Shown here: positions 1-64,000 of the stretch, piece after piece
Layout of the letters: the number at the start of each line of letters is the position of its first letter
How positions within the stretch are numbered: position 1 is the stretch's first letter
Sequence record: PZ445134.1
DNA length: 64,000 nt
From: a phage
Reading direction: 5' to 3' (one strand)
The notes under the pieces: model-generated
Database searches by the model: none
Told to the model about the DNA's origin: nothing
Seen by the model: only the letters and a program-made list of their open reading frames with translations
Program-made: the position numbers and the translations under genes

Positions 1-2317
<2,317 letters not shown>

Positions 2318-2344
2318 AAATAAAGCAAATTAAGAGGAATTAAA

Positions 2345-4327
2345 ATGGCACTTCTCTCTCCGGGCGTTGAGCTCAAAGAAACTACCGTACAGAGTACTGT
2401 AGTTAATAACTCCACTGGTACTGCTGCCCTGGCTGGAAAATTCCAATGGGGACCGGCATTCCAGATTAAACAAATCACTGATGAAGTTGCATTAGTTGAT
2501 ATGTTTGGTACTCCTAATACGGATACAGCAGATTATTTCATGTCTGCTATGAACTTCCTTCAATATGGTAATGACCTTCGTGTTGTACGCGCAGTTGATC
2601 GTGCTACTGCTAAGAACTCATCTCCTGTAGCAGGCAATATTGAATTCACAATCTCTGCTGCTGGTAGTAACTATGCAGTTGGTGATAAAATTATCGTTAA
2701 GTATTTGACCGAAACTGTTGAAGCAGATGGTTATGTCACTTCGGTTGATGTCGATGGTAAAATTCTTAACATTTATATCCCAACCGGTAAAATTATTGCT
2801 CGTGCAAAAGAAATTAATGAATATCCGGCATTGGGTTCTAACTGGACCGCCGAAGTTGCCAGTTCTTCTTCTGGACTTTCTGGCGTTATTACAATTGGTT
2901 CTATCGTAACCGATTCAGGTATTCTGTTAACTGAAGTTGAAACTTCTGAAGAAGCTATTACTTCTCTAACTTTCCAAGAATCTATTAAAAAATATGGTGT
3001 CCCAGGCGTAGTTGCTCTTTATCCTGGTGAACTTGGCGACCAGCTTGAAATCGAAATCGTATCTAAAGCAGACTATGACAAAGGTGCTTCAGCCCAGTTA
3101 AAAATTTATCCTGATGGTGGTACTCGTGCATCTACTGCTAAAGCAGTGTTTGGATATGGCCCACAAACTGATGACCAATATGCAATTATCGTTCGTCGTA
3201 ACGATGCTGTAGTTCAGAGCGTAATTCTTTCTACTAAGCGTGGTGAACGCGATATTTATGGTAGTAATATCTTTATTGATGATTTCTTTGCTAAAGGCGC
3301 AAGCAATTATATTTTCGCTACTGCACAAGGTTGGCCAAAAGGTTTCTCTGGCGTAATCAAACTGAATGGTGGCTTATCATCTAATGAAACGGTTGACGCT
3401 GGTGATTTAATGGAAGCTTGGGATTTGTTTGCCGATCGTGAATCCGTTAATGCGCAGTTGTTTATTGCCGGTTCTTGTGCAGGTGAATCTTTAGAAGTTG
3501 CTTCTACAGTTCAGAAACATGTTGTAGCAATTGGTGATTCTCGTCAAGATTGTTTGGTTCTTTGCTCACCGCCACGTGCAACTATAGTCGGTATTCCTGT
3601 TAATCGTGCAGTTGATAATCTGGTTGATTGGCGTACTGCGTCAGGAACTTACACTGATAATAACTTTAATATAAGTTCTACTTATGCTGCTATTGACGGT
3701 AACTATAAATATCAATATGACAAATATAATGACGTGAATCGTTGGGTTCCATTAGCTGCTGATATTGCTGGTCTTTGTGCTCGCACAGACAATATTTCTC
3801 AGCCTTGGATGTCTCCTGCCGGTTATAACCGTGGACAAATTCTTAACGTTATTAAGCTTGCAATTGAAACTCGCCAACCACAACGTGATCGTTTGTATCA
3901 GGAAGCTATTAACCCTGTTACTGGTACCGGTGGTGATGGGTATGTTCTGTATGGTGATAAAACTGCCACTTCTGTTCCTTCACCGTTTGACCGTATTAAC
4001 GTTCGTCGTTTGTTCAATATGGTTAAAACGAACATTGGTTCAGCATCTAAATATCGCCTGTTTGAATTGAACAACGCATTTACCCGTTCTTCTTTCCGTA
4101 CAGAGACCTCTCAATATCTACAGGGTATTAAAGCTCTTGGTGGTGTATATAACTTTAAAGTTGTTTGTGATACTACCAATAACACCCCAGCAGTTATCGA
4201 CCGTAATGAATTTGTAGCTACTTTCTACTTACAACCTGCCCGCTCGATAAATTATATTACGTTGAACTTTGTAGCAACAGCAACTGGTGCCGATTTCGAC
4301 GAACTAATTGGTACTGTAAGTGGCTAA
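2345..4327 (+). CDS. 18: contractile tail sheath protein
   Basis: 660 aa, MALLSPGVELKETTVQSTVVNNSTGTAALAGKFQWGP, T4 gp18-like over full length. Confidence 0.95.
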   Translation: MALLSPGVELKETTVQSTVVNNSTGTAALAGKFQWGPAFQIKQITDEVALVDMFGTPNTDTADYFMSAMNFLQYGNDLRVVRAVDRATAKNSSPVAGNIEFTISAAGSNYAVGDKIIVKYLTETVEADGYVTSVDVDGKILNIYIPTGKIIARAKEINEYPALGSNWTAEVASSSSGLSGVITIGSIVTDSGILLTEVETSEEAITSLTFQESIKKYGVPGVVALYPGELGDQLEIEIVSKADYDKGASAQLKIYPDGGTRASTAKAVFGYGPQTDDQYAIIVRRNDAVVQSVILSTKRGERDIYGSNIFIDDFFAKGASNYIFATAQGWPKGFSGVIKLNGGLSSNETVDAGDLMEAWDLFADRESVNAQLFIAGSCAGESLEVASTVQKHVVAIGDSRQDCLVLCSPPRATIVGIPVNRAVDNLVDWRTASGTYTDNNFNISSTYAAIDGNYKYQYDKYNDVNRWVPLAADIAGLCARTDNISQPWMSPAGYNRGQILNVIKLAIETRQPQRDRLYQEAINPVTGTGGDGYVLYGDKTATSVPSPFDRINVRRLFNMVKTNIGSASKYRLFELNNAFTRSSFRTETSQYLQGIKALGGVYNFKVVCDTTNNTPAVIDRNEFVATFYLQPARSINYITLNFVATATGADFDELIGTVSG

Positions 4328-4340
4328 TAAGACGCCTGAT

Positions 4341-4358
4341 GGGCTATTTCGGTAGCCC
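4341..4358 (+). terminator. stem-loop downstream of gene 18
   Basis: gggctatttcggtagccc inverted repeat, immediately before the gene 19 late promoter. Confidence 0.4.
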
Positions 4359-4359
4359 A

Positions 4360-4367
4360 TATAAATA
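4360..4367 (+). promoter_or_regulatory. late promoter TATAAATA for gene 19
   Basis: exact TATAAATA. Confidence 0.55.
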
Positions 4368-4439
4368 TACTATATCGTTTAAAAATTAATTCTATGGGCA
4401 TCTGGTTAATCCTAAGCCCATATTACTACAGAGGCTAAT

Positions 4440-4931
4440 ATGTTTGTAGATGACGTAACTCGTGCCTTCGAATCAGGTGATTTCGCTCGCCCTAACCTGT
4501 TTGAAGTAGAAATCTCTTATCTTGGGCAAAACTTTAGCTTCCAGTGTCGTGCTACGGCTCTTCCTGCTGCGATCGTTGAAAAGGTTCCTGTTTCTTATAT
4601 GAACCGTAAAATTAACGTGGCCGGTGACCGTACATTCGATGATTGGACTATTACAGTAATGAACGATGATGCTCATAGCATTCGTCAGAAATTTGTTGAT
4701 TGGCAAGGTATTGCAGCAGGACAAGGTAATGAAATTACCGGTGGTAAACCTGCTGAATATAAAAAGACTGCTATCGTTCGTCAATTTGCTCGTGATGCTA
4801 AAACTGTCACTAAAGAAGTTGAAATTGTTGGCTTGTGGCCTACTAACGTTGGTGAAGTATCTCTTGACTGGGACAGCAATAACGAGATTGAAACATTCGA
4901 AGTAACTCTTGCTCTTGATTGGTGGGAATAA
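4440..4931 (+). CDS. 19: tail tube protein
   Basis: 163 aa, T4 gp19 size and position; preceded by TATAAATA late promoter. Confidence 0.9.
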   Translation: MFVDDVTRAFESGDFARPNLFEVEISYLGQNFSFQCRATALPAAIVEKVPVSYMNRKINVAGDRTFDDWTITVMNDDAHSIRQKFVDWQGIAAGQGNEITGGKPAEYKKTAIVRQFARDAKTVTKEVEIVGLWPTNVGEVSLDWDSNNEIETFEVTLALDWWE

Positions 4932-4979
4932 TCTGGTTGGGGAGAAATCCCCAGCTTCCCGTGATGACGGAGAAGTCCA

Positions 4980-4987
4980 TATAAATA
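4980..4987 (+). promoter_or_regulatory. late promoter TATAAATA for gene 20
   Basis: exact TATAAATA 29 nt upstream of the ATG. Confidence 0.6.
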
Positions 4988-5015
4988 TAACTATAATTCC
5001 CATTCGGAGAATACA

Positions 5016-6587
5016 ATGAAATTTAATATCTTAAGTTTGTTTGCTCCATGGGCAAAAATGGACGAACGTGATTACAAAGACCAAGAAAAAGAAAATTTAG
5101 AATCTATCACCACACCAAAATTAGACGACGGCGCTAAAGAATATGAAGTATCTGAAAATGAAGCACAGCAAACATATAATGCTATGTTTCAGAGAATGTT
5201 CGGTAGCCAAGAACCAGGGCTCAAATCAACGCGTGAATTAATCGATACGTATCGAAATTTGATGACGAACTATGAAGTGGATAATGCAGTCTCTGAAATA
5301 GTTTCCGATGCTATCGTATATGAAGATGATACAGAAGTCGTTTCTATAAATTTAGACAACACAAAATTTAGTCCAAATATCAAATCAATGATGTTGGATG
5401 AATTTAACGAAGTGTTAAATCATTTATCTTTCCAACGTAAAGGTTCAGATCATTTTAGACGTTGGTATGTGGATTCTCGAATTTTCTTCCATAAAATTAT
5501 TGACCCTAAACGCCCTAAAGAAGGTATTAAAGAGCTTCGTCGTTTAGACCCACGTCAAGTTCAATATGTCCGTGAAGTTATTACAACCACTGAAGCCGGT
5601 GTTAAAATAGTCAAGGGTTATAAAGAATATTTCATTTATGACACATCACACGAATCTTATGCTTGTGATGGTCGAATATATGAAGCTGGCACAAAAATAA
5701 AAATCCCTAAAGCCGCGATTGTTTATGCCCATTCTGGTTTAGTTGATTGTTGTGGTAAAAATATCATTGGTTATTTGCATCGGGCTATTAAGCCAGCGAA
5801 CCAATTAAAACTTCTTGAAGATGCCGTCGTAATTTATCGTATTACTCGTGCTCCTGATCGTCGTGTATGGTATGTTGATACAGGTAATATGCCCTCAAGA
5901 AAAGCAGCAGAACATATGCAACATGTTATGAATACGATGAAAAACCGTATTGCATATGATGCTACTACAGGCAAGATTAAAAACCAGCAGCATATTATGT
6001 CGATGACCGAAGATTATTGGTTACAACGACGTGATGGTAAAGCGGTAACAGAAGTTGACACATTACCAGGTGCAGATAATACTGGAAATATGGAAGATGT
6101 ACGTTGGTTCCGTAATGCGCTTTATATGGCTTTACGTATTCCTATTACCCGTATTCCAAGTGACCAGGGTGGTATACAGTTTGATGCTGGTACTTCTATT
6201 ACACGAGATGAATTGACATTTGGTAAATTTATTCGTGAGCTGCAACATAAATTTGAAGAGATATTCCTAGACCCGCTTAAAACTAATTTAATTCTTAAAG
6301 GAATTATTACAGAAGATGAGTGGAATGATGAAATAAATAATATTAAGATAAAATTTCATCGGGATAGTTATTTCTCGGAATTAAAGGATGCTGAGATTCT
6401 GGAGCGTCGCATTAATATGCTTCAGATGGCCGAACCATTTATTGGTAAATATATTTCTCACAGAACAGCTATGAAAGATATTCTTCAGATGTCTGACGAG
6501 GAAATTGAACAAGAGGCTAAGCAAATTGAAGAAGAGTCGAAAGAGGCTCGTTTCCAAGACCCCGACCAAGAACAAGAGGATTTTTAA
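5016..6587 (+). CDS. 20: portal vertex protein
   Basis: 523 aa, T4 gp20 size, position and sequence character; late promoter upstream. Confidence 0.9.
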
Positions 6588-6817
6588 TGGACGATTTAAT
6601 TCAAGCTATTAAATCAAACGACCTCGTTGCTACTCGAAAGTTTTTTGAAAGTGCAATGGCAGAAAAAACGGTTCGTTTGATTGAAGCACGCAAAGCAGAA
6701 ATCGCTTCTCAATTTTTGATTGAAGGCGAAGAACCTGAAGAAGAAAAGAAAGCTTCGGAAGACGACGCTGATGAAGGCGATGACGACGAAGACGAAGATG
6801 ATGAGGACGATGAATAA
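6587..6817 (+). CDS. 67: prohead core protein
   Basis: 76 aa with highly acidic C-terminal tail ([12 protein letters not shown]); T4 gp67 position. Confidence 0.75.
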
Positions 6818-7242
6818 TGTATCTTATCCCTGAATCTTATGAATTGGTACTCGAAAATGTCGAAGCACTTATTCCTGAAGCACAGGGCCGAATCGATGCA
6901 TTGTCTTCTGCTCTCGATATTGACGATATAAATACTATTATCGAGAACATGCTTGAAACTGAAACGGATTTAGCTGTTGCAATGGCTTCCATTATTAATG
7001 AAGAACAGTTAAATGAGTTTATCGTTAAACATGTTTCTTCTCGTGGTGAAGTCACTCGCACTAAAGACCGTAAAACTCGTGAACGTAACGCGTTCCAAAC
7101 AACTGGTCTTTCTAAAGCAAAACGTAGACAAATCGCTCGTAAGGTCGTTAAAGCTAAAAAAGCTAACCCTTCAGGCCAAGTTAAAGGCTTGCGTAAGCGT
7201 AAAAAAGCTCTTAAACGTCGTAAAGCATTAGGATTAAGCTAA
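6817..7242 (+). CDS. 68: prohead core protein
   Basis: 141 aa, basic C-terminus; T4 gp68 size and position. Confidence 0.75.
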
Positions 7243-7883
7243 TGAATAAACCCGAGTTACTTATTGAAACTTGGGGTCAACCCGGTGAGATTATTGATGG
7301 CGTTCCAATGTTGGAATCTCATGATGGAAAAGATTCTGGCTTAAAACCAGGGCTTTATATAGAAGGTATTTTTCTTCAGGCAGAGGTTGTTAACCGAAAT
7401 AAACGTTTATATCCTAAACGCGTTTTGGAAAAAGCAGTAAGTGACTATATTAAAGAACAAGTCGAAACCAAACAAGCCCTTGGAGAATTAAACCATCCAC
7501 CTCGTGCAAATGTTGACCCCATGCAAGCCGCTATCATTATTGAAGATATGTGGTGGAAAGGAAACGATGTATATGGACGTGCTAGAATTATTGAAGGCGA
7601 CCATGGTCCCGGCGATAAATTAGCTGCTAATATACGAGCTGGTTGGATTCCAGGTGTTTCCTCTCGTGGTCTTGGTTCTTTAACCGACACCAATAAAGGG
7701 TACCGTATCGTGAACGAAGGATTTAAATTAACCGTCGGCGTAGATGCCGTATGGGGACCTTCTGCTCCAGATGCTTGGGTTACTCCTAAACAAATATCAG
7801 AATCAGAAAATTCGGTGGAAATCACCAAAAACAGTGCTGACGAAGCATTTAAAGCTCTCGCAGAGAGTTTAAAAGCATTATAA
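7242..7883 (+). CDS. 21: prohead core scaffold protein and protease
   Basis: 213 aa, T4 gp21 size and position between 68 and 22. Confidence 0.85.
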   Translation: MNKPELLIETWGQPGEIIDGVPMLESHDGKDSGLKPGLYIEGIFLQAEVVNRNKRLYPKRVLEKAVSDYIKEQVETKQALGELNHPPRANVDPMQAAIIIEDMWWKGNDVYGRARIIEGDHGPGDKLAANIRAGWIPGVSSRGLGSLTDTNKGYRIVNEGFKLTVGVDAVWGPSAPDAWVTPKQISESENSVEITKNSADEAFKALAESLKAL

Positions 7884-7886
7884 ATA
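7879..7886 (+). promoter_or_regulatory. late promoter TATAAATA for gene 22
   Basis: exact TATAAATA 31 nt upstream of the ATG. Confidence 0.6.
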
Positions 7887-7916
7887 ATAATGTAATCTAA
7901 ACCACAGGACACTAAA

Positions 7917-8729
7917 ATGATCAAAGAACAACTTTTGAAAGAAGCTCAGAACATCGAGACTTCAGTTGCTCTTAATAGTGTTTTCGAATCAGTAGAACTG
8001 TCTCCGGACGTTAAAGCTAATTTCAGCACTGTATTCGAAGCCACCGTTAAGCAGGAAGCAGTCAAACTGGCTGAATCTCATATCAAAGCCATCGCCGAAA
8101 AGGCCGAAGAAGAAGTTGAAAAGGCTAAAGAAGATGCTGAAGAGAAAGCTGATAAAAAATTGGCCGAACAAGCTTCTAAATTCCTAGACCATCTTGCAAA
8201 AGAATGGCTCGCAGAAAACCAAATCGCAGTTGATAAAGGCATTAAAGCTGATTTGTTCGAATCCATGCTTGGTGGTCTGAAAGAACTGTTTGTTGAACAT
8301 AACGTTGTTGTTCCAGAAGAATCTGTAGATGTTGTAGCAGAAATGGAAGAAGAGCTGGCCGAACATAAAGAAGAAACCGCTCGTTTGTTCGAAGAAGTTA
8401 CCAAACGTGATGCATATATCAATTACGTTCAGCGTGAAACCGCTATTAATGAAAGCGTAAAAGACCTGACTGAATCTCAGAAAGAAAAAGTTATTGGCCT
8501 GGTTGAAGGTATGGATTATTCTGACACATTTGGTACTAAGTTAACTGCTATTGTAGAAATGGTTAAAGGTTCTACTAAAGAAGAAGCCGCTATTACCGAA
8601 AATATAAATACAGTTGACAATGACGCTGCCGGTCTTAATTTTGTTGCCGAAGCAGTTGACACTACCACAACTCAGGTAGAACAGAATTCTAATGTAAGTT
8701 TATATGCGAAAGTCGCATCTCGTTTCTAA
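7917..8729 (+). CDS. 22: prohead core scaffold protein
   Basis: 270 aa, Glu/Lys-rich coiled-coil-like, T4 gp22 size and position; late promoter upstream. Confidence 0.85.
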   Translation: MIKEQLLKEAQNIETSVALNSVFESVELSPDVKANFSTVFEATVKQEAVKLAESHIKAIAEKAEEEVEKAKEDAEEKADKKLAEQASKFLDHLAKEWLAENQIAVDKGIKADLFESMLGGLKELFVEHNVVVPEESVDVVAEMEEELAEHKEETARLFEEVTKRDAYINYVQRETAINESVKDLTESQKEKVIGLVEGMDYSDTFGTKLTAIVEMVKGSTKEEAAITENINTVDNDAAGLNFVAEAVDTTTTQVEQNSNVSLYAKVASRF

Positions 8730-8746
8730 TTTAAAGGTTAACACAA

Positions 8747-10315
8747 ATGACTACTATCAAAACTAAAGCTCAGCTCGTAGACAAATGGAAAGAACTGCTG
8801 GAAGGTGAAGGCCTGCCGGAAATCGCTAATAGTAAGCAGGCTATTATCGCTAAAATCTTCGAAAACCAGGAAAAAGATTTCGAAGTATCCCCTGAATATA
8901 AAGACGAGAAAATCGCTCAGGCATTTGGTTCTTTCTTGACCGAAGCTGAAATTGGTGGTGACCACGGTTATAATGCTCAGAACATCGCAGCAGGTCAAAC
9001 CTCTGGTGCAGTAACCCAGATTGGGCCGGCAGTTATGGGTATGGTTCGTCGTGCTATTCCTAATCTGATCGCTTTCGATATTTGTGGTGTTCAGCCTATG
9101 AACAGCCCTACCGGTCAGGTATTTGCTCTCCGTGCAGTATATGGTAAAGACCCTATCGCTGCTGACGCTAAAGAAGCTTTCCATCCGATGTATGCTCCAG
9201 ACGCGATGTTCTCTGGTCAGGGTGCTGCTAAGAAATTCCCAGCTCTGGCTGCTAGCACACAAACCGTTGTAGGTGATATCTATACTCACTTCTTCCAGGA
9301 CACTGGTACTGTGTATCTACAAGCTTCCGCTGTAGTAACAATTGATGCTGGCGCTACCGATGCAACTAAACTGGATGCTGAAATTAAGAAACAAATGGAA
9401 GCTGGTGTACTGGTAGAAATCGCTGAAGGTATGGCTACTTCTATCGCTGAACTTCAGGAAGGTTTCAATGGTTCTACCGACAACCCGTGGAACGAAATGG
9501 GCTTCCGTATCGACAAACAAGTTATTGAAGCTAAATCTCGTCAGTTGAAAGCAGCTTACTCCATCGAATTGGCACAAGACCTCCGTGCAGTACACGGTAT
9601 GGATGCTGATGCTGAACTGAGCGGTATTCTTGCTACTGAAATTATGCTGGAAATCAACCGTGAAGTTGTTGACTGGATTAACTACTCCGCTCAGGTTGGT
9701 AAATCTGGTATGACTAATATCGTTGGTTCTAAAGCTGGTGTATTTGACTTCCAGGACCCGATTGATATCCGTGGTGCTCGTTGGGCTGGTGAAAGCTTTA
9801 AAGCTCTGTTGTTCCAGATTGATAAAGAAGCAGTTGAAATTGCTCGTCAAACCGGTCGTGGTGAAGGTAACTTCATTATCGCTTCCCGTAACGTAGTTAA
9901 CGTACTGGCTTCAGTTGATACTGGTATTTCTTACGCTGCACAGGGTCTGGCTTCTGGTTTTAATACCGACACTACTAAGTCTGTATTTGCCGGTGTACTT
10001 GGTGGTAAATACCGCGTATACATCGACCAGTATGCTAAACAGGATTACTTCACCGTTGGTTACAAAGGCGCTAACGAAATGGATGCAGGTATTTACTATG
10101 CTCCTTACGTTGCACTTACCCCACTGCGTGGTTCCGATCCTAAGAACTTCCAGCCGGTAATGGGCTTTAAAACTCGTTACGGTATCGGTGTTAACCCGTT
10201 TGCTGAAAGTTCCCTGCAGGCTCCAGGTGCTCGCATCCAGTCCGGTATGCCGTCTATCCTGAACAGCCTTGGTAAGAACGCTTACTTTAGACGCGTCTAC
10301 GTTAAAGGAATTTAA
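8747..10315 (+). CDS. 23: major capsid protein
   Basis: 522 aa, T4 gp23-like (MTTIKTKAQLVDKWKELLEGEG...), codon usage typical of a highly expressed gene. Confidence 0.95.
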   Translation: MTTIKTKAQLVDKWKELLEGEGLPEIANSKQAIIAKIFENQEKDFEVSPEYKDEKIAQAFGSFLTEAEIGGDHGYNAQNIAAGQTSGAVTQIGPAVMGMVRRAIPNLIAFDICGVQPMNSPTGQVFALRAVYGKDPIAADAKEAFHPMYAPDAMFSGQGAAKKFPALAASTQTVVGDIYTHFFQDTGTVYLQASAVVTIDAGATDATKLDAEIKKQMEAGVLVEIAEGMATSIAELQEGFNGSTDNPWNEMGFRIDKQVIEAKSRQLKAAYSIELAQDLRAVHGMDADAELSGILATEIMLEINREVVDWINYSAQVGKSGMTNIVGSKAGVFDFQDPIDIRGARWAGESFKALLFQIDKEAVEIARQTGRGEGNFIIASRNVVNVLASVDTGISYAAQGLASGFNTDTTKSVFAGVLGGKYRVYIDQYAKQDYFTVGYKGANEMDAGIYYAPYVALTPLRGSDPKNFQPVMGFKTRYGIGVNPFAESSLQAPGARIQSGMPSILNSLGKNAYFRRVYVKGI

Positions 10316-10344
10316 TGCTTTAACGTTAAAATACATAACCTTAT

Positions 10345-10362
10345 GGGAGACTCCGGTCTCCC
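10345..10362 (+). terminator. stem-loop GGGAGAC-UCCG-GUCUCCC followed by U-rich tract, downstream of gene 23
   Basis: perfect 7-bp inverted repeat read in sequence, followed by attcttgttt. Confidence 0.55.
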
Positions 10363-10372
10363 ATTCTTGTTT

Positions 10373-11032
10373 CTATAGCTTAAAACAATCATCGCGTTCA
10401 TTAATCCAATTTCTTATAGTTTTTGCGGATACGTTAAAGAATTCGGCAGCGTAATCGTAGTGGTTAAATTCATGACCTTTAATAGAAATATCCACAAATA
10501 CAAATTTCTTACCTTTATTAGAATTCTTTCTAATTTTTGCTTTATGCTCTTCTGATAGTTTTCTACCTTTAAGATGAGAATCTCTATTTTTATAAAACTT
10601 TTTATTTGCTATAGATTTGTTTTCTCGATGTTCTTTAGATTCTTTAGAACCTAATTTCTTTTTAGATATTTTGGCCCGAACTTCTTCAGTCATACCAGCT
10701 TTTGTCTTTTCGGATAACATCTCACGATACCCAGGTTCCTGTAAAGCTACTATAACAGGATTACCCTTGCCGCCTAAGGCGGCATTATAAGTATCTGTTC
10801 TCATGACAAAAGCCTCGTCAACTAGTTCGGCTTCCTTAGCATACATCTCTTCAGATGTTTCGAAATTGAAAAGGATTTCCTTTTTAAAATTCTCTAAGCC
10901 GTATTTCTTTATGGATTTTACTATGTTAACCCCGGAACCCATATAAGAATCGTTAACATCTGTAGTGGCATGGGCTCCAACATAAATCTTGTTATTAATG
11001 AGATTGGTTATTTTGTAAATTAAATAATTCAT
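10373..11032 (-). CDS. free-standing GIY-YIG homing endonuclease (Seg-like)
   Basis: 219 aa; N-terminal IYKITNLINNKIYVGAH (GIY-YIG) and C-terminal basic NUMOD-like repeats; sits between genes 23 and 24 on the opposite strand. Confidence 0.8.
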   Translation of the reverse strand: MNYLIYKITNLINNKIYVGAHATTDVNDSYMGSGVNIVKSIKKYGLENFKKEILFNFETSEEMYAKEAELVDEAFVMRTDTYNAALGGKGNPVIVALQEPGYREMLSEKTKAGMTEEVRAKISKKKLGSKESKEHRENKSIANKKFYKNRDSHLKGRKLSEEHKAKIRKNSNKGKKFVFVDISIKGHEFNHYDYAAEFFNVSAKTIRNWINERDDCFKL

Positions 11033-11035
11033 ATT

Positions 11036-11302
11036 TTACGCTGTTTTGACACGACGGTTGATGATATCACGGAAGTCAATACGATTTTCTTGGATTTTCA
11101 GCCAGTTACCAGATTTGTCTTTGGTATGGGTAGAGTATTCACCGTTCCACCAGAAGTCGGTAGCATAAGCCATGGCTTCGTATTTCTTAACTAGTGCATT
11201 CACTGCATTACCGTTAGGATTGGAACCATATTTTTCTACCAGGGCTTTGATGTCTTTGTCAAGGTTAGAAAGTGTGGTACGGATAAAGTTTAATTTGTTC
11301 AT
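11036..11302 (-). CDS. hypothetical early protein co-transcribed with the homing endonuclease
   Basis: ORF with GAGGAG Shine-Dalgarno upstream of the ATG at 11302 (the longer track ORF starts at 11317); early promoter upstream. Confidence 0.5.
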   Translation of the reverse strand: MNKLNFIRTTLSNLDKDIKALVEKYGSNPNGNAVNALVKKYEAMAYATDFWWNGEYSTHTKDKSGNWLKIQENRIDFRDIINRRVKTA

Positions 11303-11330
11303 TTTTAATCTCCTCATGTTTTGATAGGTC

Positions 11331-11361
11331 TATAGTAACACAACGCTTTTTGTGTGTAAAC
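11331..11361 (-). promoter_or_regulatory. sigma70-type early promoter (GTTTAC -35, TATAGTA-type -10) for the 11302 ORF and the homing endonuclease
   Basis: + strand ctatagtaaca ... gtaaac matches the motif recurring upstream of other - strand early genes in this window. Confidence 0.45.
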
Positions 11362-11367
11362 CACTTT

Positions 11368-11375
11368 TATAAATA
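11368..11375 (+). promoter_or_regulatory. late promoter TATAAATA for gene 24
   Basis: exact TATAAATA about 30 nt upstream of the gene 24 ATG. Confidence 0.6.
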
Positions 11376-11405
11376 AAATTATATTCTCAATAAGGAAAAA
11401 ATGCA

Positions 11406-12689
11406 ATGAGTAAAATCCAAAAATTATTGCGTGAATCTACAACGTCTACTAGCAACTCAATTGGTCGCCCAAATCTCGTTGCTTTGACTCGCGCTACGAC
11501 TAAATTAATATATTCTGACATTGTAGCAACACAAAGAACTAATCAACCTGTTGCTGCTTTTTATGGTATCAAATATCTTAACCCAGATAACGAATTCACA
11601 TTTAAAACTGGTGCTACTTATGCTGGCGAAGTTGGATATGTAGACCGAGAAAAAATTACTGAGCTCACAGAAGAATCAAAAGTCACACTAAATAAAGGCG
11701 ATTTTTTCAAATATAATAATATCGTCTATAAAGTGTTAGAAGATACACCGTTTGCAGATATTCAAGAAAGTGATCTAGAATTAGCTCTTCAGATTGCAGT
11801 CGTTCATTTAAAGGTACGGTTATTTTCAGATGCAGCGGTAACAAGCAAATTTGAAAGCTCTGGTAGCGAAATTTCTGATGCAAGATTCCAGATTAATAAA
11901 TGGCAAACTTCAGTCAAATCTCGTAAACTTAAAACTGGCCTCACGGTTGAATTAGCGCAAGATTTGGAAGCGAATGGATTTGATGCCCCTAACTTCTTAG
12001 AAGATTTGCTTGCTACTGAAATGGCTGATGAAATTAATAAAGATATTCTTCAGTCTTTAATTACTGTATCGAAACGTTATAAAGTTACTGGAATTACTGA
12101 CACCGGATTTATTGACTTGAGCTATGCATCCGCTCCAGAAGCAGGTCGTTCATTATATCGAATGGTGTGTGAAATGGTATCACACATTCAAAAAGAGACA
12201 ACTTATACTGCAACGTTTTGTGTAGCCTCAGCTCGTGCAGCTGCTATTCTCGCTGCTTCCGGTTGGTTGAAACATAAGCCAGAAGATGACAAGTATCTTT
12301 CACAAAATGCTTATGGATTCTTGGCAAATGGATTACCTCTTTACTGCGATACCAACAGTCCGTTAGATTATGTTATTGTGGGTGTTGTAGAAAATATTGG
12401 CGAAAAAGAAATTGTAGGGTCCATCTTTTATGCTCCATACACTGAAGGAGTAGATTTAGATGACCCAGAACATGTTGGTGCATTTAAAGTTGTAGTTGAT
12501 CCAGAAAGCTTGCAACCGTCTATCGGATTATTGGTTAGATATGCTTTATCAGCAAATCCTTATACAGTAGCAAAAAATGAAAAAGAAGCGAGAATAATTG
12601 ATGGTGGGGACATGGATAAAATGGCAGGACGTTCAGACTTGTCTGTTTTACTCGGTGTTAAATTGCCAAAAATCATCGTTGATGAATAA
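11406..12689 (+). CDS. 24: head vertex protein
   Basis: 427 aa, T4 gp24 size and position; gp23 paralogue. Confidence 0.9.
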   Translation: MSKIQKLLRESTTSTSNSIGRPNLVALTRATTKLIYSDIVATQRTNQPVAAFYGIKYLNPDNEFTFKTGATYAGEVGYVDREKITELTEESKVTLNKGDFFKYNNIVYKVLEDTPFADIQESDLELALQIAVVHLKVRLFSDAAVTSKFESSGSEISDARFQINKWQTSVKSRKLKTGLTVELAQDLEANGFDAPNFLEDLLATEMADEINKDILQSLITVSKRYKVTGITDTGFIDLSYASAPEAGRSLYRMVCEMVSHIQKETTYTATFCVASARAAAILAASGWLKHKPEDDKYLSQNAYGFLANGLPLYCDTNSPLDYVIVGVVENIGEKEIVGSIFYAPYTEGVDLDDPEHVGAFKVVVDPESLQPSIGLLVRYALSANPYTVAKNEKEARIIDGGDMDKMAGRSDLSVLLGVKLPKIIVDE

Positions 12690-12694
12690 AACAA

Positions 12695-12712
12695 AGGGAC
12701 CGTAAGGTCCCT
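12695..12712 (+). terminator. bidirectional stem-loop (AGGGACC-GUAA-GGUCCCU) between convergent genes 24 and rnlB
   Basis: perfect inverted repeat with 4-nt loop, followed by ttttt. Confidence 0.5.
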
Positions 12713-12718
12713 TTTTCG

Positions 12719-13717
12719 TTATGATACTAATTCAATCCATGCAGGACGCAGAACATCTTGCACCATTCGGACTAATTCTTTCTTAACAAGATTAGGATTA
12801 TCAGATGATGTTAATACAATACCTTCACGAGAAGTTTCTTCCAGAATATCTTGAACAGTCAATCCCATCACTTTGCCAAAATCTTTTGGCGTTACAGTCC
12901 CAATCTTAGAAATCACATTATTAACACGATTTAACGTAACATAACAAGCTAGAACATCAAGCAAGTTTTTGTCAATTTCGGTTAATGGAACCTGAGTTTT
13001 AATAGGCTTATCAGACTTTTTCTTTTCGCTGAATTTAGAGTTCTTGCACTTAATAGCTACACGAGTACCGTTTGGCAACCATTTAGGGAAACAAGGCTTC
13101 AGAACATAACCTTCTGCCGTATTATCGCCAATAACATTAGCATCAAATACACAATTATTTGCTTCTACAAGGTCTTCTGACGCAGTAGCATTATAAGCGG
13201 CTAAGACTGAATCAAGGTCATTTGGAATCATGATAAGAGAATCAAATGTTCCACGACCAAGCATTGGTGCCATTTTAAAACCGAATTCATTACAGAAATC
13301 TTGCATTTCGTAATCGGTCAAATACGTATTATCACCACTTTCTGTATTGATAAGGATATCGAACACATAAAAATCTTTTTCACCGTAGTCAACACCTTTC
13401 TGGATTCCACCACCAGCGAATTCACCGAATACTTGATATGATACTGCTCGAGCTGCGTGCATTAATTCCTGAACGGCTTTAATAGCTTTATCATACTTCT
13501 TGAGTACGATTTCATAGCCATAAAAATCTTCTGCTGGAAGAATAGGGCCTGTGCGCTTGGCGCATGTGACGTTGTCACGTTCAATTATTAACGAGAAGTT
13601 GGTCCCATGGATTTTCTCACGTGCTACCCAAACACCAGTAGTCAAACCATTAGTGTAGAGTTTTTCAATAAACTTAGAGTTGTAGTGGTTTTCAAGACTG
13701 CTGTATTTCTTAAACAT
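12719..13717 (-). CDS. rnlB: RNA ligase 2
   Basis: 332 aa; nucleotidyltransferase lysine motif KIHGTN; near-identical in layout to T4 Rnl2. Confidence 0.92.
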
Positions 13718-13836
13718 AAATCACCATTATAAATAATAATATCAAAATAATTAGCAGAGACTCTGTCTCCGACCCAATGTTTAATTTGAATGGATAGAAC
13801 CTAGATTCATTATACCATCAAAAAATGTAAAGCATA

Positions 13837-14088
13837 CTAGAACTTGATTTCTATCCAGTGCCCATCACGCTGGTCGTGATTAATTTTGTACTGAAAGCCG
13901 TTATCACGGAACCACTGGCCGATTTGCTCGGTGATAGTTAAATCATTCTTTGACGGATAGTATGTAAATTGTGTCTGGCCTTTGTCAGCGGCTTTCTCTG
14001 CCATCACAGAGAAGTTAGCAATAAAATCTTTCAACAAATTGGCTTTAGTGGCCAGGGCCCTTTCTCTTAATTCCTGTGCAAAACTCAT
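13837..14088 (-). CDS. hypothetical protein (T4 24.2-like by position)
   Basis: 83-aa ORF in conserved position. Confidence 0.55.
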   Translation of the reverse strand: MSFAQELRERALATKANLLKDFIANFSVMAEKAADKGQTQFTYYPSKNDLTITEQIGQWFRDNGFQYKINHDQRDGHWIEIKF

Positions 14089-14285
14089 TTCTTCACCTTT
14101 TTGTTAATAAAACGTTTACGGTATACAACTTTTTCTTTTGCTTTAAACTTTGACCGAGCTGTCTCGGCTTTAGTCCATAATAATCCAACTTCTTTAGGTT
14201 GTAAACCGATTTTTTGAGCAATTTCTACGAATGAAAATCCCGCCTCATGTAATGTATAAACTTCAACTTCAGCTCTCATAATCAA
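14085..14285 (-). CDS. hypothetical protein (T4 24.3-like by position)
   Basis: 66-aa ORF, 4-nt overlap with the downstream gene. Confidence 0.55.
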   Translation of the reverse strand: MIMRAEVEVYTLHEAGFSFVEIAQKIGLQPKEVGLLWTKAETARSKFKAKEKVVYRKRFINKKVKK

Positions 14286-14357
14286 TCCCGTATTATTTGG
14301 TTTGTGCCATTATACATCAATCTCAAGACGTGTTTTGTATGCTTTAAAAACGAAGAA

Positions 14358-14373
14358 AGGGGCCGAAGCCCCT
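14358..14373 (-). terminator. UUCG-tetraloop hairpin downstream of hoc
   Basis: aggggccgaagcccct reads AGGGGC-UUCG-GCCCCU on the - strand. Confidence 0.5.
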
Positions 14374-14378
14374 TACGA

Positions 14379-15509
14379 TTATGGATAGGTATAGATGATA
14401 CCAGTTTCTAAAGCAGTTTTATGAATGATGTATCCATTACGTGATTCTTGAACATCAACTTCTGGATAGTCTTTCATCATCTTCTGAAGGGTGTAACGAT
14501 GCAAGTAGTACTTACTATCTGGGTCGTCAGTTTTCCAGTCTTTACCTTCTTCAGCCATTTTTTGGATTTCATCCATAACCCACCAACCACACCAGATATA
14601 AGCTGAAGTACGATGTGGAAGAGGATGAACATAAGGTAGTTCACCTTCTGGTTCTGGAGCAACTTTATCAGTTACCTGAACTTGACCTTCTGCTGTAATA
14701 GTTTTGCTATCATAATCAGTAGCAGTAACAGTAGCAGTAACTTCAATAGTTTGACTTCCAATAGATGATGTATCAACGGTGTATACGTTAGTTGACCCTT
14801 CTACAGGAGAAGAATTTTTCTTCCACGAGTAAGTAATTTGTGCTGCGTCAGGTGCGCCAGTAACATTAGCAGTAAACGTAGCCGAAGCATCTTGCTGAAC
14901 GTTAATAGAAGGAGGAGTCAATGTAACCTGTGGATTCATTGTCTTCTTATTAACCGTCAATGATACTTCATTAGAAGTAACGCTCAGTGCATCATAATCT
15001 GTCGCTGTTACTTGAGCTACACACTTGATTTTTTTAACTCCGCTTGTAGTAGGAGTGTAATTGAATGTAGCACTAGTTGCTTCGCTCACAGGAGAACCAT
15101 CTACATGCCACTGATACGTAGCAGACGCTCCAGCCGGTTGAGAAGCTAAGGCAGCAGTAAATTCAACAGGAGTTCCAATTACTCCTGCAGCAGGACTATC
15201 AGGAGTTACAGCTAAGGTAGTTGTCTGTGTCTTATTTTGAACTGTGATAGTTGTTGTCGCTTCAGCCGTTTCCGGGCCTCCTTCAGAAAGTGTATTTGTT
15301 GCAACAACTTTAATTGTTTTTGTTCCAGCAGGTCCTTTTAACACATAATCAAAAGTTTCTGCCGATCCTACTTGAGGAGCATCGTCTACACTCCATGCAT
15401 AGGTAATAGTTCCACCTCCAGTTTCACCACTGGGAGTAGCAGTAAACTGCTTAGTCTCATCTATAACTCCAGTAGGGGTTTTAGGAGTTATATCAACTGT
15501 AAAAGCCAT
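14379..15509 (-). CDS. hoc: highly immunogenic outer capsid protein with Ig-like domains
   Basis: 376 aa, Thr/Ser/Val-rich repeated Ig-like segments, C-terminal capsid-binding region, T4 Hoc position. Confidence 0.85.
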   Translation of the reverse strand: MAFTVDITPKTPTGVIDETKQFTATPSGETGGGTITYAWSVDDAPQVGSAETFDYVLKGPAGTKTIKVVATNTLSEGGPETAEATTTITVQNKTQTTTLAVTPDSPAAGVIGTPVEFTAALASQPAGASATYQWHVDGSPVSEATSATFNYTPTTSGVKKIKCVAQVTATDYDALSVTSNEVSLTVNKKTMNPQVTLTPPSINVQQDASATFTANVTGAPDAAQITYSWKKNSSPVEGSTNVYTVDTSSIGSQTIEVTATVTATDYDSKTITAEGQVQVTDKVAPEPEGELPYVHPLPHRTSAYIWCGWWVMDEIQKMAEEGKDWKTDDPDSKYYLHRYTLQKMMKDYPEVDVQESRNGYIIHKTALETGIIYTYP

Positions 15510-15518
15510 AAGTTATCC

Positions 15519-16187
15519 TTATTTTAATGTTACGAAAGAAGAATTACGAGATTCACGAATTAGAACTGATCCATCGCGATTAATATAATAAATTAAGCTA
15601 AATAATGTTTGGTGAGCAGAAGCATGCACAAAACTAGTTGGGCGAGATTTCCAATCTGGGGTTTCGGCTATCCATTGATAAATCCACCAAGGAACAGTAA
15701 CATATCCTGGGCTTTTGCCTAATTTAATGAGTGTAGGACTAAAATTTTCAGGCAGAACAAATGTTACTTCTTTATTTACATCTGCCTCAGGCTCTTTTTC
15801 AGATTCAACAACCTGAGTAATTGCTTCTTCGAATTTATCATGGTCGAATTCTTTTTCTTGTTCGACAACTTCTAATACTTCAACTTGTTCTGTTGGAGAA
15901 TCAAACAACAGAATAGCTTCTTCTTTAACTTCTTCGTTGGTGAAATTAACACCGTCTGCATCATCTGCGGCAGTAATTAAATCAGTGATAGATAATCCAT
16001 CAGTTTCAGGTAATGGTTCATCAGCCAGTGCTTTAAGAGCTTCTTCGATATCAATAACAATATTATCGAATGATTTTGTTTTCTTAACACTTATGCCAAA
16101 TTGTTCTGCGTATTCAAACAGTTTAGCTTTGGCTTCCTTTTTATCAGAAAGAGCACGTAACTCTTCAATGTAGTCTTTATCGATCAT
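15519..16187 (-). CDS. inh: putative inhibitor of prohead protease
   Basis: 222 aa acidic protein in the T4 inh position between hoc and the homing endonuclease. Confidence 0.6.
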   Translation of the reverse strand: MIDKDYIEELRALSDKKEAKAKLFEYAEQFGISVKKTKSFDNIVIDIEEALKALADEPLPETDGLSITDLITAADDADGVNFTNEEVKEEAILLFDSPTEQVEVLEVVEQEKEFDHDKFEEAITQVVESEKEPEADVNKEVTFVLPENFSPTLIKLGKSPGYVTVPWWIYQWIAETPDWKSRPTSFVHASAHQTLFSLIYYINRDGSVLIRESRNSSFVTLK

Positions 16188-16224
16188 GGTATTTCCTCAT
16201 TATAAATATAACTATATTTATTAC

Positions 16225-16968
16225 ATGGAAAAGAGTATGTATCACTTTGTTTATGAGACCGTAAATTTAATCAATGGTAAAAAGTACATTGGCAAACATT
16301 CTACAGAAAATTTAAACGATTCGTATCTAGGGTCAGGTGTTGCCTTAAATCGCGCTATCAAAAAATACGGAAAAGAATCATTTAAACGTTCAATAATTAA
16401 ACAATTTGAAACTTCCGCTGAAGCTTTAGAATACGAAGCTCAGTTAGTAACAGAGGATTTGGTCAAATCTAACGAGTATTATAATATGCGCCAAGGCGGT
16501 GAAGGTGGAAGGTATAAGTACACCGAAGCTGATAAGACTAAAATGTCTAATAGTGCTAAAGAACGAATAAAGAGGCTTGGTCATAATCTTTTAGGAAAAC
16601 ACAGATCGGAAGAAACAAAAAGAAAACTATCTGAAACAAATAAACGTCGATACTCTGAAGACCCGACATGCCACGGGCGGTATGGTACAGGAAAGCCAAA
16701 GATTGATAAAATTAAAGGTCCTAAAAATCCTACAACTCTAAATAAAATTTGTGTTAACAACGGTAAAGAAAACAGATTTATATCAGCCGAGGACCCGATG
16801 CCTGAAGGATTTGTAAAAGGAATGGTCCAACTTAATAGAAAATCTAGAAAGGGCTGTGAAGTAAAACCTACGACCACCGGCAGAATATGGGTAAATAACG
16901 GGGCTATAAATAAATTAGTAAATCCGTTATCCATCCCAGATGGATATGTTAAAGGCCGTTTAAGGTAA
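16225..16968 (+). CDS. free-standing GIY-YIG homing endonuclease (SegE-like by position)
   Basis: GIY-YIG N-terminus HFVYETVNLINGKKYIGKHS; C-terminal repeated VNNG...G(F/Y)VKG DNA-binding motifs; start uncertain (16186, 16225 or 16237). Confidence 0.75.
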   Translation: MEKSMYHFVYETVNLINGKKYIGKHSTENLNDSYLGSGVALNRAIKKYGKESFKRSIIKQFETSAEALEYEAQLVTEDLVKSNEYYNMRQGGEGGRYKYTEADKTKMSNSAKERIKRLGHNLLGKHRSEETKRKLSETNKRRYSEDPTCHGRYGTGKPKIDKIKGPKNPTTLNKICVNNGKENRFISAEDPMPEGFVKGMVQLNRKSRKGCEVKPTTTGRIWVNNGAINKLVNPLSIPDGYVKGRLR

Positions 16969-16973
16969 TTATT

Positions 16974-18488
16974 ATGACAGATATTAAAGTACATTTTCAT
17001 GATTTTAGCCATGTAAGAATTGAATGCGACGAAAGCGTGTTCTATGAATTACGCGACTTTTTTAGCTTTGAAGCCGATGGGTACAAATTCAACCCGCGTT
17101 ACAAATATGGGAACTGGGATGGTAGAATTCGACTTTTAGATTATAACCGTTTGTTACCATACGGACTTGTAGGACAAATAAAAAAGTTCTGTAACAATAT
17201 GAGTTATTCTGTATGGATTGACCCTAAAATCTTTGAGACAGAAGATCTTACCAGGGAAGATTTTGACGCATGGCTTTCTAAACAAGAAATTTATTCTGGC
17301 AACGCCAAAATCGAACCACATTGGTATCAAAAAGATGCAGTATACGAAGGACTAGTTAATCGTCGTCGAATTTTAAACCTTCCGACATCAGCAGGTAAAT
17401 CACTAATCCAAGCACTTTTAGCTCGTTATTATCTAGAGAACTATGAAGGTAAAATTCTCATTATCGTCCCTACAACAGCATTGACAACCCAGATGGCTAA
17501 TGATTTTGTTGATTATCGCTTGTTTAATCATTCGATGATTAAGAAAATTGGCGGCGGTGCTGATAAAGCAGACAAATCTAAAAACGACGCTCCAATTATT
17601 GTTGGCACATGGCAAACAGTAGTTAAGCAGCCTAAAGAATGGTTCTCTCAGTTCGGTATGATGATGAATGATGAATGCCACTTAGCAACAGGCAAAAGTA
17701 TTTCTTCAATCATCTCAGGATTAAATAATTGCATGTTTAAATTCGGTTTATCTGGCTCATTAAGAGACGGAAAAGCCAATGTAATGCAGTACGTAGGTAT
17801 GTTCGGCGAAATCTTCCGTCCTGTTAGCACGTCTAAATTAATGGAAGACGGGCAGGTAACTGAGCTTAAGATTAATAGTATTTTCCTTCGTTATCCGGAC
17901 GAATTCACTGTTAAATTAAAAGGTAAAACATACCAAGAAGAAGTTAAAATTATTACCGGACTAAAACGACGTACAAAGTGGATTGCTCAACTTTCAGTCA
18001 AATTGGCTAAGAAAGACGAGAACGCCTTTGTAATGTTTAAACACGTTACACACGGTAAAGAAATATTTGAAGCTATTAAAGAGCTTGGATACGAAAAAGT
18101 TTATTACGTATCAGGTGAAGTTGATACTGAAACACGTAACGCGCTTAAAGTTATGGCAGAAAATGGTAAAGGCATTATTATTGTCGCATCATATGGAGTA
18201 TTCTCTACTGGTATTTCAGTCAAGAATCTTCATCATGTTATTTTCGCCCATGGTGTTAAATCAAAAATTATCGTACTTCAAACCGTAGGTCGCGTGCTTC
18301 GTAAGCATGGTTCTAAAGCTGTTGCTACAGTTTGGGATCTCATCGATGACGCAGGTGTAAAACCTAAATCATTAAATACTAAAAAGAAGTATACTCATCT
18401 TAATTACTTGTTAAAACACGGTATTGATCGTATCCAACGTTACGCTGATGAGAAATTTAACTATGTAATGAAAACAATTAATTTATAA
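16974..18488 (+). CDS. uvsW: UvsW DNA/RNA helicase (SF2)
   Basis: 504 aa; helicase motifs PTSAGKS (Walker A) and DECH; T4 UvsW position. Confidence 0.9.
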   Translation: MTDIKVHFHDFSHVRIECDESVFYELRDFFSFEADGYKFNPRYKYGNWDGRIRLLDYNRLLPYGLVGQIKKFCNNMSYSVWIDPKIFETEDLTREDFDAWLSKQEIYSGNAKIEPHWYQKDAVYEGLVNRRRILNLPTSAGKSLIQALLARYYLENYEGKILIIVPTTALTTQMANDFVDYRLFNHSMIKKIGGGADKADKSKNDAPIIVGTWQTVVKQPKEWFSQFGMMMNDECHLATGKSISSIISGLNNCMFKFGLSGSLRDGKANVMQYVGMFGEIFRPVSTSKLMEDGQVTELKINSIFLRYPDEFTVKLKGKTYQEEVKIITGLKRRTKWIAQLSVKLAKKDENAFVMFKHVTHGKEIFEAIKELGYEKVYYVSGEVDTETRNALKVMAENGKGIIIVASYGVFSTGISVKNLHHVIFAHGVKSKIIVLQTVGRVLRKHGSKAVATVWDLIDDAGVKPKSLNTKKKYTHLNYLLKHGIDRIQRYADEKFNYVMKTINL

Positions 18489-18502
18489 GGGCTTCGGCCC
18501 TT
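18487..18502 (+). terminator. UUCG-tetraloop hairpin between uvsW and uvsW.1, no U-tract; possibly an RNA stability or processing element rather than a terminator
   Basis: aagggcttcggccctt immediately precedes the AGGAG Shine-Dalgarno of uvsW.1. Confidence 0.3.
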
Positions 18503-18513
18503 AGGAGATAAAA

Positions 18514-18747
18514 ATGGTACTTGAATTTAAACAATTTTTATACGAAGCATCTATTGACGAATTCATGGGTAAAATTGCTAATTGTCATACCTTAGAAGGG
18601 CTTGAAGAATTGGAAGCTTATTATAAGAAACGTATAAAAGAAACGGAATTAAAAGATACAGATGATATTTCTGTCAGGGATGCCTTAGCAGGTAAGCGTG
18701 CCGAACTTGAAGGCGATGATGATGAGGATGAGGAAGAAGACTTCTAA
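18514..18747 (+). CDS. uvsW.1: UvsW.1 small acidic protein
   Basis: 77 aa, acidic C-terminus, conserved position after uvsW. Confidence 0.75.
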   Translation: MVLEFKQFLYEASIDEFMGKIANCHTLEGLEELEAYYKKRIKETELKDTDDISVRDALAGKRAELEGDDDEDEEEDF

Positions 18748-18802
18748 TTAAAAAAGGCCCGACCTTTTTGGAAGGGCCAAAACCATAGGCAAAAAGGTAA
18801 CA

Positions 18803-18970
18803 CTATAGTAAAAGTTGGGTTTCGTTCAATTGCTCTTCTGAACTTTCTGAAACCGGCAATTGTTGGACATAGTTATAACAAGGGCCAGGATGTGCTGGAC
18901 CTTTATCTGTTTCAACAACCAATGCAGAATCGATTGGAGTTTTACAGACAACACAAATCTTATCTGACAT
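18803..18970 (-). CDS. small Cys-containing hypothetical protein (uvsY.-2-like by position)
   Basis: 55-codon ORF translated by hand (MSDKICVVCKTPIDSALVV...), below the 60-aa cutoff of the ORF track. Confidence 0.4.
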   Translation of the reverse strand: MSDKICVVCKTPIDSALVVETDKGPAHPGPCYNYVQQLPVSESSEEQLNETQLLL

Positions 18971-19002
18971 GATTGTCTCCTAAGTTGAAATTACATATCT
19001 AT

Positions 19003-19227
19003 TTATACCACTCGCATGCACATATCGATACCCATATCTTTTGTATAAAAATACTCATCGATGTACCCAGCAAACTTCCCTTTAATATAAAGGACGTCTT
19101 CGCCACAAGGATGGTCTGCCAGAATACGAATATCTTGACGACGTAGACGATACTTTTCCATTAAGAATTTAATTTCAGTTTCAAATTCTTCATCATTATT
19201 AAAGGCATCTTCAATCGAATAACGCAT
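19003..19227 (-). CDS. hypothetical protein (uvsY.-1-like)
   Basis: 74-aa ORF immediately downstream of uvsY. Confidence 0.6.
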   Translation of the reverse strand: MRYSIEDAFNNDEEFETEIKFLMEKYRLRRQDIRILADHPCGEDVLYIKGKFAGYIDEYFYTKDMGIDMCMRVV

Positions 19228-19640
19228 TATTGCCCCGCTTCAAATTCTCGCATATCCTGGATATGTTTAAGTGCAAAACTACGAGACTTAACTGCGTCAA
19301 GTGCACCACTACAGAACTCAAGTAAAATTCCCCAGTATTGTAAAGTAGTCTCTATTTTAAGCACATCTTTATCTGCAGCCAGGACAGTTTTCATTTCAGA
19401 TTTCTCGTATCGGTCCATACTGAATTCATCACCGTCACCTCGTCCCGAGTAGTAGTCTAATCTTGCTTTTAGAGCAGTTTTCTTCTGAGTCTCTATACGC
19501 AACATTTCTTTACGAATAAATGAGTGCTTACGTAGCCATTTGCTGTATAACTTAACATTATTCGCCGTCTCATATTGCAACTTTGTCATATCAATAGCTA
19601 AGTCTGCGTCTAACTCTTCCTGTAAATCTTCCAGCTTCAT
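19227..19640 (-). CDS. uvsY: recombination mediator UvsY
   Basis: UvsY-like from MKLEDLQEEL onward; 137 aa from the internal ATG at 19640 (the 164-aa track ORF is an upstream extension). Confidence 0.88.
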   Translation of the reverse strand: MKLEDLQEELDADLAIDMTKLQYETANNVKLYSKWLRKHSFIRKEMLRIETQKKTALKARLDYYSGRGDGDEFSMDRYEKSEMKTVLAADKDVLKIETTLQYWGILLEFCSGALDAVKSRSFALKHIQDMREFEAGQ

Positions 19641-19695
19641 AATGTTCTCTCTTTTAACTAATAATCTCCCGGCTGTATCGGAAGGACCTAAAACC

Positions 19696-19720
19696 ATTAT
19701 ACATAGGTTGCCTTGAAGCA
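19696..19720 (-). promoter_or_regulatory. putative MotA-dependent middle promoter for uvsY (MotA box TGCTTCA, 12-nt spacer, TATAAT)
   Basis: - strand reads gtaaTGCTTCAaggcaacctatgTATAATgg. Confidence 0.45.
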
Positions 19721-20119
19721 TTACACTCTATTGCTTGACGCTAACTGAAGTTTAATTTGTTCAATATCATCAGGGTTGTCTACGACCGAAAATCTAATCT
19801 CTACTATAACCGTATAGTCATCATATACTGGCGTTACACTTACAGAAAGTTTGTCGATGCGTGGCTCATAGTTACGAACAGCTGCCTGGATATTACGCTC
19901 AATCGTATCGGCTGTAAGTGGTGTCATGTTCTCGAAAAGTTCGTCGACCAAATCGCATCCAAATTCAGGGTCGAAGGGGCGTGAGCCTTTTCTAGTTGTC
20001 ACTATGCCAAGAAGACTATTTTTAATAGAACGAAGTCCTACAGAACGAGCAACATCCTTGTTCCAATCCATACGCATTTCTGGGTCGATATCTGAATAAA
20101 GTTTATTGATATTAGACAT
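19721..20119 (-). CDS. 25: baseplate wedge protein
   Basis: 132 aa, T4 gp25-like. Confidence 0.9.
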   Translation of the reverse strand: MSNINKLYSDIDPEMRMDWNKDVARSVGLRSIKNSLLGIVTTRKGSRPFDPEFGCDLVDELFENMTPLTADTIERNIQAAVRNYEPRIDKLSVSVTPVYDDYTVIVEIRFSVVDNPDDIEQIKLQLASSNRV

Positions 20120-20745
20120 TATAGTAACTCAAAGAATTCTTTGAGGCCTCGTATTGTGTGAACGTGTGACGCCCCACATTTGGGACATTTAATAGGGGTT
20201 GCCAAATAAATTGATGGCGATACTAAAAGATTTTTAATATTGATCATGTCATCTTCTGTTATAAGGCCGTAAAGGTCGTTTATTTCTGCTTCAGTTAAAT
20301 CTTCAACAGGGATGGACTCTCCGTTGACAAAAACGGCCTCAATACATGAAGCAATCATTAATGCGATATTTTTATCGTCAAATAATTTAGGTTGACGGAA
20401 CTTAATTTTAATACCGCTGAACGAATACCAGGGATCGGCCTGTTCATCTAATTGAGTGTGCAATAAATTCATATAGACTTGAAATGAATGCCCACAGGAA
20501 CAATTCCAGGTGTGTTCTTGATTCACTTCACCTAATGAATGTGCCCACAGATTTACCAACAATAGCTCGGCTTCTTGTTTAGTCAAGTTTTTAGCATTAG
20601 AGCAATTAGTGATAATATTGTTCACTGCTGATTCAATAGTACCGGTAGCCCGCGCACCAATGAGTCCTAAATATTCTTTTAAAGTAAAGGCTCTACAATT
20701 CACTTCTTTATCGCCTAAACGTACGGTAAACGTATATTTGTACAT
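20119..20745 (-). CDS. 26: baseplate hub subunit
   Basis: 208 aa, T4 gp26 position; UAAUG stop/start overlap with gene 25. Confidence 0.85.
   Translation of the reverse strand: MYKYTFTVRLGDKEVNCRAFTLKEYLGLIGARATGTIESAVNNIITNCSNAKNLTKQEAELLLVNLWAHSLGEVNQEHTWNCSCGHSFQVYMNLLHTQLDEQADPWYSFSGIKIKFRQPKLFDDKNIALMIASCIEAVFVNGESIPVEDLTEAEINDLYGLITEDDMINIKNLLVSPSIYLATPIKCPKCGASHVHTIRGLKEFFELL
20128..20150 (-). promoter_or_regulatory. gene 25 translation initiation region: Shine-Dalgarno GAGG separated from the AUG by an 18-nt palindromic hairpin
   Basis: ctcaaagaattctttgag is a perfect palindrome lying between cctc (SD on the - strand) and the ATG at 20119. Confidence 0.45.
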
Positions 20746-20763
20746 GTTAACTCCTTTATTGTG

Positions 20764-20775
20764 TATTTATAAATA
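20764..20775. promoter_or_regulatory. palindromic divergent late promoter TATTTATAAATA serving gene 26 (-) and gene 51 (+)
   Basis: 12-nt perfect palindrome contains TATAAATA on both strands, 17-18 nt from each start codon. Confidence 0.55.
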
Positions 20776-20792
20776 ATAGAAAAGGAGTAATT

Positions 20793-21545
20793 ATGGCTAA
20801 TATAATTCGTTGTAAATTACCGGATGGTGTTCATCGTTTTAAGCCGTTCACTGTGGCGGATTATAGAGACTTTTTACTAGTTAGAAATGATATCGAACAT
20901 CGTTCGCCGCAAGAACAAAAAGAAATAATTGCCGATCTGATTGATGATTATTTTGGCGAGTACCCTAAAACGTGGCAACCATTTATATTCCTGCAAGTTT
21001 TTGCAGGCTCTATAGGCAAAACAAAAGTTCCTGTTATTTTCACTTGCCCTAAATGCTCTAAAGAAAAAACTGCACCATTTGAGATATATCAAAAAGAACT
21101 AGTCGAACCTGAACTTGATGTTGCTGGTATAAAAATACGTTTTTCTTTCCCTGAAAAGTTTTATGACAATAAAGCATTAATGATAAGTGAAAACATAAAA
21201 GAAATATATTATAATGATGAATGGTATCCATGGAATGATTTGACTGAAGAGAACCAAATCCAAGTAATAGAAGCAATAGACATTGACTCGCTCGAGAAGG
21301 TTATTGCTTCTATGAACCCTATTAATTTGACCCTTAGATTAGGTTGTTGTGAACGTCATGTTAAAACATATACTGATATCTTAGAGGTTTTTAAATTGTT
21401 AGTTAACCCTGATGAGATTTTTACATTCTATCAGATAAACCATTCACTAGTAAAGAGTCAATACACATTGGATTCTATTATGCAAATGATTCCTGTTGAA
21501 CGTGGTATTGCTTTAACATTAGTAGAAAAGGACCATAAAAAATGA
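20793..21545 (+). CDS. 51: baseplate hub assembly catalyst
   Basis: 250 aa, T4 gp51 position. Confidence 0.8.
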
Positions 21546-22714
21546 CAGTATTCCAACGTCCAGGATATCCTAACTTAAGCGTTAAATTATATCAAGATTA
21601 TTCGGCTTGGCAAGAAAATAGATATGTTGAACTCGCAGCAACAATAACAACTTTAACCATGCGAGATTCGCTATATGGAAGAAATGAAGGGATTCTTCAA
21701 TTTTATGACACTAAAAACATCCACACTAAAATGGATGGTAGACAGATAGTCCAAATCTCTGTTTCAAATTCAAACACACCTCTCCAAGTTAGAACTCGAA
21801 TTTATGGATGTAGACATTATTCTGTGTCTGTGGACTCAAAAGGTGACAATATTATTGCAATTGAGCTTGGAACAATACATTCTATAGAGAACCTTAAATT
21901 TGGGCGGCCATTCTTCTCAGACGCAGGAGAATCTATACGTGAAATGTTAGGTGTCATATATAAAGACCGTACGTTAATTACTCCGCCAATAAACACTATT
22001 AATGCTTATGTTCCTGATATTCCTTGGACAAGCACATTTGATGATTATTTGGCATATGTCAGAGAATTAGGACTTGCTACAGCGAGTGATAAGTTCGTAT
22101 TCGTATGGCAAGATATTTTAGGCGTAAACATGATTGACTATGATACTCTTATTGGTCAGGAAGGCATTAAGATGATTGTAGGCGAGCCAAATACTGTAGG
22201 CCAGTATATTCAAGAGCTTGAGTATCCATTAGTATGGGATTTCACCTGGATGACTAAAGCTAACCAATTTACAAGAGACCCTATTAAAAACGCCACGATA
22301 TTCGCTCATTCATTTTTAGATACATCTATTCCGGTTATTGTTACAGGTGATGGTGATAATGCTATTCTTGTGTCAAGATCAGGTGGATATTCTGAAATGA
22401 CCTATCGTAATGGATTTGAAGAAGCAAGTCGTCTTCAGACAATGGCTCAATATGATGGATATGCTAAATGCACTACTACAGGTAATTTTAACATAACGCC
22501 CGCTACTAAAATTATATTTGTTGACCAAAAGAACCAATTCAAATCCGAATTTTACGTCGATGAAGTTATTCATGAGTTATCAAATAACAACTCACAAACT
22601 CATCTGTACATGTTTACCAACTCAATGGTGTTAGAACCTGTTAACCCAGTTAAGGTTAAAAATGAACTTAAATCTGATTCTACCTCTAAAGAAAATAATT
22701 CTACCACAGTCTAA
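21542..22714 (+). CDS. 27: baseplate hub subunit
   Basis: 390 aa, T4 gp27 size and position. Confidence 0.88.
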
Positions 22715-23195
22715 TAAAAAGGTAACGATTCCTAAATTAGGGCTCAAACATTATAATCTTTTAAAGGACGTTAAAGGTCCTGACGAAAACATGAAAATCT
22801 TAGCTGATTCTATTTGTAAAAATATGAGTCCAGCAGATTTTGATTTTGCATGTCTACACATATTGGAATTTAATAACAAACTTAAGTCTGAAGTTGAAAA
22901 AGATGGATTCACTTATAAACTAGATGACGTCTATGTATGCCAACGAACAGAATTCCAATTTCAAGGTAATACTTTTTATTTTAGACCCCCAGGCAAATTT
23001 GAACAATTCGCTACAATCAGTGAAATGCTATCAAATTGCTTAATAAAAGTTAATGACGAAGAGAAAGAAATTTCTTTCCTTGAGATGCCTGCTTTTGTAA
23101 TCAAATGGGCAGAAGACCTTTCGACAACTATTGCTATTCCGGGCCCTAATGGCCCTATTAAGGGTATAGCAGAAATTATTGGATTGCTTGAATGA
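22662..23195 (+). CDS. 28: baseplate hub distal subunit
   Basis: 177 aa, T4 gp28 size and position. Confidence 0.8.
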
Positions 23196-24964
23196 AACCT
23201 GAAGAAATGAAATCCATGCGTAGAAATAAGGTCATTGCCGATAATAAACCACAAAAAGTAGCTGCAACAGCAGCTACTGATTCATTAGAAGCATTGAATA
23301 ACATTTCATCAAAACTAGACGATGTCCAAGCCGCGTCTGAACTCACATCACAAAGTGTAGAAGATAAAGGCAATGGAATTATTGAATCAATTGGAGACTT
23401 AAAGAATTCGACAGATAATACTGCTGAAGGCACAGAGCTTATCGCAGAAGTTATTGAAAAACAAACTGAAGTCACTAAAAGTATAAACGAAGTTTCTAGT
23501 GCAATAAGCTCTAAGTTAGACCGATTAGCTACATTATTAGAGCAAAAATTACAAACATCTACCGCTATTCAAAATACAGGAGGCACCTCTCTTGAAGTAA
23601 TTGAGAACGCAATACCTGTTAAAGTGGTTGAGAACGAAACTTCTGATGAGTTGTTTAAAGCATTACCTACACCTGAAAAGATTGATAATAAGCCAGACGA
23701 AGATTTCTTCCCAGCGCCGGTTCAAGAAAGCGCTAATTCTACTTCCGATTCTAAAGGTGGAATTAGTTTTAAATTGAGCGATAAAATTGCAATGCTCACC
23801 AAAACAGTTCAAACCGGGTTTAATAAATCAATATCAATTTCAGACAGAATTGCTGGAATGCTTTTCAAATACACTATAACGGCTGCTATTGAAGCAGCAA
23901 AAATGGCCGCACTTATTCTTGGTATTGTTATCGGTATTGATTTATTGATAGTCCATTTCAAATATTGGACAGACAAGTTCACTTCTGCCTGGGATTTATT
24001 TGATGAAAACTTTACTAAATTCTCTGATGAAGCTAAAGAGTGGGGTAAATTCTTAAGTGATATATTCACTTCTATTGACTCTATAAAACAATTGTGGGAA
24101 GCTGGAGACTGGGGTGGTTTAACCGTTGCTATTGTCAAAGGTGTAGGAACAGCATTAATGAACTTAGGTGAACTAATTCAATTAGGAATGGCTAAACTCT
24201 CTGCGTCTATATTGCGTGCTATAGGTTTTGGTGATACCGCGGACGAAATAGAAGGACGTGCTTTAGAAGGATTCCAAGAAACTACTGGGAACAAATTAAA
24301 GAAAGAAGACCAAGAGAAAGTCGCTAAATATCAAATGAAGCGTGACGATGGGGAATTAGGAACCGTTTCTAAAGGTCTTGATATGTTACAACGCGGCAAA
24401 ACATTCGTTACTAACTGGGTTCGTGGTAATGACAATAAAGAAGAGTTTAGTACAAGCGATGAGCGTGCCGCGGAATCGGCAAAATTAAAAGAGTTACCTG
24501 AAGAGGAGCGTAAAGAGGCGTATATAAAAGCTAATGAAACTCGTGCTGCACTAGTTAGATTTGAGGATTATATCGATAAAATCGATATGACTAATCCGGA
24601 AAATGCTAAAAACGTCGAGAAGTCTTATGCCGATTTAAGTAAACTTATTAAAGACCCTGAACTTAATAAAACTCCTGTTGTTAAAAAGGAATTAGATGCT
24701 AGATTTGAAAAGCTAAATAATAAAATGGCTGAAGCCAAAAAGGCTCAGACAACAGTTAAGCCTGAATCTTCGACTAAATCTCCTGAAGCAAAACAAGTTC
24801 AGTCAATAGAGAAAGGACGTGCTTCTGAATCTAAACAACAGCAACCGGTAGCGGCGATTAGTAACACAAATAATGTCGTCAAAAAGAATACCGTAGTCCA
24901 GAATATGACCCCTGTAACAAGTACAACGGCTCCTGGAATTTTCCATGCCACCGGTGTTAATTAA
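23192..24964 (+). CDS. 29: baseplate hub subunit / tail length determinator
   Basis: 590 aa, T4 gp29 size and position. Confidence 0.88.
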   Translation: MKPEEMKSMRRNKVIADNKPQKVAATAATDSLEALNNISSKLDDVQAASELTSQSVEDKGNGIIESIGDLKNSTDNTAEGTELIAEVIEKQTEVTKSINEVSSAISSKLDRLATLLEQKLQTSTAIQNTGGTSLEVIENAIPVKVVENETSDELFKALPTPEKIDNKPDEDFFPAPVQESANSTSDSKGGISFKLSDKIAMLTKTVQTGFNKSISISDRIAGMLFKYTITAAIEAAKMAALILGIVIGIDLLIVHFKYWTDKFTSAWDLFDENFTKFSDEAKEWGKFLSDIFTSIDSIKQLWEAGDWGGLTVAIVKGVGTALMNLGELIQLGMAKLSASILRAIGFGDTADEIEGRALEGFQETTGNKLKKEDQEKVAKYQMKRDDGELGTVSKGLDMLQRGKTFVTNWVRGNDNKEEFSTSDERAAESAKLKELPEEERKEAYIKANETRAALVRFEDYIDKIDMTNPENAKNVEKSYADLSKLIKDPELNKTPVVKKELDARFEKLNNKMAEAKKAQTTVKPESSTKSPEAKQVQSIEKGRASESKQQQPVAAISNTNNVVKKNTVVQNMTPVTSTTAPGIFHATGVN

Positions 24965-24972
24965 GGATTATT

Positions 24973-26082
24973 ATGATTAGTGTAAAAGAAATAGTAGTAG
25001 ATGCAAAGGATTTAAATAAAGCAATCCCAGTCTCAGAAAGTGCTGGGCAAAGCACTAAAACCGAAACAACTACTAAAACTTATGTTGCTCAATTTCCTAC
25101 AGGAAGAGCAGCCGGAAATGACTCCACAGGAGACTTCCAGGTAACAGATCTTTATAAGAATGGATTATTATTTACCGCGTACAATATGTCTGCACGCGAT
25201 TCAGGATCCCTCAGGAATTTACGTCCGGCATACGCCGGCACTTCATCTAATGGTATCATATCAGATTTAACTGATAATGTGAAAGATGCAGTGACTAAAT
25301 TCTCTAATGGGTTGCTTCCTGCCGGAGCTAATAAACCTACTATAAATAAAACTCCTGTTGCTAATATACTTTTGCCACGTTCCAAATCTGACGTTGATAC
25401 AACTTCACATCGTTTTAATGATATTGGTGATAGCCTTATTACTAAAGGTGGAGGTACTGCTACGGGTGTTTTAAGTAACATTGCTTCTACTGCAGTTTTT
25501 GGTGCATTAGATTCTATTACTCAAGGGCTTATGGCTGATAATAACGAACAGATTTATACGACTTCTCGTAGTATGTATGGCGGTGCTGAGAACCGTACTA
25601 AAGTCTTTACATGGGATTTAACTCCACGTTCAACTGAAGACCTTATGGCTATTATAAACATTTACCAGTATTTTAACTATTTCTCATATGGTGAGACCGG
25701 TAAATCACAGTACGCCCAAGAGATTAAAAGTTATTTAGACGAATGGTACCGTTCAACGTTTATTGAGCCTATGACACCTGATGATGCAGTAAAAAATAAG
25801 ACATTGTTTGAAAAGATTACTGCGTCATTAACAAATGTATTAGTTGTAAGCAACCCTACAATTTGGATGGTTAAAAACTTTGGTTATACGTCTAAATTTG
25901 ATGGATTAACTGACGTATTTGGCCCATGCCAAATTCAAAGCGTACGTTTTGATAAAACTCCAAATGGACAATTTAATGGTCTCGCTGTTGCTCCTAACTT
26001 ACCGTCAACATTTACGTTAGAGATAACAATGCGAGAAATTATTACATTAAACCGTTCTTCACTTTATGCGGGGACTTTCTAA
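24973..26082 (+). CDS. 48: baseplate tail tube cap
   Basis: 369 aa, T4 gp48 position. Confidence 0.85.
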   Translation: MISVKEIVVDAKDLNKAIPVSESAGQSTKTETTTKTYVAQFPTGRAAGNDSTGDFQVTDLYKNGLLFTAYNMSARDSGSLRNLRPAYAGTSSNGIISDLTDNVKDAVTKFSNGLLPAGANKPTINKTPVANILLPRSKSDVDTTSHRFNDIGDSLITKGGGTATGVLSNIASTAVFGALDSITQGLMADNNEQIYTTSRSMYGGAENRTKVFTWDLTPRSTEDLMAIINIYQYFNYFSYGETGKSQYAQEIKSYLDEWYRSTFIEPMTPDDAVKNKTLFEKITASLTNVLVVSNPTIWMVKNFGYTSKFDGLTDVFGPCQIQSVRFDKTPNGQFNGLAVAPNLPSTFTLEITMREIITLNRSSLYAGTF

Positions 26083-27044
26083 TGTACTCTTTAGAAGAAT
26101 TTAATAACCAAGCTATAAATGCAGATTTCCAACGAAACAATATGTTTAGTTGTGTATTTGCTACTACACCGTCGACTAAATCATCTTCACTAATTTCATC
26201 AATTGGTAGTTTTGCTTATAATAACTTAGGGTTGGATTCCGATTGGCTAGGATTGACTCAAGGTGATATCAATCAGGGCGTAACAACCCTGATTACAGCA
26301 GGAACACAGAAATTAATTCGAAAATCAGGTGTAAGTAAATATCTGATTGGAGCAATGAGTCAACGTACGGTACAAAGCTTGTTAGGCGAGTTCACAGTAG
26401 GATCTTATCTGATAGACTTCTTCAATATGGCATATAATAATACAGGTTTAATGATTTATTCTGTAAAAATGCCTGAGAACCGATTATCTTATGAAACGGA
26501 TTTCAACTATAACTCCCCGAACATCCGAATTACCGGCCGTGAAATGGACCCATTAGTAATAAGCTTTAGAATGGATTCCGAAGCATCTAACTTTAGAGCA
26601 ATGCAAGACTGGGTAAACTCAGTCCAAGACCCTGTAACAGGTCTTCGTGCTTTACCACAAGACGTCGAAGCAGATATTCAGGTTAATTTACATGCACGAA
26701 ATGGTTTACCACATACCGCTGTCATGTTCACCGGATGTATTCCTGTTAGTGTCTCTTCTCCTGAGTTAACGTATGACGGTGATAATCAGATAACAGTTTT
26801 TGATGTAACATTTGCTTATCGCGTTATGCAATCAGGTGCCGTAAATAGACAGGCTGCTTTAGAATGGCTGGAATCAGGACTTATTAGTAGTGTTTCAGGA
26901 ATGTTTGGAAATAACCAGAATGATTCTGGCCTAGGAAGCGCAGTATCAAGACTTTCTAGATTAGGTGGGACTGCTGGAGGTGTGTCTAATATAAACACAT
27001 TGACAGGTGTGGTGAATTCTACGTCAAGAGTTTTAGGACTATAA
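26082..27044 (+). CDS. 54: baseplate tail tube initiator
   Basis: 320 aa, T4 gp54 size and position. Confidence 0.85.
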   Translation: MYSLEEFNNQAINADFQRNNMFSCVFATTPSTKSSSLISSIGSFAYNNLGLDSDWLGLTQGDINQGVTTLITAGTQKLIRKSGVSKYLIGAMSQRTVQSLLGEFTVGSYLIDFFNMAYNNTGLMIYSVKMPENRLSYETDFNYNSPNIRITGREMDPLVISFRMDSEASNFRAMQDWVNSVQDPVTGLRALPQDVEADIQVNLHARNGLPHTAVMFTGCIPVSVSSPELTYDGDNQITVFDVTFAYRVMQSGAVNRQAALEWLESGLISSVSGMFGNNQNDSGLGSAVSRLSRLGGTAGGVSNINTLTGVVNSTSRVLGL

Positions 27045-27053
27045 GGAAAAAAA

Positions 27054-27070
27054 AGGGAGACAACGTCTCC
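27054..27070. terminator. bidirectional stem-loop between convergent genes 54 and the alt-proximal ORF
   Basis: gggagacaacgtctccc, perfect 7-bp stem, flanked by A/T runs. Confidence 0.45.
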
Positions 27071-27080
27071 CTTTAGGGGT

Positions 27081-27374
27081 TTATTTACGGAATGAAAGGA
27101 ATGCTGGTGCTCGGAATGGAGTATCATCTTTAGAGTATTTAACTAATACGACCATTGGTACCTCTGTTTCTAAATGACCTGTCACTACACCGATAAAAAT
27201 TTGATCAGTGTGCTCAGGGTCACGAAAGTTTTTAAGAGGTTCCATAGCAATATGGAATGCACCTGGGAATACTCGATTCAATTCGTCAATCACAGCTTCG
27301 TTAAAAGCATCATCCGCTGGGATAACATCTTCAACTACTAGTTCTTGACCATTAAAGCGAAGCATAGATTTCAT
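27081..27374 (-). CDS. hypothetical protein downstream of alt
   Basis: ORF with probable start MKSMLRFNGQ at 27374; early-promoter motif upstream. Confidence 0.5.
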   Translation of the reverse strand: MKSMLRFNGQELVVEDVIPADDAFNEAVIDELNRVFPGAFHIAMEPLKNFRDPEHTDQIFIGVVTGHLETEVPMVVLVKYSKDDTPFRAPAFLSFRK

Positions 27375-27401
27375 AACGTTTTCCTCATGTTGTTGATGGG
27401 A

Positions 27402-27433
27402 TGATAGTATCACACATCCATGTGTTTGTAAAC
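27402..27433 (-). promoter_or_regulatory. sigma70-type early promoter (GTTTAC ... TGATACTAT)
   Basis: + strand atgatagtat ... gtaaac overlapping the alt stop codon. Confidence 0.4.
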
Positions 27434-29520
27434 TATCCTTGGACAAATTTAAACGGAACTGATTCTAAATCCATTAAAGATGCTAACAATTTCAATCCTT
27501 TAGGAGCACTAGTTTTTTCTACAAATGAGGAGAACGATACCGGCTCATCCGATTCGATTTCACCAGTCATAGCAACCACCTCGCCTGTTTCCATGAGAAC
27601 ATCACCATCGTAAATGACAGCTTCATCCAACTGGTCCGAGGACATGACTTCAGCTTGAATAAATTTAAGGTTGGATTCTAAACCTGCACCAGTGTCAGAT
27701 GACGCATCTGTGATTTTATTTATCTGCAAGAGAATGCCTCTAGGCAAAATAATTTCTTGCTCGTTAGGGTGATTACTCAACTGTCCAGGATAAATCACGT
27801 TAACTTTATGGGCGCCATCAATAGCCCATCCAACGTTAACACGGATTTGTTCTGGTGCATGCATAGCTGTTCTTACTTGACTAGGAGAAATAGTAACACC
27901 TTCGTCGTTATTATCAATGTTAAGCTCTTTGCGAACTTCTTCAGGAGCAAGTCCAAGGGCAACGTTCTCTTTAAACCCGCCGAAAATAATAGGAGCTAGT
28001 GAAGTGGAAACATAGTTTCTGAAGTAGAATACCTTATTTTTAACCATTGCTTCGTAAATAGGCATTCTGATAGACTGAGCTCTATATAACGTTAGTCCTT
28101 CAGGTAAACGGTCTCCATTTAAAAACGCTGAATCAAGACCATCAATAGCGCGTTTAACTTCACCTTCATCTGCAACATCGTAAAAATCTGGTTTATAACG
28201 ACCTAACAACATATTATTGATATCGGTATACGCAGAAGAGGCATATTCACGAATAGCTCGTTTTTCAGCAACAGAGTATTGTTTAGGGTCCCGATTCATT
28301 GTTATATTAAAGGTGCCTCTAGCCGATTCTCGTGCATAAGTATACATCACATTAGACAAGAACGCTGATTTACGTTGTTTCCAAGTTTTTTCAGATACTT
28401 CAGCTAAAACGTCGTCGGCCAGTTGGAAATTATCACGTCTAAAATCTTCAAACCATTCGTCTTTAATAGAGTCTGCAATTTCATTTGCAGCTTCAACAAA
28501 AGCAGCTAATGCTTTAACAGATGTTGTTTTTTCAGTTTTAATTTTCTTAGCAAACTTTTCTAAAGTTGGCTTAATAATACTACCATAAGAAACTTCATCA
28601 GCAAATCTAAAGGATTCATCAATACGATTATAAATCTTATTTTCGATATCAGCAACTAAAGTGCCTTTTGCAGTGGACGATGCTTGGGCTAGTACGATTT
28701 CATATGCTTCAGGAAGTAATTCGGCTGTAGCTGGGCCGCTAACTTCTTTAGCGGAATTTTCGTATTTCTGGAATAACTCACCTTCTTGGCGGTCAGCTTC
28801 TAAAGATTGACTTGCTGCAATAGCACGACGAGAAATTTTAGTACGAGCAATAACAGGCTTATCTTTACGTTTTTCTTCTACAGCAGCAATAGAACCAGCG
28901 ATAGCCGTTTCTTTGGTGACCTTTTCGCCAGTCTTTTTACTCACATAAACTTCGCCAACATCAGAATCTACTTTCGTGTACAACTCTGTGTTAATGTTAG
29001 GGATGCCTTTAATATCTTCAATGTTGGCATTTTTACGAACCATCATCACATAGGTGTGTTTACCTGTGAATTGATACATTGCCGACAATACTTTAAAACG
29101 ACCACCGGTTTTAGTAGAAACTAAACGAGCAAGAAGAGTTTGAAGTTGTTGTCCGCGTCCTTTCAATTTCTTTGTAGGGAATCGGAACAGAACTGCATCC
29201 ATACGAAGAGCTTTAACTTGTTCATATACTGTATTGAAAATGGTGTTGATTGCATCAATAGGAGCAGGACCAAGGCCATTTTTCAATTCAGCGAGATTAC
29301 CCTTTTCAGACAGACTCATAATAACAACATGAGCGTATTTGTCGCCAAGTTTAACTTGTTTTACAGCATCGCCTTCAGAAAGGTAAGAGAATAAGCGAAC
29401 TACGATGTTTGTATCAATATCACCAATTTTCCAGACTTGTGGAACTTTAGCTTTAGGGTTCAAATTGACGACAGGAAGGCTGCCTTCAGATTCAAACACT
29501 TCATTTAATTGTTCAGACAT
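27433..29520 (-). CDS. alt: ADP-ribosyltransferase Alt-like (packaged RNA polymerase-modifying enzyme)
   Basis: 695 aa; C-terminal ART signature: R in LYRAQ, STS in YVSTSL, E-x-E in NEQEIILPRG; T4 alt position between 54 and 30. Confidence 0.8.
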   Translation of the reverse strand: MSEQLNEVFESEGSLPVVNLNPKAKVPQVWKIGDIDTNIVVRLFSYLSEGDAVKQVKLGDKYAHVVIMSLSEKGNLAELKNGLGPAPIDAINTIFNTVYEQVKALRMDAVLFRFPTKKLKGRGQQLQTLLARLVSTKTGGRFKVLSAMYQFTGKHTYVMMVRKNANIEDIKGIPNINTELYTKVDSDVGEVYVSKKTGEKVTKETAIAGSIAAVEEKRKDKPVIARTKISRRAIAASQSLEADRQEGELFQKYENSAKEVSGPATAELLPEAYEIVLAQASSTAKGTLVADIENKIYNRIDESFRFADEVSYGSIIKPTLEKFAKKIKTEKTTSVKALAAFVEAANEIADSIKDEWFEDFRRDNFQLADDVLAEVSEKTWKQRKSAFLSNVMYTYARESARGTFNITMNRDPKQYSVAEKRAIREYASSAYTDINNMLLGRYKPDFYDVADEGEVKRAIDGLDSAFLNGDRLPEGLTLYRAQSIRMPIYEAMVKNKVFYFRNYVSTSLAPIIFGGFKENVALGLAPEEVRKELNIDNNDEGVTISPSQVRTAMHAPEQIRVNVGWAIDGAHKVNVIYPGQLSNHPNEQEIILPRGILLQINKITDASSDTGAGLESNLKFIQAEVMSSDQLDEAVIYDGDVLMETGEVVAMTGEIESDEPVSFSSFVEKTSAPKGLKLLASLMDLESVPFKFVQG

Positions 29521-29560
29521 AGTGTTTTCCTTTTAGTAATAATTTATATTTATGCCAAAA

Positions 29561-29576
29561 AGAGCCCGAAGGCTCT
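29561..29576 (-). terminator. UUCG-tetraloop hairpin upstream of alt
   Basis: agagcccgaaggctct reads AGAGCC-UUCG-GGCUCU on the - strand. Confidence 0.4.
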
Positions 29577-29764
29577 TAATCCACAATCGGGAGCAAAGTA
29601 CGATAAACTTCAAAATTAGGGCCTTTTTCGTACCCATTAACGTTATCTACGAAAACCCGATACGAATTTTCATTAGGAAAATCTAATATAATCTGAGAGC
29701 AAGAGGTGGAAACATCTCCACCATCCTTCTTAGCTACAATAACTGTTTCTAAATAAGCTTTCAT
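29576..29764 (-). CDS. hypothetical protein
   Basis: 62-aa ORF from MKAYLETVIV, UAAUG overlap with the DNA ligase stop. Confidence 0.5.
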   Translation of the reverse strand: MKAYLETVIVAKKDGGDVSTSCSQIILDFPNENSYRVFVDNVNGYEKGPNFEVYRTLLPIVD

Positions 29765-31257
29765 TATAAACCTGTCTGGGACCACGGTCCAAATACGTCT
29801 TCAAATGAATCCGCTTCTGTTTTATCAAAACGGAACCCTTTAATAATTGGAAGGAAAATACCTACAGTGCCTTCACGGCCTTTAGAATGAACCCAACCAT
29901 TACATTCACAATCAGCGATACGTCCAATTAATTTACCTTCACGAGCTTCGGTCATTAATCGTTCACGGTCTAAATCATGACGCTCGTCTAAAGGAATAAG
30001 AACCTTTACACCGTCAACTGTTTTATGAGATGTATCTTTAAAACCTGAACCACAATCGGTTGTAATACGACGACAACGTGATACGAGTTCGACACCACCT
30101 AATTTGTTAGGGTCTTTAGAGTGTTCATAGTATCCTACAACTTCTAAAGCGATATCAATAACTTCTTTAAATTTAATTAGGTTCTTAGAGCGTTTGTTTT
30201 CCCAATATGAATCACGGTTTTTAAGGATAATACCTTCAAGACCTTGGTCAACATATTTTTTATAAACCACTTTAGCTTCGTCAAGATTACGAACTAACTG
30301 ATTTTCAATTGGCTCAATTCGCTTAAAGCCTTCAGCCATATTTTCAAGAGCAGCAAAACGAACATCGTATTTCTGACCTTTAATTTTGCCATCAGAATAG
30401 ACTTCATCTAAAGGAACATAGTCCCAGGCTTGAAGAACCATACCTTCCGCTTCTTTAGGAGAAATAGTCCCTTGAAGAGATTTATTTGCTAAACCGTTTG
30501 AAGTGCTACGGTCTGCAACTTGTACTTCTTCAGATTCTTCATTATCACCAAATAAGAACGACAGATCATTTCCTGAGCTCACAGCCTTTTTAATATCGAA
30601 TGAATGATAAACTAATTCACCATCGATTAAAACCCCATTAGGGTGTCTTTCACGAGCTTCTTTAGTCATTTCCATTAGTTCATCCGCTAATAGAGTAAGA
30701 CCATGATATTCGTTACCGGCACGAGAAAAGAATTGAACACCACCATCGCGAACTTCAGCGAAACAACGAGCACCATCTGCTTTTAATTGGGCAAATGCAG
30801 GCCATTTAATATTTTTAGTAATCAATTTCTCATCATATGCAGATGCTAACATCTGTGGTTGCAATTGAATAAGTCCAGGCCACACCTTATTTGCGATAGA
30901 CACTGAAGCACCTACTTCAAGGTCGCGCATCATTACACGACGAAGGACTTCTACATCATCAGGTTTACCATCAGCGATATAACCCATGAGCTCTTTAATT
31001 GCAGCATTACCAGTGAGTTTACGAGTGGCTAATGTGAACTCAATAAAATCCAACATGTCATCTAATTCAAGAAGTCCATACGCTTGAGACCTTTCACCTG
31101 GTCCCGGCCATTTCTTAATATAATACTGGATACCACGTGCATATGTTAAACGATACACACGTTCAAGTAATTTGTTGTCCTTATTTTTCTTAAGGATTTC
31201 TTGTTTTGTTTTAGTAGAACCGATCGCAGCTATTTGGTTTAAAATATCTAAAATCAT
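29764..31257 (-). CDS. 30: ATP-dependent DNA ligase
   Basis: 497 aa; adenylation lysine motif KADGAR; T4 gp30-like throughout. Confidence 0.95.
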   Translation of the reverse strand: MILDILNQIAAIGSTKTKQEILKKNKDNKLLERVYRLTYARGIQYYIKKWPGPGERSQAYGLLELDDMLDFIEFTLATRKLTGNAAIKELMGYIADGKPDDVEVLRRVMMRDLEVGASVSIANKVWPGLIQLQPQMLASAYDEKLITKNIKWPAFAQLKADGARCFAEVRDGGVQFFSRAGNEYHGLTLLADELMEMTKEARERHPNGVLIDGELVYHSFDIKKAVSSGNDLSFLFGDNEESEEVQVADRSTSNGLANKSLQGTISPKEAEGMVLQAWDYVPLDEVYSDGKIKGQKYDVRFAALENMAEGFKRIEPIENQLVRNLDEAKVVYKKYVDQGLEGIILKNRDSYWENKRSKNLIKFKEVIDIALEVVGYYEHSKDPNKLGGVELVSRCRRITTDCGSGFKDTSHKTVDGVKVLIPLDERHDLDRERLMTEAREGKLIGRIADCECNGWVHSKGREGTVGIFLPIIKGFRFDKTEADSFEDVFGPWSQTGL

Positions 31258-31523
31258 TTGATGTCCTCGATTTTGGTTACGGTTCTATTATAAGCCACTT
31301 CATCTAGAAGCGATTTCAGCGTTTTCTGATAAGTGGTAATCCGTTTACCGAGACCTTCAACATAATATTCTGAAATGTAGATGAACCCTTGTTCAACACA
31401 CTCTTTAAATATTTCTGCGTCTTTTACTGAACGAAACATTGGCCAGTCTCGAAAGAACATGTTAACGTGACCGTAGTCACGCGTTGTGTTTTTGCCATCT
31501 GTAATATCATGAACTACAAACAT
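31254..31523 (-). CDS. hypothetical protein (30.1-like)
   Basis: 89-aa ORF in conserved position. Confidence 0.6.
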   Translation of the reverse strand: MFVVHDITDGKNTTRDYGHVNMFFRDWPMFRSVKDAEIFKECVEQGFIYISEYYVEGLGKRITTYQKTLKSLLDEVAYNRTVTKIEDIK

Positions 31524-31532
31524 AATTAACCC

Positions 31533-32348
31533 TTAACAATTTATAGACCAAGTCCATTTAGACGAATCTAAAGGAAAGTTTTGAATCGTCCACCATGGCT
31601 GCATATTGGTTGGTCCTGGGGTTCGCCAGGTATACGGATTCGACGGACCGCCAATTTGATTAGGCCATGCACCTGGACTTGTTGTACCAGATTCTTTAAG
31701 CAAATCCGCCAATCGTTTTAAAAGGTCTTCACGATCTGAATCTGAATTATGCTCGGGTGGAACCAAACGAGATTCAATATCATCCCACGTGTGTACACGT
31801 TGTGCAGTACGAGGAATGGCATCACGTTCACCACGAGCCAACCAATAAATCGGTACATTAAGAATTTCTGCTGCATGGTCACAGTGATGAGCTAAATCGT
31901 CAACGTAACAAATCACGTTATATTTTGTTTTAGCTAGTTCGAATAATTGTTCCTTTGAAGAATCATGACCACACATCATTACTTCAGAGAAAGCGCCTGG
32001 GAACAAAGCATTCAAATTAAATTGTCTATTCAATCGAGCATCAATTGAATCACCTAGCGCCGTCACAGCTACAAAATTATAGTCTTCTTTTAGTTTATTG
32101 ATAACACGAAGAGCATCCGAATAAGGCGCTAAGTAACGAATAAAATCAGAGCGATTATATTTTTCTATTAATTGTTTACCGAGGTTATCGTCGGTATTGA
32201 ATAGTTTACCAGGAGAAATAAATTTTTCGTCCTGAATCATTTTTAAAATATGTTCTAATGGAAGATTATATTTTTGGGCAAAATAAGGAAGTCCAGATTG
32301 CCAGCTTAAACATACACCATCAATATCAGTCAAAATAGTAGGTTTCAT
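31533..32348 (-). CDS. HAD-superfamily hydrolase-like protein (30.2-like)
   Basis: N-terminal DxD motif ILTDIDGV typical of HAD phosphatases/5'-nucleotidases; Trp/Pro-rich C-terminal tail. Confidence 0.6.
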   Translation of the reverse strand: MKPTILTDIDGVCLSWQSGLPYFAQKYNLPLEHILKMIQDEKFISPGKLFNTDDNLGKQLIEKYNRSDFIRYLAPYSDALRVINKLKEDYNFVAVTALGDSIDARLNRQFNLNALFPGAFSEVMMCGHDSSKEQLFELAKTKYNVICYVDDLAHHCDHAAEILNVPIYWLARGERDAIPRTAQRVHTWDDIESRLVPPEHNSDSDREDLLKRLADLLKESGTTSPGAWPNQIGGPSNPYTWRTPGPTNMQPWWTIQNFPLDSSKWTWSINC

Positions 32349-32797
32349 AAAGAGTCTCTTAATAGGTTTAACACATCAATAAATTCAGCTTCGGTTAGTA
32401 TTGTATCATCTTTTGTTAGGTGGCTGGCCATGCTGTGCTTCAAAATTTTTCCTTTAGAGGCTTGTAAGGCATCACGAAACCCCTTGTTTTGGATCGCGGC
32501 TTCAAAATATGCATTTGTGTATAATTCTTTCCACGCTTCGGAGTATCTTGAAAATGGAACTCCTAACCAGAAGAGAGTCCCACGGTCCTGAGCTCTTGCA
32601 TAAGACCTTCCGGCTTGCTGTGCAGCCAATCCAGACAACCTAAATATACGTTTTTGTTGTTCAACATTTTTCACCTTACATCCTTGGAGAAATCCTTCAA
32701 GTCCTCCGAATTGAATACCATCCATAACAAAAGGCCATTGAGCAAAGTTACTTAATGCACATGACGGCCATGGAAAATTGCTTCTGATTTCAATCAT
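32345..32797 (-). CDS. NADAR/YbiA-like domain protein (30.3-like)
   Basis: 150 aa; LSNFAQWPFVMDGIQF...GFLQGCKV resembles the NADAR (YbiA-like) fold signature. Confidence 0.5.
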   Translation of the reverse strand: MIEIRSNFPWPSCALSNFAQWPFVMDGIQFGGLEGFLQGCKVKNVEQQKRIFRLSGLAAQQAGRSYARAQDRGTLFWLGVPFSRYSEAWKELYTNAYFEAAIQNKGFRDALQASKGKILKHSMASHLTKDDTILTEAEFIDVLNLLRDSL

Positions 32798-32988
32798 AGT
32801 CTTTTAAGGCTTTTGATAATTTCTAATTCAGAACTCATGCGAACGTCTTCAGTTCCATCGACCCATAGGACGGTGTAGGCTTCTTTAATTTGAGTATTAC
32901 CTAATTTAAAAGCAGGTAGAACCTTTGAAATCATTCCAGGAATACCTATGCCTTTTAACTGGACCGTTTGCGATAAAAATAGTTGCAT
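32794..32988 (-). CDS. hypothetical protein
   Basis: 64-aa ORF with 4-nt overlaps on both sides. Confidence 0.5.
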   Translation of the reverse strand: MQLFLSQTVQLKGIGIPGMISKVLPAFKLGNTQIKEAYTVLWVDGTEDVRMSSELEIIKSLKRL

Positions 32989-33275
32989 TAGAACCTCATC
33001 TGGAAACCGTGTGATTTAACATTACCACCGTAGATGTCAGAGGTGTTGACTTCACGGGCGGCACTAGGGTCGATATTGATATCGTGGTTGAGCTTAGTGA
33101 TTGCTAAGGTATCACGACCGTTAACAGTACGGAATTCTACCGGGCATACAACATCAGCATAAGCCTTAATAGATTCACGAGTAGGTTGTTTGTCGGCAGG
33201 AACGTCTTTACCTGCTTTAGAGAAAACAACTTCACAGAAATTTTTACGAGTATCGAAATAAGTGGTCATAAACAT
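32988..33275 (-). CDS. hypothetical protein
   Basis: start chosen at MFMTTYFD (GAGGAAA Shine-Dalgarno upstream); the longer track ORF would run through a terminator hairpin. Confidence 0.5.
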   Translation of the reverse strand: MFMTTYFDTRKNFCEVVFSKAGKDVPADKQPTRESIKAYADVVCPVEFRTVNGRDTLAITKLNHDINIDPSAAREVNTSDIYGGNVKSHGFQMRF

Positions 33276-33290
33276 AATATTTTCCTCAAA

Positions 33291-33306
33291 GGAGGCCGAA
33301 GCCTCC
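33291..33306 (-). terminator. UUCG-tetraloop hairpin
   Basis: ggaggccgaagcctcc reads GGAGGC-UUCG-GCCUCC on the - strand, followed by U-tract. Confidence 0.45.
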
Positions 33307-33316
33307 ATTTTTAAGA

Positions 33317-33682
33317 TTAGATATCGAATTCGTTAAGAACTACATCAAAGATTGCTTCGAGATGTTCAGGTTTAGCTCGGTTACTCAGGATATGACGAAT
33401 CCAAGTTTTAACCAGAAGTTTACGATTAACACCGTTCCAGCAAGGATGAGTACCTAAATCACGTTGACGGAAATCATCATCTAATGCAATTTTGAAGTTG
33501 GAACCTTCCATCGTGATTGAAACCGTGATGCCATTTTCAAATCGCATATAAACGTAATTAGGAGTCATATACTGCTCAATTTCGCATACTGAACCGTTAT
33601 TATGCTTCCATAAGCAAATTGTATCGATAGAACCAGCAATACCGTTAGAAACATATTTACGTTCGAAGTTGATGTAGTTCAT
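33317..33682 (-). CDS. hypothetical protein
   Basis: 121-aa ORF with GGAG Shine-Dalgarno and early promoter upstream. Confidence 0.55.
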   Translation of the reverse strand: MNYINFERKYVSNGIAGSIDTICLWKHNNGSVCEIEQYMTPNYVYMRFENGITVSITMEGSNFKIALDDDFRQRDLGTHPCWNGVNRKLLVKTWIRHILSNRAKPEHLEAIFDVVLNEFDI

Positions 33683-33721
33683 TTTATTCTCCAGATGTTT
33701 AAGTTGTTTGTTGGTACAGGT

Positions 33722-33752
33722 CTATAGTAACACATCCTACAGGAGAGTAAAC
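33722..33752 (-). promoter_or_regulatory. sigma70-type early promoter (GTTTAC / TGTTACTATAG)
   Basis: + strand ctatagtaaca ... gagtaaac. Confidence 0.45.
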
Positions 33753-33787
33753 ATCTTTTTAAACTTTTTCTGCCCTAAACGCACAAA

Positions 33788-33805
33788 AGGGAGACCGAAG
33801 TCTCC
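33788..33805 (-). terminator. UUCG-tetraloop hairpin
   Basis: gggagaccgaagtctccc reads GGGAGAC-UUCG-GUCUCCC on the - strand. Confidence 0.5.
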
Positions 33806-33811
33806 CTAAAA

Positions 33812-33991
33812 TTATGCAACAACCTTTCCAAAACGAGAAGCATCATCTCGAAGAACTGCACGTGCTCTGCGCATGATCTTCTCAACTGTTTGATTAATAC
33901 GAGAGTTCGACCCACGCTTGTATCCAGCGCGTTTAGAGGTACCATCAACTTTCTTTTCTACTGCTTTCTTTGCTTTAGCTTGTTTTGCCAT
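33812..33991 (-). CDS. small basic hypothetical protein
   Basis: 59-aa ORF translated by hand (MAKQAKAKKAVEKK...), Lys/Arg-rich, below the ORF-track cutoff. Confidence 0.4.
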   Translation of the reverse strand: MAKQAKAKKAVEKKVDGTSKRAGYKRGSNSRINQTVEKIMRRARAVLRDDASRFGKVVA

Positions 33992-34260
33992 TATAAATTC
34001 TCTTTAAATGAAAATGCAGGACTTATTGACATTGCCTGCTCAAGCCCTCAAGGGGAACATAGGTTTTGGATATTTAACGACAGGGATAACCATAAACCCG
34101 TCATCATACCGACCACGACTTAGACAGATAACCTTTTTCTGACGCGTGATAGTACAAAATACATTCAAGAGGTACACCGTAAAATTGTCGGGGCGGTACT
34201 TCTAAAACATACCGATTCGCAAATCGATAATCAGACAATTCGACGGCTCCTCGATTTAAC

Positions 34261-34509
34261 TTACTTCAGGGTAATAACAAAATGACGAACTGCTTTACGT
34301 GCTGCAGAAGCCAGAGGCTTAGCATATTTCAATTCATCTTTCTGAACCAGGATATCGCGAAGATCGGCTTGTGCTGGATTCAGATGTTTGAAATACTGTA
34401 AGATTTCAAGAGCTTCGGCTTCAACATCAATAGATGCGCCGTAATTGTCATGGCCATTATTCCATGCATGGCGTTGCAGTTCAAGAGCGTGTTGTAATTG
34501 TTTAATCAT
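34261..34509 (-). CDS. rIII: rIII lysis inhibition accessory protein
   Basis: 82 aa, T4 rIII size and position between the 30.x ORFs and gene 31. Confidence 0.7.
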   Translation of the reverse strand: MIKQLQHALELQRHAWNNGHDNYGASIDVEAEALEILQYFKHLNPAQADLRDILVQKDELKYAKPLASAARKAVRHFVITLK

Positions 34510-34633
34510 TTTAAATTCTCAATTCGAGATAATACTTAGTAGCCACGTTCTTCTGAATTTCACTTTCTTTCGACAAGTCTCTCAGTTGTAGGCTACCGCT
34601 TAGAAGAGTGTTCTCTTCATATAGTTATTTATA

Positions 34634-34966
34634 TCACTTATAAAGACATGGAATAGCTTTATAGTGGCATGTTACGAATTTCTGTTTAATTTCTTTAGGT
34701 TGTTTAAGTCCCAAAGCCACAAATGGATGTGGAACATTTCGAATTTGTCCAACTGGTAGTGGAGTCAAATCACCGACTTCAACAAAACCTTCAGGAACAT
34801 CAGGACCTACAGAATGAACTACACATAGTTCAGGAACTTCACCTTGAACACGTTTACCAATCACAAGTCCTGATTCGGTAACTTCTTCATCACCTGCTTG
34901 AGCTGGTTCAGAAACCAGAATGACATATTCACCAACAGCACGAATTGGGAGTTGTACTTCAGACAT
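34634..34966 (-). CDS. 31: head assembly co-chaperonin (GroES analogue)
   Basis: 110 aa, [28 protein letters not shown]..., recognisably T4 gp31. Confidence 0.92.
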
Positions 34967-35023
34967 CTTATTTCCTTGTTGTTTGACGATAGATTAATAA
35001 TACTATACTATTCGTAAAGCATA

Positions 35024-35332
35024 TTACATAAGAAGCAAACGTTCCACCGGAGTACCATCAACCGAAATTACTTTATCAAGGCGGAAAGAACGCCACTGAC
35101 CTAACTTGGTGTCGAATGCTCGAACTGATTCACGAGGTTCATAACGAACTTCTGTTGCCGGATTGTTATTTTCATATTTGACTTCAAGTTCATCGCGCGA
35201 AGCAAACATAGTGCGTACCTCACCGTTAGCCTTTTCAAATACAACACAATGAACGCCTACAGACAGAATAGTTTTAATACGTTCACGAAGAACCATAGTT
35301 TCTTGTTCAGTTAAAATCATATTATTCACCAC
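35024..35332 (-). CDS. hypothetical protein
   Basis: 102-aa ORF between cd and gene 31. Confidence 0.5.
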   Translation of the reverse strand: MVNNMILTEQETMVLRERIKTILSVGVHCVVFEKANGEVRTMFASRDELEVKYENNNPATEVRYEPRESVRAFDTKLGQWRSFRLDKVISVDGTPVERLLLM

Positions 35333-35903
35333 AAAAGTTTCGGATTTGTTCCCAATTCAGAGAACGAAGATTATTACGAGAGTACTGAATTACTTCAATA
35401 CCGGCTTGTTTTAGAATGTCTGCCCAATTTTCAGGAGATCTGTCATATAATTCTGCGTATACAACCTTTTTAATACCTGACTGCGTAATAGCTTTAGTGC
35501 AATCAGGACACGGAGAAAGCGTCGTATATAACGTAGCACCTTCAATAGAATTACCTTTACGAGCTGCAAACAAAATTGCGTTCAATTCCGCATGGATTTC
35601 GTTATTAGCAGACCATGCACTATGAGCGGCCCGATGTTCTTTAGCCAAAACAAAATTATCTGCCCGTCCAAATGCTGTAGTGCCTTCTTTATGACCAGCA
35701 ACGATGACCGGGCTTGGTTTATTCTTCAACCAACCGTTTTCGGATGCATGTTCGCAACAGTTTGTACCACCTGAAGGAGAGCCATTATAACCTGTAGAAA
35801 TAATGCGTCCATCTTTTTCAATGACGGCACCAACTTTCCATGAACAACATTTTGATTCTTGAGAAATCAGATATGCAATCTGAAGGTATGTGCTAGCTTT
35901 CAT
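35322..35903 (-). CDS. cd: dCMP deaminase
   Basis: 193 aa; zinc-binding deaminase motifs HAE(L) and PCxxC (SPCPDC). Confidence 0.92.
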   Translation of the reverse strand: MKASTYLQIAYLISQESKCCSWKVGAVIEKDGRIISTGYNGSPSGGTNCCEHASENGWLKNKPSPVIVAGHKEGTTAFGRADNFVLAKEHRAAHSAWSANNEIHAELNAILFAARKGNSIEGATLYTTLSPCPDCTKAITQSGIKKVVYAELYDRSPENWADILKQAGIEVIQYSRNNLRSLNWEQIRNFCGE

Positions 35904-36895
35904 TATTGAACCTTATTAATATAAGTTAACAGCTCTTTAGTTTGTTCCCAACTGATGCACGCATCGGTAATGGAAACGCCATAGGACATATTATCAGAAA
36001 TTTTTTGATTTCCTTCATGTAGGAATGATTCTATCATAATTCCTTTGACCAAATCATTAGCTGCTAAATTTTTACCAATACCAATTTGATTGCTATAATA
36101 CCCATCAGCGTTTGCATGGCTACAGTCAACCATTACATAATGATTCAGACCTAATGCACTTGCTTTGTTAGAAGCTTCTTGAATATCAGAAGAATGATAG
36201 TTCGGGCCGTTAGTCCCGCCACGCAATACGATATGCGTATTCTGATTACCTTCAGCTTCAACAATGCCTACAGTACCATCGACGTCCATACCCATATACC
36301 GATGAGGCCAGGCGGCACTATACATCGCGTCTGTAGCTACTTTAATAGAACCATTGGTTGCGTTCTTGAAGCCTACGCACATCGGTAGACCTGAAGCAAT
36401 TTCACGATGTGTCTGACTTTCAGTCGTACGGGCGCCAATAGCAACCCATGAGAAAATACCAGAAAGATACTTAATCGTGAATGGGTCTAATACTTCAGTT
36501 GCTAATGGAAGTCCCATACGTAGAAGTTTACGACACAATGTTCGTGCAACTATAAGACCGTGGTTCATATCAAAACTTCCGTCAAGATATGGATCATTTA
36601 CAAGACCTTTCCAACCTACGGTAGTTCGAGGCTTTTCAAAATAAACGCGCATCACTAACAGAACATTAGGAAGACGAGTTTGAAGTTCAGCCAGACGTTT
36701 GCCATATTCAACAGCAGCAATAGGGTCATGAATTGAACAAGGACCTACAACAATAAGTTTGCGTGGGTCTTCACCGTTCATAATCGAATTAACTTGTTCG
36801 CGATGAGAAGCCACTTGTGATGCGTAAGCTTCCGACAAAGGAATAATCTCAGCCAGTTCTTTTGGAGAAATAAGTTTTCTGATGACAGGTAACAT
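35903..36895 (-). CDS. 3-deoxy-D-arabino-heptulosonate-7-phosphate (DAHP) synthase, class I (AroG/F/H-like)
   Basis: 330 aa; motifs GPCSIHD, EKPRTTVGWKGL, GARTTESQ, CSHAN, ESxLxEGNQ and SITDACI align with E. coli AroG active-site and metal-binding residues. Confidence 0.85.
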   Translation of the reverse strand: MLPVIRKLISPKELAEIIPLSEAYASQVASHREQVNSIMNGEDPRKLIVVGPCSIHDPIAAVEYGKRLAELQTRLPNVLLVMRVYFEKPRTTVGWKGLVNDPYLDGSFDMNHGLIVARTLCRKLLRMGLPLATEVLDPFTIKYLSGIFSWVAIGARTTESQTHREIASGLPMCVGFKNATNGSIKVATDAMYSAAWPHRYMGMDVDGTVGIVEAEGNQNTHIVLRGGTNGPNYHSSDIQEASNKASALGLNHYVMVDCSHANADGYYSNQIGIGKNLAANDLVKGIMIESFLHEGNQKISDNMSYGVSITDACISWEQTKELLTYINKVQ

Positions 36896-37015
36896 AACAA
36901 TCCTTAGGAGATATAAACAGATTCTGATTCAACAATACCTTTAACCGGATTAGACAGGCTAAGTTGGTAGTGCTCAGATTTATGACCATTCTCGATAGTA
37001 ATGAGATAACTCTCA

Positions 37016-37252
37016 TTATAGTGTTCCATATACTCGAGTTGCTTCAACAAGACCATCACTGCCTAATTTAAGATTAGTAATTTGGTCACCATCTTTAGGA
37101 TTAACGATTATGAGAAAAGAACGAGGAGATTCTTGAATAACTCGTAATGTTGCATCCTGGAAACGTTCAGACACTTTATTGATGAGTGCTTGAGCGAATT
37201 CTTTTACTTTAATCTGAAATTCGTGTACTGTAATTGGATTTTCACTTAGCAT
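37016..37252 (-). CDS. hypothetical early protein
   Basis: 78-aa ORF with early promoter upstream. Confidence 0.5.
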   Translation of the reverse strand: MLSENPITVHEFQIKVKEFAQALINKVSERFQDATLRVIQESPRSFLIIVNPKDGDQITNLKLGSDGLVEATRVYGTL

Positions 37253-37270
37253 TTCGATTTCCTCATTTGT

Positions 37271-37301
37271 TGGTAGAGTTATAGTATCACAACTCTACTG
37301 T
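37271..37301 (-). promoter_or_regulatory. sigma70-type early promoter (GTTTAC / TGATACTATAA)
   Basis: + strand tatagtatca ... gtaaac. Confidence 0.45.
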
Positions 37302-37310
37302 GTTGTAAAC

Positions 37311-37586
37311 TTAAATTGCAAAACATTTAATTTCTTGTGAATCGAAATCAACCTCACATTGAATTACTAGATCAGCGTCAAGTCCAAACACAACAATCAC
37401 ATGAGCCGAGCTTGGCAACAGTGTAACAGACACAGAATCCACTTGGTCCGGCACCAGCGTATTCAAAACGTAAAGTAGTTCAGAGTGGATCTTAAGCTCG
37501 GTGGCCGTATCCGGCTTATCAAAGAAATGATTTGCGATAATCTGACTAAAAACTACCTTTACAATTTCAGAATATTTAGGGAACAT
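37311..37586 (-). CDS. hypothetical protein
   Basis: 91-aa ORF. Confidence 0.5.
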   Translation of the reverse strand: MFPKYSEIVKVVFSQIIANHFFDKPDTATELKIHSELLYVLNTLVPDQVDSVSVTLLPSSAHVIVVFGLDADLVIQCEVDFDSQEIKCFAI

Positions 37587-37593
37587 AATTACC

Positions 37594-37818
37594 TCAGTGT
37601 ACAGTATTTACTTTAACTCGAACAACAAATTGCTCGGTCGGTTCGCCTACAGGAACAAACTCTACATGATATTCGCCTTTGTAACGAGTATTCAGGTCGT
37701 TACGAATTTCGGTAAGCTTGTTGATTAATGTAGAACTCATATTAAGTCCCACTAATTTACGAAGCATTTTGTATGCTTCATCTTCGATTTCACGATGTTT
37801 ATCGTACATAGTTTTCAT
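37594..37818 (-). CDS. hypothetical protein
   Basis: 74-aa ORF. Confidence 0.5.
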   Translation of the reverse strand: MKTMYDKHREIEDEAYKMLRKLVGLNMSSTLINKLTEIRNDLNTRYKGEYHVEFVPVGEPTEQFVVRVKVNTVH

Positions 37819-37963
37819 TTAACCATTCAATTGCCTGGTCGACGTTATCAAATATACTGCCGTCCAACCATTCTTCATGTTCATAGTCCAGCACATCAAT
37901 ACCGAACCGTCCATTTACTAAAGGCCATACTACAAACAAATATTCTTTATGCTGTTCGATGGC

Positions 37964-37990
<27 letters not shown>
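37799..37990 (-). CDS. hypothetical protein
   Basis: 63-aa ORF whose start lies in the first copy of the 77-bp duplication. Confidence 0.5.
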
Positions 37991-39153
<1,163 letters not shown>

Positions 39154-39154
<1 letters not shown>

Positions 39155-39453
39155 TATTTTATTCCTAAGAAAGTTTCAAGAATACGAATGTTATGCTCGC
39201 GCCGGTCTTTATTAATTTCAGCAACGTTTTTATTAATTGACGTACTTCTAACGTTTGAAGAAATAAATTTAATCATATGACTTTTGAGTTGTTGCAAATC
39301 CAACCCTTTTTCTTTAGCAGCTTTACGAAGAGCTTTACCTGCTTCATCTAGTGCCTTTGCAGCATCTTTGTCATAGATGTCAAGTGACGTTCCACGGCAG
39401 ATATCAATATACTCATCAGACCGTTTGATGTAATTCTCTAGTAATGTTTTCAT
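39154..39453 (-). CDS. hypothetical protein
   Basis: 99-aa ORF with early promoter and Shine-Dalgarno upstream. Confidence 0.5.
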
Positions 39454-39480
39454 TTAGATTTCCTCAATTATCCATAGGAG

Positions 39481-39511
39481 CATTATACTCTGCTCCCGAG
39501 AGTTTGTAAAC
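39481..39511 (-). promoter_or_regulatory. sigma70-type early promoter
   Basis: + strand cattatact ... gtaaac. Confidence 0.4.
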
Positions 39512-39735
39512 TATTTTACTAAAGATTCGATATACTCATGAAGAGCTTTAGTTGCTACTGCCCACTTATTCTGATATTCATTTTTCAGATTAGCACGAGA
39601 CTGAACTAACAAGCGGTCGTTAGTCGGAGGCAAAGATTCTAATCGTTGAATCTGACGGCCATAAATCATAGCCGCCATTTCAGAGTCATAGATAAGTCCT
39701 TTAAGGTATTCATGCTGTTCTTTAGTCATTGGCAT
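39511..39735 (-). CDS. hypothetical protein
   Basis: 74-aa ORF. Confidence 0.5.
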   Translation of the reverse strand: MPMTKEQHEYLKGLIYDSEMAAMIYGRQIQRLESLPPTNDRLLVQSRANLKNEYQNKWAVATKALHEYIESLVK

Positions 39736-40016
39736 TTTTCCTCTTTTAAACCACTACGATAATAACATAACATAGTCTTCTGGTCATGTACATATCTTTT
39801 TACGTCGTTTAACCAGATACGAAATTCTTGAGAGTCTTCAAATGGCATTCCAACCCACGGATTACCATCAATAACCTTTACTTGCCATTTCTGGTTATAT
39901 TCAACAATAGATTCTGGCCATGGCGGATGTAAAGTTTCTTTAGGGCTTAAGGGCACATCCTGGGCACATCCGGCTAAAATGCCAATAGATAATACAACTG
40001 CGGTTAATTTAATCAT
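39726..40016 (-). CDS. o-spanin (outer-membrane lipoprotein, Rz1-like)
   Basis: 96 aa with signal peptide and lipobox LAGC; overlaps the i-spanin gene end. Confidence 0.7.
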   Translation of the reverse strand: MIKLTAVVLSIGILAGCAQDVPLSPKETLHPPWPESIVEYNQKWQVKVIDGNPWVGMPFEDSQEFRIWLNDVKRYVHDQKTMLCYYRSGLKEEKCQ

Positions 40017-40369
40017 TCTGAGAGCTTCCTGAGGTCTTCTGCAAAGGAATCGAAGGACCTGTTGATTTGTTTTTCGACCAATCCTGGTTTACTTGCCACC
40101 ACGTTCTTCTTCTTCGAATCCTTACGGAGCTTTTCATTTTCGGCCTTAAGTTGGTCAACTAAAACACGGTTCTTATAAGTCATTTCTTCGATTGACTGAT
40201 ATTGAACCTTGAAGTCGTCTAATACTTTAGCATTGTTTTTAGCTGTCTCTTTGACAGAAGCTAATTCAGTATTCAACGAATCAACTTTGTTGTTTAAGAC
40301 AACTATTGTTACCGTAGAAGCTAGAGCAAAAGCTGCTACTATAGCATAAATCGGATTTACTTTAAGCAT
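40013..40369 (-). CDS. i-spanin (Rz-like)
   Basis: 118 aa; N-terminal transmembrane helix followed by coiled-coil-prone charged region. Confidence 0.7.
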   Translation of the reverse strand: MLKVNPIYAIVAAFALASTVTIVVLNNKVDSLNTELASVKETAKNNAKVLDDFKVQYQSIEEMTYKNRVLVDQLKAENEKLRKDSKKKNVVASKPGLVEKQINRSFDSFAEDLRKLSE

Positions 40370-40857
40370 GTTTTAATAATCTCAATGATTTCATCTCGGG
40401 ATAATCCATTGATAAGAACGGTTTTCGGACCATCACACTGGATTTTGTACGATTCAAACAATACACACAACTCTTCTGCTGTATGATACGGACTTGAAAT
40501 TCCGAGGCGGTTGAATTTGTCGGTAAGAGGGTCGCAAATAATGTAGAATTTTATACCTGCGATATGTACGTTTGGTTGACTAATATTAATGAACACATTA
40601 GCGTCATATTTAGTCAAATTATTTTGAAGAAATTCTACCATGGCATTAACTGCTTCTGGCATCGCTTCACGTTTCTCTTCGGTGTAACGTGTTGAATATT
40701 CCTTTTGCTTTAACTTCTTTTTAAGATTTTTGGCCAGTGTAACACGTAGGTCAGTAAGATAGCCAACTGGACGTCCTTTCTTAAAGACTCGGATTCCATC
40801 TGTAGAATCACCAAATGCTGCCACAACCATATCATTAGTAATCAATTGCATATTCAT
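40357..40857 (-). CDS. alc: putative Alc (inhibitor of host transcription elongation)
   Basis: position between rnlA and the spanins as in T4; start chosen at MNMQLITND with Shine-Dalgarno upstream. Confidence 0.55.
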   Translation of the reverse strand: MNMQLITNDMVVAAFGDSTDGIRVFKKGRPVGYLTDLRVTLAKNLKKKLKQKEYSTRYTEEKREAMPEAVNAMVEFLQNNLTKYDANVFINISQPNVHIAGIKFYIICDPLTDKFNRLGISSPYHTAEELCVLFESYKIQCDGPKTVLINGLSRDEIIEIIKTCLK

Positions 40858-40885
40858 AATTTTCTCCTCGTGTTGTTGATAAAAG

Positions 40886-40917
40886 CCATAGTAACACCTT
40901 CCTTGGTGTTTGTAAAC
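40886..40917 (-). promoter_or_regulatory. sigma70-type early promoter
   Basis: + strand ccatagtaaca ... gtaaac. Confidence 0.45.
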
Positions 40918-40919
40918 CA

Positions 40920-42053
<1,134 letters not shown>

Positions 42054-42068
42054 TCAGTTAGTTTTTTT

Positions 42069-42101
42069 TAAATTGTACCACAATCCTTGTGGTATGTAAA
42101 C
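42069..42101 (-). promoter_or_regulatory. sigma70-type early promoter for rnlA
   Basis: - strand GTTTAC, 17-nt spacer, GTACAAT. Confidence 0.4.
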
Positions 42102-42511
42102 TACTTTTTCTTATGTTGGATATTCCAAGGCGGGTTGAACTTTTTGATAAAAAGTGGTTCTTCAAGGTCCATTGTTGCGATGGCCATTGAACCAAGTTCG
42201 TTAGTGACTGAAAGGTCAAAACATTGGCGGGCCCAGAATTCAACCTTTTTGCCTTGCATTAAGGCATCCAAAATCATAAGTGATTTTCTTGAATCTGAAG
42301 TCTGGTCTTTTCGATTTATGGCTGTTCGATAATAGTTAATGCGTTTCTTTAAATTCTTGGTTTTACCAATATACACAAGTTCGTCATCTATAGCAATAGC
42401 GTATATGACATTTTTCTTATTAGGGGCATCAATGGTTTTAATTGTTGCATCTTCTAATAGCTCCAATTCTATATATTTAATAAAGGAATATTCGGCGGCA
42501 ATATCTTTCAT
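42101..42511 (-). CDS. denA: endonuclease II (GIY-YIG family)
   Basis: 136 aa; VIYAIAIDDELVYIGKT motif; T4 DenA size, position and C-terminus NPPWNIQHKKK. Confidence 0.88.
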   Translation of the reverse strand: MKDIAAEYSFIKYIELELLEDATIKTIDAPNKKNVIYAIAIDDELVYIGKTKNLKKRINYYRTAINRKDQTSDSRKSLMILDALMQGKKVEFWARQCFDLSVTNELGSMAIATMDLEEPLFIKKFNPPWNIQHKKK

Positions 42512-42540
42512 AATAAAGTGGGACCGAAGTCCCGTCCTTA
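42512..42540 (-). promoter_or_regulatory. denA translation initiation region with Shine-Dalgarno and AUG separated by a UUCG hairpin
   Basis: - strand UAAGGACGGGACUUCGGUCCCACUUUAUUAUG; AAGGA lies 23 nt from the AUG with the hairpin between. Confidence 0.45.
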
Positions 42541-43716
42541 GAAATATTTTTTGTATGAATTGATTACATTTTGGTCTACATCATTATCAATTTGTGCGAC
42601 AAGATAAGAACTGATTTCAACTTCCTGAGGAGCTGCTTGAACTAAATCAGAGTTCAGATATTCACGAATCCAAGGATATGGATGCTTGGTCGGAGCATCA
42701 GTGATTGGGCAGGGTAAACCACACTGTTTCATACGAGACACAGTCAAGTAATCAACAAAAGCACACATACTCTGCGTATTGATACCTGGACATGTACCGT
42801 CTTTAAAGAGGTGTGCAGCCCATTCCTTCTCTTGTCTATTTACTTCCATAAAAATGTCAACTGCTTCTTGTTCACATTCTTTAGCAATTTGAACCCACTC
42901 ATCACCATCAGTACCAGATTGAAGTTGACGGATAATGTACTGAGTACCCTTGAGGTGGAGTTGTTCGTCACGAGCAATGAACTTCATAATCTTTGCATTA
43001 CCTTCCATAATTTCCATATTTTTATGGAAGTTGAAAGTACATGCAAATGATACGTAAAAACGAATAGCTTCTAAGGCGTTGATAACATGCAAACAGAGAT
43101 AAAGAGACTTCATTAAATCACGCTTAGCAGCGGCTTCTTGCTTAATAGCACGTTCTAATTGAAGGTCTGCATTAATTGACGCTTTGGCTAGTTCCGTGAA
43201 TTCTTTCTGGTTTTCCCAATGGCGAGTCTTGACTAGAACATCATCGTAATATTTACCTATTGATTCAGCTCGTTTCATGATTGCTTCGTCTAATACAATC
43301 TCATCAAATACCTTAGATGGATCGGTATAAAGATTTCGCATAATATGAGTATACGAACGAGAGTGAATAGTTTCACTGAATGTCCATGTTGCAACCCACG
43401 TATCTAATGAAGGGTCAGAAATCAGTGCCATAAGTACCGCAGATGGGGCCCTGCCTTGGATAGAATCTAATAATGATTGATATTTAAGATTGTTTGTAAA
43501 GATGTCCTGTTGGAACTGAGGAAGCTTATTGAACTGCGCAGAGTCCAACATCAAGTTTACCTCTTCAGGACGCCAGAAAAACGACAATTGCTTTTCAATA
43601 AGTTCTTCGAAAACTTTATGACGCTGAATATCATACCGTGCGAGGCCAAGACCAGAACCAAAGAACATCGGTTCATTCAAAACATCGACTTGTTGCGTGT
43701 TAAAAACTGTACTCAT
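42538..43716 (-). CDS. nrdB: ribonucleotide reductase small subunit (class Ia), uninterrupted
   Basis: 392 aa continuous ORF with di-iron and tyrosyl radical-type motifs. Confidence 0.93.
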   Translation of the reverse strand: MSTVFNTQQVDVLNEPMFFGSGLGLARYDIQRHKVFEELIEKQLSFFWRPEEVNLMLDSAQFNKLPQFQQDIFTNNLKYQSLLDSIQGRAPSAVLMALISDPSLDTWVATWTFSETIHSRSYTHIMRNLYTDPSKVFDEIVLDEAIMKRAESIGKYYDDVLVKTRHWENQKEFTELAKASINADLQLERAIKQEAAAKRDLMKSLYLCLHVINALEAIRFYVSFACTFNFHKNMEIMEGNAKIMKFIARDEQLHLKGTQYIIRQLQSGTDGDEWVQIAKECEQEAVDIFMEVNRQEKEWAAHLFKDGTCPGINTQSMCAFVDYLTVSRMKQCGLPCPITDAPTKHPYPWIREYLNSDLVQAAPQEVEISSYLVAQIDNDVDQNVINSYKKYF

Positions 43717-43770
43717 TATATTTTCTCACTTAGTTATAACTCATCCATGAGTAAATTATAATCAAAAGTC

Positions 43771-46026
43771 TTAAAGCTTACAAGCAGAACAATCTTCAGC
43801 TTTAGGTGTTTCTAATTCATAGTCATCTGTGCCTGACCCATCACGAGTGTTATGATAGTAGAGGTTTTTTCCGCCAAAGTACCAGAAGTAAAGCAGATCG
43901 TCAAGCATTACCGACATTGGCACTTTACCTTTCTCAAATACTGCAGGGTCATAGTAAGTATTAGCAGAAGCAGATTGGCACACCCATTTCAACATGATAG
44001 CAACTTGGGTCAAATAAGGTTTATTACCTTTCTTAGCAAGTTTCCACGCGTAGTCGTAAAGATTCATGTTATGTTCGATATTAGGAACAACCTGTCGGAA
44101 GTTGCCTTCTTTAGATTCTTTAATACTTACTGGACCGCGTGGGGGCTCAATCCCGTTTGTAGAGTTTGATACTTGACTGCTTGACTCACATGGCATGAGT
44201 GCAGACAACGTCGAGTTACGAATTCCATGTTCTTTGAGTTCAGCTCGAAGTTCTTCCCAGTCACAGACGTAGTTCGGGGCTGCGATTTGGTCAATCTTTT
44301 TATTGTACCAGTCGATAGGTAATTCGCCTCTAGACCATTTAGTGTCTGAATAATACTCGCAAGGTCCTTTTTCTTTGGCGAGTTTGATTGAAGCTTTAAT
44401 AAGGCCATATTGCAATCTCTCAAACAATTCATGAGTCAAATCGTTAGCGTCTTCATATGAAGCAAAGTTAGAAGCTAACCATGCAGCATAGTTCGTCACA
44501 CCGACACCGAGATTTCGACGCTTTTTAGCTTTTAAAGCTTCTGGAACCGGATAATCTTGATAGTCTAACAGGTTATCAAGTGCACGTACTTGTACTTCAG
44601 CAAGTTCATTAATTTTATCTTGGTCTTGCCAATCAAATTTATCTAATACAAAAGCAGATAACGTGCATAAACCAATTTCAGCATCAGGACCATTCACATC
44701 ATTAGTTGGAATAGCGATTTCACAACATAAGTTACTCTGACGAATTGGAGCTTTTTCACGAATAAATGGAGTGTAGTTATTCGTGTTATCAACAAACTGT
44801 GGATAAATTCGAGCAGTACCAGAACGTTCAGTCATGAACAATTCAAAGAGTTCTAGTGCTTTGATTCTTTTCTTTCTGATTGTCGGGTCTTTTTCAGCTT
44901 TCTCATAAAGCTCACGGAATTTATCTTGATCTTCAAAGAACGAGTAGTATAGTTCGCCTGACATTTCGTGAGGGCTAAATAAAGTAATATAATCATTTTT
45001 ACCAAGGCGTTCCATCATGAGGTCATTAATCTGAATTCCGTAGTCCATATGTCGAATACGGTTTTCATCCACGCCTTTGTTATTTTTCAGAACTAATAGG
45101 TTCTCTACTTCTAAGTGCCACATCGGATAATACGCTGTAGCAGCACCACCACGAATACCACCTTGAGAACAAGATTTTACTGCAGTTTGGAAATGTTTCC
45201 AGAACGGAATAACACCCGTATGTCGAACTTCGCCCATACCGATCTTAGAACCTTCTGCACGAAGCATACCAACGTTGATACCGATACCAGCTCGTTTAGA
45301 AATATATTCAATAATTGATGCTGAAGTTTTGTTAATAGATTTTAACGAATCACCGGCTTCAATAACTACACAACTAGAGAACTGGCGAGTCGGAGTACGA
45401 GCACCTGCCATAATTGGGGTTGGCAATGAAACTTGATGAGTAGAAACGGCATCATAAAAACGAATAATATGTTTCAAACGGTCATGAGTTTCGTCTTGAT
45501 GTAAGGCCATACCAATAGCCATGATAGCAAACTGTGGAGTTTCATAAATCTTCCCAGTTGTTTTATCTTTAACTAGATATTTTTCTTTAAGCTGCATAGC
45601 ACCAGCATAAGTCAGGTCAAAGTCTCGTTCATGTTTAATCTGTGAATCGAGATAAATGATTTCTTCTGCTGAATATTGAGACAACAACTCAGGGTCGTAT
45701 TTACCTTCATTAACACAGTAAGAAATATGGTCGATAAAAGCAGGCGGTTCAAACTGCCCGTATACATCTTTACGAAGTGCAAACATTAATCCTTTAGCGG
45801 CGACATACTGATAATCAGGTTCTTCGACAGAAATCAAGTTAGCTGCAACTTTAATACAAATCTTCTGAATATCTTTGGTGCTCATCCCGTCGACAAGATG
45901 GGTTTTAATTTCTTCGTACAATTCATATGGGTCAATTTGTGTTCCTTCACATTGCCAAGTTAAAACTTGAATAATTTTCTGTGCATCAAAATTTTGGGAT
46001 ACCCCACTGCTCTTAATTACTTGCAT
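43771..46026 (-). CDS. nrdA: ribonucleotide reductase large subunit (class Ia)
   Basis: 751 aa; ATP-cone N-terminus, active-site NLCCEI region, C-terminal CxxC tail. Confidence 0.95.
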   Translation of the reverse strand: MQVIKSSGVSQNFDAQKIIQVLTWQCEGTQIDPYELYEEIKTHLVDGMSTKDIQKICIKVAANLISVEEPDYQYVAAKGLMFALRKDVYGQFEPPAFIDHISYCVNEGKYDPELLSQYSAEEIIYLDSQIKHERDFDLTYAGAMQLKEKYLVKDKTTGKIYETPQFAIMAIGMALHQDETHDRLKHIIRFYDAVSTHQVSLPTPIMAGARTPTRQFSSCVVIEAGDSLKSINKTSASIIEYISKRAGIGINVGMLRAEGSKIGMGEVRHTGVIPFWKHFQTAVKSCSQGGIRGGAATAYYPMWHLEVENLLVLKNNKGVDENRIRHMDYGIQINDLMMERLGKNDYITLFSPHEMSGELYYSFFEDQDKFRELYEKAEKDPTIRKKRIKALELFELFMTERSGTARIYPQFVDNTNNYTPFIREKAPIRQSNLCCEIAIPTNDVNGPDAEIGLCTLSAFVLDKFDWQDQDKINELAEVQVRALDNLLDYQDYPVPEALKAKKRRNLGVGVTNYAAWLASNFASYEDANDLTHELFERLQYGLIKASIKLAKEKGPCEYYSDTKWSRGELPIDWYNKKIDQIAAPNYVCDWEELRAELKEHGIRNSTLSALMPCESSSQVSNSTNGIEPPRGPVSIKESKEGNFRQVVPNIEHNMNLYDYAWKLAKKGNKPYLTQVAIMLKWVCQSASANTYYDPAVFEKGKVPMSVMLDDLLYFWYFGGKNLYYHNTRDGSGTDDYELETPKAEDCSACKL

Positions 46027-46113
46027 ATATTCCTCAGTATAGGTTGATAGACATTACTCCAAACGGGATAGTATTTATCCCGTTAATTTATTATACACTT
46101 TTAAACTGAAGCG

Positions 46114-46368
46114 TTAATTATCATCAGCAATAATTTCTTTGTATTCTTTAGGTGTCAAGACTGTGATATCGAAATAAACCAATGGTTCTTTTTCTATACC
46201 GTAACCACCACAAAATTCACGATATTCATAAATTCGTTCGTGTGAATAGCAAATAAATCGTTCACCTTTAACTGTGATTTCACTATTCGGTGAAGGGATA
46301 TCCAGTTCACTTGGATTTTTCATTTCAAAAATTGTGGTGCCATATGAATTAATAAAACGTAAAATCAT
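46114..46368 (-). CDS. hypothetical protein
   Basis: 84-aa ORF between td and nrdA. Confidence 0.5.
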   Translation of the reverse strand: MILRFINSYGTTIFEMKNPSELDIPSPNSEITVKGERFICYSHERIYEYREFCGGYGIEKEPLVYFDITVLTPKEYKEIIADDN

Positions 46369-47229
46369 TTATACCGCCATTTTAGCTTTGATAGTTGGAT
46401 GAGATTCGTAATTTTTAAGAACGAAATCAGAATGTGTCATCGTTCCAGTAACCCAGTCCATTTGGATTTTTGTAGGCCAATTCTCAAAATTACTAGGCCA
46501 ATTAATTTCAAGAGAACATAGCTCTTTAGGTTCACGACGAAGAACTTCTTTGCATTGTTCTACATGATTGCTGTAGATATGCGTGTTGCCGCCTGAGAAC
46601 ACTAAATCACCCGGGATAAGGTTACACATCTTCGCTACAATATGAGTCAAGGCAGCGTACGAGGCAATGTTGAACGGCAGGCCCAAGAAAACATCTACAC
46701 TGCGTTGATACCATTGTAAATCAAGATGACCATTACGCACATTAAATTGATAGAACATATGACAAGGAGGAAGAGCCATTTGGTCAATTTCGGCCGGGTT
46801 CCATGCAGAAACTATTTGACGACGATCATTAGGAAGAGCTTTAATACGGTCGATAGTTTTGACCAATTGGTCTACACCGCCGAAATCACGCCATTGCTTA
46901 CCATAAATAGGACCAAGTTCGCCGCTATGATATCCAAGGTCTTTTGCCTGATTTTCATAGTTGTCGTCCCAAATAGTTTTACCTTGAATAAGACTACCAT
47001 GAGTACGAATACGCAAATCATTAACATTGGTAGAACCAGACATGAACCACAGCAACTCAGCAATACAAGCTTTCCATGCTAATTTCTTAGTTGTTACTGC
47101 AGGAAATCCTTTAGTAAGGTCCCATCTCAATTTAGTTCCGAATAGAGCAATAGTGCCGGTACCTGTACGGTCGTCTGTTTCATAGCCATTTTCTAAGATA
47201 TCTTTAATCAAATCTTGATATTGTTTCAT
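46369..47229 (-). CDS. td: thymidylate synthase, uninterrupted
   Basis: 286 aa continuous ORF; catalytic region PPCHMFYQF. Confidence 0.95.
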   Translation of the reverse strand: MKQYQDLIKDILENGYETDDRTGTGTIALFGTKLRWDLTKGFPAVTTKKLAWKACIAELLWFMSGSTNVNDLRIRTHGSLIQGKTIWDDNYENQAKDLGYHSGELGPIYGKQWRDFGGVDQLVKTIDRIKALPNDRRQIVSAWNPAEIDQMALPPCHMFYQFNVRNGHLDLQWYQRSVDVFLGLPFNIASYAALTHIVAKMCNLIPGDLVFSGGNTHIYSNHVEQCKEVLRREPKELCSLEINWPSNFENWPTKIQMDWVTGTMTHSDFVLKNYESHPTIKAKMAV

Positions 47230-47244
47230 TTAACACCTATATAA

Positions 47245-48442
<1,198 letters not shown>

Positions 48443-48455
48443 TTTTATTTGATAG

Positions 48456-48489
48456 GGCTACTATAACATAGCCCTATCTTGTTATAAAC
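48456..48489 (-). promoter_or_regulatory. sigma70-type early promoter with hairpin overlapping the -10 region
   Basis: + strand tagggctactataacatagcccta (8-bp inverted repeat) and gttataaac. Confidence 0.35.
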
Positions 48490-48881
48490 TACTTTTTAAA
48501 AGTTTTTTGCAAAAGTTTGATGATTTCGTCGACGTTGGTTTCATCTACGATACAATGGATTTTTGTTACACCTAAAGCTATACCTTTGTTAGTAGATTGA
48601 GGCTTTACTAAATCTACCTCAGTAAAGTATTTGAACTCGTCAGGATAAATCTCAAAATAAGTTTCAATTTCACCACCGGCAGAACATACAGTACCGTCTT
48701 CCATAGTTACACTTACTACGTTTGACGTATCGCTATCATAATCAGGTTCCATTCCGTTTACAACAAAACTAGGCCCGTGGAGTTCAATCAATTTTAACAT
48801 CTTAGCGTTATTGTGTGGTGCTTCTTGAACAAAGTCGTCTTTAAACAAAGGGTTAATGATATAAGATTTTCCAATTTCCAT
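48489..48881 (-). CDS. hypothetical protein
   Basis: start chosen at MEIGKSYIINP to avoid overlap with the upstream ORF. Confidence 0.5.
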   Translation of the reverse strand: MEIGKSYIINPLFKDDFVQEAPHNNAKMLKLIELHGPSFVVNGMEPDYDSDTSNVVSVTMEDGTVCSAGGEIETYFEIYPDEFKYFTEVDLVKPQSTNKGIALGVTKIHCIVDETNVDEIIKLLQKTFKK

Positions 48882-48891
48882 TTTGATTTCC

Positions 48892-49143
48892 TCATTTGTT
48901 GATGTGTTGTAATAAAGATTCTGCAAACATCTCATATGATTCCAGGTGTTCTTCTTTAATGCGAACTGCATGATTATCACCCGAAGAATAGAACATCTGT
49001 ACGATAAGAGCTTCGTAATCAGACGAAATACATGCTACGTTTTCCGGCTTCAGGCATTCATTGTATGTAGCAACCGGGTCAGTGAAAGCTGCAACGTTTT
49101 TGCTACCGCAGTAATCCATACTTCTTTGAATAATAAAAATCAT
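48892..49143 (-). CDS. hypothetical protein
   Basis: 83-aa ORF with early promoter upstream. Confidence 0.5.
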   Translation of the reverse strand: MIFIIQRSMDYCGSKNVAAFTDPVATYNECLKPENVACISSDYEALIVQMFYSSGDNHAVRIKEEHLESYEMFAESLLQHINK

Positions 49144-49171
49144 TTTATTTTCCTCTCATTTGTTGATAAGT

Positions 49172-49202
49172 CTATAGTATCATGTTTAAATGAAAAGTAA
49201 AC
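49172..49202 (-). promoter_or_regulatory. sigma70-type early promoter
   Basis: + strand ctatagtatca ... gtaaac. Confidence 0.45.
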
Positions 49203-49233
49203 AACTTTTTCAGCAATTTACAGATACTCAAAA

Positions 49234-49251
49234 GGGAGACCGAAGTCTCCC
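49234..49251 (-). terminator. UUCG-tetraloop hairpin downstream of gene 32
   Basis: gggagaccgaagtctccc reads GGGAGAC-UUCG-GUCUCCC on the - strand, then U-tract. Confidence 0.55.
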
Positions 49252-49257
49252 AATTTA

Positions 49258-50157
49258 TTATAGACCAGCTAACAGGTCATCGAGGTCGCCATCGTCAGAA
49301 GACGAGGAACTCATGAAGTCATCTTCAGTTTTTGCAGAACTAAAGGCTTCCATGTCTTTATCAAAATCGTCAAGGTCAGAAGCAACTTTATCAGCAACAG
49401 AAGCTGCTGCGGCTGCTGCACCACCAAGAGCGGCAGTACCAAGAACTTGTTTAAATTTAGTATTCAATTCTTCAAACGATTTGAACTTATCTTTAGAAGT
49501 CATTTCAGAAAGGTCAACCATTTGTTCGAACAATTCTTTCTGGAAAGATTCATCATCAATGTTTGGAATCGCAGATTGATTCAGGAATTTAGATTCGTCG
49601 TAATTACTGAAACCAGAAACCTGTTTAACTTTCAGCACAAAGTTAGCACCTTCCCATGGGCAAGTTACATCAACAGGAGTTTCACCCATTTCGGTATCGA
49701 CTGCAATCATTGCATTGATTTTGTCCCAAATCTTTTTACCAAAACGGTATTTGAATACTTTACCTTCATTATCTGGAGCTTGTGGGTCTTTAACAACCAG
49801 GATATTAGCCCAATAAGAAGTTTTACGTTTCAGTTGAGAATATTCTGTTTTGTTTGTATTGTACAGATCATTTTTACTAATGTACTGACATACCGGACAA
49901 GAGTCATAATCGCCGTGTGTAGATGAACAGGTTTCAATATACCATTTGCCGTTTTTCTTGAACCCGTGGTTAACAAGAATTGCAAACGGAAGTGCGTCAT
50001 CTGTTTTTGCCGGCAGGAAACGAATTACCGCTTGACCATTACCGGATGCATCGAGTTTCAGCTTCCATTCACCTTTATCTTCTGAAGAGAAACCTTTGTT
50101 ACCATTCAGTTTAGCCATCTGAGCTGCGAGGTCTGCGGTACTTTTACGTTTAAACAT
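49258..50157 (-). CDS. 32: single-stranded DNA-binding protein
   Basis: 299 aa; zinc-binding region and acidic Ser/Asp-rich C-terminal tail; recognisably T4 gp32. Confidence 0.95.
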
Positions 50158-50230
50158 TTTATTTGCCTTTATTTAGATTATTAATTAAATTTTACAGTTG
50201 GTTGCTACGACACTTATACCTCGTAGCTGG
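50158..50230 (-). promoter_or_regulatory. gene 32 mRNA leader: hairpin/pseudoknot-like element followed by unstructured A/U-rich tract (autogenous translational operator)
   Basis: - strand GCUACGA-GGUAUAAGUG-UCGUAGC hairpin, then repeated UAAA/UUAA elements before the AUG. Confidence 0.5.
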
Positions 50231-50237
50231 TATGTTT

Positions 50238-50245
50238 TATTTATA
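50238..50245 (-). promoter_or_regulatory. late promoter TATAAATA upstream of gene 32
   Basis: + strand tatttata. Confidence 0.5.
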
Positions 50246-50274
50246 CGGTAATTCTACCACACAAGAAATAAAGC

Positions 50275-50928
50275 TTAATACTTACATGATTTGATTGTTT
50301 CTATGAACAATTTCTTAGCAGCATTTCCATCGATTTGAAGTATTTTTCGATACGCCTTTAATTTGGTAGAATAATTTTGCCAGACTAAGTTATCGGTGAG
50401 TTCGTCGTGCTTATCTATAATATTCAAAAATGAGTCCAACAATAAGAAAGTCTCAAATGAAATTATATTGCTTTGTAGCAATTTGAATATGTAGCTCGAC
50501 TGAACGTTGTTATTATAATCAAATATCTCTTGAAGCGCACTAACTTCAACTTTCTTACTGAAATAGTAGATGTTACGTACGTCTTCAGCAAACGTCTCCT
50601 TGGCTTGTTTGAGACGTCCAATATATTCCCTATAGAAAACTAATGCATCAGCGTCTGATATCTCACCAATCCATGCGTCTTGGTTAGCAACTAAGTTGCT
50701 TATGAATATCAAGGTGAGTTCCTTCAATTTATATTTCTCTGCTAGTTTTTCAAAGAAATATTTATCTCGGCGTTTTTGATACGCATTATCCGAAACACGC
50801 ATGCACCAGTTATATTTGATTACGTCATACCGACCACCAAAGTGGTTTTTGCACATCAAATATAGTTTGTATACCGATTTTCCGTTAATATAACGTTCTC
50901 CGTCAGGAGGCATGCGTATTTTAATCAT
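50275..50928 (-). CDS. 59: helicase loader
   Basis: 217 aa, T4 gp59 size and position. Confidence 0.85.
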   Translation of the reverse strand: MIKIRMPPDGERYINGKSVYKLYLMCKNHFGGRYDVIKYNWCMRVSDNAYQKRRDKYFFEKLAEKYKLKELTLIFISNLVANQDAWIGEISDADALVFYREYIGRLKQAKETFAEDVRNIYYFSKKVEVSALQEIFDYNNNVQSSYIFKLLQSNIISFETFLLLDSFLNIIDKHDELTDNLVWQNYSTKLKAYRKILQIDGNAAKKLFIETIKSCKY

Positions 50929-51263
50929 AATAAGAAATCTAACGTATTAGTTTTTTCACCACGAGCAACTGATGGGCGAAGCATGTTTTCGTCAATTGCT
51001 TCGCTTGTAATTTTTTCAACAATTCCTGTAGGAATAAATTTAGCAAATTGTGTTTCTGGAATAGAATTTTCTTCCAAGAAAGCAGTTGTTGCTTCTAAAT
51101 AAGACATACCAAATTGTTCAACCATGGATTCGATAATGAATCCGTTTTCTTGTCGGTCAAGCAATTTAGCGATATCATCTTTATCGTGTTTTACTGCTAA
51201 TTCTTGTTCAGATAAACCGGCCTCATCAACCGGCTTAATATCACTTAGTGAAAACTGTGTCAT
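50925..51263 (-). CDS. 33: late transcription co-activator
   Basis: 112 aa, T4 gp33 size and position. Confidence 0.8.
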   Translation of the reverse strand: MTQFSLSDIKPVDEAGLSEQELAVKHDKDDIAKLLDRQENGFIIESMVEQFGMSYLEATTAFLEENSIPETQFAKFIPTGIVEKITSEAIDENMLRPSVARGEKTNTLDFLL

Positions 51264-51510
51264 AAAGCTCGACTACCTCTTCGTTTTCAGCTTCAAATTG
51301 GTCACGAGCGTCTTTATGATAAAGAGCTAACAAACGATTAAACATTTTTCCATCGACGCCAAGCTCTTCTTTAGCACGAGTACGAATGTCTTTAATCAGT
51401 TCATTATAACCAGAAATTTTAAGTTTGTTATCGGAAGCTTCCTTGACTAGTTTAGCCAGTTCTTCACCATGCACATCTTGATTAAATTCAACTGCTTCTT
51501 TCTTAGCCAT
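51241..51510 (-). CDS. dsbA: double-stranded DNA-binding protein
   Basis: 89 aa from MAKKEAVEF; T4 DsbA size and position. Confidence 0.75.
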   Translation of the reverse strand: MAKKEAVEFNQDVHGEELAKLVKEASDNKLKISGYNELIKDIRTRAKEELGVDGKMFNRLLALYHKDARDQFEAENEEVVELYDTVFTK

Positions 51511-51517
51511 GTTTACC

Positions 51518-52435
51518 TCAGAATTCATTAATTACACTTGTTAATTTAGAAAGACCAGATTTTACAAAGTATGAATAAATCTTGCCTTTAGGTTGTTGTT
51601 TATATGAGTTATAATACTCTATAATGGTTGAAGCAATATTATCAGGGATATAATCAAAATCAATGAGAACCAAATTTTCTTGGTACCGTTTATATTCTTC
51701 TGCACTTAATAATACTTCAGCTTGAGAACGGTCGTTGGCAATTGCTTCAATGATCGTTGTTTTCATGCTCGGAGTTCGTTCGCCTTCAACTCGAGTAAAC
51801 CAGAAATCACCACGAACTCGAACAGACGCAACACCATCTTTACGGTCACCTTTAAGAATTTTAGTCATGCAATCAATTTCGGCAGAACCGTTCTTAATTT
51901 TAACCCATTTTTTCTGTGGTGGCGACCACTGTTTAACGTTAGGATATTTGTGTAATTGTGTAAAGTCACCATCTGATGCAACAATACATACCTTATGTCC
52001 AGCTAATGACAAATATTTAGTTAATACACCGATATGGTCATCCGCTTCATACTTGTCAATATCCATTACAACGTATGGCATGTATTTCTTAATCTCATCA
52101 ACAACTTGACGGAGCGCAGTAAAATATCCTTCCCAATCCCACTTTGAAGCTTCACGATCGGTTTTACGATTTTTCTTGTAATAGTAAGCAAAGTCACGAC
52201 GCCAATAACCTGAAGTAGCATTATCCATACACAATACAAATTTTGTATAGCCTTGCTTACGGAACATCACTACGTTTTTACGAATTGAATTCAAGATTAC
52301 ATGGCGAACCATTGGAACGGTAATTTTATCACCATCTTCAAAGTTGTTTAATGCAGCTGCCAATGCAATGTTACTAAAGTCTGCAAGCGCAATACCTTCT
52401 TTGTAATCTTCATCCAACATCATTTCTAAATCCAT
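51518..52435 (-). CDS. rnh: RNase H (FEN-family 5'-3' exonuclease)
   Basis: 305 aa; acidic metal-binding clusters typical of FEN nucleases; T4 rnh position. Confidence 0.88.
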   Translation of the reverse strand: MDLEMMLDEDYKEGIALADFSNIALAAALNNFEDGDKITVPMVRHVILNSIRKNVVMFRKQGYTKFVLCMDNATSGYWRRDFAYYYKKNRKTDREASKWDWEGYFTALRQVVDEIKKYMPYVVMDIDKYEADDHIGVLTKYLSLAGHKVCIVASDGDFTQLHKYPNVKQWSPPQKKWVKIKNGSAEIDCMTKILKGDRKDGVASVRVRGDFWFTRVEGERTPSMKTTIIEAIANDRSQAEVLLSAEEYKRYQENLVLIDFDYIPDNIASTIIEYYNSYKQQPKGKIYSYFVKSGLSKLTSVINEF

Positions 52436-52513
52436 ATGAACCTCTTGTTCAGTTAGTCAACTTAGACCATAGTAACATACTAGTTCGAAAGCGTAAATAG
52501 TCTTTTACTCATT

Positions 52514-52521
52514 TATAAATA
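52514..52521 (+). promoter_or_regulatory. late promoter TATAAATA for gene 34
   Basis: exact TATAAATA 35 nt upstream of the ATG. Confidence 0.6.
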
Positions 52522-52555
52522 GTAAAATAGAACACATAATGATAAGAGGACTACC

Positions 52556-55500
52556 ATGGTTGACATCAAACGTAAGTTCAGGGCCGAAGATGGTCTTGAC
52601 GCAGGCGGTGATAAGATAGTTAACGTTGCGCTTGCTGACCGCACAGTTGGCACCGATGGCGTGAACGTTGACTTTTTGGTGCAAGAAAACACCGTACAGA
52701 ATTATGACGAGACGCGCGCGTATACAAAAGATTTTATTGTTCTTTATGATAATCGTTTTTATCAAGCTTTAAGCGATATTCCAGCTCCGGCAGGCCCTTT
52801 CTCTTTGGCTAAATGGAAGGCAACTCGTACAGATGCAGAATGGATTACAGTTCAAGGCGGAGATTTCCAATTATCAGTAGGTAACTCTATTGCGGTTGAT
52901 ACTTCAGCTGGCACTGATATTAATTTCACTTTGCCTCAAAATCCTTTAGATGGCGATACAGTTATTTTGTCTGATATTGGCGGTAGAGTAGGCTATGTAA
53001 AAGTTCAAATTACTGCAGCGGCTCAAAGTATTGTAAACTTTAGAGGACAACAGGTTCGTTCAGTTTTAATGACGCACCCAAAATCTAAAATGGTCTTCAT
53101 TTTTAGCAACCGCCTATGGCAAATGTATGTTTCTGATTACGAACGTAATGCAGTCACAGTAACTCCTGCTAAGCCATATCAAGCACAACCTAACGATTTT
53201 ATCATTCGACATTTTACATCAGCCGCTCCTATTAATATTACATTGCCTCGTAATGCTAATAATGGCGATATTATTAATTTAGTGGATTTAGACAAATTAA
53301 ACCCATTATATCACACAATTGTCAAAACTTACGATGATACAACTTCTATACGAGAAGCTGGTGTTCATGTAGCAGAAGGACGTAATACTGCGGAAGCATT
53401 CTTTGTTTATGATTCTGCCAATAGTTTATGGCGTGTTTGGGAAGGTGACCAGAAATCTCGTTTACGTATAGTTCGTAATGATACTGATTTACGCCCTAAT
53501 GAAGAAGTTCTTGTTTTTGGAACTGATAATAATACAATCTCGACGGTAAATCTTACTTTGCCTACAGATATTTTGTCTGGCGATACTGTTAAAATATCGT
53601 TGAATTATATGCGTAAAGGGCAAACTGTAAAAATTAAAGCTGCTGAAGGCGATACAATTGCTAGCAGTATTTCTTTATTACAGTTCCCAAAACGTTCTGA
53701 GTATCCACCTGATGCACAATGGGTTTCTGTTAGTGAGCTGGAATTTAATGGTGATACTTCGTATGTACCTGTACTTGAGTTATCTTATATAGAAGATTAT
53801 TCATCTGAAACAAAATATTGGGTAGTTCAACAAAACACCGTAACCGTCGAACGAGTCGATGCATCTAGCAATAACACTCGAGCTCGTTTAGGTGTTATTG
53901 CTCTTGCTTCTCAAGAGCAAGCAAATGTCGATTTAGAAAATGCTCCTGGTAAAGAACTGGCTATTACTCCTGAAACATTAGCAAATCGTACAGCAACTGA
54001 AACTCGTCGTGGTATTGCTCGTATTGCAACAACTGCACAAGTTAACCAGAATACCGATTTTGCATTCCAAGACGACTTGATTATTTCTCCTAAGAAATTG
54101 AACGAACGTACAGCAACTGAAACCCGTAGAGGTGTTGCTGAAGTTGCAACTCAGGCTGAAACTAATGCTGGAACAGATGACACCACTATTATTACTCCTA
54201 AGAAATTGGATGCCCGTCAAGGTTCTGAAGTTTTATCCGGTATTGTAAAATACACATCTACGACTGGTACTACAGCTGCTACTATTCGCGGTAATGCTGG
54301 GACTAACGTTTATAACAAAGCCGTAGATAATTTAACTATTTCTCCAAAGGCTCTTGACCAGTATAAAGCTACCCCTACTCAGCAGGGTGCAGTAATTCTT
54401 GCTATTGAAAGTGAAGTTATCGCTGGCGAATCACAAGCCGGTTGGGCTAATGCTGTAGTGACCCCTGAAACTCTGCATAAGAAAACTTCTACTGATGGAC
54501 GTATTGGTTTAATTGAAATTGCTACGCAAGCAGAAACTAACACTGGAACTGATTATACTAGAGCAGTAACGCCTAAGACGTTAAATGATAGGAAAGCTAC
54601 GGAAGGATTATCTGGCATAGCCGAAATTGCTACGCAAGTTGAATTTGATACTGGAACTGACGATACTCGTATCTCGTCTCCACTGAAAATTAAAACTCAT
54701 TTTGATTCTTCTGACCGTACCAGTGTTAATTCTGATTCCGGACTTATTGAAGAAGGAACCTTGTGGAACCATTATACTCTTGATATTTCTAAAGCAAATG
54801 AAACACAACGCGGTACACTTCGCGTAGCGACCCAGGCAGAATCTAATGCAGGAACTTTAGATGATGTTCTTATTACTCCTAAAAAGCTTTTAGGGACTAA
54901 GTCCACTGAAACGTCTGAAGGCGTGATTAAGGTTGCTACTCAGGCTGAAACTGTAACAGGAACTTCTGCTAATACTGCTGTATCACCTAAGAATTTAAAA
55001 TGGATTGTTCAATCAGAACCATCATGGACTGCTACTACGGCAATTCGTGGATTCGTTAAAACTTCATCTGGTTCTATTACATTTGTCGGTGACGATACTC
55101 AAGGTAATACCCAGGATTTGAATCTTTATGAGAAAAATAGTTATGCTATTTCTCCATATGAATTAAACCGTGTACTTGCTAACTACTTACCGTTGAAAGC
55201 TAAAGCAGCTGATAGTAATTTGTTAGATGGTCTAGATTCTCTTCAGTTCATCCGTAGAGACATCGACCAGACGGTTAATGGTTCTTTAAGTTTTACTAAA
55301 CAGACCAACCTGAGTGCTCCTTTAGTATCTACAAGCACTGCTTCTTTTGGTTCCGAAGCATCTGTTACTCGTAGATTAACTCTTAATGACTCTAGCGGTT
55401 CCGAAATAATTTTCACTAAAGGAACCCAATCTCTTAGTAATAAAGAGAATTTCGTTGTTAGAGCATGGGGTAATAGCGCTACAGATGGTGCCCGTGATAC

Positions 55501-56389
55501 AGTATTTGAAGCGGGTGACGAAACCGGATACCATTTCTATTCTCAGCGCGCTGCTGATAATAGAGTATCATTTAATATTAATGGAACACTTTATTCAACA
55601 GGTATTGTTTCTACAAATGGATTAAATGTTACAGGTGTTTCTACCTTTACCGGGCCTATTAGTGCTACAGGCGAAATTGTTTCTAGTTCTCCTATTGCAT
55701 TCAGAGCTATTAACGGTAACTATGGTGTTATGCTTTATAATGCTGGTAACAGTTCTTATATTGCATTAACTAACTCAGGTGACCAGACCGGGACGTTTAA
55801 TAACTTACGCCCGATCACGATTAACAATGCCACAGGATTAGTTCGTCTTGACAACGGCGTTCAAATCACAAGTGGTGCAACAATAACTACCGGTGGGTTA
55901 ACTGTAAATAACAGAATTATTTCTAACGGCGTTAAAACTGCCACTGTTTATACCGATAAACCAACAGCTTCTACTGTAGGTTTTTGGTCTATTGACATTA
56001 ACGATTCTGCTGTATATAGCCAATTCCCTGGATACTGGACGCGTGATAACAAAGGTAACCGTGACCAAGAAATTAAATATCCTGGTACTTTGACTCAATT
56101 TGGTAATAGCTTAGATTCGCTTTATCAGGATTGGATTTGTTATCCTACAGGTGCAAATGGTGGTAGTATTCGTTATACTCGTACCTGGCAGAAAAATAAA
56201 GATGCTTGGACTTCATTTGCAATGGTATTTGATAGTGGCAACCCACCTTCACCTAGCGATGTCGGTGCTATCCCATCTGATAATGCTGTTATTGGAAACC
56301 TTACTATTCGAGACTTCTTACAATTAGGAAATGTGAGAATTGTTCCGGACCCGGTTAACAAAACAGTTAAATTTATATGGGTTGAATAA
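52556..56389 (+). CDS. 34: long tail fibre proximal subunit
   Basis: 1277 aa; internal tandem sequence repeats; T4 gp34 size and position. Confidence 0.93.
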   Translation: MVDIKRKFRAEDGLDAGGDKIVNVALADRTVGTDGVNVDFLVQENTVQNYDETRAYTKDFIVLYDNRFYQALSDIPAPAGPFSLAKWKATRTDAEWITVQGGDFQLSVGNSIAVDTSAGTDINFTLPQNPLDGDTVILSDIGGRVGYVKVQITAAAQSIVNFRGQQVRSVLMTHPKSKMVFIFSNRLWQMYVSDYERNAVTVTPAKPYQAQPNDFIIRHFTSAAPINITLPRNANNGDIINLVDLDKLNPLYHTIVKTYDDTTSIREAGVHVAEGRNTAEAFFVYDSANSLWRVWEGDQKSRLRIVRNDTDLRPNEEVLVFGTDNNTISTVNLTLPTDILSGDTVKISLNYMRKGQTVKIKAAEGDTIASSISLLQFPKRSEYPPDAQWVSVSELEFNGDTSYVPVLELSYIEDYSSETKYWVVQQNTVTVERVDASSNNTRARLGVIALASQEQANVDLENAPGKELAITPETLANRTATETRRGIARIATTAQVNQNTDFAFQDDLIISPKKLNERTATETRRGVAEVATQAETNAGTDDTTIITPKKLDARQGSEVLSGIVKYTSTTGTTAATIRGNAGTNVYNKAVDNLTISPKALDQYKATPTQQGAVILAIESEVIAGESQAGWANAVVTPETLHKKTSTDGRIGLIEIATQAETNTGTDYTRAVTPKTLNDRKATEGLSGIAEIATQVEFDTGTDDTRISSPLKIKTHFDSSDRTSVNSDSGLIEEGTLWNHYTLDISKANETQRGTLRVATQAESNAGTLDDVLITPKKLLGTKSTETSEGVIKVATQAETVTGTSANTAVSPKNLKWIVQSEPSWTATTAIRGFVKTSSGSITFVGDDTQGNTQDLNLYEKNSYAISPYELNRVLANYLPLKAKAADSNLLDGLDSLQFIRRDIDQTVNGSLSFTKQTNLSAPLVSTSTASFGSEASVTRRLTLNDSSGSEIIFTKGTQSLSNKENFVVRAWGNSATDGARDTVFEAGDETGYHFYSQRAADNRVSFNINGTLYSTGIVSTNGLNVTGVSTFTGPISATGEIVSSSPIAFRAINGNYGVMLYNAGNSSYIALTNSGDQTGTFNNLRPITINNATGLVRLDNGVQITSGATITTGGLTVNNRIISNGVKTATVYTDKPTASTVGFWSIDINDSAVYSQFPGYWTRDNKGNRDQEIKYPGTLTQFGNSLDSLYQDWICYPTGANGGSIRYTRTWQKNKDAWTSFAMVFDSGNPPSPSDVGAIPSDNAVIGNLTIRDFLQLGNVRIVPDPVNKTVKFIWVE
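53940..54960 (+). repeat. imperfect tandem coding repeats inside gene 34 (about 8 copies of a roughly 40-aa motif)
   Basis: protein repeats of the form T-x-E-x-x-x-G-(I/V)-x-x-(I/V)-A-T-Q-A-E-x-N-x-G-T-D-x-x-x-x-(I/V)-(T/S)-P-K-x-L. Confidence 0.7.
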
Positions 56390-56397
56390 GAGGTTAT

Positions 56398-57522
56398 ATG
56401 GAAAAATTTATGGCAAGGTTTGGACAGGGATACGTCCAAACGCCGTTTTTATCGGAAAGCAATTCAGTTAGATTTAAGCTAAGTATAGCGGGTTCATGCC
56501 CGCTTTCAACAACTAATCCGTATATTTTGTTCCAAAACGAGCCTTTAGGGTTGCAGTCTTTTGGTATTGGACTAAATGTTAGGGTGATAAATCCGGAAAA
56601 TGGAACTATAGTTGATAGTAAATTATACAATTTTGCGCCTACAAATAATGCAACTTCAGCTGCATTTATTTCGTTTGTTAATACATACGCAGATAATTTC
56701 ATTTTCGCATTTATTTCTAATAACAAATTTAATTTGCCGCCGGAAATAATTGAATGGTTTAAAGCTGCTGGGAGTTCAGTTATACCGTCAATTGAAGTTG
56801 CTAGTCTTGTTGATATTTCATATTCAGCGTTTTATGTTTCAGGTAAAAATACTATTGCATTAGAACACATAAAATACAGTAATAAGAAAACAATTTCTGA
56901 TTACGCAACTCCATTAGATATTGTATATGACTCTATTGCTGATATAGGTGCTACCGGCTATCCTAGACGTACATATGAAGCTCTAGAAACGTTTTTATCT
57001 CATGTTGGAAGAACTAACAATGAAATAAAAAGGATGCCTACATCATCCCTTGTTACTCCTATCGCAAACTATGGATTAAAGCCTACAGATTTTCTTTATT
57101 TGAAATTTCAATTAATGGCTGATGAAGAATTATTAGAGGAAGGAACCACAAGACTTTCAATTCGTTTCTTTAAGTCTCCATCTAGCTCTCCTATATCATC
57201 TAAAGATATAAACTTTGATGGAACTGCCGGGGAGTGGAAGCTATATGAAGAATACGTTGAAATACCAGCTGAAGCTGATGGCTTTACAGTATATTGTTAC
57301 CGTACGGCCTCAGTCGGTCAAGGTGGACTAAGAAATGTTATTTTCACTGAAGTATCATGTAACGGAAGTATAGCAAAACCAGCCGAGTTTGGTATAAACG
57401 GTATTCGTGTTAATTACATTGATGAATCATTAACCGGTAATGATATAATGGACTTGCCTACTCAGTTATCTAACGACACAGGTAAGGTATTTGGGCAGGA
57501 ATTTAAAGAGTACACAGAATAA
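56398..57522 (+). CDS. 35: long tail fibre hinge connector
   Basis: 374 aa, T4 gp35 size and position. Confidence 0.88.
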   Translation: MEKFMARFGQGYVQTPFLSESNSVRFKLSIAGSCPLSTTNPYILFQNEPLGLQSFGIGLNVRVINPENGTIVDSKLYNFAPTNNATSAAFISFVNTYADNFIFAFISNNKFNLPPEIIEWFKAAGSSVIPSIEVASLVDISYSAFYVSGKNTIALEHIKYSNKKTISDYATPLDIVYDSIADIGATGYPRRTYEALETFLSHVGRTNNEIKRMPTSSLVTPIANYGLKPTDFLYLKFQLMADEELLEEGTTRLSIRFFKSPSSSPISSKDINFDGTAGEWKLYEEYVEIPAEADGFTVYCYRTASVGQGGLRNVIFTEVSCNGSIAKPAEFGINGIRVNYIDESLTGNDIMDLPTQLSNDTGKVFGQEFKEYTE

Positions 57523-57523
57523 A

Positions 57524-57539
57524 GGAGGCTTCGGTCTCC
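57524..57539 (+). terminator. UUCG-tetraloop hairpin downstream of gene 35
   Basis: ggaggcttcggtctcc (one G-U pair) followed by ttttcg. Confidence 0.45.
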
Positions 57540-57547
57540 TTTTCGCG

Positions 57548-57555
57548 TATAAATA
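57548..57555 (+). promoter_or_regulatory. late promoter TATAAATA for gene 36
   Basis: exact TATAAATA 27 nt upstream of the ATG. Confidence 0.6.
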
Positions 57556-57581
57556 CTTTAATATTAATAAGGAGACACGAA

Positions 57582-58238
57582 ATGGCCGATTTAAAAGCCG
57601 GAAGTACAGTTGGTGGTTCCGTCATATGGCATCAAGGCAATTTTCCTTTAATGCCAGCTGGCGATGACATCCTATATAAAACATTTAAATTATACACCGA
57701 ATATAACAAGCCAAAAGCGGCTGATAACGATTTCGTATCTAAAGCAAACGGTGGGACATATCTCAAAAAGGTAATCTTTAACGAAGGTGTTGCAGTCAAA
57801 ACAACAGATGACCAAACGAATGGTATTTTTTCTGGTGGTGGTGACGCCGCGACATTCGACCAAACAAACATGGATATTGTTTCGTGGTATGGTATTGGGT
57901 TTAAATCATCTCAAGGTACAGGTGAAAGAACTGTTGTAATTGATACTCGCACCGGTAATATAAGTTCTAAAGGCGTTATTGAAGCATCTCAATTCAGAGC
58001 CACAACGTTAGCACCTTTAAATAATTACGACCTTACTCGCAAAGATTATGTTGATAGTCAAATAAATACAGTTAATGCTAATGCAAACAGTCGTGTACTC
58101 CGTTCAGGAGATACGATGACCGGCGCGCTAACCGCCCCAAACTTTTTCTCACAGAATCCTGCATCTCAACCCTCGCATGTTCCACGATTTGACCAAATTG
58201 TTATTAAGGATTCTGTTCAAGATTTCGGCTATTATTAA
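57582..58238 (+). CDS. 36: long tail fibre distal connector
   Basis: 218 aa, T4 gp36 size and position. Confidence 0.88.
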   Translation: MADLKAGSTVGGSVIWHQGNFPLMPAGDDILYKTFKLYTEYNKPKAADNDFVSKANGGTYLKKVIFNEGVAVKTTDDQTNGIFSGGGDAATFDQTNMDIVSWYGIGFKSSQGTGERTVVIDTRTGNISSKGVIEASQFRATTLAPLNNYDLTRKDYVDSQINTVNANANSRVLRSGDTMTGALTAPNFFSQNPASQPSHVPRFDQIVIKDSVQDFGYY

Positions 58239-58246
58239 GAGGACTT

Positions 58247-61200
58247 ATGGCTACTTTAAAACAAATACAATTTAAAAGAAGCAAAACTGCAGGAGCACGT
58301 CCTGCTGCTTCAGTATTAGCCGAAGGTGAATTGGCTATAAACTTAAAAGACCGTGTACTTTTTACTAAAGATGACCAAGGAAATATTATTGATCTGGGTT
58401 TTGCTAAAGGTGGTAGTATTGACGGGAATGTTATTCATACTGGCAATTATAACCAAACTGGCGATTATACTTTAAATGGAACCTTCACTCAGACAGGTAA
58501 TTTTAATTTAACTGGTATTGCTCGAGTAACTCGCGATATTATTGCCGCCGGGCAGATTATGACCGAAGGCGGAGAACTTATTACAAAAAGTTCAGGTACA
58601 TCACATGTTCGTTTTTTCGATGGCAATAGCCGCGAACGTGGCATTATCTTTTCGCCAAATAATGCTGGAGCGACCACTCAGGTAGTTAATATTCGCGTAC
58701 AAGATTATGCCGCTGATAGCGAAAGCATTTATGCGTTTTCAGGCAACGGTGTATTTTCTTCACCTGAAGTATCGGCACGGAAATCTATTTCGTCTCCACA
58801 AATTCTGACCAATAAAGTTATTACAGATGGGAAGAAGACAGGCGATTATGATATCTATTCATTAGCAAATAACACTCCATTGGCAGAAAGCGAAACGGCT
58901 ATTAACCACCTCCGCGTTATGCGAAATGCCGTAGGATCTGGTATATTCCATGAAGTTAAAGATAACTACGGGATAACCTGGTACGCCGGTGACGGGTTAG
59001 ATGCCTATCTTTGGTCGTTTACCTGGTCCGGTGGATTGAAAGCAGGCCATTCTGTTTCTATAGGTCTTCCAGGTGGCTCTAAAGGATACTCTGAACTAGG
59101 GACTGCTTCGATTGCTCTTGGTGATAATGATACCGGATTTAAATGGCATCAGGACGGATATTTTCATACAGTAAACAACGGAACAAGAACTTTCGTTTAC
59201 GGTCCTGCGGAAACACAAAGCCTTAGAAAAATGGTTATGGGTTATTCTCCGGATGGGATTCTTATGACAACGCCACCGACAGAAAACTATGCATTAGCCA
59301 CTGTTGTTACTTACCATGATAATAACGCGTTTGGAGATGGTCAGACTCTTTTGGGATATTATCAAGGCGGTAACTATCATCATTATTTCCGCGGCAAGGG
59401 TACCACAAACATTAATACTCATGGCGGTTTGTTAGTTACTCCAGGTAATATTGATGTTATTGGCGGTTCTGTTAATATTGATGGTCGTAATAATGCTTCT
59501 ACGCTGATGTTTAGAGGTAACACAACTGGTAGCAGTTCAGTTGATAATATGACAATTTCTGTATGGGGTAATACGTTTACTAATCCTAGTGTAGGTAATC
59601 GTAAAAATGTCATGGAAATTTCTGACGCAACTAGCTGGATGAGTTATATTCAAAGACTTACTACCGGTGAAGTAGAAATGAACGTCAATGGTTCATTTGA
59701 ATCATCCGGTGTTACTGCTGGAAATAGAGGAGTTCACACAACAGGCGAAATTTCATCTGGAGCAGTTAATGCGCTTCGCATTTGGAATGCAGATTATGGA
59801 GCCATTTTTAGACGTTCAGAAGGCAGTCTTCATATTATTCCAACTGCTTACGGTGAAGGTAAACATGGCGATATCGGTCCACTTCGCCCGTTTAGTATGG
59901 CTTTAGATACTGGTAAAGTTACTATTCCAGATTTACAATCAAGTTACAATACGTTTGCTGCTAACGGTTATATTAAATTTGTTGGTCATGGAGCGGGTGC
60001 CGGCGGTTATGACATTCAATATGTTCAAGCAGCTCCTATTTTCCAGGAAATTGATGATGATGCTATAAGCAAATATTATCCTATTGTTAAACAGAAGTTT
60101 TTAAACGGCAAAGCTGTTTGGTCTTTAGGTACTGAAATTAATTCGGGTACATTCGTTATTCATCATCTGAAAGAAGATGGTTCACAAGGCCATACGTCTC
60201 GTTTTAATCAAGACGGTACTGTTAACTTCCCAGATAACGTTTCTGTCGGCGGTGGTGAAGCTACTATTGCTCGCAATGGTAATATCTGGTCTGATATCTG
60301 GAAAACGTTTACTTCAGCAGGCGACGTAACTAATATTCGCGATGCAATAGCTACTCGTGTTGCTAAAGAAGGCGATACGATGACCGGCACTCTTTGGATT
60401 AATAAAGATGCTGCCGGAATAGTTCTTAATCCTCCTTTGGCTAGTGATTCGTCATTTATTCGTTCTGATACGGCCGGGGCCAATAATTGGTATATTGGTA
60501 AAGGCGGTGCCGACAATGGTCTAGGTTTTTACAGTTACATTACACAAGGCGGTGTATACATAACAAATAACGGCGAAATATCGCTTTCTCCTCAAGGTCA
60601 AGGAACATTTAATTTTAATAGAGACCGCCTTCATATAAACGGTACACAATGGGTTGCGCATAAATCTGGCGCCTGGGGTGACCAATGGGGTTTAGAAGCT
60701 CCTATATTTGTAGATTTTGGATCCGTCAGCAATGACTGCTATTATCCTATTATTAAAGGAAAATCTGGTATTACTAACGAAGGATATTTTTCCGGCGTAG
60801 ATTTTGGTATGCGACGCATTACTAATAACTGGGCACAAGGTATTATTCGTGTAGGTAACCAGGAAAATGGCCATGACCCACAAGCTATATATGAATTCCA
60901 TCATAACGGCACTTTTTATTCTCCTAACATGGTTAAAACCGGCGCAAGACTATCAGCTGGTGGTGGTGACCCGGTATGGACTGGACCATGTCTTGTTATT
61001 GGTGATAATGACACTGGCTTAGTATGGGGTGGCGACGGTCGAATAAATATGGTTGCCAATGGTATACATATTGCAAACTGGGGAGCAGGCTATCAATCTC
61101 ATCCTGGGCTTTGGGATTCAACCGGCGCTTTTTGGACAGAAACTGGAAGAGCTATCGTTTCTCATGGGCATCTCGTTCAGGCAAATGATAGTTATTCAAC

Positions 61201-61561
61201 GTATGTCCGTGATGTTTATGTCCGTTCTGATATTCGCGTTAAAAAAGACCTTGTTAAATTTGAAAATGCTTCTCAGAAGCTTTCTAAAATTAACGGTTAC
61301 ACTTATATGCAGAAGCGAGGCCTAGATGAAGAAGGCAATCAGAAATGGGAACCTAACGCAGGTTTGATAGCTCAAGAAGTTCAAGCTATTTTACCTGAAT
61401 TAGTTGAAGGTGACACTGATGGCGAAGCTTTACTTCGTTTGAACTATAACGGTGTAATTGGTTTAAATACAGCTGCAATCAATGAGCATACTGCAGAAAT
61501 TGCAGAACTTAAGTCAGAGATTGAAGAGCTTAAAAAATTAGTTAAATCATTGTTAAAATAA
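58247..61561 (+). CDS. 37: long tail fibre distal subunit with C-terminal intramolecular chaperone-like domain
   Basis: 1104 aa; C-terminal SDIRVKKDL ... coiled-coil tail resembles auto-cleaving tail-fibre chaperone domains. Confidence 0.9.
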   Translation: MATLKQIQFKRSKTAGARPAASVLAEGELAINLKDRVLFTKDDQGNIIDLGFAKGGSIDGNVIHTGNYNQTGDYTLNGTFTQTGNFNLTGIARVTRDIIAAGQIMTEGGELITKSSGTSHVRFFDGNSRERGIIFSPNNAGATTQVVNIRVQDYAADSESIYAFSGNGVFSSPEVSARKSISSPQILTNKVITDGKKTGDYDIYSLANNTPLAESETAINHLRVMRNAVGSGIFHEVKDNYGITWYAGDGLDAYLWSFTWSGGLKAGHSVSIGLPGGSKGYSELGTASIALGDNDTGFKWHQDGYFHTVNNGTRTFVYGPAETQSLRKMVMGYSPDGILMTTPPTENYALATVVTYHDNNAFGDGQTLLGYYQGGNYHHYFRGKGTTNINTHGGLLVTPGNIDVIGGSVNIDGRNNASTLMFRGNTTGSSSVDNMTISVWGNTFTNPSVGNRKNVMEISDATSWMSYIQRLTTGEVEMNVNGSFESSGVTAGNRGVHTTGEISSGAVNALRIWNADYGAIFRRSEGSLHIIPTAYGEGKHGDIGPLRPFSMALDTGKVTIPDLQSSYNTFAANGYIKFVGHGAGAGGYDIQYVQAAPIFQEIDDDAISKYYPIVKQKFLNGKAVWSLGTEINSGTFVIHHLKEDGSQGHTSRFNQDGTVNFPDNVSVGGGEATIARNGNIWSDIWKTFTSAGDVTNIRDAIATRVAKEGDTMTGTLWINKDAAGIVLNPPLASDSSFIRSDTAGANNWYIGKGGADNGLGFYSYITQGGVYITNNGEISLSPQGQGTFNFNRDRLHINGTQWVAHKSGAWGDQWGLEAPIFVDFGSVSNDCYYPIIKGKSGITNEGYFSGVDFGMRRITNNWAQGIIRVGNQENGHDPQAIYEFHHNGTFYSPNMVKTGARLSAGGGDPVWTGPCLVIGDNDTGLVWGGDGRINMVANGIHIANWGAGYQSHPGLWDSTGAFWTETGRAIVSHGHLVQANDSYSTYVRDVYVRSDIRVKKDLVKFENASQKLSKINGYTYMQKRGLDEEGNQKWEPNAGLIAQEVQAILPELVEGDTDGEALLRLNYNGVIGLNTAAINEHTAEIAELKSEIEELKKLVKSLLK

Positions 61562-61565
61562 TAGA

Positions 61566-61579
61566 GGGGCTTCGGCCCC
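61566..61579 (+). terminator. UUCG-tetraloop hairpin between genes 37 and 38, no U-tract; may be an RNA stability element
   Basis: ggggcttcggcccc immediately before the GGAGG Shine-Dalgarno of gene 38. Confidence 0.35.
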
Positions 61580-61591
61580 TTGGAGGTTTAT

Positions 61592-62365
61592 ATGGCAGTT
61601 GAAGGACCGTGGGTAGGATGGTCTGCAAGGGTACAGACTGGAGATCCTTGGATGGGTGGTGCCGCACAGAGATTAAGAATGGGCATTCCGTTCTGGATGA
61701 GTAATATGATAGGTCGATCTGTTGAAGTAATTCACACACTTGGAGCAGACCATAACTTCAATGGTCAATGGTTCCGAGATAGATGTTTTGAGGCAGGCAG
61801 TGCACCTATAGTGTTTAATATCACTGGAAATTTAGTATCATATAGTAAAGATGTTCCATTATTCTTTATGTATGGCGATACACCAAATGAATATGTTACT
61901 TTGAATATTCATGGTGGTGTTCATATGTGGGGCCGAGGTGGTAATGGTAGCGTAAATGGAAGCCCAGGCACAAATGGCGGCGATGTAATCCAAAATGATA
62001 TCGGCGGAAGACTTCGTATTTGGAACTACGGCGTTATTGCATCAGGTGGCGGTGGCGGTGGTGCAGTGTCGTTAAAGAATAGCTGGCCTGCAAATTCTAC
62101 AGCAGGTGGCGGTGGTGGTAGACCATTTGGCATCGGCGGTGGCGGCGTTAATTGGCCTGGTGGTAATGCTAGTTATGACGGTCCAGGTGGTGGTGGTGGT
62201 ACAAGTCAATATGGCGGTGGGCGTGGCGGTGATGCTGGAGGTTGGGGCGGAGATGGATGGGGTAAGAACTTGTCCAGATCTGGCGGTGGTGCTCCTGGCA
62301 GAGCAGTATTCGGAAGTTCACCGTCATGGGGTGCTACAGGCACAATCTACGGCTCCTGGATTTAA
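61592..62365 (+). CDS. 38: receptor-recognising adhesin, T2-type gp38 with glycine-rich motifs
   Basis: 257 aa from [10 protein letters not shown]; conserved N-terminal domain then several poly-Gly blocks flanking short variable segments. Confidence 0.88.
62040..62260 (+). repeat. glycine-codon repeats (GGTGGCGGTGG...) encoding the glycine-rich motifs of gp38
   Basis: repeated ggtggcggtggtgg blocks read directly in sequence. Confidence 0.8.
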
Positions 62366-62383
62366 ACGATAATACCTCTCAAT

Positions 62384-62391
62384 TATAAATA
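62384..62391 (+). promoter_or_regulatory. late promoter TATAAATA for holin gene t
   Basis: exact TATAAATA 20 nt upstream of the ATG at 62411. Confidence 0.55.
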
Positions 62392-62410
62392 TTGATAAAT
62401 GGGAGGTAAT

Positions 62411-63070
62411 ATGGCAGCACCAAAAGTATCATTTTCGCCTAGTGATATTTTATTTGGGTTGCTAGACCGCATTTTCAAAGATAACGCCTCTGGAAATATT
62501 CTTATTTCAAGAGTTGCTGTTGTAGTTCTTTTGTTCCTAATGGCACTAATATGGTACAAAGGGAATATTTTTATGGATTATTACGTGAGGTCTAAATATG
62601 ATACTTACACAGAAGTAATTCAAAAAGAAAGAAATACACGATTTGAATCTGCGGCTTTAGAGCAACTACAAATAGTCCACGTCACATCAAGGGCGGATTT
62701 TAGTTCGGTGTATTCTTTCAGACCTAAAAATCTAAATTATTTCGTCGACCTTATTGCGTATGAAGGTAAGTTACCTAGCACAGTAACTGAAAAATCTATG
62801 GGAGGATTTCCTGTTGATAAAACGACAGCAGAATATTCAGTCCATTTAAGTGGACTTCACTTTACTTCTAAAACAGATTTTGCTTTCTTACCTACCAAAT
62901 CAAAAACTCCGGAACTGGCGTATATGTATAGTTGTCCTTACTTCAATTTGGATAACATATATGCTGGAACTGTTTCTATGTATTGGTATAAGGGGTCGGA
63001 TGTGTTAAATGAAGAACGCTTGGCTGCAATATGCAACCAAGCAGCAAGGATATTAGGGCGGGCTAAATAA
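62411..63070 (+). CDS. t: holin T
   Basis: 219 aa from MAAPKVSFSPSDILFGLLDRIFKDN; single transmembrane segment and large periplasmic domain; C-terminus ...AARILGRAK. Confidence 0.92.
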   Translation: MAAPKVSFSPSDILFGLLDRIFKDNASGNILISRVAVVVLLFLMALIWYKGNIFMDYYVRSKYDTYTEVIQKERNTRFESAALEQLQIVHVTSRADFSSVYSFRPKNLNYFVDLIAYEGKLPSTVTEKSMGGFPVDKTTAEYSVHLSGLHFTSKTDFAFLPTKSKTPELAYMYSCPYFNLDNIYAGTVSMYWYKGSDVLNEERLAAICNQAARILGRAK

Positions 63071-63343
63071 TTAGTTGTTAGAATACATCGTCAAATGGCG
63101 ATAAATATTTTCAAAACCTTCATTGAATTCACTAATCAGTGTTTTCTTTTCTTCGGCAGTTAAATTTGTAATTAGTTTTCTGAACGAATTCTGATTTAGC
63201 TGCCGACCATCTTTTTTAATTCCAATCTCATTCAAGAATCCGATGAAATTTGCTCGGTCTTCAACAATATCTTCCCTCGAGAATTTAATCAAAATAGAAG
63301 CAACCGTAATAATTTCACGTACAATTTCAATATCTTTATTCAT
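63071..63343 (-). CDS. asiA: anti-sigma70 factor AsiA
   Basis: 90 aa; MNKDIEIVREIITVASILIKFSREDIVE... recognisably T4 AsiA. Confidence 0.9.
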   Translation of the reverse strand: MNKDIEIVREIITVASILIKFSREDIVEDRANFIGFLNEIGIKKDGRQLNQNSFRKLITNLTAEEKKTLISEFNEGFENIYRHLTMYSNN

Positions 63344-63389
63344 AACGTTTTATTCATTCCATTTTGTTGATATGAGTATAGTACCATTA

Positions 63390-63551
63390 TCAGTGTTGAT
63401 TGTAAACAGCTTTTTCTACACTTTTAACGTAATCAGTGTAGTCTTCCTGTTCATACGAGTGTAAGGCCAAGAACGTGGCTAATAGTTCATTATAGACTAA
63501 AGCCTCACGCTCACGTTCTGCCTCTACTACGTTCTGAAGATTATGGCTCAT
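63390..63551 (-). CDS. hypothetical early protein
   Basis: 53-aa ORF from MSHNLQNVVEAE, 11-nt overlap with the upstream ORF. Confidence 0.4.
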   Translation of the reverse strand: MSHNLQNVVEAEREREALVYNELLATFLALHSYEQEDYTDYVKSVEKAVYNQH

Positions 63552-63840
63552 ATCGTTCCTTATAACTATCAATGTAGTCCTGTATGTCAAAGAATGACAT
63601 TTCATATTCTAGGGCATTAAGAGCCCGTTCTTCAGTATAGTCAGAACCAAATACGATAGTGATTTCACCAGGCTTCATATGATTGAAATCGACACTAAAA
63701 GGAATACGAGAACATACTTCGTCTGCCATATCTGCAACAACACTACGATACACTTCTCGGTTAACCTGATAAAGCTCTGAGAGTTCTTCACAACGAATAA
63801 CAAGTTCAGTGGCAGGTTTTTCTTTGATTTTAGTAAACAT
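63541..63840 (-). CDS. hypothetical early protein
   Basis: 99-aa acidic ORF from MFTKIKEKPATELV; identity uncertain. Confidence 0.45.
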   Translation of the reverse strand: MFTKIKEKPATELVIRCEELSELYQVNREVYRSVVADMADEVCSRIPFSVDFNHMKPGEITIVFGSDYTEERALNALEYEMSFFDIQDYIDSYKERYEP

Positions 63841-64000
63841 AGTCTTTACCCTTATGTTTTTGTTTGCGTTTAGATTGAAGTTCTGATTTCTTCTTGTCCT
63901 TATGAACAGAAGCCTTATTGAAATCATGTTTTGCTACAAGATTGTTCATAATGCTTTATAACCTCATTTAGACATTTATCGGTAAAAGAAAACTTTTTAG

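Follow-up and report, generated by a model that had tools for sequence, protein, structure and literature searches.

Gene order and expression signals at the gene 23/24 junction

We analyzed a 64,000-nt stretch of the phage record PZ445134.1, referred to here as the window. Its open reading frame (ORF) listing identifies the relevant part as the head-gene region of a T-even phage. Over positions 10200-11500, the closest records are Escherichia phages BEU50, NRG-P0074, and F2 and Shigella phage JK45 (98.6-98.8% identity). The features of the region are listed below, with the basis of each assignment in parentheses.

7242-7883, + strand: gene 21 (ORF list)
7917-8729, + strand: gene 22 (ORF list)
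8747-10315, + strand: gene 23 (ORF list)
10343-10374, + strand: intrinsic terminator of gene 23, with a 9-bp GC-rich stem, a 4-nt loop, and a T-run (scan; conservation)
10373-11032, - strand: segD-like gene for a free-standing GIY-YIG endonuclease of 219 aa (ORF; profiles; T4 SegD identity; model; dN/dS)
10378-11035, no strand: inserted segment of 658 bp, missing from SQ17, MX01, Bp7, JS10, and NC-G (alignment with relatives)
11036-11053, - strand: last codons of the small gene, a candidate protected target site (alignment with relatives)
11036-11302, - strand: small resident early gene of 88 aa, PHROG 6003 (ORF; profiles; dN/dS; model)
11309-11315, - strand: Shine-Dalgarno sequence GAGGAGA of the small gene, 6 nt 5' of its ATG (sequence; kept in relatives)
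11332-11360, - strand: sigma70 early-type promoter (G)TTTACA-17 nt-TGt TACTAT, A/T-rich upstream (scan; phylogenetic footprint)
11368-11375, + strand: late promoter of gene 24, TATAAATA, back to back with the early promoter (motif scan; conservation)
11406-12689, + strand: gene 24 (ORF list)
13717-12719, - strand: rnlB (ORF list)

These ORF coordinates bear out an earlier reading of the sequence alone (the sequence-only reading), which placed two minus-strand ORFs between the plus-strand genes 23 and 24. The small ORF has two candidate ATGs in the ORF list, at 11317 and 11302. We take 11302 to be the true start of the 88-aa ORF, because GAGGAGA lies 6 nt upstream of it and the upstream ATG is missing in phage LF82-1. 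From the small-gene stop codon to the segD start codon the sequence reads TAA-AAT-ATG. The gap is therefore 3 nt and not the 4 nt given originally. Direct inspection of the sequence revealed no Shine-Dalgarno sequence upstream of the segD ATG.

A scan of the minus strand for sigma70 promoters returned a single site, TTTACA-17-TACTAT with a TG, at 11360 to 11332. Shuffled sequence gives a mean of 4.0 promoter-like matches, so the scan alone is not above chance. We also compared the site in 13 related phages. The -35 (GTTTACA), TGn, and -10 (TACTAT) elements are preserved, and the 17-nt spacer is invariant in length, with at least four unrelated versions of its letters. The sole differing -10 element, CATAAT, is in VR7, the most divergent of the 13. 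With this conserved footprint, the claim that the islet has a sigma70 early-type promoter of its own stands. A promoter-motif search of the islet minus strand found neither a MotA box nor the late motif TATAAATA. The sole late motif at the islet is the one at 11368 on the plus strand, which serves gene 24 and is kept in all relatives compared, including T2 and T4. (In phage 005, this motif seems to be duplicated upstream of gene 24, with TTTATTTATAATTATTTATAAAAG on the opposite strand.) [quoted passage not shown] Because the islet promoter has a UP-like A/T tract, a -35, a TGn, and a -10, and because its strand has no MotA box or late motif, we can reasonably infer that it belongs to the early class.

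The terminator scan found one hairpin, with its 9-bp stem at 10343-10364 and a T-run on the plus strand, and this gene 23 hairpin is conserved in all relatives compared. It also folds in minus-strand RNA (z = -4.0), with no clean U-tract on that strand. The minus-strand unit ends at this hairpin, in agreement with the proposal that the gene 23 hairpin bounds it. Both genes would be transcribed early, as a single unit, from the sigma70 promoter of the small gene, and transcription would end at the hairpin. In the same scheme segD, which has no ribosome-binding site of its own, would be translated by coupling to the small gene across TAA-AAT-ATG. We consider this route of early cotranscription and coupling likely.

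The 219-aa protein and its small neighbor

The 219-aa product is almost certainly a free-standing GIY-YIG endonuclease of the SegD family. Because its Pfam matches are below threshold, this identification rests on a family profile, a phage protein cluster, T4 SegD, and a fold match. The protein passes the NCBIfam model TIGR01453 (group I intron endonuclease) with 57.4 bits against a cut-off of 56.05, over residues 5-214, and matches PHROG 314 (homing endonuclease) at 5e-54. It is 59% identical to T4 SegD, colinear over the full length, and 31% identical to T4 SegE. The Pfam matches (SegE_GIY-YIG, GIY-YIG, NUMOD3, and several HTH families) are all under their gathering scores, for example PF01541 at 16.2 against 22.6 and PF19835 at 20 against 25. 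A phmmer search of PDB sequences returned nothing relevant, and a profile of 44 sequences reaches I-TevI weakly (E = 0.02). An AF2 model built with 44 homologues has a mean pLDDT of 85.9, with both end domains above 90; residues 1-90 (pLDDT >90) follow a beta-beta-alpha-beta-alpha order. The best four Foldseek matches in the PDB are to the I-TevI catalytic domain (1mk0 and 1ln0; target TM, 0.63-0.68) and the I-TevI DNA-binding domain (1i3j), with a probability of 1.00. From the N to the C terminus, the protein has a catalytic domain (approximately residues 1-90), a linker that is basic and NUMOD3-like, and a helix-turn-helix. NCBI already contains an identical protein, and members of its cluster are named SegD or homing endonuclease. 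The free-standing GIY-YIG endonuclease of the sequence-only reading thereby becomes, more precisely, a homologue of T4 SegD at the corresponding locus. The clear GIY-YIG N terminus and NUMOD-like C terminus described there are present as motifs and fold but not as Pfam assignments, since GIY-YIG and NUMOD3 both score below gathering. A check by profile search was likewise divided, with Pfam below threshold and TIGR01453 above it.

The two signature motifs are LIY (residues 4-6) and YVG (residues 17-19) in this protein. All 44 homologues keep Y6, Y17, and G19, and these residues align with Y6/Y17 of I-TevI. The other clade invariants are H21, D28, Y30, G32, S33, G34, G45, F49, I53, E67, F75, Y82, N83, G87, and G88, and all 18 are present in the 219-aa protein. 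The invariant N83 belongs to a YN pair that aligns with Y-N90 of I-TevI, and the invariant E67 falls within 1 residue of E75. R27 of I-TevI has no aligned residue in the 219-aa protein by hmmsearch and hhalign; with both programs the I-TevI segment that contains it, DFEKRWKRH, is an insertion relative to the SegD clade. No Arg is conserved across the 44 aligned clade members. T4 SegE and T4 SegD likewise have the Arg-less motif set. T4 SegE is counted among the active homing enzymes (PMC2988022, PMC2330249), and SegD activity was detected in extracts of T4-infected cells (PMC2330249). Because all 44 members and these reportedly active T4 enzymes are without the Arg, its absence is a trait of the clade and not decay. 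H21, D28, Y30, or S33 could be a structural substitute for R27. Loss of the catalytic Arg or Glu had been put forward as a sign of a degenerate pseudogene; the Glu (E67) is kept, and the Arg is absent, yet absent throughout the clade.

All eight segD copies examined are intact and encode 219-223 aa. The 219-aa ORF has dN/dS values of 0.05-0.15 and the small ORF values of 0.06-0.17, and because of this purifying selection we regard both as real genes. Phage 04086 has an intact 223-aa segD-like ORF, at approximately 736-1404 on the minus strand of the compared piece, that is unannotated in GenBank. Elsewhere in the window, at 16186-16968 on the plus strand (probable start, 16234), is another GIY-YIG gene of the Seg type, MYHFVYETVNLINGKKYIGKHST..., which matches the SegD-clade profile with E = 2e-43. 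It lies between inh (16187-15519) and uvsW (16974-18488) and, judged by its sequence, is clearly a segE orthologue.

The small gene, present in approximately 120 phage records, belongs to PHROG 6003, annotated as "unknown," and matched no Pfam or NCBIfam family. A word-based sequence search gave 7 close relatives, and an exhaustive search of 1.8 billion representatives gave 6 matches. One of these six, a 1633-aa repeat protein, was rejected as similarity by composition. Another of the six, a metagenomic protein of 160 aa, matches the small gene at 85% identity over 34 residues that are joined to unrelated sequence, and it is most likely an assembly or gene-calling chimera. The model of the small protein (pLDDT, 89.9) has a helix-helix-beta hairpin-helix arrangement; in BFVD it matched its own homologue only, and no informative relative emerged from structure or sequence searches. 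Divergent alleles occupy the same locus in VR7 (65% identity, 901-1182) and UGJNEcP2 (33%, 443-712; numbering of the compared pieces). Acinetobacter phage ABPH49, in the Vequintavirinae, another subfamily, has a 41% identical homologue at 2501-2767 of the compared piece, with no Seg gene annotated within 2.5 kb. Such divergence is typical of fast-evolving accessory early genes.

Insertion of segD and its exchange between genera

We compared the junction with those of five segD-free phages. The common sequence runs through ...CCCATTCTTGTTTCTATA (to 10377) and resumes at 11036, at the small-gene stop codon. The extra DNA, 10378-11035, is 658 bp and is essentially the segD ORF alone; the segD stop codon falls in flanking sequence common to the segD-free phages. 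In these alignments segD is a clean insertion between the small-gene stop codon and the gene 23 terminator. The flanks of the segD-free phage SQ17 differ from those of the window by approximately 1.3% over 5.5 kb. A census of the junction in a phage collection counted 38 filled junctions (with segD) and 48 empty ones.

The small gene ends in ...GTT AAG ATT GCA TAG in segD-free phages and in ...GTC AAA (G/A)CA GC(G/A) TAA in segD carriers, with variants in UP19 and 04086. The two 12-nt versions of this end are AAGATTGCATAG and AAAGCAGCGTAA. The final four codons (11036-11047) are recoded in segD carriers only. This recoding is mostly synonymous, with a residue change of I to A or T, and is the sole polymorphism linked to segD. 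Upstream of 11047, GTC/GTT and CGN codons vary also among segD-free phages, and the link between the GTC codon and segD is not strict, as seen in VR5. A search of the window for the unrecoded end, allowing up to 3 mismatches, found no match. Scans of IMG/VR found no segD-free allele with a recoded end, but this says little, since that collection has only three empty and two filled junctions, all from known isolates. Polymorphisms at 11134-11243, seen in comparison with SQ17, were considered as a co-conversion tract and rejected; they are two old haplotypes common to carriers and noncarriers. Comparison with insert-free relatives had been proposed as a way to define the cleavage site. It yielded the 658-bp indel and the recoded codons, but the site itself only as a putative position.

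The gene 23/24 junction occurs in four states, all in phages filed under Tequatrovirus: an empty 83 bp (for example, T2), the small gene (HZ_ZJUN4), the small gene with segD (the window), and segD only (T4). Most Tequatrovirus phages (T2, RB3, RB14, and RB33) have neither gene, with 83 bp between genes 23 and 24.

Copies of segD are present in phages filed under Tequatrovirus, Mosigvirus, and Dhakavirus. Between the window segD and its Dhakavirus counterparts in 005 and UP19, identity is 94-97%, and it drops to approximately 82% over the adjoining 500 nt of gene 23 and approximately 65% over those of gene 24. The cassette as a whole is 94-100% identical between genera that are 15-35% apart in their capsid genes. 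The DNA-binding half of segD (10373-10687) is 100% identical in UP19 and mobillu. In IME08 and 04086, the catalytic half is 97% identical and the DNA-binding half 66-79% identical. By this measure the two halves of segD have different histories, with two allele types of the DNA-binding half that recombine independently of the catalytic half. The segD-free Dhakavirus MX01 was compared with 10270-11400 of the window. The terminator, small gene, and promoters are approximately 95% identical, whereas genes 23 and 24, which flank the islet, have 8-30 mismatches per 100 nt. Therefore, the islet has been exchanged between genera even without segD. For the segD cassette, we regard recent exchange between genera as shown by these sequence comparisons.

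Proposed homing, rival readings, and known systems

The explanation that we find probable on balance is that of a SegD-family homing gene with a borrowed promoter and a target at the end that is recoded in carriers. In a mixed infection, SegD would cleave the DNA of relatives that lack segD, at the small-gene 3' end or close to it. Repair from the segD genome would copy segD into the cut relative, and the recoded last codons would shield the carrier from cutting. Active homing is suggested by the clean insertion, the carrier-only recoding, and the 94-100% identity of the cassette across genera. For homing with a target near the small-gene 3' end in particular, we put the chance somewhat below even. 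Because Seg enzymes often cut tens to hundreds of base pairs away from where their genes are inserted, the target may lie outside the recoded codons, which could just mark the edge of the DNA that arrived with the cassette. The recoded ends are also not uniform among carriers, as UP19 and 04086 show, and this counts against the target reading. The missing R27 counterpart and the lack of a clean U-tract on the minus strand are further points against the overall explanation. Homing and the marker exclusion brought up in the sequence-only reading are both hypotheses for this enzyme.

Alternatively, the pair could be a two-gene module, with the 88-aa product assisting the endonuclease as its partner or as a factor for specificity or immunity. 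The 3-nt gap, the common promoter, and the probable translational coupling would fit such a module. However, the small gene is found without segD in at least 48 phage records from several genera (including SQ17, MX01, Bp7, JS10, NC-G, and HZ_ZJUN4), VR7 likewise has it without segD, T4 and T6 have segD and no small gene, the unrelated Acinetobacter phage has the homologue with no Seg gene annotated nearby, and small-gene haplotypes do not follow segD. Obligate co-occurrence is not seen, and each gene occurs without the other. We consider a module very unlikely, and the earlier suggestion that the 88-aa ORF is a partner or specificity factor does not hold; the small gene is a neighbor and promoter donor of segD and not its partner. 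Even less probable is that segD is the decaying, inactive remnant of a homing endonuclease. The Pfam GIY-YIG scores under threshold, the missing counterpart of I-TevI R27, and the lack of a ribosome-binding site could all be read as decay. But all examined copies are intact with dN/dS values of 0.05-0.15, and every clade invariant is present; for these reasons the pseudogene reading was dropped. The Arg-less motif set of T4 SegE and SegD, which are reported to be active, also speaks against it.

The rival that deserves more weight, although we still think it unlikely, is a stranded or domesticated SegD. This would be an active site-specific endonuclease that does not home its own gene, which would spread only by ordinary recombination at a recombination-prone junction. 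Such a variant may cut where carrier and segD-free genomes are alike and have another role, for example, in cleaving competitor DNA elsewhere or in promoting recombination. The published 16-bp T4 SegD site is reportedly identical in segD+ and segD- phages. T4 SegD, the only characterized orthologue, is reported not to drive its own homing (Sokolov et al. 2018), which supports a stranded enzyme, as do the SegD activity in T4-infected cell extracts (PMC2330249) and a DNA-binding helix-turn-helix very similar to that of T4 SegD. MX01 argues the same way, since an islet approximately 95% identical across genera in a segD-free phage means that exchange needs no segD today. A clean indel at a single fixed point in three genera, a DNA-binding half that is 100% identical across genera, and a segD-linked recoding exactly at the junction are harder to reconcile with a stranded enzyme. 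Strong purifying selection is expected under both the homing and the stranded readings. A full-text search for SegD work published since 2018 returned nothing useful.

The element is of a known kind at a known locus, ordinary for T-even phages and annotated in close relatives. Its annotation value is small, because T4 has long been known to carry segD between genes 23 and 24 and because the exact protein is already deposited. The comparative data offer more. They provide a concrete candidate target and immunity site for a SegD-type enzyme, point to a probable promoter and translational-coupling route for SegD expression, and suggest why the T4 copy is a nonhoming oddity. They also reveal the 23/24 junction as a four-state hot spot, at which optional early genes are swapped between genera inside a conserved late operon. 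These comparative details are useful leads and not a discovery.

T4 SegD (NP_049788) is encoded at the same locus between genes 23 and 24, in the same antisense orientation. It shares with the 219-aa protein its domain order and a C-terminal ...YAAE.F.VS.KTIRNWIN helix-turn-helix. However, it differs at 41% of residues. The small gene is missing from T4, where segD directly follows a promoter and Shine-Dalgarno sequence homologous to those of the small gene here. T4 segD has been described as the only endonuclease gene antisense to its neighbors, with no segD-specific promoter found (PMC2988022). In T4 (NC_000866; 3734-3790 of the compared piece, minus strand) we found TTTACA-17-TATTAT with a TG, a 10/12 match, upstream of segD. 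This upstream region is colinear with that of the small gene here (-35, -10, GGAG, and TTTAAAATG), and the match beats 998/1000 shuffles. The ATG that aligns in T4 falls at codon 4 of the 223-aa SegD as annotated and corresponds to M1 of the protein here. In T4, 2 nt separate GGAG from the annotated start codon, and 11 nt separate it from the second ATG. T4 SegD probably starts at codon 4 of the annotated ORF, and T4 looks like the same cassette minus the body of the small gene. The 3' insertion junction sequence of T4 differs from that of the window, so the two junctions are not the same.

These similarities allow a more speculative scenario, which we hold only tentatively and think rather improbable. 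The SegD variant here would home actively on the small-gene stop region, moving the gene and its promoter between T-even genera, and T4 segD would be a derivative that arose after loss of the small gene. That loss would have occurred by deletion between the two ATGs and would have cost T4 SegD a usable target in T2-type genomes, with their 83-bp junction. If true, this scenario would account for the reported lack of homing by T4 SegD and for the absence of a promoter assigned to its gene.

T4 SegE, SegF, SegG, SegB, and SegA are free-standing GIY-YIG homing endonucleases whose genes spread by double-strand-break repair with co-conversion of flanks. Their targets are known, whereas the target here is deduced from the junction. 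Like segD in the window, the genes for these five are optional, lie between other genes, and have weak translation signals or none (PMC2988022). They differ in having the same orientation as their neighbors and middle or late promoters (PMC2988022), whereas segD here is antisense and has an early-type promoter. T4 SegE has in common with the 219-aa protein the catalytic set Y6, Y17, G19, H21, D28, Y30, GSG, E67, and N83. I-TevI, in contrast, is intron encoded and has a zinc finger, neither of which applies to the 219-aa protein, and its R27 segment is an insertion relative to the SegD clade. Even so, I-TevI (1mk0, 1ln0, and 1i3j) shares with the 219-aa protein a two-domain architecture, both predicted folds, and membership in TIGR01453.

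Follow-up and report, generated by a model that had tools for sequence, protein, structure and literature searches.

The 150-aa product of the gene at 32345..32797 (minus strand) in phage sequence record PZ445134.1 is very probably a minimal NADAR-fold glycohydrolase, the Mosigvirus ortholog of T4 AdfN, that would counter the host DarTG1 system. The window analyzed was a stretch of 64,000 nucleotides. The anti-DarT1 function of adfN was published between 2023 and 2025 and has been independently confirmed, and the function identified is therefore one that is already known. Orthology, an intact frame, the NADAR fold, a Glu/Lys/His triad, the C-terminal helix, and purifying selection were observed here for the window allele. 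The features of the locus were as follows.

32345..32797, minus strand: adfN (gene 30.3), intact allele encoding a phage-type NADAR, putative guanine-ADP-ribose DNA glycohydrolase by T4 orthology (Pfam, T4 alignment)
32696..32698, minus strand: codon of E34, equivalent to T4 AdfN E36 and PnNADAR E43 (T4 alignment; invariant in 40 family members)
32675..32677, minus strand: codon of K41, equivalent to T4 AdfN K43 and PnNADAR K50 (T4 alignment; kept by ≥90% of the 40 family members)
32435..32437, minus strand: codon of H121, the last-strand histidine typical of phage NADARs (invariant in 40 family members)
32348..32392, minus strand: C-terminal helix, last 15 codons, residues 136 to 150, TEAEFIDVLNLLRDSL region (DNA alignment, model)
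32345..32348, minus strand: ATGA overlap of the adfN stop and 30.2 start (ORF coordinates, alignment)
32794..32797, minus strand: ATGA overlap of the 30.4 stop and adfN start (ORF coordinates, sequence)
32794..32988, minus strand: 30.4, 64-aa ORF (ORF coordinates)
31533..32348, minus strand: gp30.2, 271 aa, HAD-like (ORF list, sub-threshold HAD_2)
29764..31257, minus strand: ligase gene 30, ATP-dependent DNA ligase, DNA_ligase_A_M (Pfam)
27433..29520, minus strand: alt, ADPrib_exo_Tox, E=7.5e-28 (Pfam)

The ORF at 32345..32797 was found to run from ATG to stop, and a longer ORF is impossible because in-frame TAA-AAG-ACT precedes the ATG and leaves no alternative upstream start. The protein was matched by Pfam PF08010, Phage_30_3 (“Bacteriophage protein GP30.3”), with E=3.9e-69 and 231.3 bits against a cutoff of 36 bits, the alignment covering profile positions 2 to 138 of 138, and also by PHROG 652 (E=1.4e-51). 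Identity to T4 gp30.3 extended to 141 of 149 residues (95%). By megablast, a close DNA homologue of adfN was present in about 677 phage records, the nearest at the DNA level being Escherichia phage vB_EcoM-RPN187 of the genus Mosigvirus (99.1%). The neighbors of adfN were of the T4 type (gp30.7, DUF3045/gp30.1, ligase, Alt, alt.1, and gp31/Cpn10), and the surrounding gene order agreed with that of both T4 and RB69. From the T4 identity, these neighbors, the shared gene order, and the RPN187 match, the window was assigned to an RB69-like T-even phage of the genus Mosigvirus, and the gene was identified as an intact ortholog of T4 30.3 (adfN).

Johannesman et al. (Nat Commun 2025, PMC11825919) gave T4 30.3 its new name adfN, for anti-DarT factor NADAR. 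Deletion of adfN from T4 or T2 abolished plaque formation on DarTG1 hosts, ectopic AdfN expression rescued RB69 on such hosts, purified T4 AdfN removed ADP-ribose from DarT1-modified DNA, and AdfN was found to provide de-ADP-ribosylation of phage DNA during infection (PMC11825919). Function was partly lost in the E36A and K43A mutants (PMC11825919), and transposon insertions in 30.3/adfN were lost on DarTG1 hosts, making the gene conditionally essential (HIDEN-SEQ, bioRxiv 10.1101/2025.11.20.689424). Altogether, experiments have established T4 gp30.3 as a NADAR-fold DNA ADP-ribosylglycohydrolase with specificity for guanine-ADP-ribose, which T-even phages need to resist DarTG1 and which suffices for this resistance (PMC11825919, PMC11125620, PMC11543638). 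In earlier in vitro work, T4 gp30.3 cleaved guanine-ADPr but not thymine-ADPr (PMC11125620), and a 2026 paper reported that cytidine-ADPr was not removed by the T4 NADAR (PMC12945103). The sequence-only reading of the product as NADAR-like and directed against DarT is thus borne out by the published activity of an ortholog with 95% identity. Its wider suggestion that a DarT-like defense is countered holds for DarTG1, which targets guanine, and not for DarTG2, which targets thymine.

Enzymatic activity, guanine specificity, and the anti-DarTG1 phenotype would be expected of the window protein by transfer from T4 AdfN. In the proposed mechanism, the DarT1 toxin of host DarTG1 would ADP-ribosylate guanines of the phage DNA and so block replication. 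AdfN would hydrolyze the N-glycosidic bond that joins ADP-ribose to guanine N2 in DNA, and removal of the adduct by this “orphan antitoxin” would restore replication.

Proteins of the PF08010 type, of which 3228 were retrieved by profile search, were not confined to T4-like phages. One bearing the histidine was found among housekeeping genes in a Limnocylindrales MAG, with others on phage-like contigs of >300 kb. No DarT neighbor was found beside the three distant PF08010-type NADARs at L020 5001-5447, L022 5001-5525, and L024 5001-5456. This distribution, in bacteria and on phage-like contigs of very large size that have no DarT gene in the vicinity, would fit a broader counterdefense against ARTs, in which the main substrate is G-ADPr in RNA (tRNA/mRNA) or the products of other guanine-specific ARTs. 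RNA G-ADPr was indeed removed in vitro by representatives of all NADAR families (PMC12945103), and the discussion in PMC11825919 speculates that some counterdefenses may detoxify other ADP-ribosylating systems. Nevertheless, this substrate preference appears unlikely, as the sole in vivo phenotype known from removal of the T4 ortholog is a failure to plate on DarTG1 hosts, accompanied by loss of the de-ADP-ribosylation of phage DNA. It also extends the DarTG1 explanation more than it replaces it.

DarT1 toxicity in uninfected Escherichia coli was not rescued by T4 AdfN, and non-T-even phages were rescued only in part (PMC11825919, PMC11125620). T4 AdfN is fully active only in T-even infections, and a further phage factor or context therefore contributes to its action. 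The product of the gene following adfN, gp30.2 (31533..32348, minus strand), begins MKPTILTDIDGV, with a DxDGV motif that resembles HAD motif I; its matches to HAD_2 (Pfam, E=0.019) and to the 5'(3')-deoxyribonucleotidase 2jao (PDB, E=0.49) were sub-threshold. The ATGA in which adfN ends and 30.2 starts suggests translational coupling of gp30.2 to adfN. It is improbable that gp30.2 is the T-even factor needed for full AdfN activity, for instance by processing the released ADP-ribose or by helping to localize the enzyme, or else that the Mosigvirus allele, with its eight substitutions and shifted start, has a substrate range different from that of T4. Beside three distant adfN relatives, one in a bacterial MAG and two on contigs of >300 kb, no gp30.2 homologue was found; the second gene downstream in locus L022 belongs to the NT5C family but had no significant similarity to gp30.2.

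The minus-strand gene order was alt, alt.1, gene 30, 30.1, 30.2, and then adfN. The placement of adfN next to DNA ligase and alt in the sequence-only reading was correct insofar as all three belong to the same gene string, but two genes lie between ligase and adfN, and alt is ∼2.8 kb away. With alt downstream on the same strand at this distance, adfN could in principle serve to reverse or edit the phage's own ADP-ribosylation by Alt, ModA, and ModB. Such a role is highly improbable, given that the string alt, alt.1, 30, 30.1, 30.2, 30.3 is the ordinary conserved T-even gene order and that the phage NADAR has not been reported to hydrolyze ADP-ribose linked to protein. The published specificity is for guanine-ADPr, with neither T-ADPr nor C-ADPr being cleaved (PMC11125620, PMC12945103), and no phenotype of the T4 30.3 deletion has been reported without DarTG1 (PMC11825919, HIDEN-SEQ preprint). 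The functional connection with alt, which had synteny as its sole basis in an order conserved in all T-even phages, was therefore not retained.

No ART domain was detected by Pfam in the seven proteins scanned, indicating that no DarT toxin adjoins adfN. The gene is an orphan, flanked by those for gp30.2 (HAD-like) and gp30.4, and its product has no DarG1-type N-terminal extension. A PADLOC scan returned no DarG1-like match; the phage NADAR family is too diverged from the models of defense systems. When 29500..35500 was scanned for promoters and terminators, the number of sites was no higher than in shuffled sequence, so that a “gene 30 operon” transcription unit is neither supported nor denied; the label derives solely from gene orientation and the overlapping stop and start codons.

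Several further observations were made in the surrounding region. The gp30.6-like ORF at 32988..33308 (minus strand) is listed with 106 aa, but its PHROG match starts at residue 12 and the RPN187 version is annotated with 95 aa, which points to an internal ATG (MFMTTYF...) 33 nt downstream as the probable true start. T4 gene 30.5 is missing between 30.4 and 30.6 in the window, as it is in RB69. Within 30.3, T4 annotates an overlapping out-of-frame gene of 75 aa, 30.3'. The corresponding frame in the window (32563..32667, minus strand) is open for only 34 aa, so that 30.3' lacks conservation and is unlikely to be a genuine gene. A 330-aa DAHP synthase (DAHP_synth_1, E=1.7e-74) is encoded at 35903..36895 (minus strand), immediately upstream of the dCMP deaminase gene (cd). 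DAHP synthase catalyzes the first step of aromatic amino acid synthesis. The gene occupies this place in RPN187 and is absent from it in T4 and RB69. It has the appearance of an auxiliary metabolic gene gained by this Mosigvirus sublineage.

The N-terminal segment originally noticed as NADAR-like, LSNFAQWPFVMDGIQFGGLEGFLQGCKV, corresponds to residues 15 to 42 in the translation of the ORF. With the single sequence, a PDB search gave YbiA (2b3w) as the sole match, and a weak one (E=0.23). With the family profile, YbiA was matched at E=8.8e-4, and hhalign of the family against E. coli YbiA gave a probability of 93.9% and E=1.5e-7. The resemblance is therefore real, being weak with a single sequence and significant with the family profile. 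The Pfam NADAR family PF08719 was also matched by 11 of 40 family members. AlphaFold2 modeling gave a pLDDT of 80.8 with a 10-sequence alignment and a pLDDT of 95.6 with a pTM of 0.90 with a 40-sequence alignment. The 150-aa protein was predicted to have the helical core and small flanking sheets of the NADAR fold, and 132 of its residues aligned to 8bau, making it core domain throughout. Similarity to NADAR/YbiA folds was thus found by both sensitive profile comparison and structure prediction.

In both the PDB search and hhalign, E34 was aligned to the glutamate of the SEH sequence of YbiA, and the pair E34/K41, seven residues apart, was aligned to the YbiA motif SEHYFQAQK. The lysine, equivalent to T4 K43 and PnNADAR K50, would function in phosphate coordination. 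H121 lies in the sequence LKHS. The hhalign alignment stops at K120, opposite YbiA V124, and its extension by one residue places H121 opposite YbiA E125. The glutamate to which E34 is equivalent (T4 E36, PnNADAR E43) contacts the distal ribose (PMC11825919, PMC11543638), and the spacing of seven from Glu to Lys is also found in PnNADAR (E43/K50) and the E. coli C7 NADAR (E88/K95) (PMC11543638). Phage NADARs (gp30.3 proteins) are defined by a His in the last strand, at a position taken by Glu in YbiA/NADAR proteins and by Asp in DarG1 (PMC11543638, PMC11125620).

Of the known systems closest to the window protein, T4 gp30.3/AdfN shares with it the 30.4-30.3-30.2 position, the Glu/Lys/His residues, the C-terminal helix, and a core-only NADAR fold. 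The T4 protein differs in belonging to Tequatrovirus and having 152 aa, whereas the Mosigvirus allele has 150 aa and eight substitutions. DarG1 proteins (BC4488 type; for example, 8bat from Geobacter lovleyi and the E. coli C7 NADAR) carry an N-terminal extension and have 219 to 234 aa, with Asp at the last-strand position and the gene beside darT1. None of the features by which the DarG1/BC4488 group is recognized (Asp, extension, darT1 neighbor) was found in the 150-aa window protein, an orphan with His in the last strand. The phage NADAR also differs from the DarG1 antitoxin in that, by published accounts, it does not neutralize DarT1 outside T-even infection. In YbiA (2b3w) and the Phytophthora NADAR (8bau), the last-strand residue is Glu, and the window protein, with His121, lacks this mark of the YbiA family. 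C-ADPr is removed by YbiA and classic NADARs but not by the T4 NADAR (PMC12945103).

Besides its activity on C-ADPr, YbiA has a riboflavin-related N-glycosidase role. In both structure and sequence, E. coli YbiA ranked among the top matches, and some database relatives carry the name “YbiA (DUF1768 family).” That the window gene is an auxiliary metabolic gene for such an N-glycosidase, acting on riboflavin-pathway intermediates or small nucleotides, is nonetheless scarcely probable, as the last-strand glutamate that defines the YbiA family (E125) gives way to an invariant histidine in the phage protein and the role of the ortholog was established by experiment to be DNA de-ADP-ribosylation (PMC11825919).

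In RB69, a T insertion at nucleotide 411 truncates gp30.3 by its last 15 residues and so deprives it of the C-terminal helix, a change that correlates with, and has been given as the cause of, its sensitivity to DarTG1; the helix is required for full AdfN activity (PMC11825919). RB69 belongs to the same genus, and its DNA is near-identical to the window over most of the gene, but the DNA alignment showed that its extra T and premature TGA are both absent from the window allele. The window frame is open to the T4-type stop codon, ending ...LNLLRDSL, and a helix was predicted by AlphaFold2 at residues 136 to 149. Against T4, the DNA identity was 88.6% and the protein identity 95%, with dS of 0.53, dN of 0.043, and dN/dS of 0.08, and adfN is under strong purifying selection. 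None of the eight differences among the 149 aligned residues fell at an invariant column. Despite the example of RB69, with its frameshifted 137-aa, DarTG1-sensitive allele, an inactive or decaying copy is hardly credible in view of the intact frame, the full set of catalytic residues, this dN/dS value, and the 14 other complete sampled alleles (15 with the one at a contig end) that were also intact.

Megablast spans of 450 versus 451 and 452 versus 454 bases had raised the suspicion that the RB69-type frameshift is common in Mosigvirus. This was ruled out by translating eight records and seven IMG/VR loci (14 complete alleles, or 15 including one cut by a contig end), which were all intact ORFs of 150 or 152 aa, so that the RB69 allele is the sole exception; the differing spans reflect gaps in the alignment where the 5' end is divergent. 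Similarly, tblastn alignments ending at residue 142 were an artifact, with direct translation showing full ORFs. At 32789..32797 (minus strand), the T4-type start codon has been lost in the window, RPN187, and ST2 alleles. The start lies two codons later than in T4 (MIEIR versus MSELEIR, 150 versus 152 aa), and an ATGA overlap has been gained with gene 30.4, which ends differently.

Public annotation of the gene was uneven. In most public T-even genomes adfN is still a “hypothetical protein,” and in some it is miscalled or omitted; it can be renamed adfN with confidence. In slur08 (L015), gp30.3 is annotated as an N-terminally shortened protein of 126 aa though the 152-aa ORF is intact, and in SHSML-52-1 (L016) it is not annotated despite an intact 152-aa ORF. 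The homologue in Serratia phage 4S (P0025) bears the name “DNA ligase,” and ST2 (L018), a 171-kb T4-like record, is classed under Kagunavirus.

The remaining value of the finding lies in annotation and in a prediction of resistance, rather than in the opening of a new biological question. Given its intact adfN allele, the phage is predicted to resist DarTG1 and to plate on E. coli carrying this system, unlike its relative RB69, which is of use in forecasting the host range of T-even phages intended for therapy.

Follow-up and report, generated by a model that had tools for sequence, protein, structure and literature searches.

A phage DAHP synthase whose inhibitor pocket looks dismantled, in the cd–pseT region of a T4-like coliphage

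DAHP synthase (DAHPS; EC 2.5.1.54), also named 3-deoxy-7-phosphoheptulonate synthase, catalyses the entry step of the shikimate pathway, a step that controls flux and is subject to feedback. The Escherichia coli isozymes with which we compare a phage-encoded member here are the Phe-sensitive AroG (PDB 1KFL, 1QR7 and 8E0U) and the Tyr-sensitive AroF (6AGM). Residues Q151/Q152 and S180/S181 touch the main chain of the bound Phe or Tyr, and AroG is rendered feedback-resistant by P150L, S180F, F209A/S or D6G-D7A (PMC9529685, PMC6520568). DAHPS genes of phages are already known as well, being annotated in more than 200 phage genomes, gathered in a PHROG family and listed as a putative auxiliary metabolic gene (AMG). 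Two papers mention the family in this capacity, without experiments, and within the literature that we searched we found passing mentions only and no functional study (enzyme assay, transcript or proteome) of a phage DAHPS. The sole new point of the present analysis, and a modest one, is that the inhibitor pocket of the phage clade looks dismantled when the aligned proteins are compared.

The window, a stretch of 64,000 nucleotides from sequence record PZ445134.1, represents a Mosigvirus (a T4-like coliphage) and shares approximately 97% identity with phages RPN187 and AV112. A sequence-only reading, made before any database search, had proposed a DAHP synthase of 330 residues in the interval between cd and pseT. 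The ORF is found exactly where that reading placed it, at 35903..36895; it begins with ATG and runs on the minus strand, a point that had been left unstated. The neighbouring genes are likewise as described, with cd (dCMP deaminase; Pfam dCMP_cyt_deam_1, E = 1.6e-26) at 35322..35903 and pseT at 38067..38966, both on the minus strand. The profile search and the modelling onto AroG that had been proposed as checks are both positive. Pfam DAHP_synth_1 (PF00793) matches the ORF with E = 1.7e-74 and 250.6 bits (cut-off 25.5), the NCBIfam aroFGH equivalog TIGR00034 with 426.6 bits against a cut-off of 173.2, and NF009395 with 454 bits against 343, while the isozyme-specific NCBIfam models for AroG (362.8 bits) and AroH (385.2 bits) remain under their cut-offs of 568 and 463. 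PF00793 takes in KDO8P synthases too; a KDO8P synthase model is absent from the NCBIfam matches of the ORF, all four of which are DAHP synthase models. All PDB matches are DAHP synthases, the top sequence match being E. coli AroF (6agm, E = 1.6e-104), and PHROG 5045, in the auxiliary metabolic gene category, matches residues 1–330, the full length, with E = 1.3e-181. Such similarity lies far outside what chance would produce, and by these profile matches the ORF is a class Iα DAHP synthase.

The phage protein shares with AroF (51% full-length identity) the fold class and all catalytic residues, and the metal ligands and PEP/erythrose-4-phosphate (E4P) residues of AroG (48% identity) map onto it one-to-one. 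The metal ligands C53, H260, E289 and D311 correspond to AroG C61, H268, E302 and D326 and are invariant in 123/123 aligned sequences, the larger alignment of 25 phage-clade and 98 cellular sequences in which residues were tallied. For the PEP/E4P residues, the alignment pairs R83, K88, P89, R90 and T91 with AroG R92 and K97–T100, and G154, A155, R156, K177 and R225 with G163–R165, K186 and R234. The positions of AroG C61, R92, K97, R99, R165, K186, R234, H268, E302 and D326 are invariant throughout (25/25 phage, 98/98 cellular), that of T100 is Thr in all 25 phage proteins and Thr or Ser in the cellular set (94 and 4, respectively), and P98, G163 and A164 are invariant in a 12-sequence alignment, their sole check. 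The motifs quoted in the sequence-only reading are all present, at residues 51–57 (GPCSIHD), 88–92 (KPRTT), 154–161 (GARTTESQ), 258–262 (CSHAN), 289–297 (ESFLHEGNQ) and 308–314 (SITDACI), and a MAFFT alignment lands them on AroG C61, K97–T101, G163–Q170, H268, E302 and D326. Two of the findings that the reading had named as speaking against its assignment, lack of a family hit and missing catalytic residues, were looked for and neither was encountered.

The AF2 model of the phage protein (pLDDT 91.1, pTM 0.91) has AroG as its top structural match in Foldseek (8e0u and 1kfl, TM 0.96, rmsd 1.4 Å). The predicted fold is a (β/α)8 barrel bearing the decorations of class Iα, namely an N-terminal extension and the β6a/β6b hairpin, with additional strands at residues 198–203 and 209–214. 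The gene looks functional and its product is most likely catalytically competent.

The inhibitor site differs from that of the cellular enzymes at several positions. The N-terminus had been described as shortened, on the basis of Cys53 as opposed to Cys61 in AroG, and indeed the phage protein has no equivalents of AroG residues 2–9; the D6/D7 pair is missing from 25/25 phage proteins. AroF exceeds the phage protein in length by 26 residues and has an N-terminal segment, with N8 and its neighbours, that the phage protein lacks. Within the pocket, the AroG Q151 position is Gln in 98/98 cellular sequences and Lys or Arg in 25/25 phage proteins, the S180 position is Ser or Thr in 98/98 and Pro in 25/25, the F209 position is Phe in 98/98 and Tyr in 25/25, and the P150 position is Pro in 90/98 and Ile in 24/25. 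In the window protein the replaced residues are I141 (P150), K142 (Q151), P171 (S180) and Y200 (F209); in AroF numbering the changes read P151→I, Q152→K, S181→P and F210→Y. D146, L179 and G211 of the AroG site are unaltered, and at the position of AroG S211 the phage protein and AroF both carry Gly. The β6a/β6b hairpin is kept, as are the N-terminal residues equivalent to β0. Examined for the D6/D7 lid, P150, Q151, S180 and F209, the phage protein thus retains none of the features by which we recognized the allosteric site, and across the phage clade the pocket looks dismantled by alignment. This alteration bears on regulation and leaves the catalytic family assignment intact.

Most of the altered positions coincide with known feedback-resistance sites of AroG, although the phage substitutions are different ones. 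The engineered AroG variants S180F, P150L and D6G-D7A and the feedback-resistant AroF alleles are changed at the same positions with their catalytic residues fully kept, whereas several such changes occur together by nature in the phage enzyme, which carries Pro, Ile and Lys where the engineered enzymes carry Phe, Leu and Ala. Given the deletion of D6/D7 and the presence of Ile, Lys, Pro and Tyr in place of P150, Q151, S180 and F209, the phage enzyme most likely does not respond to Phe, Tyr or Trp. The earlier suggestion of feedback insensitivity, which had drawn on the short N-terminus, is thereby strengthened, as three to four inhibitor contacts are replaced in each member of the clade in addition to the missing D6/D7. 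However, because the hairpin and β0 residues are kept and the clade strictly conserves the residues that have taken the place of the cellular ones, the pocket may have been re-tuned to another ligand and not just abolished.

DAHPS is carried by 213 phage records, in 140 of which the identity is at least 95%, and the ORF is intact in 213/213. Phages ST0, SF, PHB12 and others have proteins that match the window protein at 99.7% identity; it is a member of PHROG 5045 (Mosigvirus, Kanagawavirus, Marfavirus, Winklervirus, Bragavirus and related phages) without substantive difference, and its gene takes the same place upstream of cd. The synteny survey that the sequence-only reading had called for found the gene in the matching slot next to cd in Kanagawavirus, Marfavirus and Bragavirus, and an empty site in RB69-like phages. 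In a neighbour-joining tree the phage proteins are monophyletic (200/200 bootstrap replicates), with divergence inside the clade reaching about 57% identity. Their identity to any cellular enzyme is only about 50–55%, and the nearest cellular homologues are taxonomically scattered; enterobacterial AroF is placed as the sister group at a weak 69/200. The GC3 of the phage gene is 29%, as in the adjoining phage genes, compared with 50% for aroF and 50–57% across E. coli aroF, aroG and aroH. Recent capture from an E. coli host is excluded by the low cellular identity, the fully supported clade and the phage-like GC3, and, as judged from sequence comparison, the DAHPS lineage is a long-standing resident of T4-like phages (Straboviridae). 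Against the orthologues of PEi20, F48 and PM2, dN/dS is 0.16–0.21; within Mosigvirus the estimates are noisy, with only 2–8 differences per pair, too few to be informative, and reach about 1 in one pair.

The gene lies between cd.2 and cd, a slot that in T4 is occupied by cd.1; as the sequence-only reading had it, canonical T4 has small ORFs alone at this locus (cd.1 to cd.5). The DAHPS stop codon overlaps the cd ATG (TAATG), which suggests that the two genes are translationally coupled, and a Shine-Dalgarno sequence (AAGGA, 36901..36905, minus strand) lies 5 nt upstream of the DAHPS ATG. The early transcription unit to which DAHPS belongs opens with a cd.2 homologue of 78 aa (37016..37252, minus strand; Pfam DUF7320, E = 1.5e-35), aligned with cd.2 of T4 and RB69. 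Upstream of it, a promoter scan located a T4-type early promoter-like site (37281..37309, minus strand) with GTTTACA, 17 nt and TG-n-TACTAT. The site is conserved in the region between cd.3 and cd.2 of T4, for which the T4 record lists early promoter Pe133295. Its assignment as a promoter rests on the match to the consensus and on this conservation. In the 105-bp gap directly upstream of DAHPS, neither a MotA-type middle promoter nor a terminator is evident. DAHPS is therefore probably transcribed early, from the conserved promoter upstream of cd.2, in keeping with the early-gene cluster proposed beforehand; aroF, by contrast, is controlled by TyrR.

The 105-bp gap itself consists of a small ORF of 41 aa (36904..37029, minus strand; PHROG 15876, E = 1.9e-32), in which the 3' half of a foreign-type cd.2 gene survives as a relic. 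It also matches positions 44–76 of the cd.2 family phrog_1504, aligns to cd.2 of PEi20 and F48 at scores of 55–60 compared with 30 for the resident cd.2, and carries a CDS annotation in AV118 and APCEc01. Comparison of the window with RB69 by blastn, together with an alignment of the junctions, delimits a cassette of 1,094 bp (35907..37000, minus strand) that comprises the cd.2 relic and DAHPS and is flanked by the microhomology ACTATAATGA(A/G)AG. Exactly this cassette is missing from RB69 and about 10 other Mosigvirus records ("empty-site" phages), and its presence varies even inside one Mosigvirus species. DAHPS is thus dispensable, an accessory and not an essential gene. The foreign-type relic favours import of the cassette from another T4-like lineage, and the flanking microhomology and within-species polymorphism would allow for its later deletion.

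We consider it likely that the phage enzyme is expressed early and acts as a deregulated valve at the entrance to the shikimate pathway. It would convert PEP and E4P into DAHP and Pi and, after shut-off of host transcription, would feed the otherwise intact host pathway, so that more chorismate could become available to make aromatic amino acids and perhaps precursors of folate and quinones as well. Any benefit must be conditional, because about 11 Mosigvirus records, some of the same species as a carrier, are without the gene. Were such a role to hold, these well-studied coliphages would offer a clear case in which a virus overrides the end-product control that its host exerts over amino-acid or cofactor synthesis, and metabolic engineering would gain a candidate enzyme that evolved its feedback resistance in nature; with carrier and empty-site phages in one species, the fitness question is easily tested.

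An active enzyme could still be allosteric, with the pocket formed by Ile141, Lys142, Pro171 and Tyr200 binding some other effector such as a phage-relevant metabolite or an intermediate of the pathway (chorismate or prephenate, for instance). K/R142, P171 and Y200 are fixed in 25/25 members despite divergence to about 57% identity, which argues for selection on the pocket and not decay, and the regulatory hairpin and dimer elements are kept in the AF2 model. However, removal of the D6/D7 lid and replacement of S180 by proline are classic loss-of-binding changes, the sequence yields no candidate ligand, and the fixation can equally be explained by structural compensation in a closed, empty pocket, so that we regard continued allostery as unlikely. 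It is distinctly unlikely that the enzyme serves to drain substrate, either drawing off E4P so as to shift pentose phosphates toward nucleotides or drawing off PEP so as to alter host sugar uptake. An unregulated enzyme would be an open sink, the gene sits in a nucleotide-metabolism cluster, coupled to cd directly downstream and with nrdAB, td and frd in the same early region, and the remainder of this argument draws on the known stoichiometry of transketolase and transaldolase. Such a drain is nonetheless purely inferential, and adjacency to cd need not be functional, because the gene order comes with the T4 backbone and, in T4 itself, the unrelated small ORF cd.1 fills the slot. Moreover, other pentose-phosphate or shikimate genes were not seen in the window; for shikimate and aromatic-pathway genes this covers the window ORFs of at least 150 aa and the RPN187 annotation, which spans roughly window positions 1–48,000, the remainder having been covered by the ORF list and spot Pfam searches. 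Taken as one proposal, a pocket re-purposed for an infection-specific effector or an enzyme that is mainly an E4P/PEP sink toward nucleotide precursors appears rather unlikely; in either case a textbook enzyme would have acquired a novel form of regulation, and phages of enterobacteria would have a novel way of taking over host metabolism.

The gene could also be a functionless passenger, a decaying remnant or another PF00793 aldolase such as a KDO8P synthase. It is, after all, dispensable and polymorphic within one Mosigvirus species, the within-genus dN/dS is noisy with one pair near 1, and the Pfam family includes KDO8P synthases. Yet no carrier record has a broken ORF, each catalytic residue examined is conserved clade-wide, and the gene has fully taken on the composition of the phage genome; a metal-binding Cys and the E4P motif KPRT are present, and the 427 bits on the aroFGH equivalog come without any KDO8P synthase match. 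Together these render the proposal highly improbable, and a pseudogene or a KDO8P synthase in particular is excluded by the model scores, the intact ORFs, the catalytic residues and the long-range dN/dS.

Among further hits, that labelled "Salmonella phage S.Kent", a short contig of 2.4 kb, was left out of the phage examples, as was "Acinetobacter phage MD-2021a", a short contig with cob genes and a canonical allosteric site that looks bacterial. The DAHPS of Aeromonas phage HJ05, an independent lineage with 37.5% identity, likewise lacks D6/D7 and carries Q151→H and S180→P, whereas the bacterial-looking contig compared beside it keeps the canonical allosteric residues.

The DAHP synthase gene is a 330-aa ORF with an ATG start, located at 35903..36895 on the (-) strand in the ORF listing, in agreement with the coordinates of the sequence-only reading, which had left the strand unstated; the motifs that it quoted are all present in the ORF where it had placed them. 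A profile search matches Pfam DAHP_synth_1 over nearly the entire model (E=1.7e-74, 250.6 bits), and the protein scores 426.6 bits against the NCBIfam aroFGH equivalog (cut-off 173.2), but does not reach the AroG- and AroH-specific cut-offs. The top match among PDB sequences is the Tyr-sensitive AroF of E. coli (6agm, E=1.6e-104), ahead of the Neisseria meningitidis enzyme and E. coli AroG. The AlphaFold2 model, computed from a 60-sequence alignment (pLDDT 91.1, pTM 0.91), superimposes on the E. coli AroG chains with a TM of 0.96 and an rmsd of 1.4 Å. Alignment with AroG, AroF and AroH from E. coli MG1655 shows that the metal ligands C53, H260, E289 and D311 (AroG C61, H268, E302 and D326) are kept, as are the PEP/E4P residues R83, K88-P89-R90-T91, G154-A155-R156, K177 and R225. 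The identification as a DAHP synthase is thus borne out by the family matches, the AroG-like model and the alignment, on which no catalytic residue is missing.

The gene itself is already known, since it is widely annotated and listed as a putative auxiliary metabolic gene (AMG). tblastn recovers it from 213 phage records (identity ≥95% in 140), with annotations that include 'phospho-2-dehydro-3-deoxyheptonate aldolase', 'DAHP synthase I alpha', 'AroG' and 'aroF', and the protein matches PHROG 5045 (E=1.3e-181), in the category 'moron, auxiliary metabolic gene and host takeover'. It is named in the phiC120 genome paper (PMC8022965), and a study of Klebsiella phages (PMC11845039) classes the gene of a Kanagawavirus as an amino-acid AMG; the literature searched yielded no biochemical or genetic work on a phage DAHP synthase. 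What is new here concerns regulation, namely that the inhibitor site appears to be dismantled clade-wide.

Within a 123-sequence alignment of 98 cellular homologues and 25 phage-clade proteins, catalytic and inhibitor-site positions show opposite conservation behaviour. The ten catalytic positions tallied are invariant in both sets; the AroG T100 position is T in 25/25 phage proteins and T (94) or S (4) in the cellular set, and the conservation of P98, G163 and A164 refers to a 12-sequence alignment only. By contrast, the acidic or amide residues (D/E/N/Q) found at AroG D6 and D7 in 94/98 and 98/98 cellular sequences, respectively, are absent from all 25 phage proteins, where the catalytic Cys lies at residue 49–53 as compared with 59–96 in the cellular enzymes. 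P150 (P in 90/98 cellular sequences) is replaced by I in 24/25 phage proteins, the invariant cellular Q151 (98/98) by K (24) or R (1), S180 (S in 97, T in one) by P in 25/25, and F209 (98/98) by Y in 25/25.

In a review on engineering DAHP synthase feedback (PMC9529685), the main chain of Phe or Tyr is described as bound by Q151/Q152 and S180/S181, and feedback resistance as resulting from D146N, P150L, S180F, L175D, F209A/S and V221A. D6 and D7 belong to the Phe site of 1KFL, and their substitution leaves >80% activity at 0.5 mM Phe (PMC6520568). The phage enzyme is altered at four or five of the positions changed in desensitised AroG variants, although the residues differ, and therefore combines changes at individually desensitising positions. 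The elements that build the dimer, β0-equivalent residues and β6a/β6b hairpin, are kept in the alignment and the AlphaFold2 model. We suggest that the allosteric site has been dismantled throughout the phage clade, and that the phage enzyme is probably insensitive to Phe, Tyr and Trp. The replacement residues are strictly conserved within the clade, which could also reflect a site re-tuned for another effector, though we consider this rather unlikely. Similar changes occur in a separate DAHP synthase lineage, that of the unrelated 79-kb Aeromonas phage HJ05 (L014 2899..4062; 37.5% identical, annotated 'hypothetical protein'), where Q151 is H, S180 is P and D6/D7 are absent; the canonical inhibitor-site residues are retained in a bacterial-looking contig. 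The two lineages together hint that deregulation arose convergently in phages.

The DAHP synthase gene has an AAGGA Shine-Dalgarno sequence 5 nt before its ATG, and its TAA stop shares bases with the ATG start of cd (35322..35903, (-)), the next gene downstream, in the overlap TAATG. Transcription order on this strand begins with pseT (38067..38966, (-)), from which four small ORFs, including cd.3 (DUF7355) and cd.2 (DUF7320) homologues, lead to the DAHP synthase gene, and after cd continues with a 31.1 homologue (WYL_2/SH3 β-barrel, 102 aa; 35024..35332, (-)), gene 31 and rIII. The window lacks 31.2, which stands between cd and 31.1 in T4 and PEi20. Between cd.3 and cd.2, a promoter scan identified a promoter-like site (GTTTACA, 17 nt, TG-n-TACTAT; 37309..37281, (-)) that matches the cd.3/cd.2 intergenic regions of T4 and RB69 base for base, with early promoter Pe133295 annotated there in the T4 record. 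Because this site is conserved and a scan found no terminator-like element between it and the DAHP synthase gene, early co-transcription with cd is the most likely mode of expression.

The nearest cellular proteins, from scattered phyla, are 50–55% identical, whereas the 25 most similar sequences (57–98%), which where the source is named belong to Mosigvirus, Edwardsiella PEi20, Erwinia, Klebsiella, EcS1, SdyM_006 and Providencia phages, form one NJ clade (bootstrap 200/200) with enterobacterial AroF as weak sister group (69/200). The slot upstream of cd also holds the gene in Kanagawavirus PEi20, Marfavirus F48 and Bragavirus PM2, with two small ORFs intervening before cd in PM2. GC3 is 29%, similar to the flanking phage genes, as against 50–57% for E. 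coli aroF/G/H, and dN/dS is 0.16–0.21 against the PEi20, F48 and PM2 orthologues, with dS saturated. Together, cellular distance, clade support, common slot, GC3 and dN/dS point to an old phage gene maintained by selection rather than one recently acquired from the host.

Mosigvirus phages, RPN187 and AV112 among them, match the window at ~97% identity over 8 kb. T4 shares the gene backbone, but an unrelated 112-aa cd.1 fills the slot, and RB69, the type Mosigvirus, lacks exactly 35907..37000 (1,094 bp), so that cd.2 adjoins cd. Both junctions of this cassette share ACTATAATGA(A/G)AG in the junction alignment (RB69 L006 ~6237..6255). A junction-spanning RB69 probe detects the empty site in 20 records, ~11 of them Mosigvirus (including RB69, vB_Eco_mar005P1, JK36, JK42, moha and ECO111 5-P) and the remaining nine WG01/QL01-like phages at ~78% identity. 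APCEc01 carries the gene and mar005P1 has the empty site, both within the species Mosigvirus mar005p1; the gene is dispensable. Between cd.2 and the DAHP synthase gene, 105 bp encode a 41-aa ORF, MEHYNESYLITIENGHKSEHYQLSLSNPVKGIVESESVYIS (36904..37029, (-)), a diverged partial cd.2 that matches the C-terminal half of this family and is closer to cd.2 of Edwardsiella PEi20 and Klebsiella F48 (alignment scores 55–60) than to the resident cd.2 (30). It looks like a recombination scar from cassette exchange between T4-like phages, and the empty sites represent either the ancestral state or secondary deletions. Although the DNA of RB69 and the window is ~96% identical through this region, the RB69 annotation gives cd (L006 5743..6252) 169 aa, as against 193 aa in the window and T4; the 3′ end of RB69 cd may be frameshifted or differently annotated.

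The region also contains alc. Early in infection, host transcription would be blocked and the remaining host DAHP synthase activity would be feedback-controlled, such that an unregulated phage enzyme could feed the remaining shikimate enzymes of the host, raising the supply of chorismate to aromatic amino acid synthesis and perhaps to pABA/folate and quinones. A role as a substrate sink for E4P/PEP, to which the link to the nucleotide-metabolism cluster is the sole pointer, is less probable than such chorismate supply. The main interest lies in the clade-wide loss of the allosteric site, as predicted here, together with natural pairs of carrier and empty-site phages that permit a direct test.

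Elsewhere in the window, a GIY-YIG (SegE-like) homing-endonuclease ORF (260 aa; 16186..16968, (+)) stands immediately upstream of uvsW, where the near-identical RPN187 has no gene. Between the genes for the major capsid and vertex proteins, a 219-aa ORF (10373..11032, (-)) weakly matches SegE GIY-YIG (E=8e-4); as RPN187 carries just a 270-bp ORF at this position, a further mobile endonuclease may have inserted here. A 376-aa ORF with Ig/PKD-like repeats (14379..15509, (-)) possibly encodes a Hoc-like capsid decoration protein; its annotated counterpart by position in RPN187 is shorter, at 852 bp.

Follow-up and report, generated by a model that had tools for sequence, protein, structure and literature searches.

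The window, by which we mean the entire 64,000-nucleotide stretch of phage DNA that was analyzed (sequence record PZ445134.1), comes from an RB69-like Mosigvirus of the T4 type and is 98% identical to RB69 over a test kilobase. On its minus strand, the gene for the small subunit of ribonucleotide reductase (nrdB) is followed by denA, which encodes endonuclease II, and then by rnlA (Table 1). The nrdB gene is annotated likewise in RB69 and its relatives. In T4, nrdB is split by a group I intron with a defective I-TevIII gene, and the nrdB gene of the window is uninterrupted. The record for phage CJ20 additionally lists a hypothetical protein (CJ20_098; record L009, positions 456-692, minus strand of the locus) that runs antisense across the nrdB-denA junction and is probably a spurious ORF call.

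The ~800 nt of nrdB sequence that lead up to the denA start contain no match to a sigma-70-like promoter, a MotA box, or a late promoter, and a private promoter for denA was rejected on this ground. Because there is no promoter-like site near denA, expression of this gene depends on read-through from nrdB. A weak sigma-70-like match (9/12) is located early in nrdB at 43376-43340, and the closest element that looks convincingly like a promoter consists of a MotA-box-like TGCTT followed by TATAAT (GTTCTGCTTGTAAGC...GATTATAAT), which occupies 43786-43755 on the minus strand just upstream of nrdB. This element probably serves nrdB as its middle promoter, and transcripts begun there would include denA as well. 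Farther along the same strand, the 56-nt spacer between denA and rnlA carries a sigma-70-like site with an extended -10 element (TTTACA, 17 nt, TG-TACAAT; 42100-42072), which suggests that rnlA has a promoter of its own.

Table 1. Genes and sequence elements at the nrdB-denA junction and at the gene 26-25 junction of the window
Feature	Coordinates	Strand	Description or basis
nrdB	42538-43716	-	ORF, 392 aa, no intron; Pfam Ribonuc_red_sm, E=9.5e-38
denA	42101-42511	-	ORF, 136 aa, endonuclease II; Pfam GIY-YIG; E=1.3e-65 to T4 EndoII (2WSH)
rnlA	40920-42044	-	Downstream of denA
nrdB stop codon UAA	42540-42538	-	Sequence
SD-like AAGGA	42539-42535	-	Overlaps the nrdB stop codon (UAAGGA = 42535-42540); sequence, 16S duplex
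Hairpin GGGAC-UUCG-GUCCC	42520-42533	-	Arms 42533-42529 and 42524-42520; loop 42528-42525
Spacer ACUUUAUU	42512-42519	-	8 nt, U-rich, G-free; sequence
denA AUG	42509-42511	-	First start codon of the ORF
Gene 26-25 junction, split RBS	20117-20150	-	GAGG 20150-20147; CUCAAAG-AAUU-CUUUGAG 20145-20128; UUACUAUA; AUG 20119-20117

In the denA ORF of the window, the AUG at 42511 is the first start codon, and none precedes it in frame. An N terminus that begins with M-K/Q/N aligns across most Tevenvirinae junctions, and the majority are of the M-K-(D/E)-I-A type encoded from the downstream AUG. Likewise, the T4 enzyme crystallized for PDB entry 2WSH was produced from a construct in which a His-tag is followed by MKEI. 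Two GenBank records place the start elsewhere, namely at a GUG in T4 (AF158101.6; record L001, positions 867-869) and at an AUG in JS98 (EF469154; record L006, positions 577-579). Both annotated starts coincide with the 5′-most base of the hairpin, leaving 0-1 nt between them and AAGGA, and yield products of 144-145 aa. We rejected this hairpin-base GUG or AUG as the denA start codon because it is absent or out of frame in other lineages. In the record for phage PEi26 (L011, positions 805-1011), denA is annotated as the C-terminal 68 codons only. The denA annotations of T4, JS98, and PEi26 look like artefacts. For annotation, this means that the T4 and JS98 records start denA at a nonconserved codon within the hairpin, and that other records label the hairpin as a terminator only.

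Read 5′ to 3′ on the minus strand, the junction is AAAUAUUUC-UAA-GGA-C-GGGAC-UUCG-GUCCC-ACUUUAUU-AUG-AAA. The stop codon of nrdB and the start codon of denA do not overlap but are separated by a gap of 26 nt. A preliminary description of this DNA had pointed to AAGGA, overlapping the nrdB stop codon and ending 23 nt from the AUG, as the sole SD-like element upstream of denA, and had noted that the intervening sequence includes a perfect 14-nt hairpin. The sequence agrees with both statements. In the window, neither GGA nor GAG nor AGG occurs between the hairpin and the denA AUG, and the duplex formed by UAAGGA with the 3′ end of 16S rRNA (GAUCACCUCCUUA) is predicted to have a free energy of -8.7 kcal/mol. 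The 5-bp hairpin accounts for 14 of the 23 nt, and its UUCG loop is closed by a C-G pair, as in the extra-stable C(UUCG)G tetraloop. When folded alone, the hairpin has a predicted ΔG of -7.5 kcal/mol, and in three different sequence contexts it is >90% formed (P>0.9), with the denA AUG mostly unpaired in the predicted ensembles. A search of Rfam returned no family at gathering score, the only hit being a chance-level match to ARRPOF on the opposite strand (15 bits vs 127). It had also been proposed that folding shortens the distance from SD to AUG to a functional range, and the numbers fit this proposal: a folded hairpin would reduce the spacing from 23 to 9 nt, and the corresponding values in relatives are 5-14 nt. 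Thus, denA has a distant SD (beyond ~15 nt from the start codon), no SD within the canonical 4-13 nt, a stable stem-loop between SD and AUG, and a collapsed spacing that is predicted to be functional.

Hairpins of this kind are more frequent in the window than chance would predict. UUCG hairpins with stems of at least 5 bp and at least four G-C pairs occur eight times (six on the minus strand), and none appeared in the 30 first-order Markov simulations of the window that defined the chance expectation. The other UUCG hairpins that precede gene starts are all followed by a normal SD (GGAG at 18486, GGAGG at 61565, and GAGGA at 33306), and among the UUCG hairpins of the window that of denA alone separates an SD from a start codon. 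Both strands were scanned for the pattern of an SD, a hairpin, an SD-free spacer, and a start codon, in this order, and only three sites matched: denA, gene 25, and an ATG within nrdB, of which the first two are true gene starts. Two UUCG hairpins in the window share an identical 18-nt sequence, GGGAGAC-UUCG-GUCUCCC (49251-49234 and 33806-33789, both minus strand), are terminator-like, and are followed by UUUU. The same sequence recurs in an IMG/VR phage (L054, positions 575-592), where it forms the hairpin of the denA junction, a hint that these structures may be mobile as small cassettes.

We then turned to the corresponding junctions of related phages, using annotated members of a dozen Tevenvirinae genera together with IMG/VR contigs, which represent 26 distinct junction sequences. 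The order of stop codon plus purine block, hairpin, spacer, and AUG is kept in all 26, spanning at least a dozen Tevenvirinae lineages. The purine blocks that overlap the stop codon are UAAGGA, UAAGGAG, UAAAGGA, UAAGAGAGG, and, in a single case with a UAG stop codon (L060), UAGGAG; UAAGG, AAGGA, or GGAG adjoins the stop codon in 24 of the 26 junctions. The C-G closing pair is present in every junction. The tetraloop is UUCG in 21, and the remainder carry GCAA or GUAA (both in the T4 group), UUAG (twice), or UUUG (once). The spacer that follows the stem is 5-10 nt long; in the 20 junctions that were measured, it spans 6-10 nt from the end of the Watson-Crick stem and is mostly U-rich, with 0-2 G residues. 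None of the 26 spacers shows a GGA, GAG, or AGG, although spacer sequence varies freely.

The stem itself varies in a manner that preserves pairing. Compensatory changes are found at five of seven stem pairs, with double changes in 27 cells across the 26 junctions. For example, pair 15-22 is GC in 18 junctions, CG in five, and AU in three; pair 12-25 is GC in 14 and AU in 10; and pair 11-26 is AU in 14, GC in three, UA in three, and CG in one. None of 500 shuffles reached the observed covariation score, registers shifted by 1-3 columns scored far lower, and RNAalifold recovered the same helix from the junction alignment. The layout of the junction is more than a chance arrangement.

Distances along the junction are also conserved. 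The linear distance between SD and AUG is 22-26 nt among the 20 junctions measured and 28 nt in L054. With the hairpin excluded, the spacing is 5-14 nt (mean of 8) in relatives and 9 nt in the window. L054 has a longer stem, of 7 bp, and a gap of 32 nt between stop codon and AUG, versus 26-28 nt elsewhere, and yet its collapsed spacing stays at 10 nt. Note that the linear gap between stop codon and AUG varies no more (26-28 nt) than does the collapsed spacing (5-14 nt), and this constancy could reflect descent with few indels rather than a geometry under selection. In Krischvirus, where denA does not follow nrdB, a terminator-like hairpin comes first and a conventional GAGGAAAGGAUA SD stands between it and the AUG of denA.

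Three additional features of the junction were considered and rejected as conserved. The minimum free energy structure extends the stem by pairing UAAGG with CUUUA, which would mask the SD, but across the 26 junctions this extension does not exceed shuffled flanks in stability (median rank of 0.49). In the predicted ensemble for the window, AAGGA (42535-42539) pairs with UUCCUUU in denA codons 8-10 (42481-42487) with a probability of ~0.85-0.9, but T4 has UUCAUUU at this site and the 81-nt region does not fold more stably than shuffles of it (z score of -0.73). This pairing is probably incidental, but it could damp initiation in the lineage of the window. Finally, a GGAG site for cleavage by RegB is present only in T4, KMB17, L042/L043, and L060 and is absent in the window.

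Taken together, the layout and its conservation make it reasonably likely, judging by sequence and predicted structure, that denA is translated from a split (hairpin-bridged, or 'accommodated') ribosome-binding site (RBS) of the type found at T4 genes 38 and 25. Because a purine block has been re-created beside the UAG stop codon of L060 and the spacer holds no SD, we take the upstream block to be the SD of denA. According to this model, denA would be transcribed together with nrdB, and its sole SD, UAAGGA, would be, at 23 nt, too distant from the AUG to function if the mRNA were linear. By folding quickly, the C(UUCG)G hairpin would remove 14 nt from the path, leaving ~9 unpaired nt plus the width of the helix end, such that a 30S subunit bound to UAAGGA would place the AUG in the P site. 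We infer that the folded hairpin is needed for, or enhances, initiation at denA. A ribosome terminating at the end of nrdB would have to melt the hairpin and would release its 30S subunit on the SD. Because the terminating ribosome would thereby both open the structure and free a subunit directly atop the SD, some hand-over from nrdB to denA is likely, and this coupling is likely to be a contributor to denA expression rather than an alternative explanation for the junction.

We weighed several other explanations against this model. The hairpin might serve mainly as a 3′-end element of nrdB, acting as a leaky terminator and/or as a barrier to 3′ exonucleases and so lowering the amount of denA mRNA relative to nrdB mRNA, in which case its position between SD and AUG would be incidental and denA would be poorly translated. 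We consider it unlikely that this is the main function. The G+C-rich stem and U-rich tail passed a loose terminator scan (5 T in 8), and the GenBank records for fPS-90 and JB75 annotate the nrdB-denA hairpin as a rho-independent terminator, as predicted computationally. However, on a d'Aubenton-Carafa-type score, the window junction scores -43, having a stem of only 5 bp with A and C straight after it, whereas the five stand-alone hairpins of the window that were scored (49251, 33807, 29577, 14374, and 12693) score positive. Junctions of T4 (+25), L049, L050, and others are positive on the same scale, for a total of 11 of the 26, and the other 15 are negative. Because only 11 of the 26 are terminator-positive, terminator strength is not the property that has been conserved.

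In favor of a 3′-end element, abundant NrdB and scarce nuclease would be a sensible ratio, and in unrelated phages the same cassette is found after genes for major head proteins, where attenuation is expected. However, with no promoter-like site close upstream of denA, read-through must be substantial. Moreover, a terminator would leave unexplained why the SD is always located upstream of the hairpin and never in the spacer, and why the collapsed spacing is preserved in L054 despite its longer stem. A 3′-element role is nevertheless compatible with a split RBS as a second function. We therefore favor the hairpin-bridged RBS as the primary role and consider it probable that the hairpin also marks the 3′ side of the abundant nrdB message as a barrier to 3′ exonucleases and that, in some lineages such as T4, it acts secondarily as a leaky terminator.

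A second possibility is that denA is translated mainly by termination-reinitiation, wherein ribosomes that finish nrdB restart 26 nt farther on, possibly while held by the SD, and the hairpin does not form a geometric bridge. The overlap of stop codon and SD in all 26 junctions is consistent with such a mechanism. The footprint of the ribosome is well established, and from its size one would expect a ribosome positioned at the UAA to open the hairpin, which starts 4 nt beyond the stop codon. However, a posttermination 30S or 70S particle that is not translating lacks the helicase drive of elongation, and it could not scan past a refolded C(UUCG)G hairpin except by looping it out, which is the bridge model itself. 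Nor is the SD or AUG masked in any conserved way that would make coupling obligatory, and the nearly identical site at T4 gene 38 has been described as a split SD (PMC3014915). We judge this mechanism improbable as the main route to denA translation.

Overlaps that would permit direct coupling are present in some relatives. In T4-like phages of Aeromonas, denA overlaps the upstream gene, and in the viable Yersinia phage fHe-Yen9-01 (KY593455; record L038, positions 560-606) the module is absent and is replaced by an AUGA overlap without an SD, in which the TGA of nrdB overlaps the ATG of denA (UUAUGA). Because this phage is viable, the module must be dispensable where direct coupling is available. 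Its relative vB_YenM_TG1 (L037) keeps a GGGAG-CUUGA-CUCCC hairpin. In fHe-Yen9-01, nrdB upstream of the join is most like nrdB of the Dhakavirus type (~81%) and denA downstream of it is like that of TG1/phiR1-RT (~91%), which suggests a recombination joint at the start of denA.

A third possibility, SD-independent initiation at a low level through an AU-rich leader and ribosomal protein S1, with AAGGA having no role for denA, draws on the A/U-rich spacer and first codons (ACUUUAUUAUGAAAGAUAUU) and on the mostly unpaired AUG of the predicted ensembles, but we regard it as highly improbable because the stop-adjacent purine block is noncoding for nrdB and yet is retained in junctions that have diverged deeply and is formed anew beside a UAG stop codon, and because ~60% of the 82 ORFs called crudely in the window, many of them with miscalled starts, are closely preceded by an SD (duplex of -4 kcal/mol or better).

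Arrangements of the same kind can be found beyond the nrdB-denA junction. A query of IMG/VR with TAAGG-N2-5-GGGCTTCGGCCC, which itself required the purine block, matched at least 120 stretches of sequence, and among the matches listed, 28 of 122 have the AUG of an ORF of at least 40 codons within 16 nt and no SD-like triplet in between. In unrelated phage contigs, a stop codon that overlaps AAGG is followed by a GGGGC-UUCG-GCCCC hairpin, a spacer of 7-14 nt, and an AUG; examples among the IMG/VR records L072-L191 include L087 (3556-3600), L081 (3519-3565), and L072 (5381-5420). Several of these cassettes are located after genes for major head proteins and before a tail protein gene (phrog_394). 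These matches show recurrence of the cassette rather than its frequency or its function.

One might go further and suppose that the cassette is a reusable device of phages, placed after highly expressed genes (nrdB, gene 37, and unrelated major head genes) to hand ribosomes over to the next gene, although we hold this broader idea to be doubtful. In such a device, the terminating ribosome would melt the hairpin, whereupon the SD overlapping the stop codon would hold its 30S subunit. Refolding of the hairpin would then deliver the AUG to the P site and cap the upstream message. If true, the downstream protein would be made at a fixed, low ratio to the upstream one.

In the accessible literature we found no description of a split RBS at denA, although mention in older papers is possible, and no published expression, toeprinting, structure-probing, or 3′-end mapping data for the nrdB-denA junction; usable Term-seq or Ribo-seq data for T4 did not come to light either. 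The preliminary description had named T4 genes 25 and 38 as precedents, and a 2010 review supports this choice (PMC3014915). According to that review, structure between SD and AUG cuts the spacing from 22 to 5 nt at gene 38 and from 27 to 11 nt at gene 25, destabilizing mutations reduce initiation (genes 38 and 25 taken together), and the gene 25 case was confirmed by lacZ fusions and DMS probing (citing Nivinskas 1999; Malys and Nivinskas 2009). These two genes are the only hairpin-bridged RBSs that it names.

The T4 gene 38 site bears the closest resemblance to that of denA. The junction between T4 genes 37 and 38 reads UAAGGAGAG-GGGC-UUCG-GCCC-UUCUAAAU-AUG-AAA, with a 26-nt gap between stop codon and AUG, and its layout is thus nearly the same as that of denA: a UAA that overlaps the SD (UAAGGAG), a short G+C stem with a UUCG loop, an 8-nt purine-poor spacer, and AUG-AAA. 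The denA junctions of KMB17 and L042 match the T4 gene 38 site at most positions. By analogy, this likeness is the strongest single argument that the denA module works alike. The two sites differ in the SD, which is AAGGAC at denA versus GGAG at T4 gene 38, and in the collapsed spacing of 9 versus 5 nt. The genes differ as well, since gene 38 is a late gene for tail-fiber assembly, whereas denA encodes a pre-replicative nuclease. The window has its own gene 38, for a T2-type adhesin (MAVEGPW...), which is preceded at 61565-61594 on the plus strand by an AGGGGC-UUCG-GCCCCU hairpin, then UGGAGGUUUAU, and then the AUG. Here the hairpin comes before the GGAGG SD, in contrast to T4 gene 38, where the SD comes before the hairpin; the same building blocks are used in opposite order.

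A hairpin-bridged site had also been reported for gene 25 of the window, and we could read its GAGG, hairpin (20128-20150 for the two together), UUACUAUA, and AUG at the place indicated (Table 1). Like denA, gene 25 has an SD more than 20 nt from the AUG, a hairpin between the two, and an 8-nt spacer. However, the gene 25 stem is 7 bp long and A/U-rich with an AAUU loop, whereas the denA stem carries the extra-stable tetraloop. Furthermore, the SD and hairpin of gene 25 lie inside the coding sequence of gene 26 and are codon-constrained, whereas the denA module is wholly noncoding, and covariation in its stem is for this reason the cleaner evidence. The range of the two sites differs also, in that the review confines the gene 25 arrangement to closely related T-even phages (PMC3014915), whereas the denA module is found in at least a dozen Tevenvirinae lineages and thus covers a wider range of T4-type genera than the review gives for gene 25. 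Its natural variants, which include stems of 4-7 bp, different tetraloops, a version with a UAG stop codon, and the viable phage with an AUGA overlap, offer a direct way to test how mRNA with a looped-out segment is arranged on the 30S subunit.

The denA hairpin can also be set beside other structures with the same loop. T4-type phages reportedly carry C(UUCG)G hairpins between cistrons, and the denA hairpin shares with these hairpins and intrinsic terminators the extra-stable tetraloop closed by a C-G pair. The other UUCG hairpins of the window either stand alone, with a UUUU tail and a positive score as terminators, or precede a conventional SD, whereas the denA hairpin does neither. On the pattern of its sequence and covariation, denA would instead join T4 genes 38 and 25 as the third, and a widely conserved, member of the class of hairpin-bridged RBSs.

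Follow-up and report, generated by a model that had tools for sequence, protein, structure and literature searches.

Organization of the gene 37/38 locus

The window, by which we mean the entire 64,000-nucleotide stretch of phage DNA analyzed here (PZ445134.1), belongs to a Mosigvirus, and its gene order, g34-g35-g36-g37-g38-t-asiA, is that of RB69. Gene 37, encoding the distal long-tail-fiber subunit of 1104 amino acids, occupies positions 58247 to 61561 of the plus strand, on which all the features described below also lie. Its open reading frame matches the Pfam families Gp34_trimer and Peptidase_S74, and gp37 is annotated at the corresponding position in RB69, FL31, JS10, and RB51. A gap of 30 nt separates the gene 37 stop codon from gene 38 (61592 to 62365), which encodes a tail-fiber adhesin of the T2/S16 type (PF21721 and PF05268) of 257 amino acids plus a stop codon. 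Neither exact protein sequence, gp37 or gp38, was present in a public collection of 15 billion proteins. A stretch of gene 37 at 60392 to 60491 was considered as unique, with approximately 48% identity to six relatives, but was found to be 98.4% identical to phage ECP52 and was set aside as ordinary mosaicism.

The gap between the two genes contains an RNA hairpin, GAGGGGC-UUCG-GCCCCUU (61564 to 61581; folding energy, -14.5 kcal/mol; z, -2.15), directly 5' of the gene 38 Shine-Dalgarno sequence GGAGG (61582 to 61586). T2, T4, ABTNLsp5, and Bas46 carry a hairpin at the same junction, with different stems. We rejected the hairpin as a g37-g38 terminator, as it was terminator-like on the minus strand only and no T-run follows it on the plus strand. 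The ATG of gene 38 at 61592 lies 5 nt past GGAGG; a TTG at 61580 was also considered as the start, but the Shine-Dalgarno spacing and the MAV with which every homologue begins argue against it. Motifs of the form TATAAATA were located upstream of g34, g36, and t, and none was found between g36 and g38; genes 36, 37, and 38 probably share one late transcription unit. Sigma-70 promoters between 61000 and 63400 were not above chance (6 seen versus 7.7 expected).

gp38 has the architecture of the T2-type adhesins

The first 40 residues of gp38 (61592 to 61711) match Gp38_N (PF21721; E value, 6.1e-20; 71.4 bits against a cutoff of 25), and residues 45 to 257 match GP38 (PF05268; E value, 3.5e-81; 272.6 bits against a cutoff of 25). 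Comparison with the solved adhesins gave E values of 1.8e-75 for PP01 (9v85) and 7e-47 for S16 (6f45_D), and the family matches are far beyond chance. The N-terminal attachment domain contains W7, W20, and W35, each at least 90% conserved among 45 homologues and each aligning with a Trp residue of S16 gp38, where these residues have been described as prongs that enter pockets in gp37 (PMC6851490). Residues 1 to 44 are 100% identical to those of RB69. A first-pass annotation of this DNA had described gp38 as a 257-residue protein with a conserved N-terminal domain and the architecture of a T2-type adhesin, and our analysis agrees on each point. An AlphaFold model of gp38 (pLDDT, 84.1) matched 9v85_C with a TMt of 0.93 and an rmsd of 1.3 A, as a predicted structure, and 6f45_D with TM scores of 0.81/0.83; no other fold matched the model with an E value below 1. 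The modeled fold is predicted to be a beta-helix followed by a polyglycine-II sandwich. Because the Pfam architecture is that of T2 gp38, there is no similarity to T4 gp38, and the predicted fold is that of the PP01 and S16 adhesins, gp38 is of the adhesin type, unlike the chaperone type of T4.

Glycine makes up 26% of gp38 and 36% of residues 110 to 257, with six runs of 3 to 6 Gly. In an alignment of 45 sequences, from which the variable segments were set by entropy profile, these runs were invariant or nearly so and bracketed five high-entropy segments. This bears out the proposal that poly-Gly blocks flank short variable segments and corresponds to the published scheme in which conserved Gly-rich motifs alternate with hypervariable segments (PMC3157838). 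Segment 1 (residues 120 to 126, SVNGSPG; 61949 to 61969) is identical to that of JS10, MN04, and ABTNLsp5 and 71% identical to that of RB69, RB51, and FL31. Segment 2 (residues 159 to 171; 62066 to 62104) holds K162, a residue unique to the window, while segment 3 (residues 183 to 190, GGGVNWPG; 62138 to 62161) shows no differences across the RB69/JS10 group. Segment 4 (residues 201 to 209, GGGTSQYGG) corresponds to the published HVS3 loop, and segment 5 spans residues 219 to 233 (62246 to 62290).

A divergent tract surrounds residue Q206

Segment 4 lies within a divergent, recombination-like tract identified in the nucleotide alignment (codons 197 to 211; 62180 to 62224). Relative to RB69, MN04, and FL31, 13 of 30 nt differ, all in one 30-nt block, and JS10, RB51, and LF82-1 show the same cluster of differences against the tract. 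The differences include a switch of Ser codon family (AGT versus TCC), and Gly codons lie on both flanks. ABTNLsp5 has ACAAGTCAA of the tract in common with the window. The best match among the phage records searched was 90.6%, an exact 29-mer of the HVS3 tract was absent from IMG/VR, and the nearest donor-like allele belongs to a phage isolated on Salmonella. At the protein level, none of nine close relatives has K162, G203, Y207, or R211, and the last three surround a retained Q206 (CAA, 62207 to 62209), all within five residues of it. From its sequence, the Q206 patch resembles a short tract of recombination, approximately 45 nt long, with Gly codons at its borders.

The first-pass annotation had also called the Gly-codon repeats prone to recombination. 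The 45-nt divergent tract with its flanking Gly codons favors this idea, but the repeats within the gene are short and imperfect, comprising GGTGGCGGTGG-type direct repeats of 12 to 20 nt within 62040 to 62292; documented gp38 recombination takes place between phages, at conserved Gly motifs.

OmpF is the most likely primary receptor

The variable segments between the Gly motifs of gp38 have been identified as specificity determinants (PMC3157838; bioRxiv 10.64898/2026.04.02.716166), and this published work supports the earlier suggestion that they determine host range here. The first-pass annotation had proposed aligning these segments with adhesins of known specificity, and in that alignment the OmpF binders were nearest. 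Over residues 114 to 257, gp38 is 90% identical to RB69, RB51, FL31, and fPS-2, 94% identical to JS10 and ABTNLsp5, both receptor-untested relatives, and 47 to 59% identical to T2, T6, M1, AV119, FL08, PP01, and S16, which are Tsx, OmpA, OmpC, and FadL binders. OmpF is required by RB69 and RB51 (PMC3157838; bioRxiv 10.64898/2026.04.02.716166), and Yersinia OmpF is the receptor of fPS-2 (PMC7917993). Since the gp38 loops are near-identical to those of RB69, RB51, FL31, and fPS-2, we predict that OmpF is most likely the primary receptor. FhuA and a complete lipopolysaccharide core are reported as further requirements of RB69 and RB51 (PMC3157838), and OmpF may thus be insufficient.

This prediction is weakened by the three window-unique substitutions near Q206 and by FL31, whose dependence on OmpF/TolC is weak (PMC12032242), with an OmpF effect of only about one log. 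Q206 has been modeled at the tip of the binding loop, and Q206L alone reportedly switches RB51 from OmpF to OmpW (bioRxiv 10.64898/2026.04.02.716166). We could not use RB68 as the reference sequence for Q206L, as the RB51 and RB68 gp38 genes in GenBank are identical, and the preprint is consequently our sole source for this substitution. We therefore weighed whether the protein is the same adhesin but with a new allele (G203, Y207, R211, and K162) that has moved its primary receptor away from OmpF of the K-12 type, either to another small porin, such as OmpW, or to a different OmpF loop variant, such as that of a non-K-12 or Salmonella-like host. The clustering of three of the four unique residues around a position at which one substitution redirects RB51, together with a tract that was imported or has diverged, is found in no searched phage record or in IMG/VR, and has its nearest donor-like allele on a Salmonella-isolated phage, would fit such a shift, as would the lack of the exact protein among 15 billion. 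However, Q206 itself is kept, the other four variable segments are 69 to 100% identical to those of OmpF binders in a domain that is 90% identical as a whole, and the changes from F to Y207 and from N to R211 are modest. Closely related gp38 proteins moreover have receptors in common (PMC12032242). We consider a shifted receptor fairly unlikely; if it were true, it would represent natural retargeting at the level of a single loop by microrecombination at Gly-codon motifs.

gp37 ends in a predicted self-cleaving chaperone domain

The C terminus of gp37 was proposed in the first-pass annotation to be chaperone-like over its last 110 or so residues, starting from SDIRVKKDL. This is upheld by a Peptidase_S74 match, a Ser/Lys dyad, and 57% identity to the corresponding domain of S16. 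The Peptidase_S74, or intramolecular chaperone, domain (PF13884) comprises 111 residues, S994 to K1104 (61226 to 61558), and the match covers residues 994 to 1053 (E value, 2.5e-12; 47.3 bits against a curated cutoff of 22). SDIRVKKDL begins at residue 994, nucleotide 61226; the module had earlier been started at 61229, which is the Asp codon, so that the feature is real but the domain begins one codon earlier. Counted from S994, the 111 residues end in ...NEHTAEIAELKSEIEELKKLVKSLLK. Against S16 gp37 (6f45_A) the C terminus gave an E value of 1.7e-46.

The putative catalytic residues form a Ser-x4-Lys dyad within SDIRVK, S994 (61226 to 61228) and K999 (61241 to 61243), and both the SD.R.K motif and the dyad spacing are common to the window, RB69, T2, S16, and Bas46. 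A more distant match to the MyRF intramolecular chaperone domain (ICA; 7dc3; E value, 0.023) places K999 opposite K592 and S994 opposite the position of S587, S587/K592 corresponding to the described Ser-Lys dyad S911/K916 (PMC8326128). The alignment predicts R993-S994 as the scissile bond: DVYVR/SDIRVKK of the window aligns with the reported S16 site DLNVS/SDRRIKK and with DVYIR/SDGRLKI of fPS (PMC7917993), the slash marking the bond. DVYVR (residues 989 to 993; 61211 to 61225) would be the last residues of mature gp37 and is kept in RB69, FL31, JS10, RB51, and MN04. At the other end of the domain, the segment NTAAINEHTAEIAELKSEIEELKKLVKSLLK (61466 to 61558), described earlier as a coiled-coil-like tail, can be aligned to the C terminus of S16 gp37 with no gaps and is presumed to be the trimerizing helix; in the MyRF ICA, a C-terminal triple coiled coil drives trimerization (PMC8326128).

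Could the domain instead stay in the mature fiber, uncleaved or cleaved yet bound, with gp38 docking elsewhere? The intact dyad and flanking motif argue against this, as does the strong conservation of the domain, which is 95 to 98% identical to that of close relatives while the preceding gp37 tip is 62 to 95% identical. In addition, the last 113 residues of S16 gp37 reportedly autocleave, which exposes the surface on which gp38 docks, according to a passage in PMC7917993 citing Dunne 2018, and C-terminal processing of T2 and T6 gp37 is mentioned in PMC3157838, citing Drexler 1986. Retention of the domain is thus very improbable.

The last alternative, that gp38 is an assembly chaperone of the T4 type, absent from the virion, and that gp37 itself binds the receptor, is scarcely credible, and we rejected it after comparing both proteins directly with their T4 counterparts. 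It draws on labels in the style of "distal long tail fiber assembly catalyst" on RB69, JS10, ECP52, IME281, and many other GenBank records and on the suggestion that T2-type gp38 also helps in assembly before remaining attached (PMC7917993). However, T4 gp38 (183 amino acids) gave a BLASTP E value of 1.3 against the window gp38, with a best local match of 9 residues, and has no Pfam GP38 match; T4 gp37 carries the tip domains Collar and Phage_fiber but no PF13884, whereas the reverse is true of the window gp37, with PF13884 present and both of these tip domains lacking. The RB69 record itself carries a note calling T2-subfamily gp38 an unrelated adhesin. For T2-type gene 38, the "assembly catalyst" label common in GenBank is incorrect.

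A model for the fiber tip

Taken together, the sequence comparisons make it very probable that this locus encodes the receptor-recognition tip of the long tail fiber of an RB69-like phage of the T-even type, and that the tip follows the T2/S16 plan, combining a gp37 with a self-cleaving domain and a Gly-rich adhesin, gp38. The analysis shows to which domain families the proteins belong, the motifs they carry, the predicted fold of gp38, how the alleles are related, and the mosaic structure, and no sequence evidence contradicting the model was found.

By analogy with S16, T2, endosialidase NF, and MyRF, gp37 would be synthesized with its C-terminal 111-residue chaperone domain, and three such domains would trimerize through their C-terminal helices. 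The chaperone trimer would assist folding of the upstream beta-helical fiber, after which the Ser994/Lys999 dyad would cleave the domain off at R993-S994. The fresh C-terminal face, ending in the DVYVR strand proposed as the gp38 docking face, would then receive one gp38 monomer, with W7, W20, and W35 of the N-terminal helical domain plugging into gp37. The remainder of gp38 would form a small beta-helix and Gly-rich polyglycine-II helices extending as a sandwich, and the short variable loops between these helices would touch the outer-membrane receptor. Autocleavage, the 3:1 assembly, the location of gp38 in the virion, and the OmpF receptor are the parts of the model that would follow from related systems.

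The newness is limited to the allele; the tip module itself is ordinary and well studied, and this allele resolves no open question. The value of the module is practical rather than conceptual: it sets the host range of the phage, and receptor specificity is now being predicted and re-engineered from gp38 loop alleles. With this allele, one more natural variant becomes available at the loop in which a one-residue change reportedly switches porins, and the allele also offers a clear example of an exchange tract of roughly 45 nt bounded by Gly codons.

Comparison with known systems

RB69 (Mosigvirus, AY303349) has the same gene order, gp38 length (257 amino acids), and intergenic hairpin as the window, and its gp37 is 1103 residues long compared with 1104. 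Its allelic group includes JS10, MN04, RB51, RB68, FL31, and the LF82 phages. The window gp38 is 94.6% identical to that of RB69 and 94.9% identical to those of JS10 and MN04, with K162, G203, Y207, and R211 setting it apart from the group; the chaperone domain is 97 to 98% identical, and t and asiA downstream share 98 to 100% DNA identity with RB69. By sequence, the tip module is a new mosaic of RB69-group alleles. Its gp37 tip is FL31-like (94.6% versus 82.6% for RB69), the gp38 N terminus is RB69-like (98% DNA identity versus 79% for FL31), and variable segments 1 and 2 are JS10/ABTNLsp5-like.

Salmonella phage S16 (PDB 6F45; Dunne et al. 2018) has the same two-protein gp37-gp38 design (PMC6851490, PMC7917993), and its gp38 has in common with that of the window the Trp-bearing N-terminal domain, beta-helix, and polyglycine-II sandwich. 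The two gp38 proteins are 48% identical, but their variable loops are unrelated (8 to 33% identity); S16 binds OmpC whereas OmpF is predicted for the window, and S16 has Ser just before the scissile bond where the window has Arg. The PP01 gp38 receptor-binding domain (PDB 9V85; mBio 2026, PMC12892980) has a beta-helix core 91% identical over residues 45 to 113, while its variable loops are 7 to 56% identical, and it binds O157 OmpC. In T2 (AP018813), the Pfam architecture of both gp37 and gp38 is identical to that of the window, and a UUCG hairpin also lies between genes 37 and 38. A passage in PMC3157838 describes T2 gp37 as proteolytically processed and capped by gp38. T2 gp38 is 50% identical and its chaperone domain 34% identical, its gp37 is longer (1341 amino acids), and T2 proved to be FadL dependent in the BASEL study (PMC8594841).

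The endosialidase NF chaperone domain and the MyRF ICA belong to the same Pfam family, Peptidase S74, as the window gp37 domain, although the MyRF ICA is only distantly related to it. As in these proteins, a Ser-x4-Lys dyad at the start of the domain is followed by a presumably helical C terminus (PMC8326128). Unlike in endosialidase NF and MyRF, the client in the window would be a tail-fiber beta-helix, and the cut end would become the docking site of a separate adhesin.

Organization of the tail fiber gene cluster

A T-even long-tail-fiber cluster lies at the 3' end of the window, identified from open reading frames and Pfam matches; it consists of g34 (52556-56389), g35 (56398-57522), g36 (57582-58238), g37 (58247-61561; 1104 aa) and g38 (61592-62365; 257 aa), followed by the holin gene t (62399-63070) and, on the minus strand, asiA (63071-63343). 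Over 22 kb in another part of the window, the sequence shares ~97% identity with Mosigvirus genomes, such as those of phage SF, AV112 and FL31, and therefore the source is an RB69-like T-even phage. Residues 58 to 131 of gp35 (56398-57522) matched Pfam ILEI (interleukin-like EMT inducer, PF15711; E 6.2e-07, 30.3 bits, cut-off 27), an unexpected family name for a tail-fiber hinge protein.

The T4 late-promoter consensus TATAAATA, present in 20 copies in the window versus 7.3 expected by chance, was found on the + strand at 52514 before g34, at 57548 before g36 and at 62384 before t. The presence of this motif before g36 and its absence between g36 and g38 suggest that g36, g37 and g38 may be expressed as one late transcript. 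The g37 stop codon and the Shine-Dalgarno sequence of g38 are separated by a stable UUCG-loop hairpin (61564-61581, -14.5 kcal/mol), which is not followed by a T-run on the + strand. T2, T4 (in which gene 38 is unrelated), ABTNLsp5 and Bas46 also have a hairpin at this junction, with different stem sequences. In JS10 and MN04, the loop is UUAG.

gp37 ends in a Peptidase S74-type chaperone domain

The first-pass annotation placed the fiber tip at 61229-62365 and proposed that the C terminus of gp37, beginning with SDIRVKKDL, resembles auto-cleaving chaperone domains. The coordinates hold overall, but the start is one codon late, as SDIRVKKDL begins at residue 994 (nt 61226), leaving 111 residues to the C terminus. 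The predicted family was borne out by a match of residues 994 to 1053 to Pfam Peptidase_S74 ("chaperone of endosialidase"; E 2.5e-12, 47.3 bits, cut-off 22) and by matches of the last 204 residues to the Salmonella phage S16 gp37 construct (PDB 6F45; E 1.7e-46) and, more weakly, to the MyRF ICA domain (7DC3; E 0.023). K999 aligned with MyRF K592 and S994 with MyRF position 587; MyRF S587 and K592 are equivalent to S911 and K916 of endosialidase NF, the Ser-Lys dyad indispensable for autocleavage (PMC8326128).

At the predicted cleavage site (marked by a slash), the aligned gp37 sequence reads DVYVR/SDIRVKK, and the equivalent site of fPS phages is DVYIR/SDGRLKI (PMC7917993). The same source reports that S16 gp37 loses its last 113 residues by autocleavage at DLNVS/SDRRIKK, exposing the gp38 docking surface. 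C-terminal proteolytic cleavage and subsequent capping by gp38 are reported for T2 and T6 gp37 (PMC3157838, citing Drexler et al. 1986). From these close homologues, we infer that gp37 may likewise undergo autocleavage. The chaperone domain is 95 to 98% identical to those of RB69, FL31, JS10, RB51 and MN04, versus only 62 to 95% for the preceding 149-residue fiber tip, a pattern that fits conservation of a role in assembly, with a mosaic shaft alongside.

gp38 is predicted to be a T2-type adhesin

The g38 reading frame starts at an ATG at 61592, 5 nt past GGAGG, and MAV opens all homologues. Pfam Gp38_N matched aa 1 to 40 (E 6.1e-20) and GP38 aa 45 to 257 (E 3.5e-81), and gp38 matched the solved receptor-binding domain of PP01 gp38 (9V85; E 1.8e-75) and S16 gp38 (6F45 chain D; E 7e-47). 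An AlphaFold2 model built from a 45-sequence alignment had a mean pLDDT of 84.1, low in the N-terminal 40 residues only, as expected for a domain folding onto gp37. The model superposed on 9V85 chain C (TMt 0.93, rmsd 1.3 A) and 6F45 chain D (TM 0.81/0.83), the only two PDB matches with an E value of <1. These data point to the T2-type adhesin architecture first proposed for the 257-aa protein. Its conserved N-terminal domain was recovered as the Gp38_N match, with W7, W20 and W35 conserved in the alignment, and its poly-Gly blocks as invariant Gly runs bracketing five high-entropy segments (120-126, 159-171, 183-190, 201-209 and 219-233). The S16 counterparts of the three Trp residues are described as prongs that insert into pockets of gp37 (PMC6851490). 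In the published gp38 arrangement, likewise, glycine-rich motifs alternate with hypervariable segments (PMC3157838, PMC6851490).

Two database entries deserve mention. A 303-aa protein on a contig labelled E. coli (P0091) carries Peptidase_S74, Gp38_N and GP38 on one chain, a gp37 tail fused to gp38, for which read-through, a frameshift or an incorrectly called start is a possible cause. A 155-member gp38 cluster (P0066) bears the NCBI name "receptor-recognizing protein [Bacillus cereus]", most likely from a contaminated or mislabelled assembly.

The module is a mosaic allele

The exact gp37 and gp38 sequences were not found in a collection of 15 billion proteins; the nearest gp38 proteins are those of MN04 and JS10 (both 94.9%) and RB69 (94.6%). 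Comparison with relatives in 100-nt windows gave 95 to 100% identity to RB69, FL31 and Bas46 for t and asiA (98 to 100% in most windows), 98% to RB69 and 79% to FL31 for the gp38 N terminus (61592-61691), and 91 to 100% to FL31 and 55 to 87% to RB69 for the gp37 tip (60492-61191), while gp38 variable segments 1 and 2 were JS10/ABTNLsp5-like. RB69-type gp38 alleles span three genera among the nucleotide records compared (L001-L011), namely, Mosigvirus (RB69, FL31 and Bas46), Dhakavirus (JS10, MN04 and ABTNLsp5) and Tequatrovirus (RB51, RB68 and fPS-2), and in each the flanking t and asiA track the genus backbone. The mosaic identities and the spread of this adhesin type support the earlier remark on recombination, in the published sense that phages exchange sequence with one another at conserved motifs (PMC3157838). 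The Gly-codon repeats within the gene, to which that remark referred, are short (12 to 20 nt) and imperfect. Elsewhere in gp37, 60392-60491 (residues ~716-749) is ~48% identical to RB69, FL31, JS10, RB51, MN04 and Bas46, and the sequence around it (60300-60620) matches phage ECP52 at 98.4% identity and phage SF at 96%; by these identities, it is another mosaic patch of the fiber shaft.

Four gp38 residues, K162, G203, Y207 and R211, occur in none of nine close relatives, and the last three fall within a compact tract of codons 197 to 211 (62180-62224), bounded on each side by poly-Gly codons. One 30-nt block differs at 13 positions from RB69, MN04 and FL31, and the printed alignment has the same cluster of tract differences in JS10, RB51 and LF82-1. 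Some of these changes are synonymous, and one Ser codon switches family (AGT versus TCC). The tract carries the apparent signature of a short import, not of point mutation. Its core, ACAAGTCAA, also occurs in ABTNLsp5, a Dhakavirus Salmonella phage that gave the highest database match for 62150-62330 (90.6%), and an exact 29-mer of the tract had no match in IMG/VR.

OmpF is the best receptor prediction

Over the receptor-binding part of gp38 (residues 114 to 257), identity was 90% to RB69, RB51, FL31 and fPS-2 (reported receptor OmpF) and 94% to JS10 and ABTNLsp5 (receptor not known). Identity was 59% to T2 (FadL/OmpF), 52% to AV119 and FL08 (OmpA) and to PP01 (OmpC), 48% to T6 (Tsx) and to M1 (OmpA), and 47% to S16 (OmpC). 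RB69 and RB51 require OmpF, with FhuA and a full LPS core reported as needed too (PMC3157838), and genome-wide screens identified OmpF as the RB51 receptor (bioRxiv 10.64898/2026.04.02.716166). FL31 displays weak OmpF/TolC dependence (PMC12032242), and Yersinia OmpF is the receptor of fPS-2 (PMC7917993). Given the 90% identity and these reports, OmpF is the best prediction for the receptor of this gp38.

Alternatively, the imported tract may have altered specificity. It surrounds Q206 (CAA, 62207-62209), and Q206L in RB51 was reported in a preprint to be necessary and sufficient for a switch from OmpF to OmpW (bioRxiv 10.64898/2026.04.02.716166); a specificity change is therefore conceivable. 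Q206 itself is kept, and we consider such a change unlikely, with OmpF the preferred prediction. In GenBank, RB51 and RB68 have the same gp38 gene sequence (records L005 and L006, positions 1501-2274), and the 2026 preprint attributes to Q206L the specificity for OmpW of the RB68 stock used there; therefore, the deposited RB68 record is without Q206L.

Comparison with T4, T2 and S16

A T4-type chaperone role for gp38 is excluded at the sequence level, since the protein is unrelated to T4 gp38 (E 1.3) and T4 gp37, with its Collar and Phage_fiber domains, lacks the S74 domain present here. Many GenBank records of adhesin-type gp38, including L001 and L003, bear the name "distal long tail fiber assembly catalyst", a T4-type function. 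T2 gp37, like the gp37 described here, has Peptidase_S74. By analogy with close homologues, a 3:1 gp37-gp38 assembly, location on the virion and OmpF binding would be expected. The module is a textbook T2/S16-type fiber tip of an RB69-like phage and, as judged from these comparisons, a mosaic allele without earlier record.
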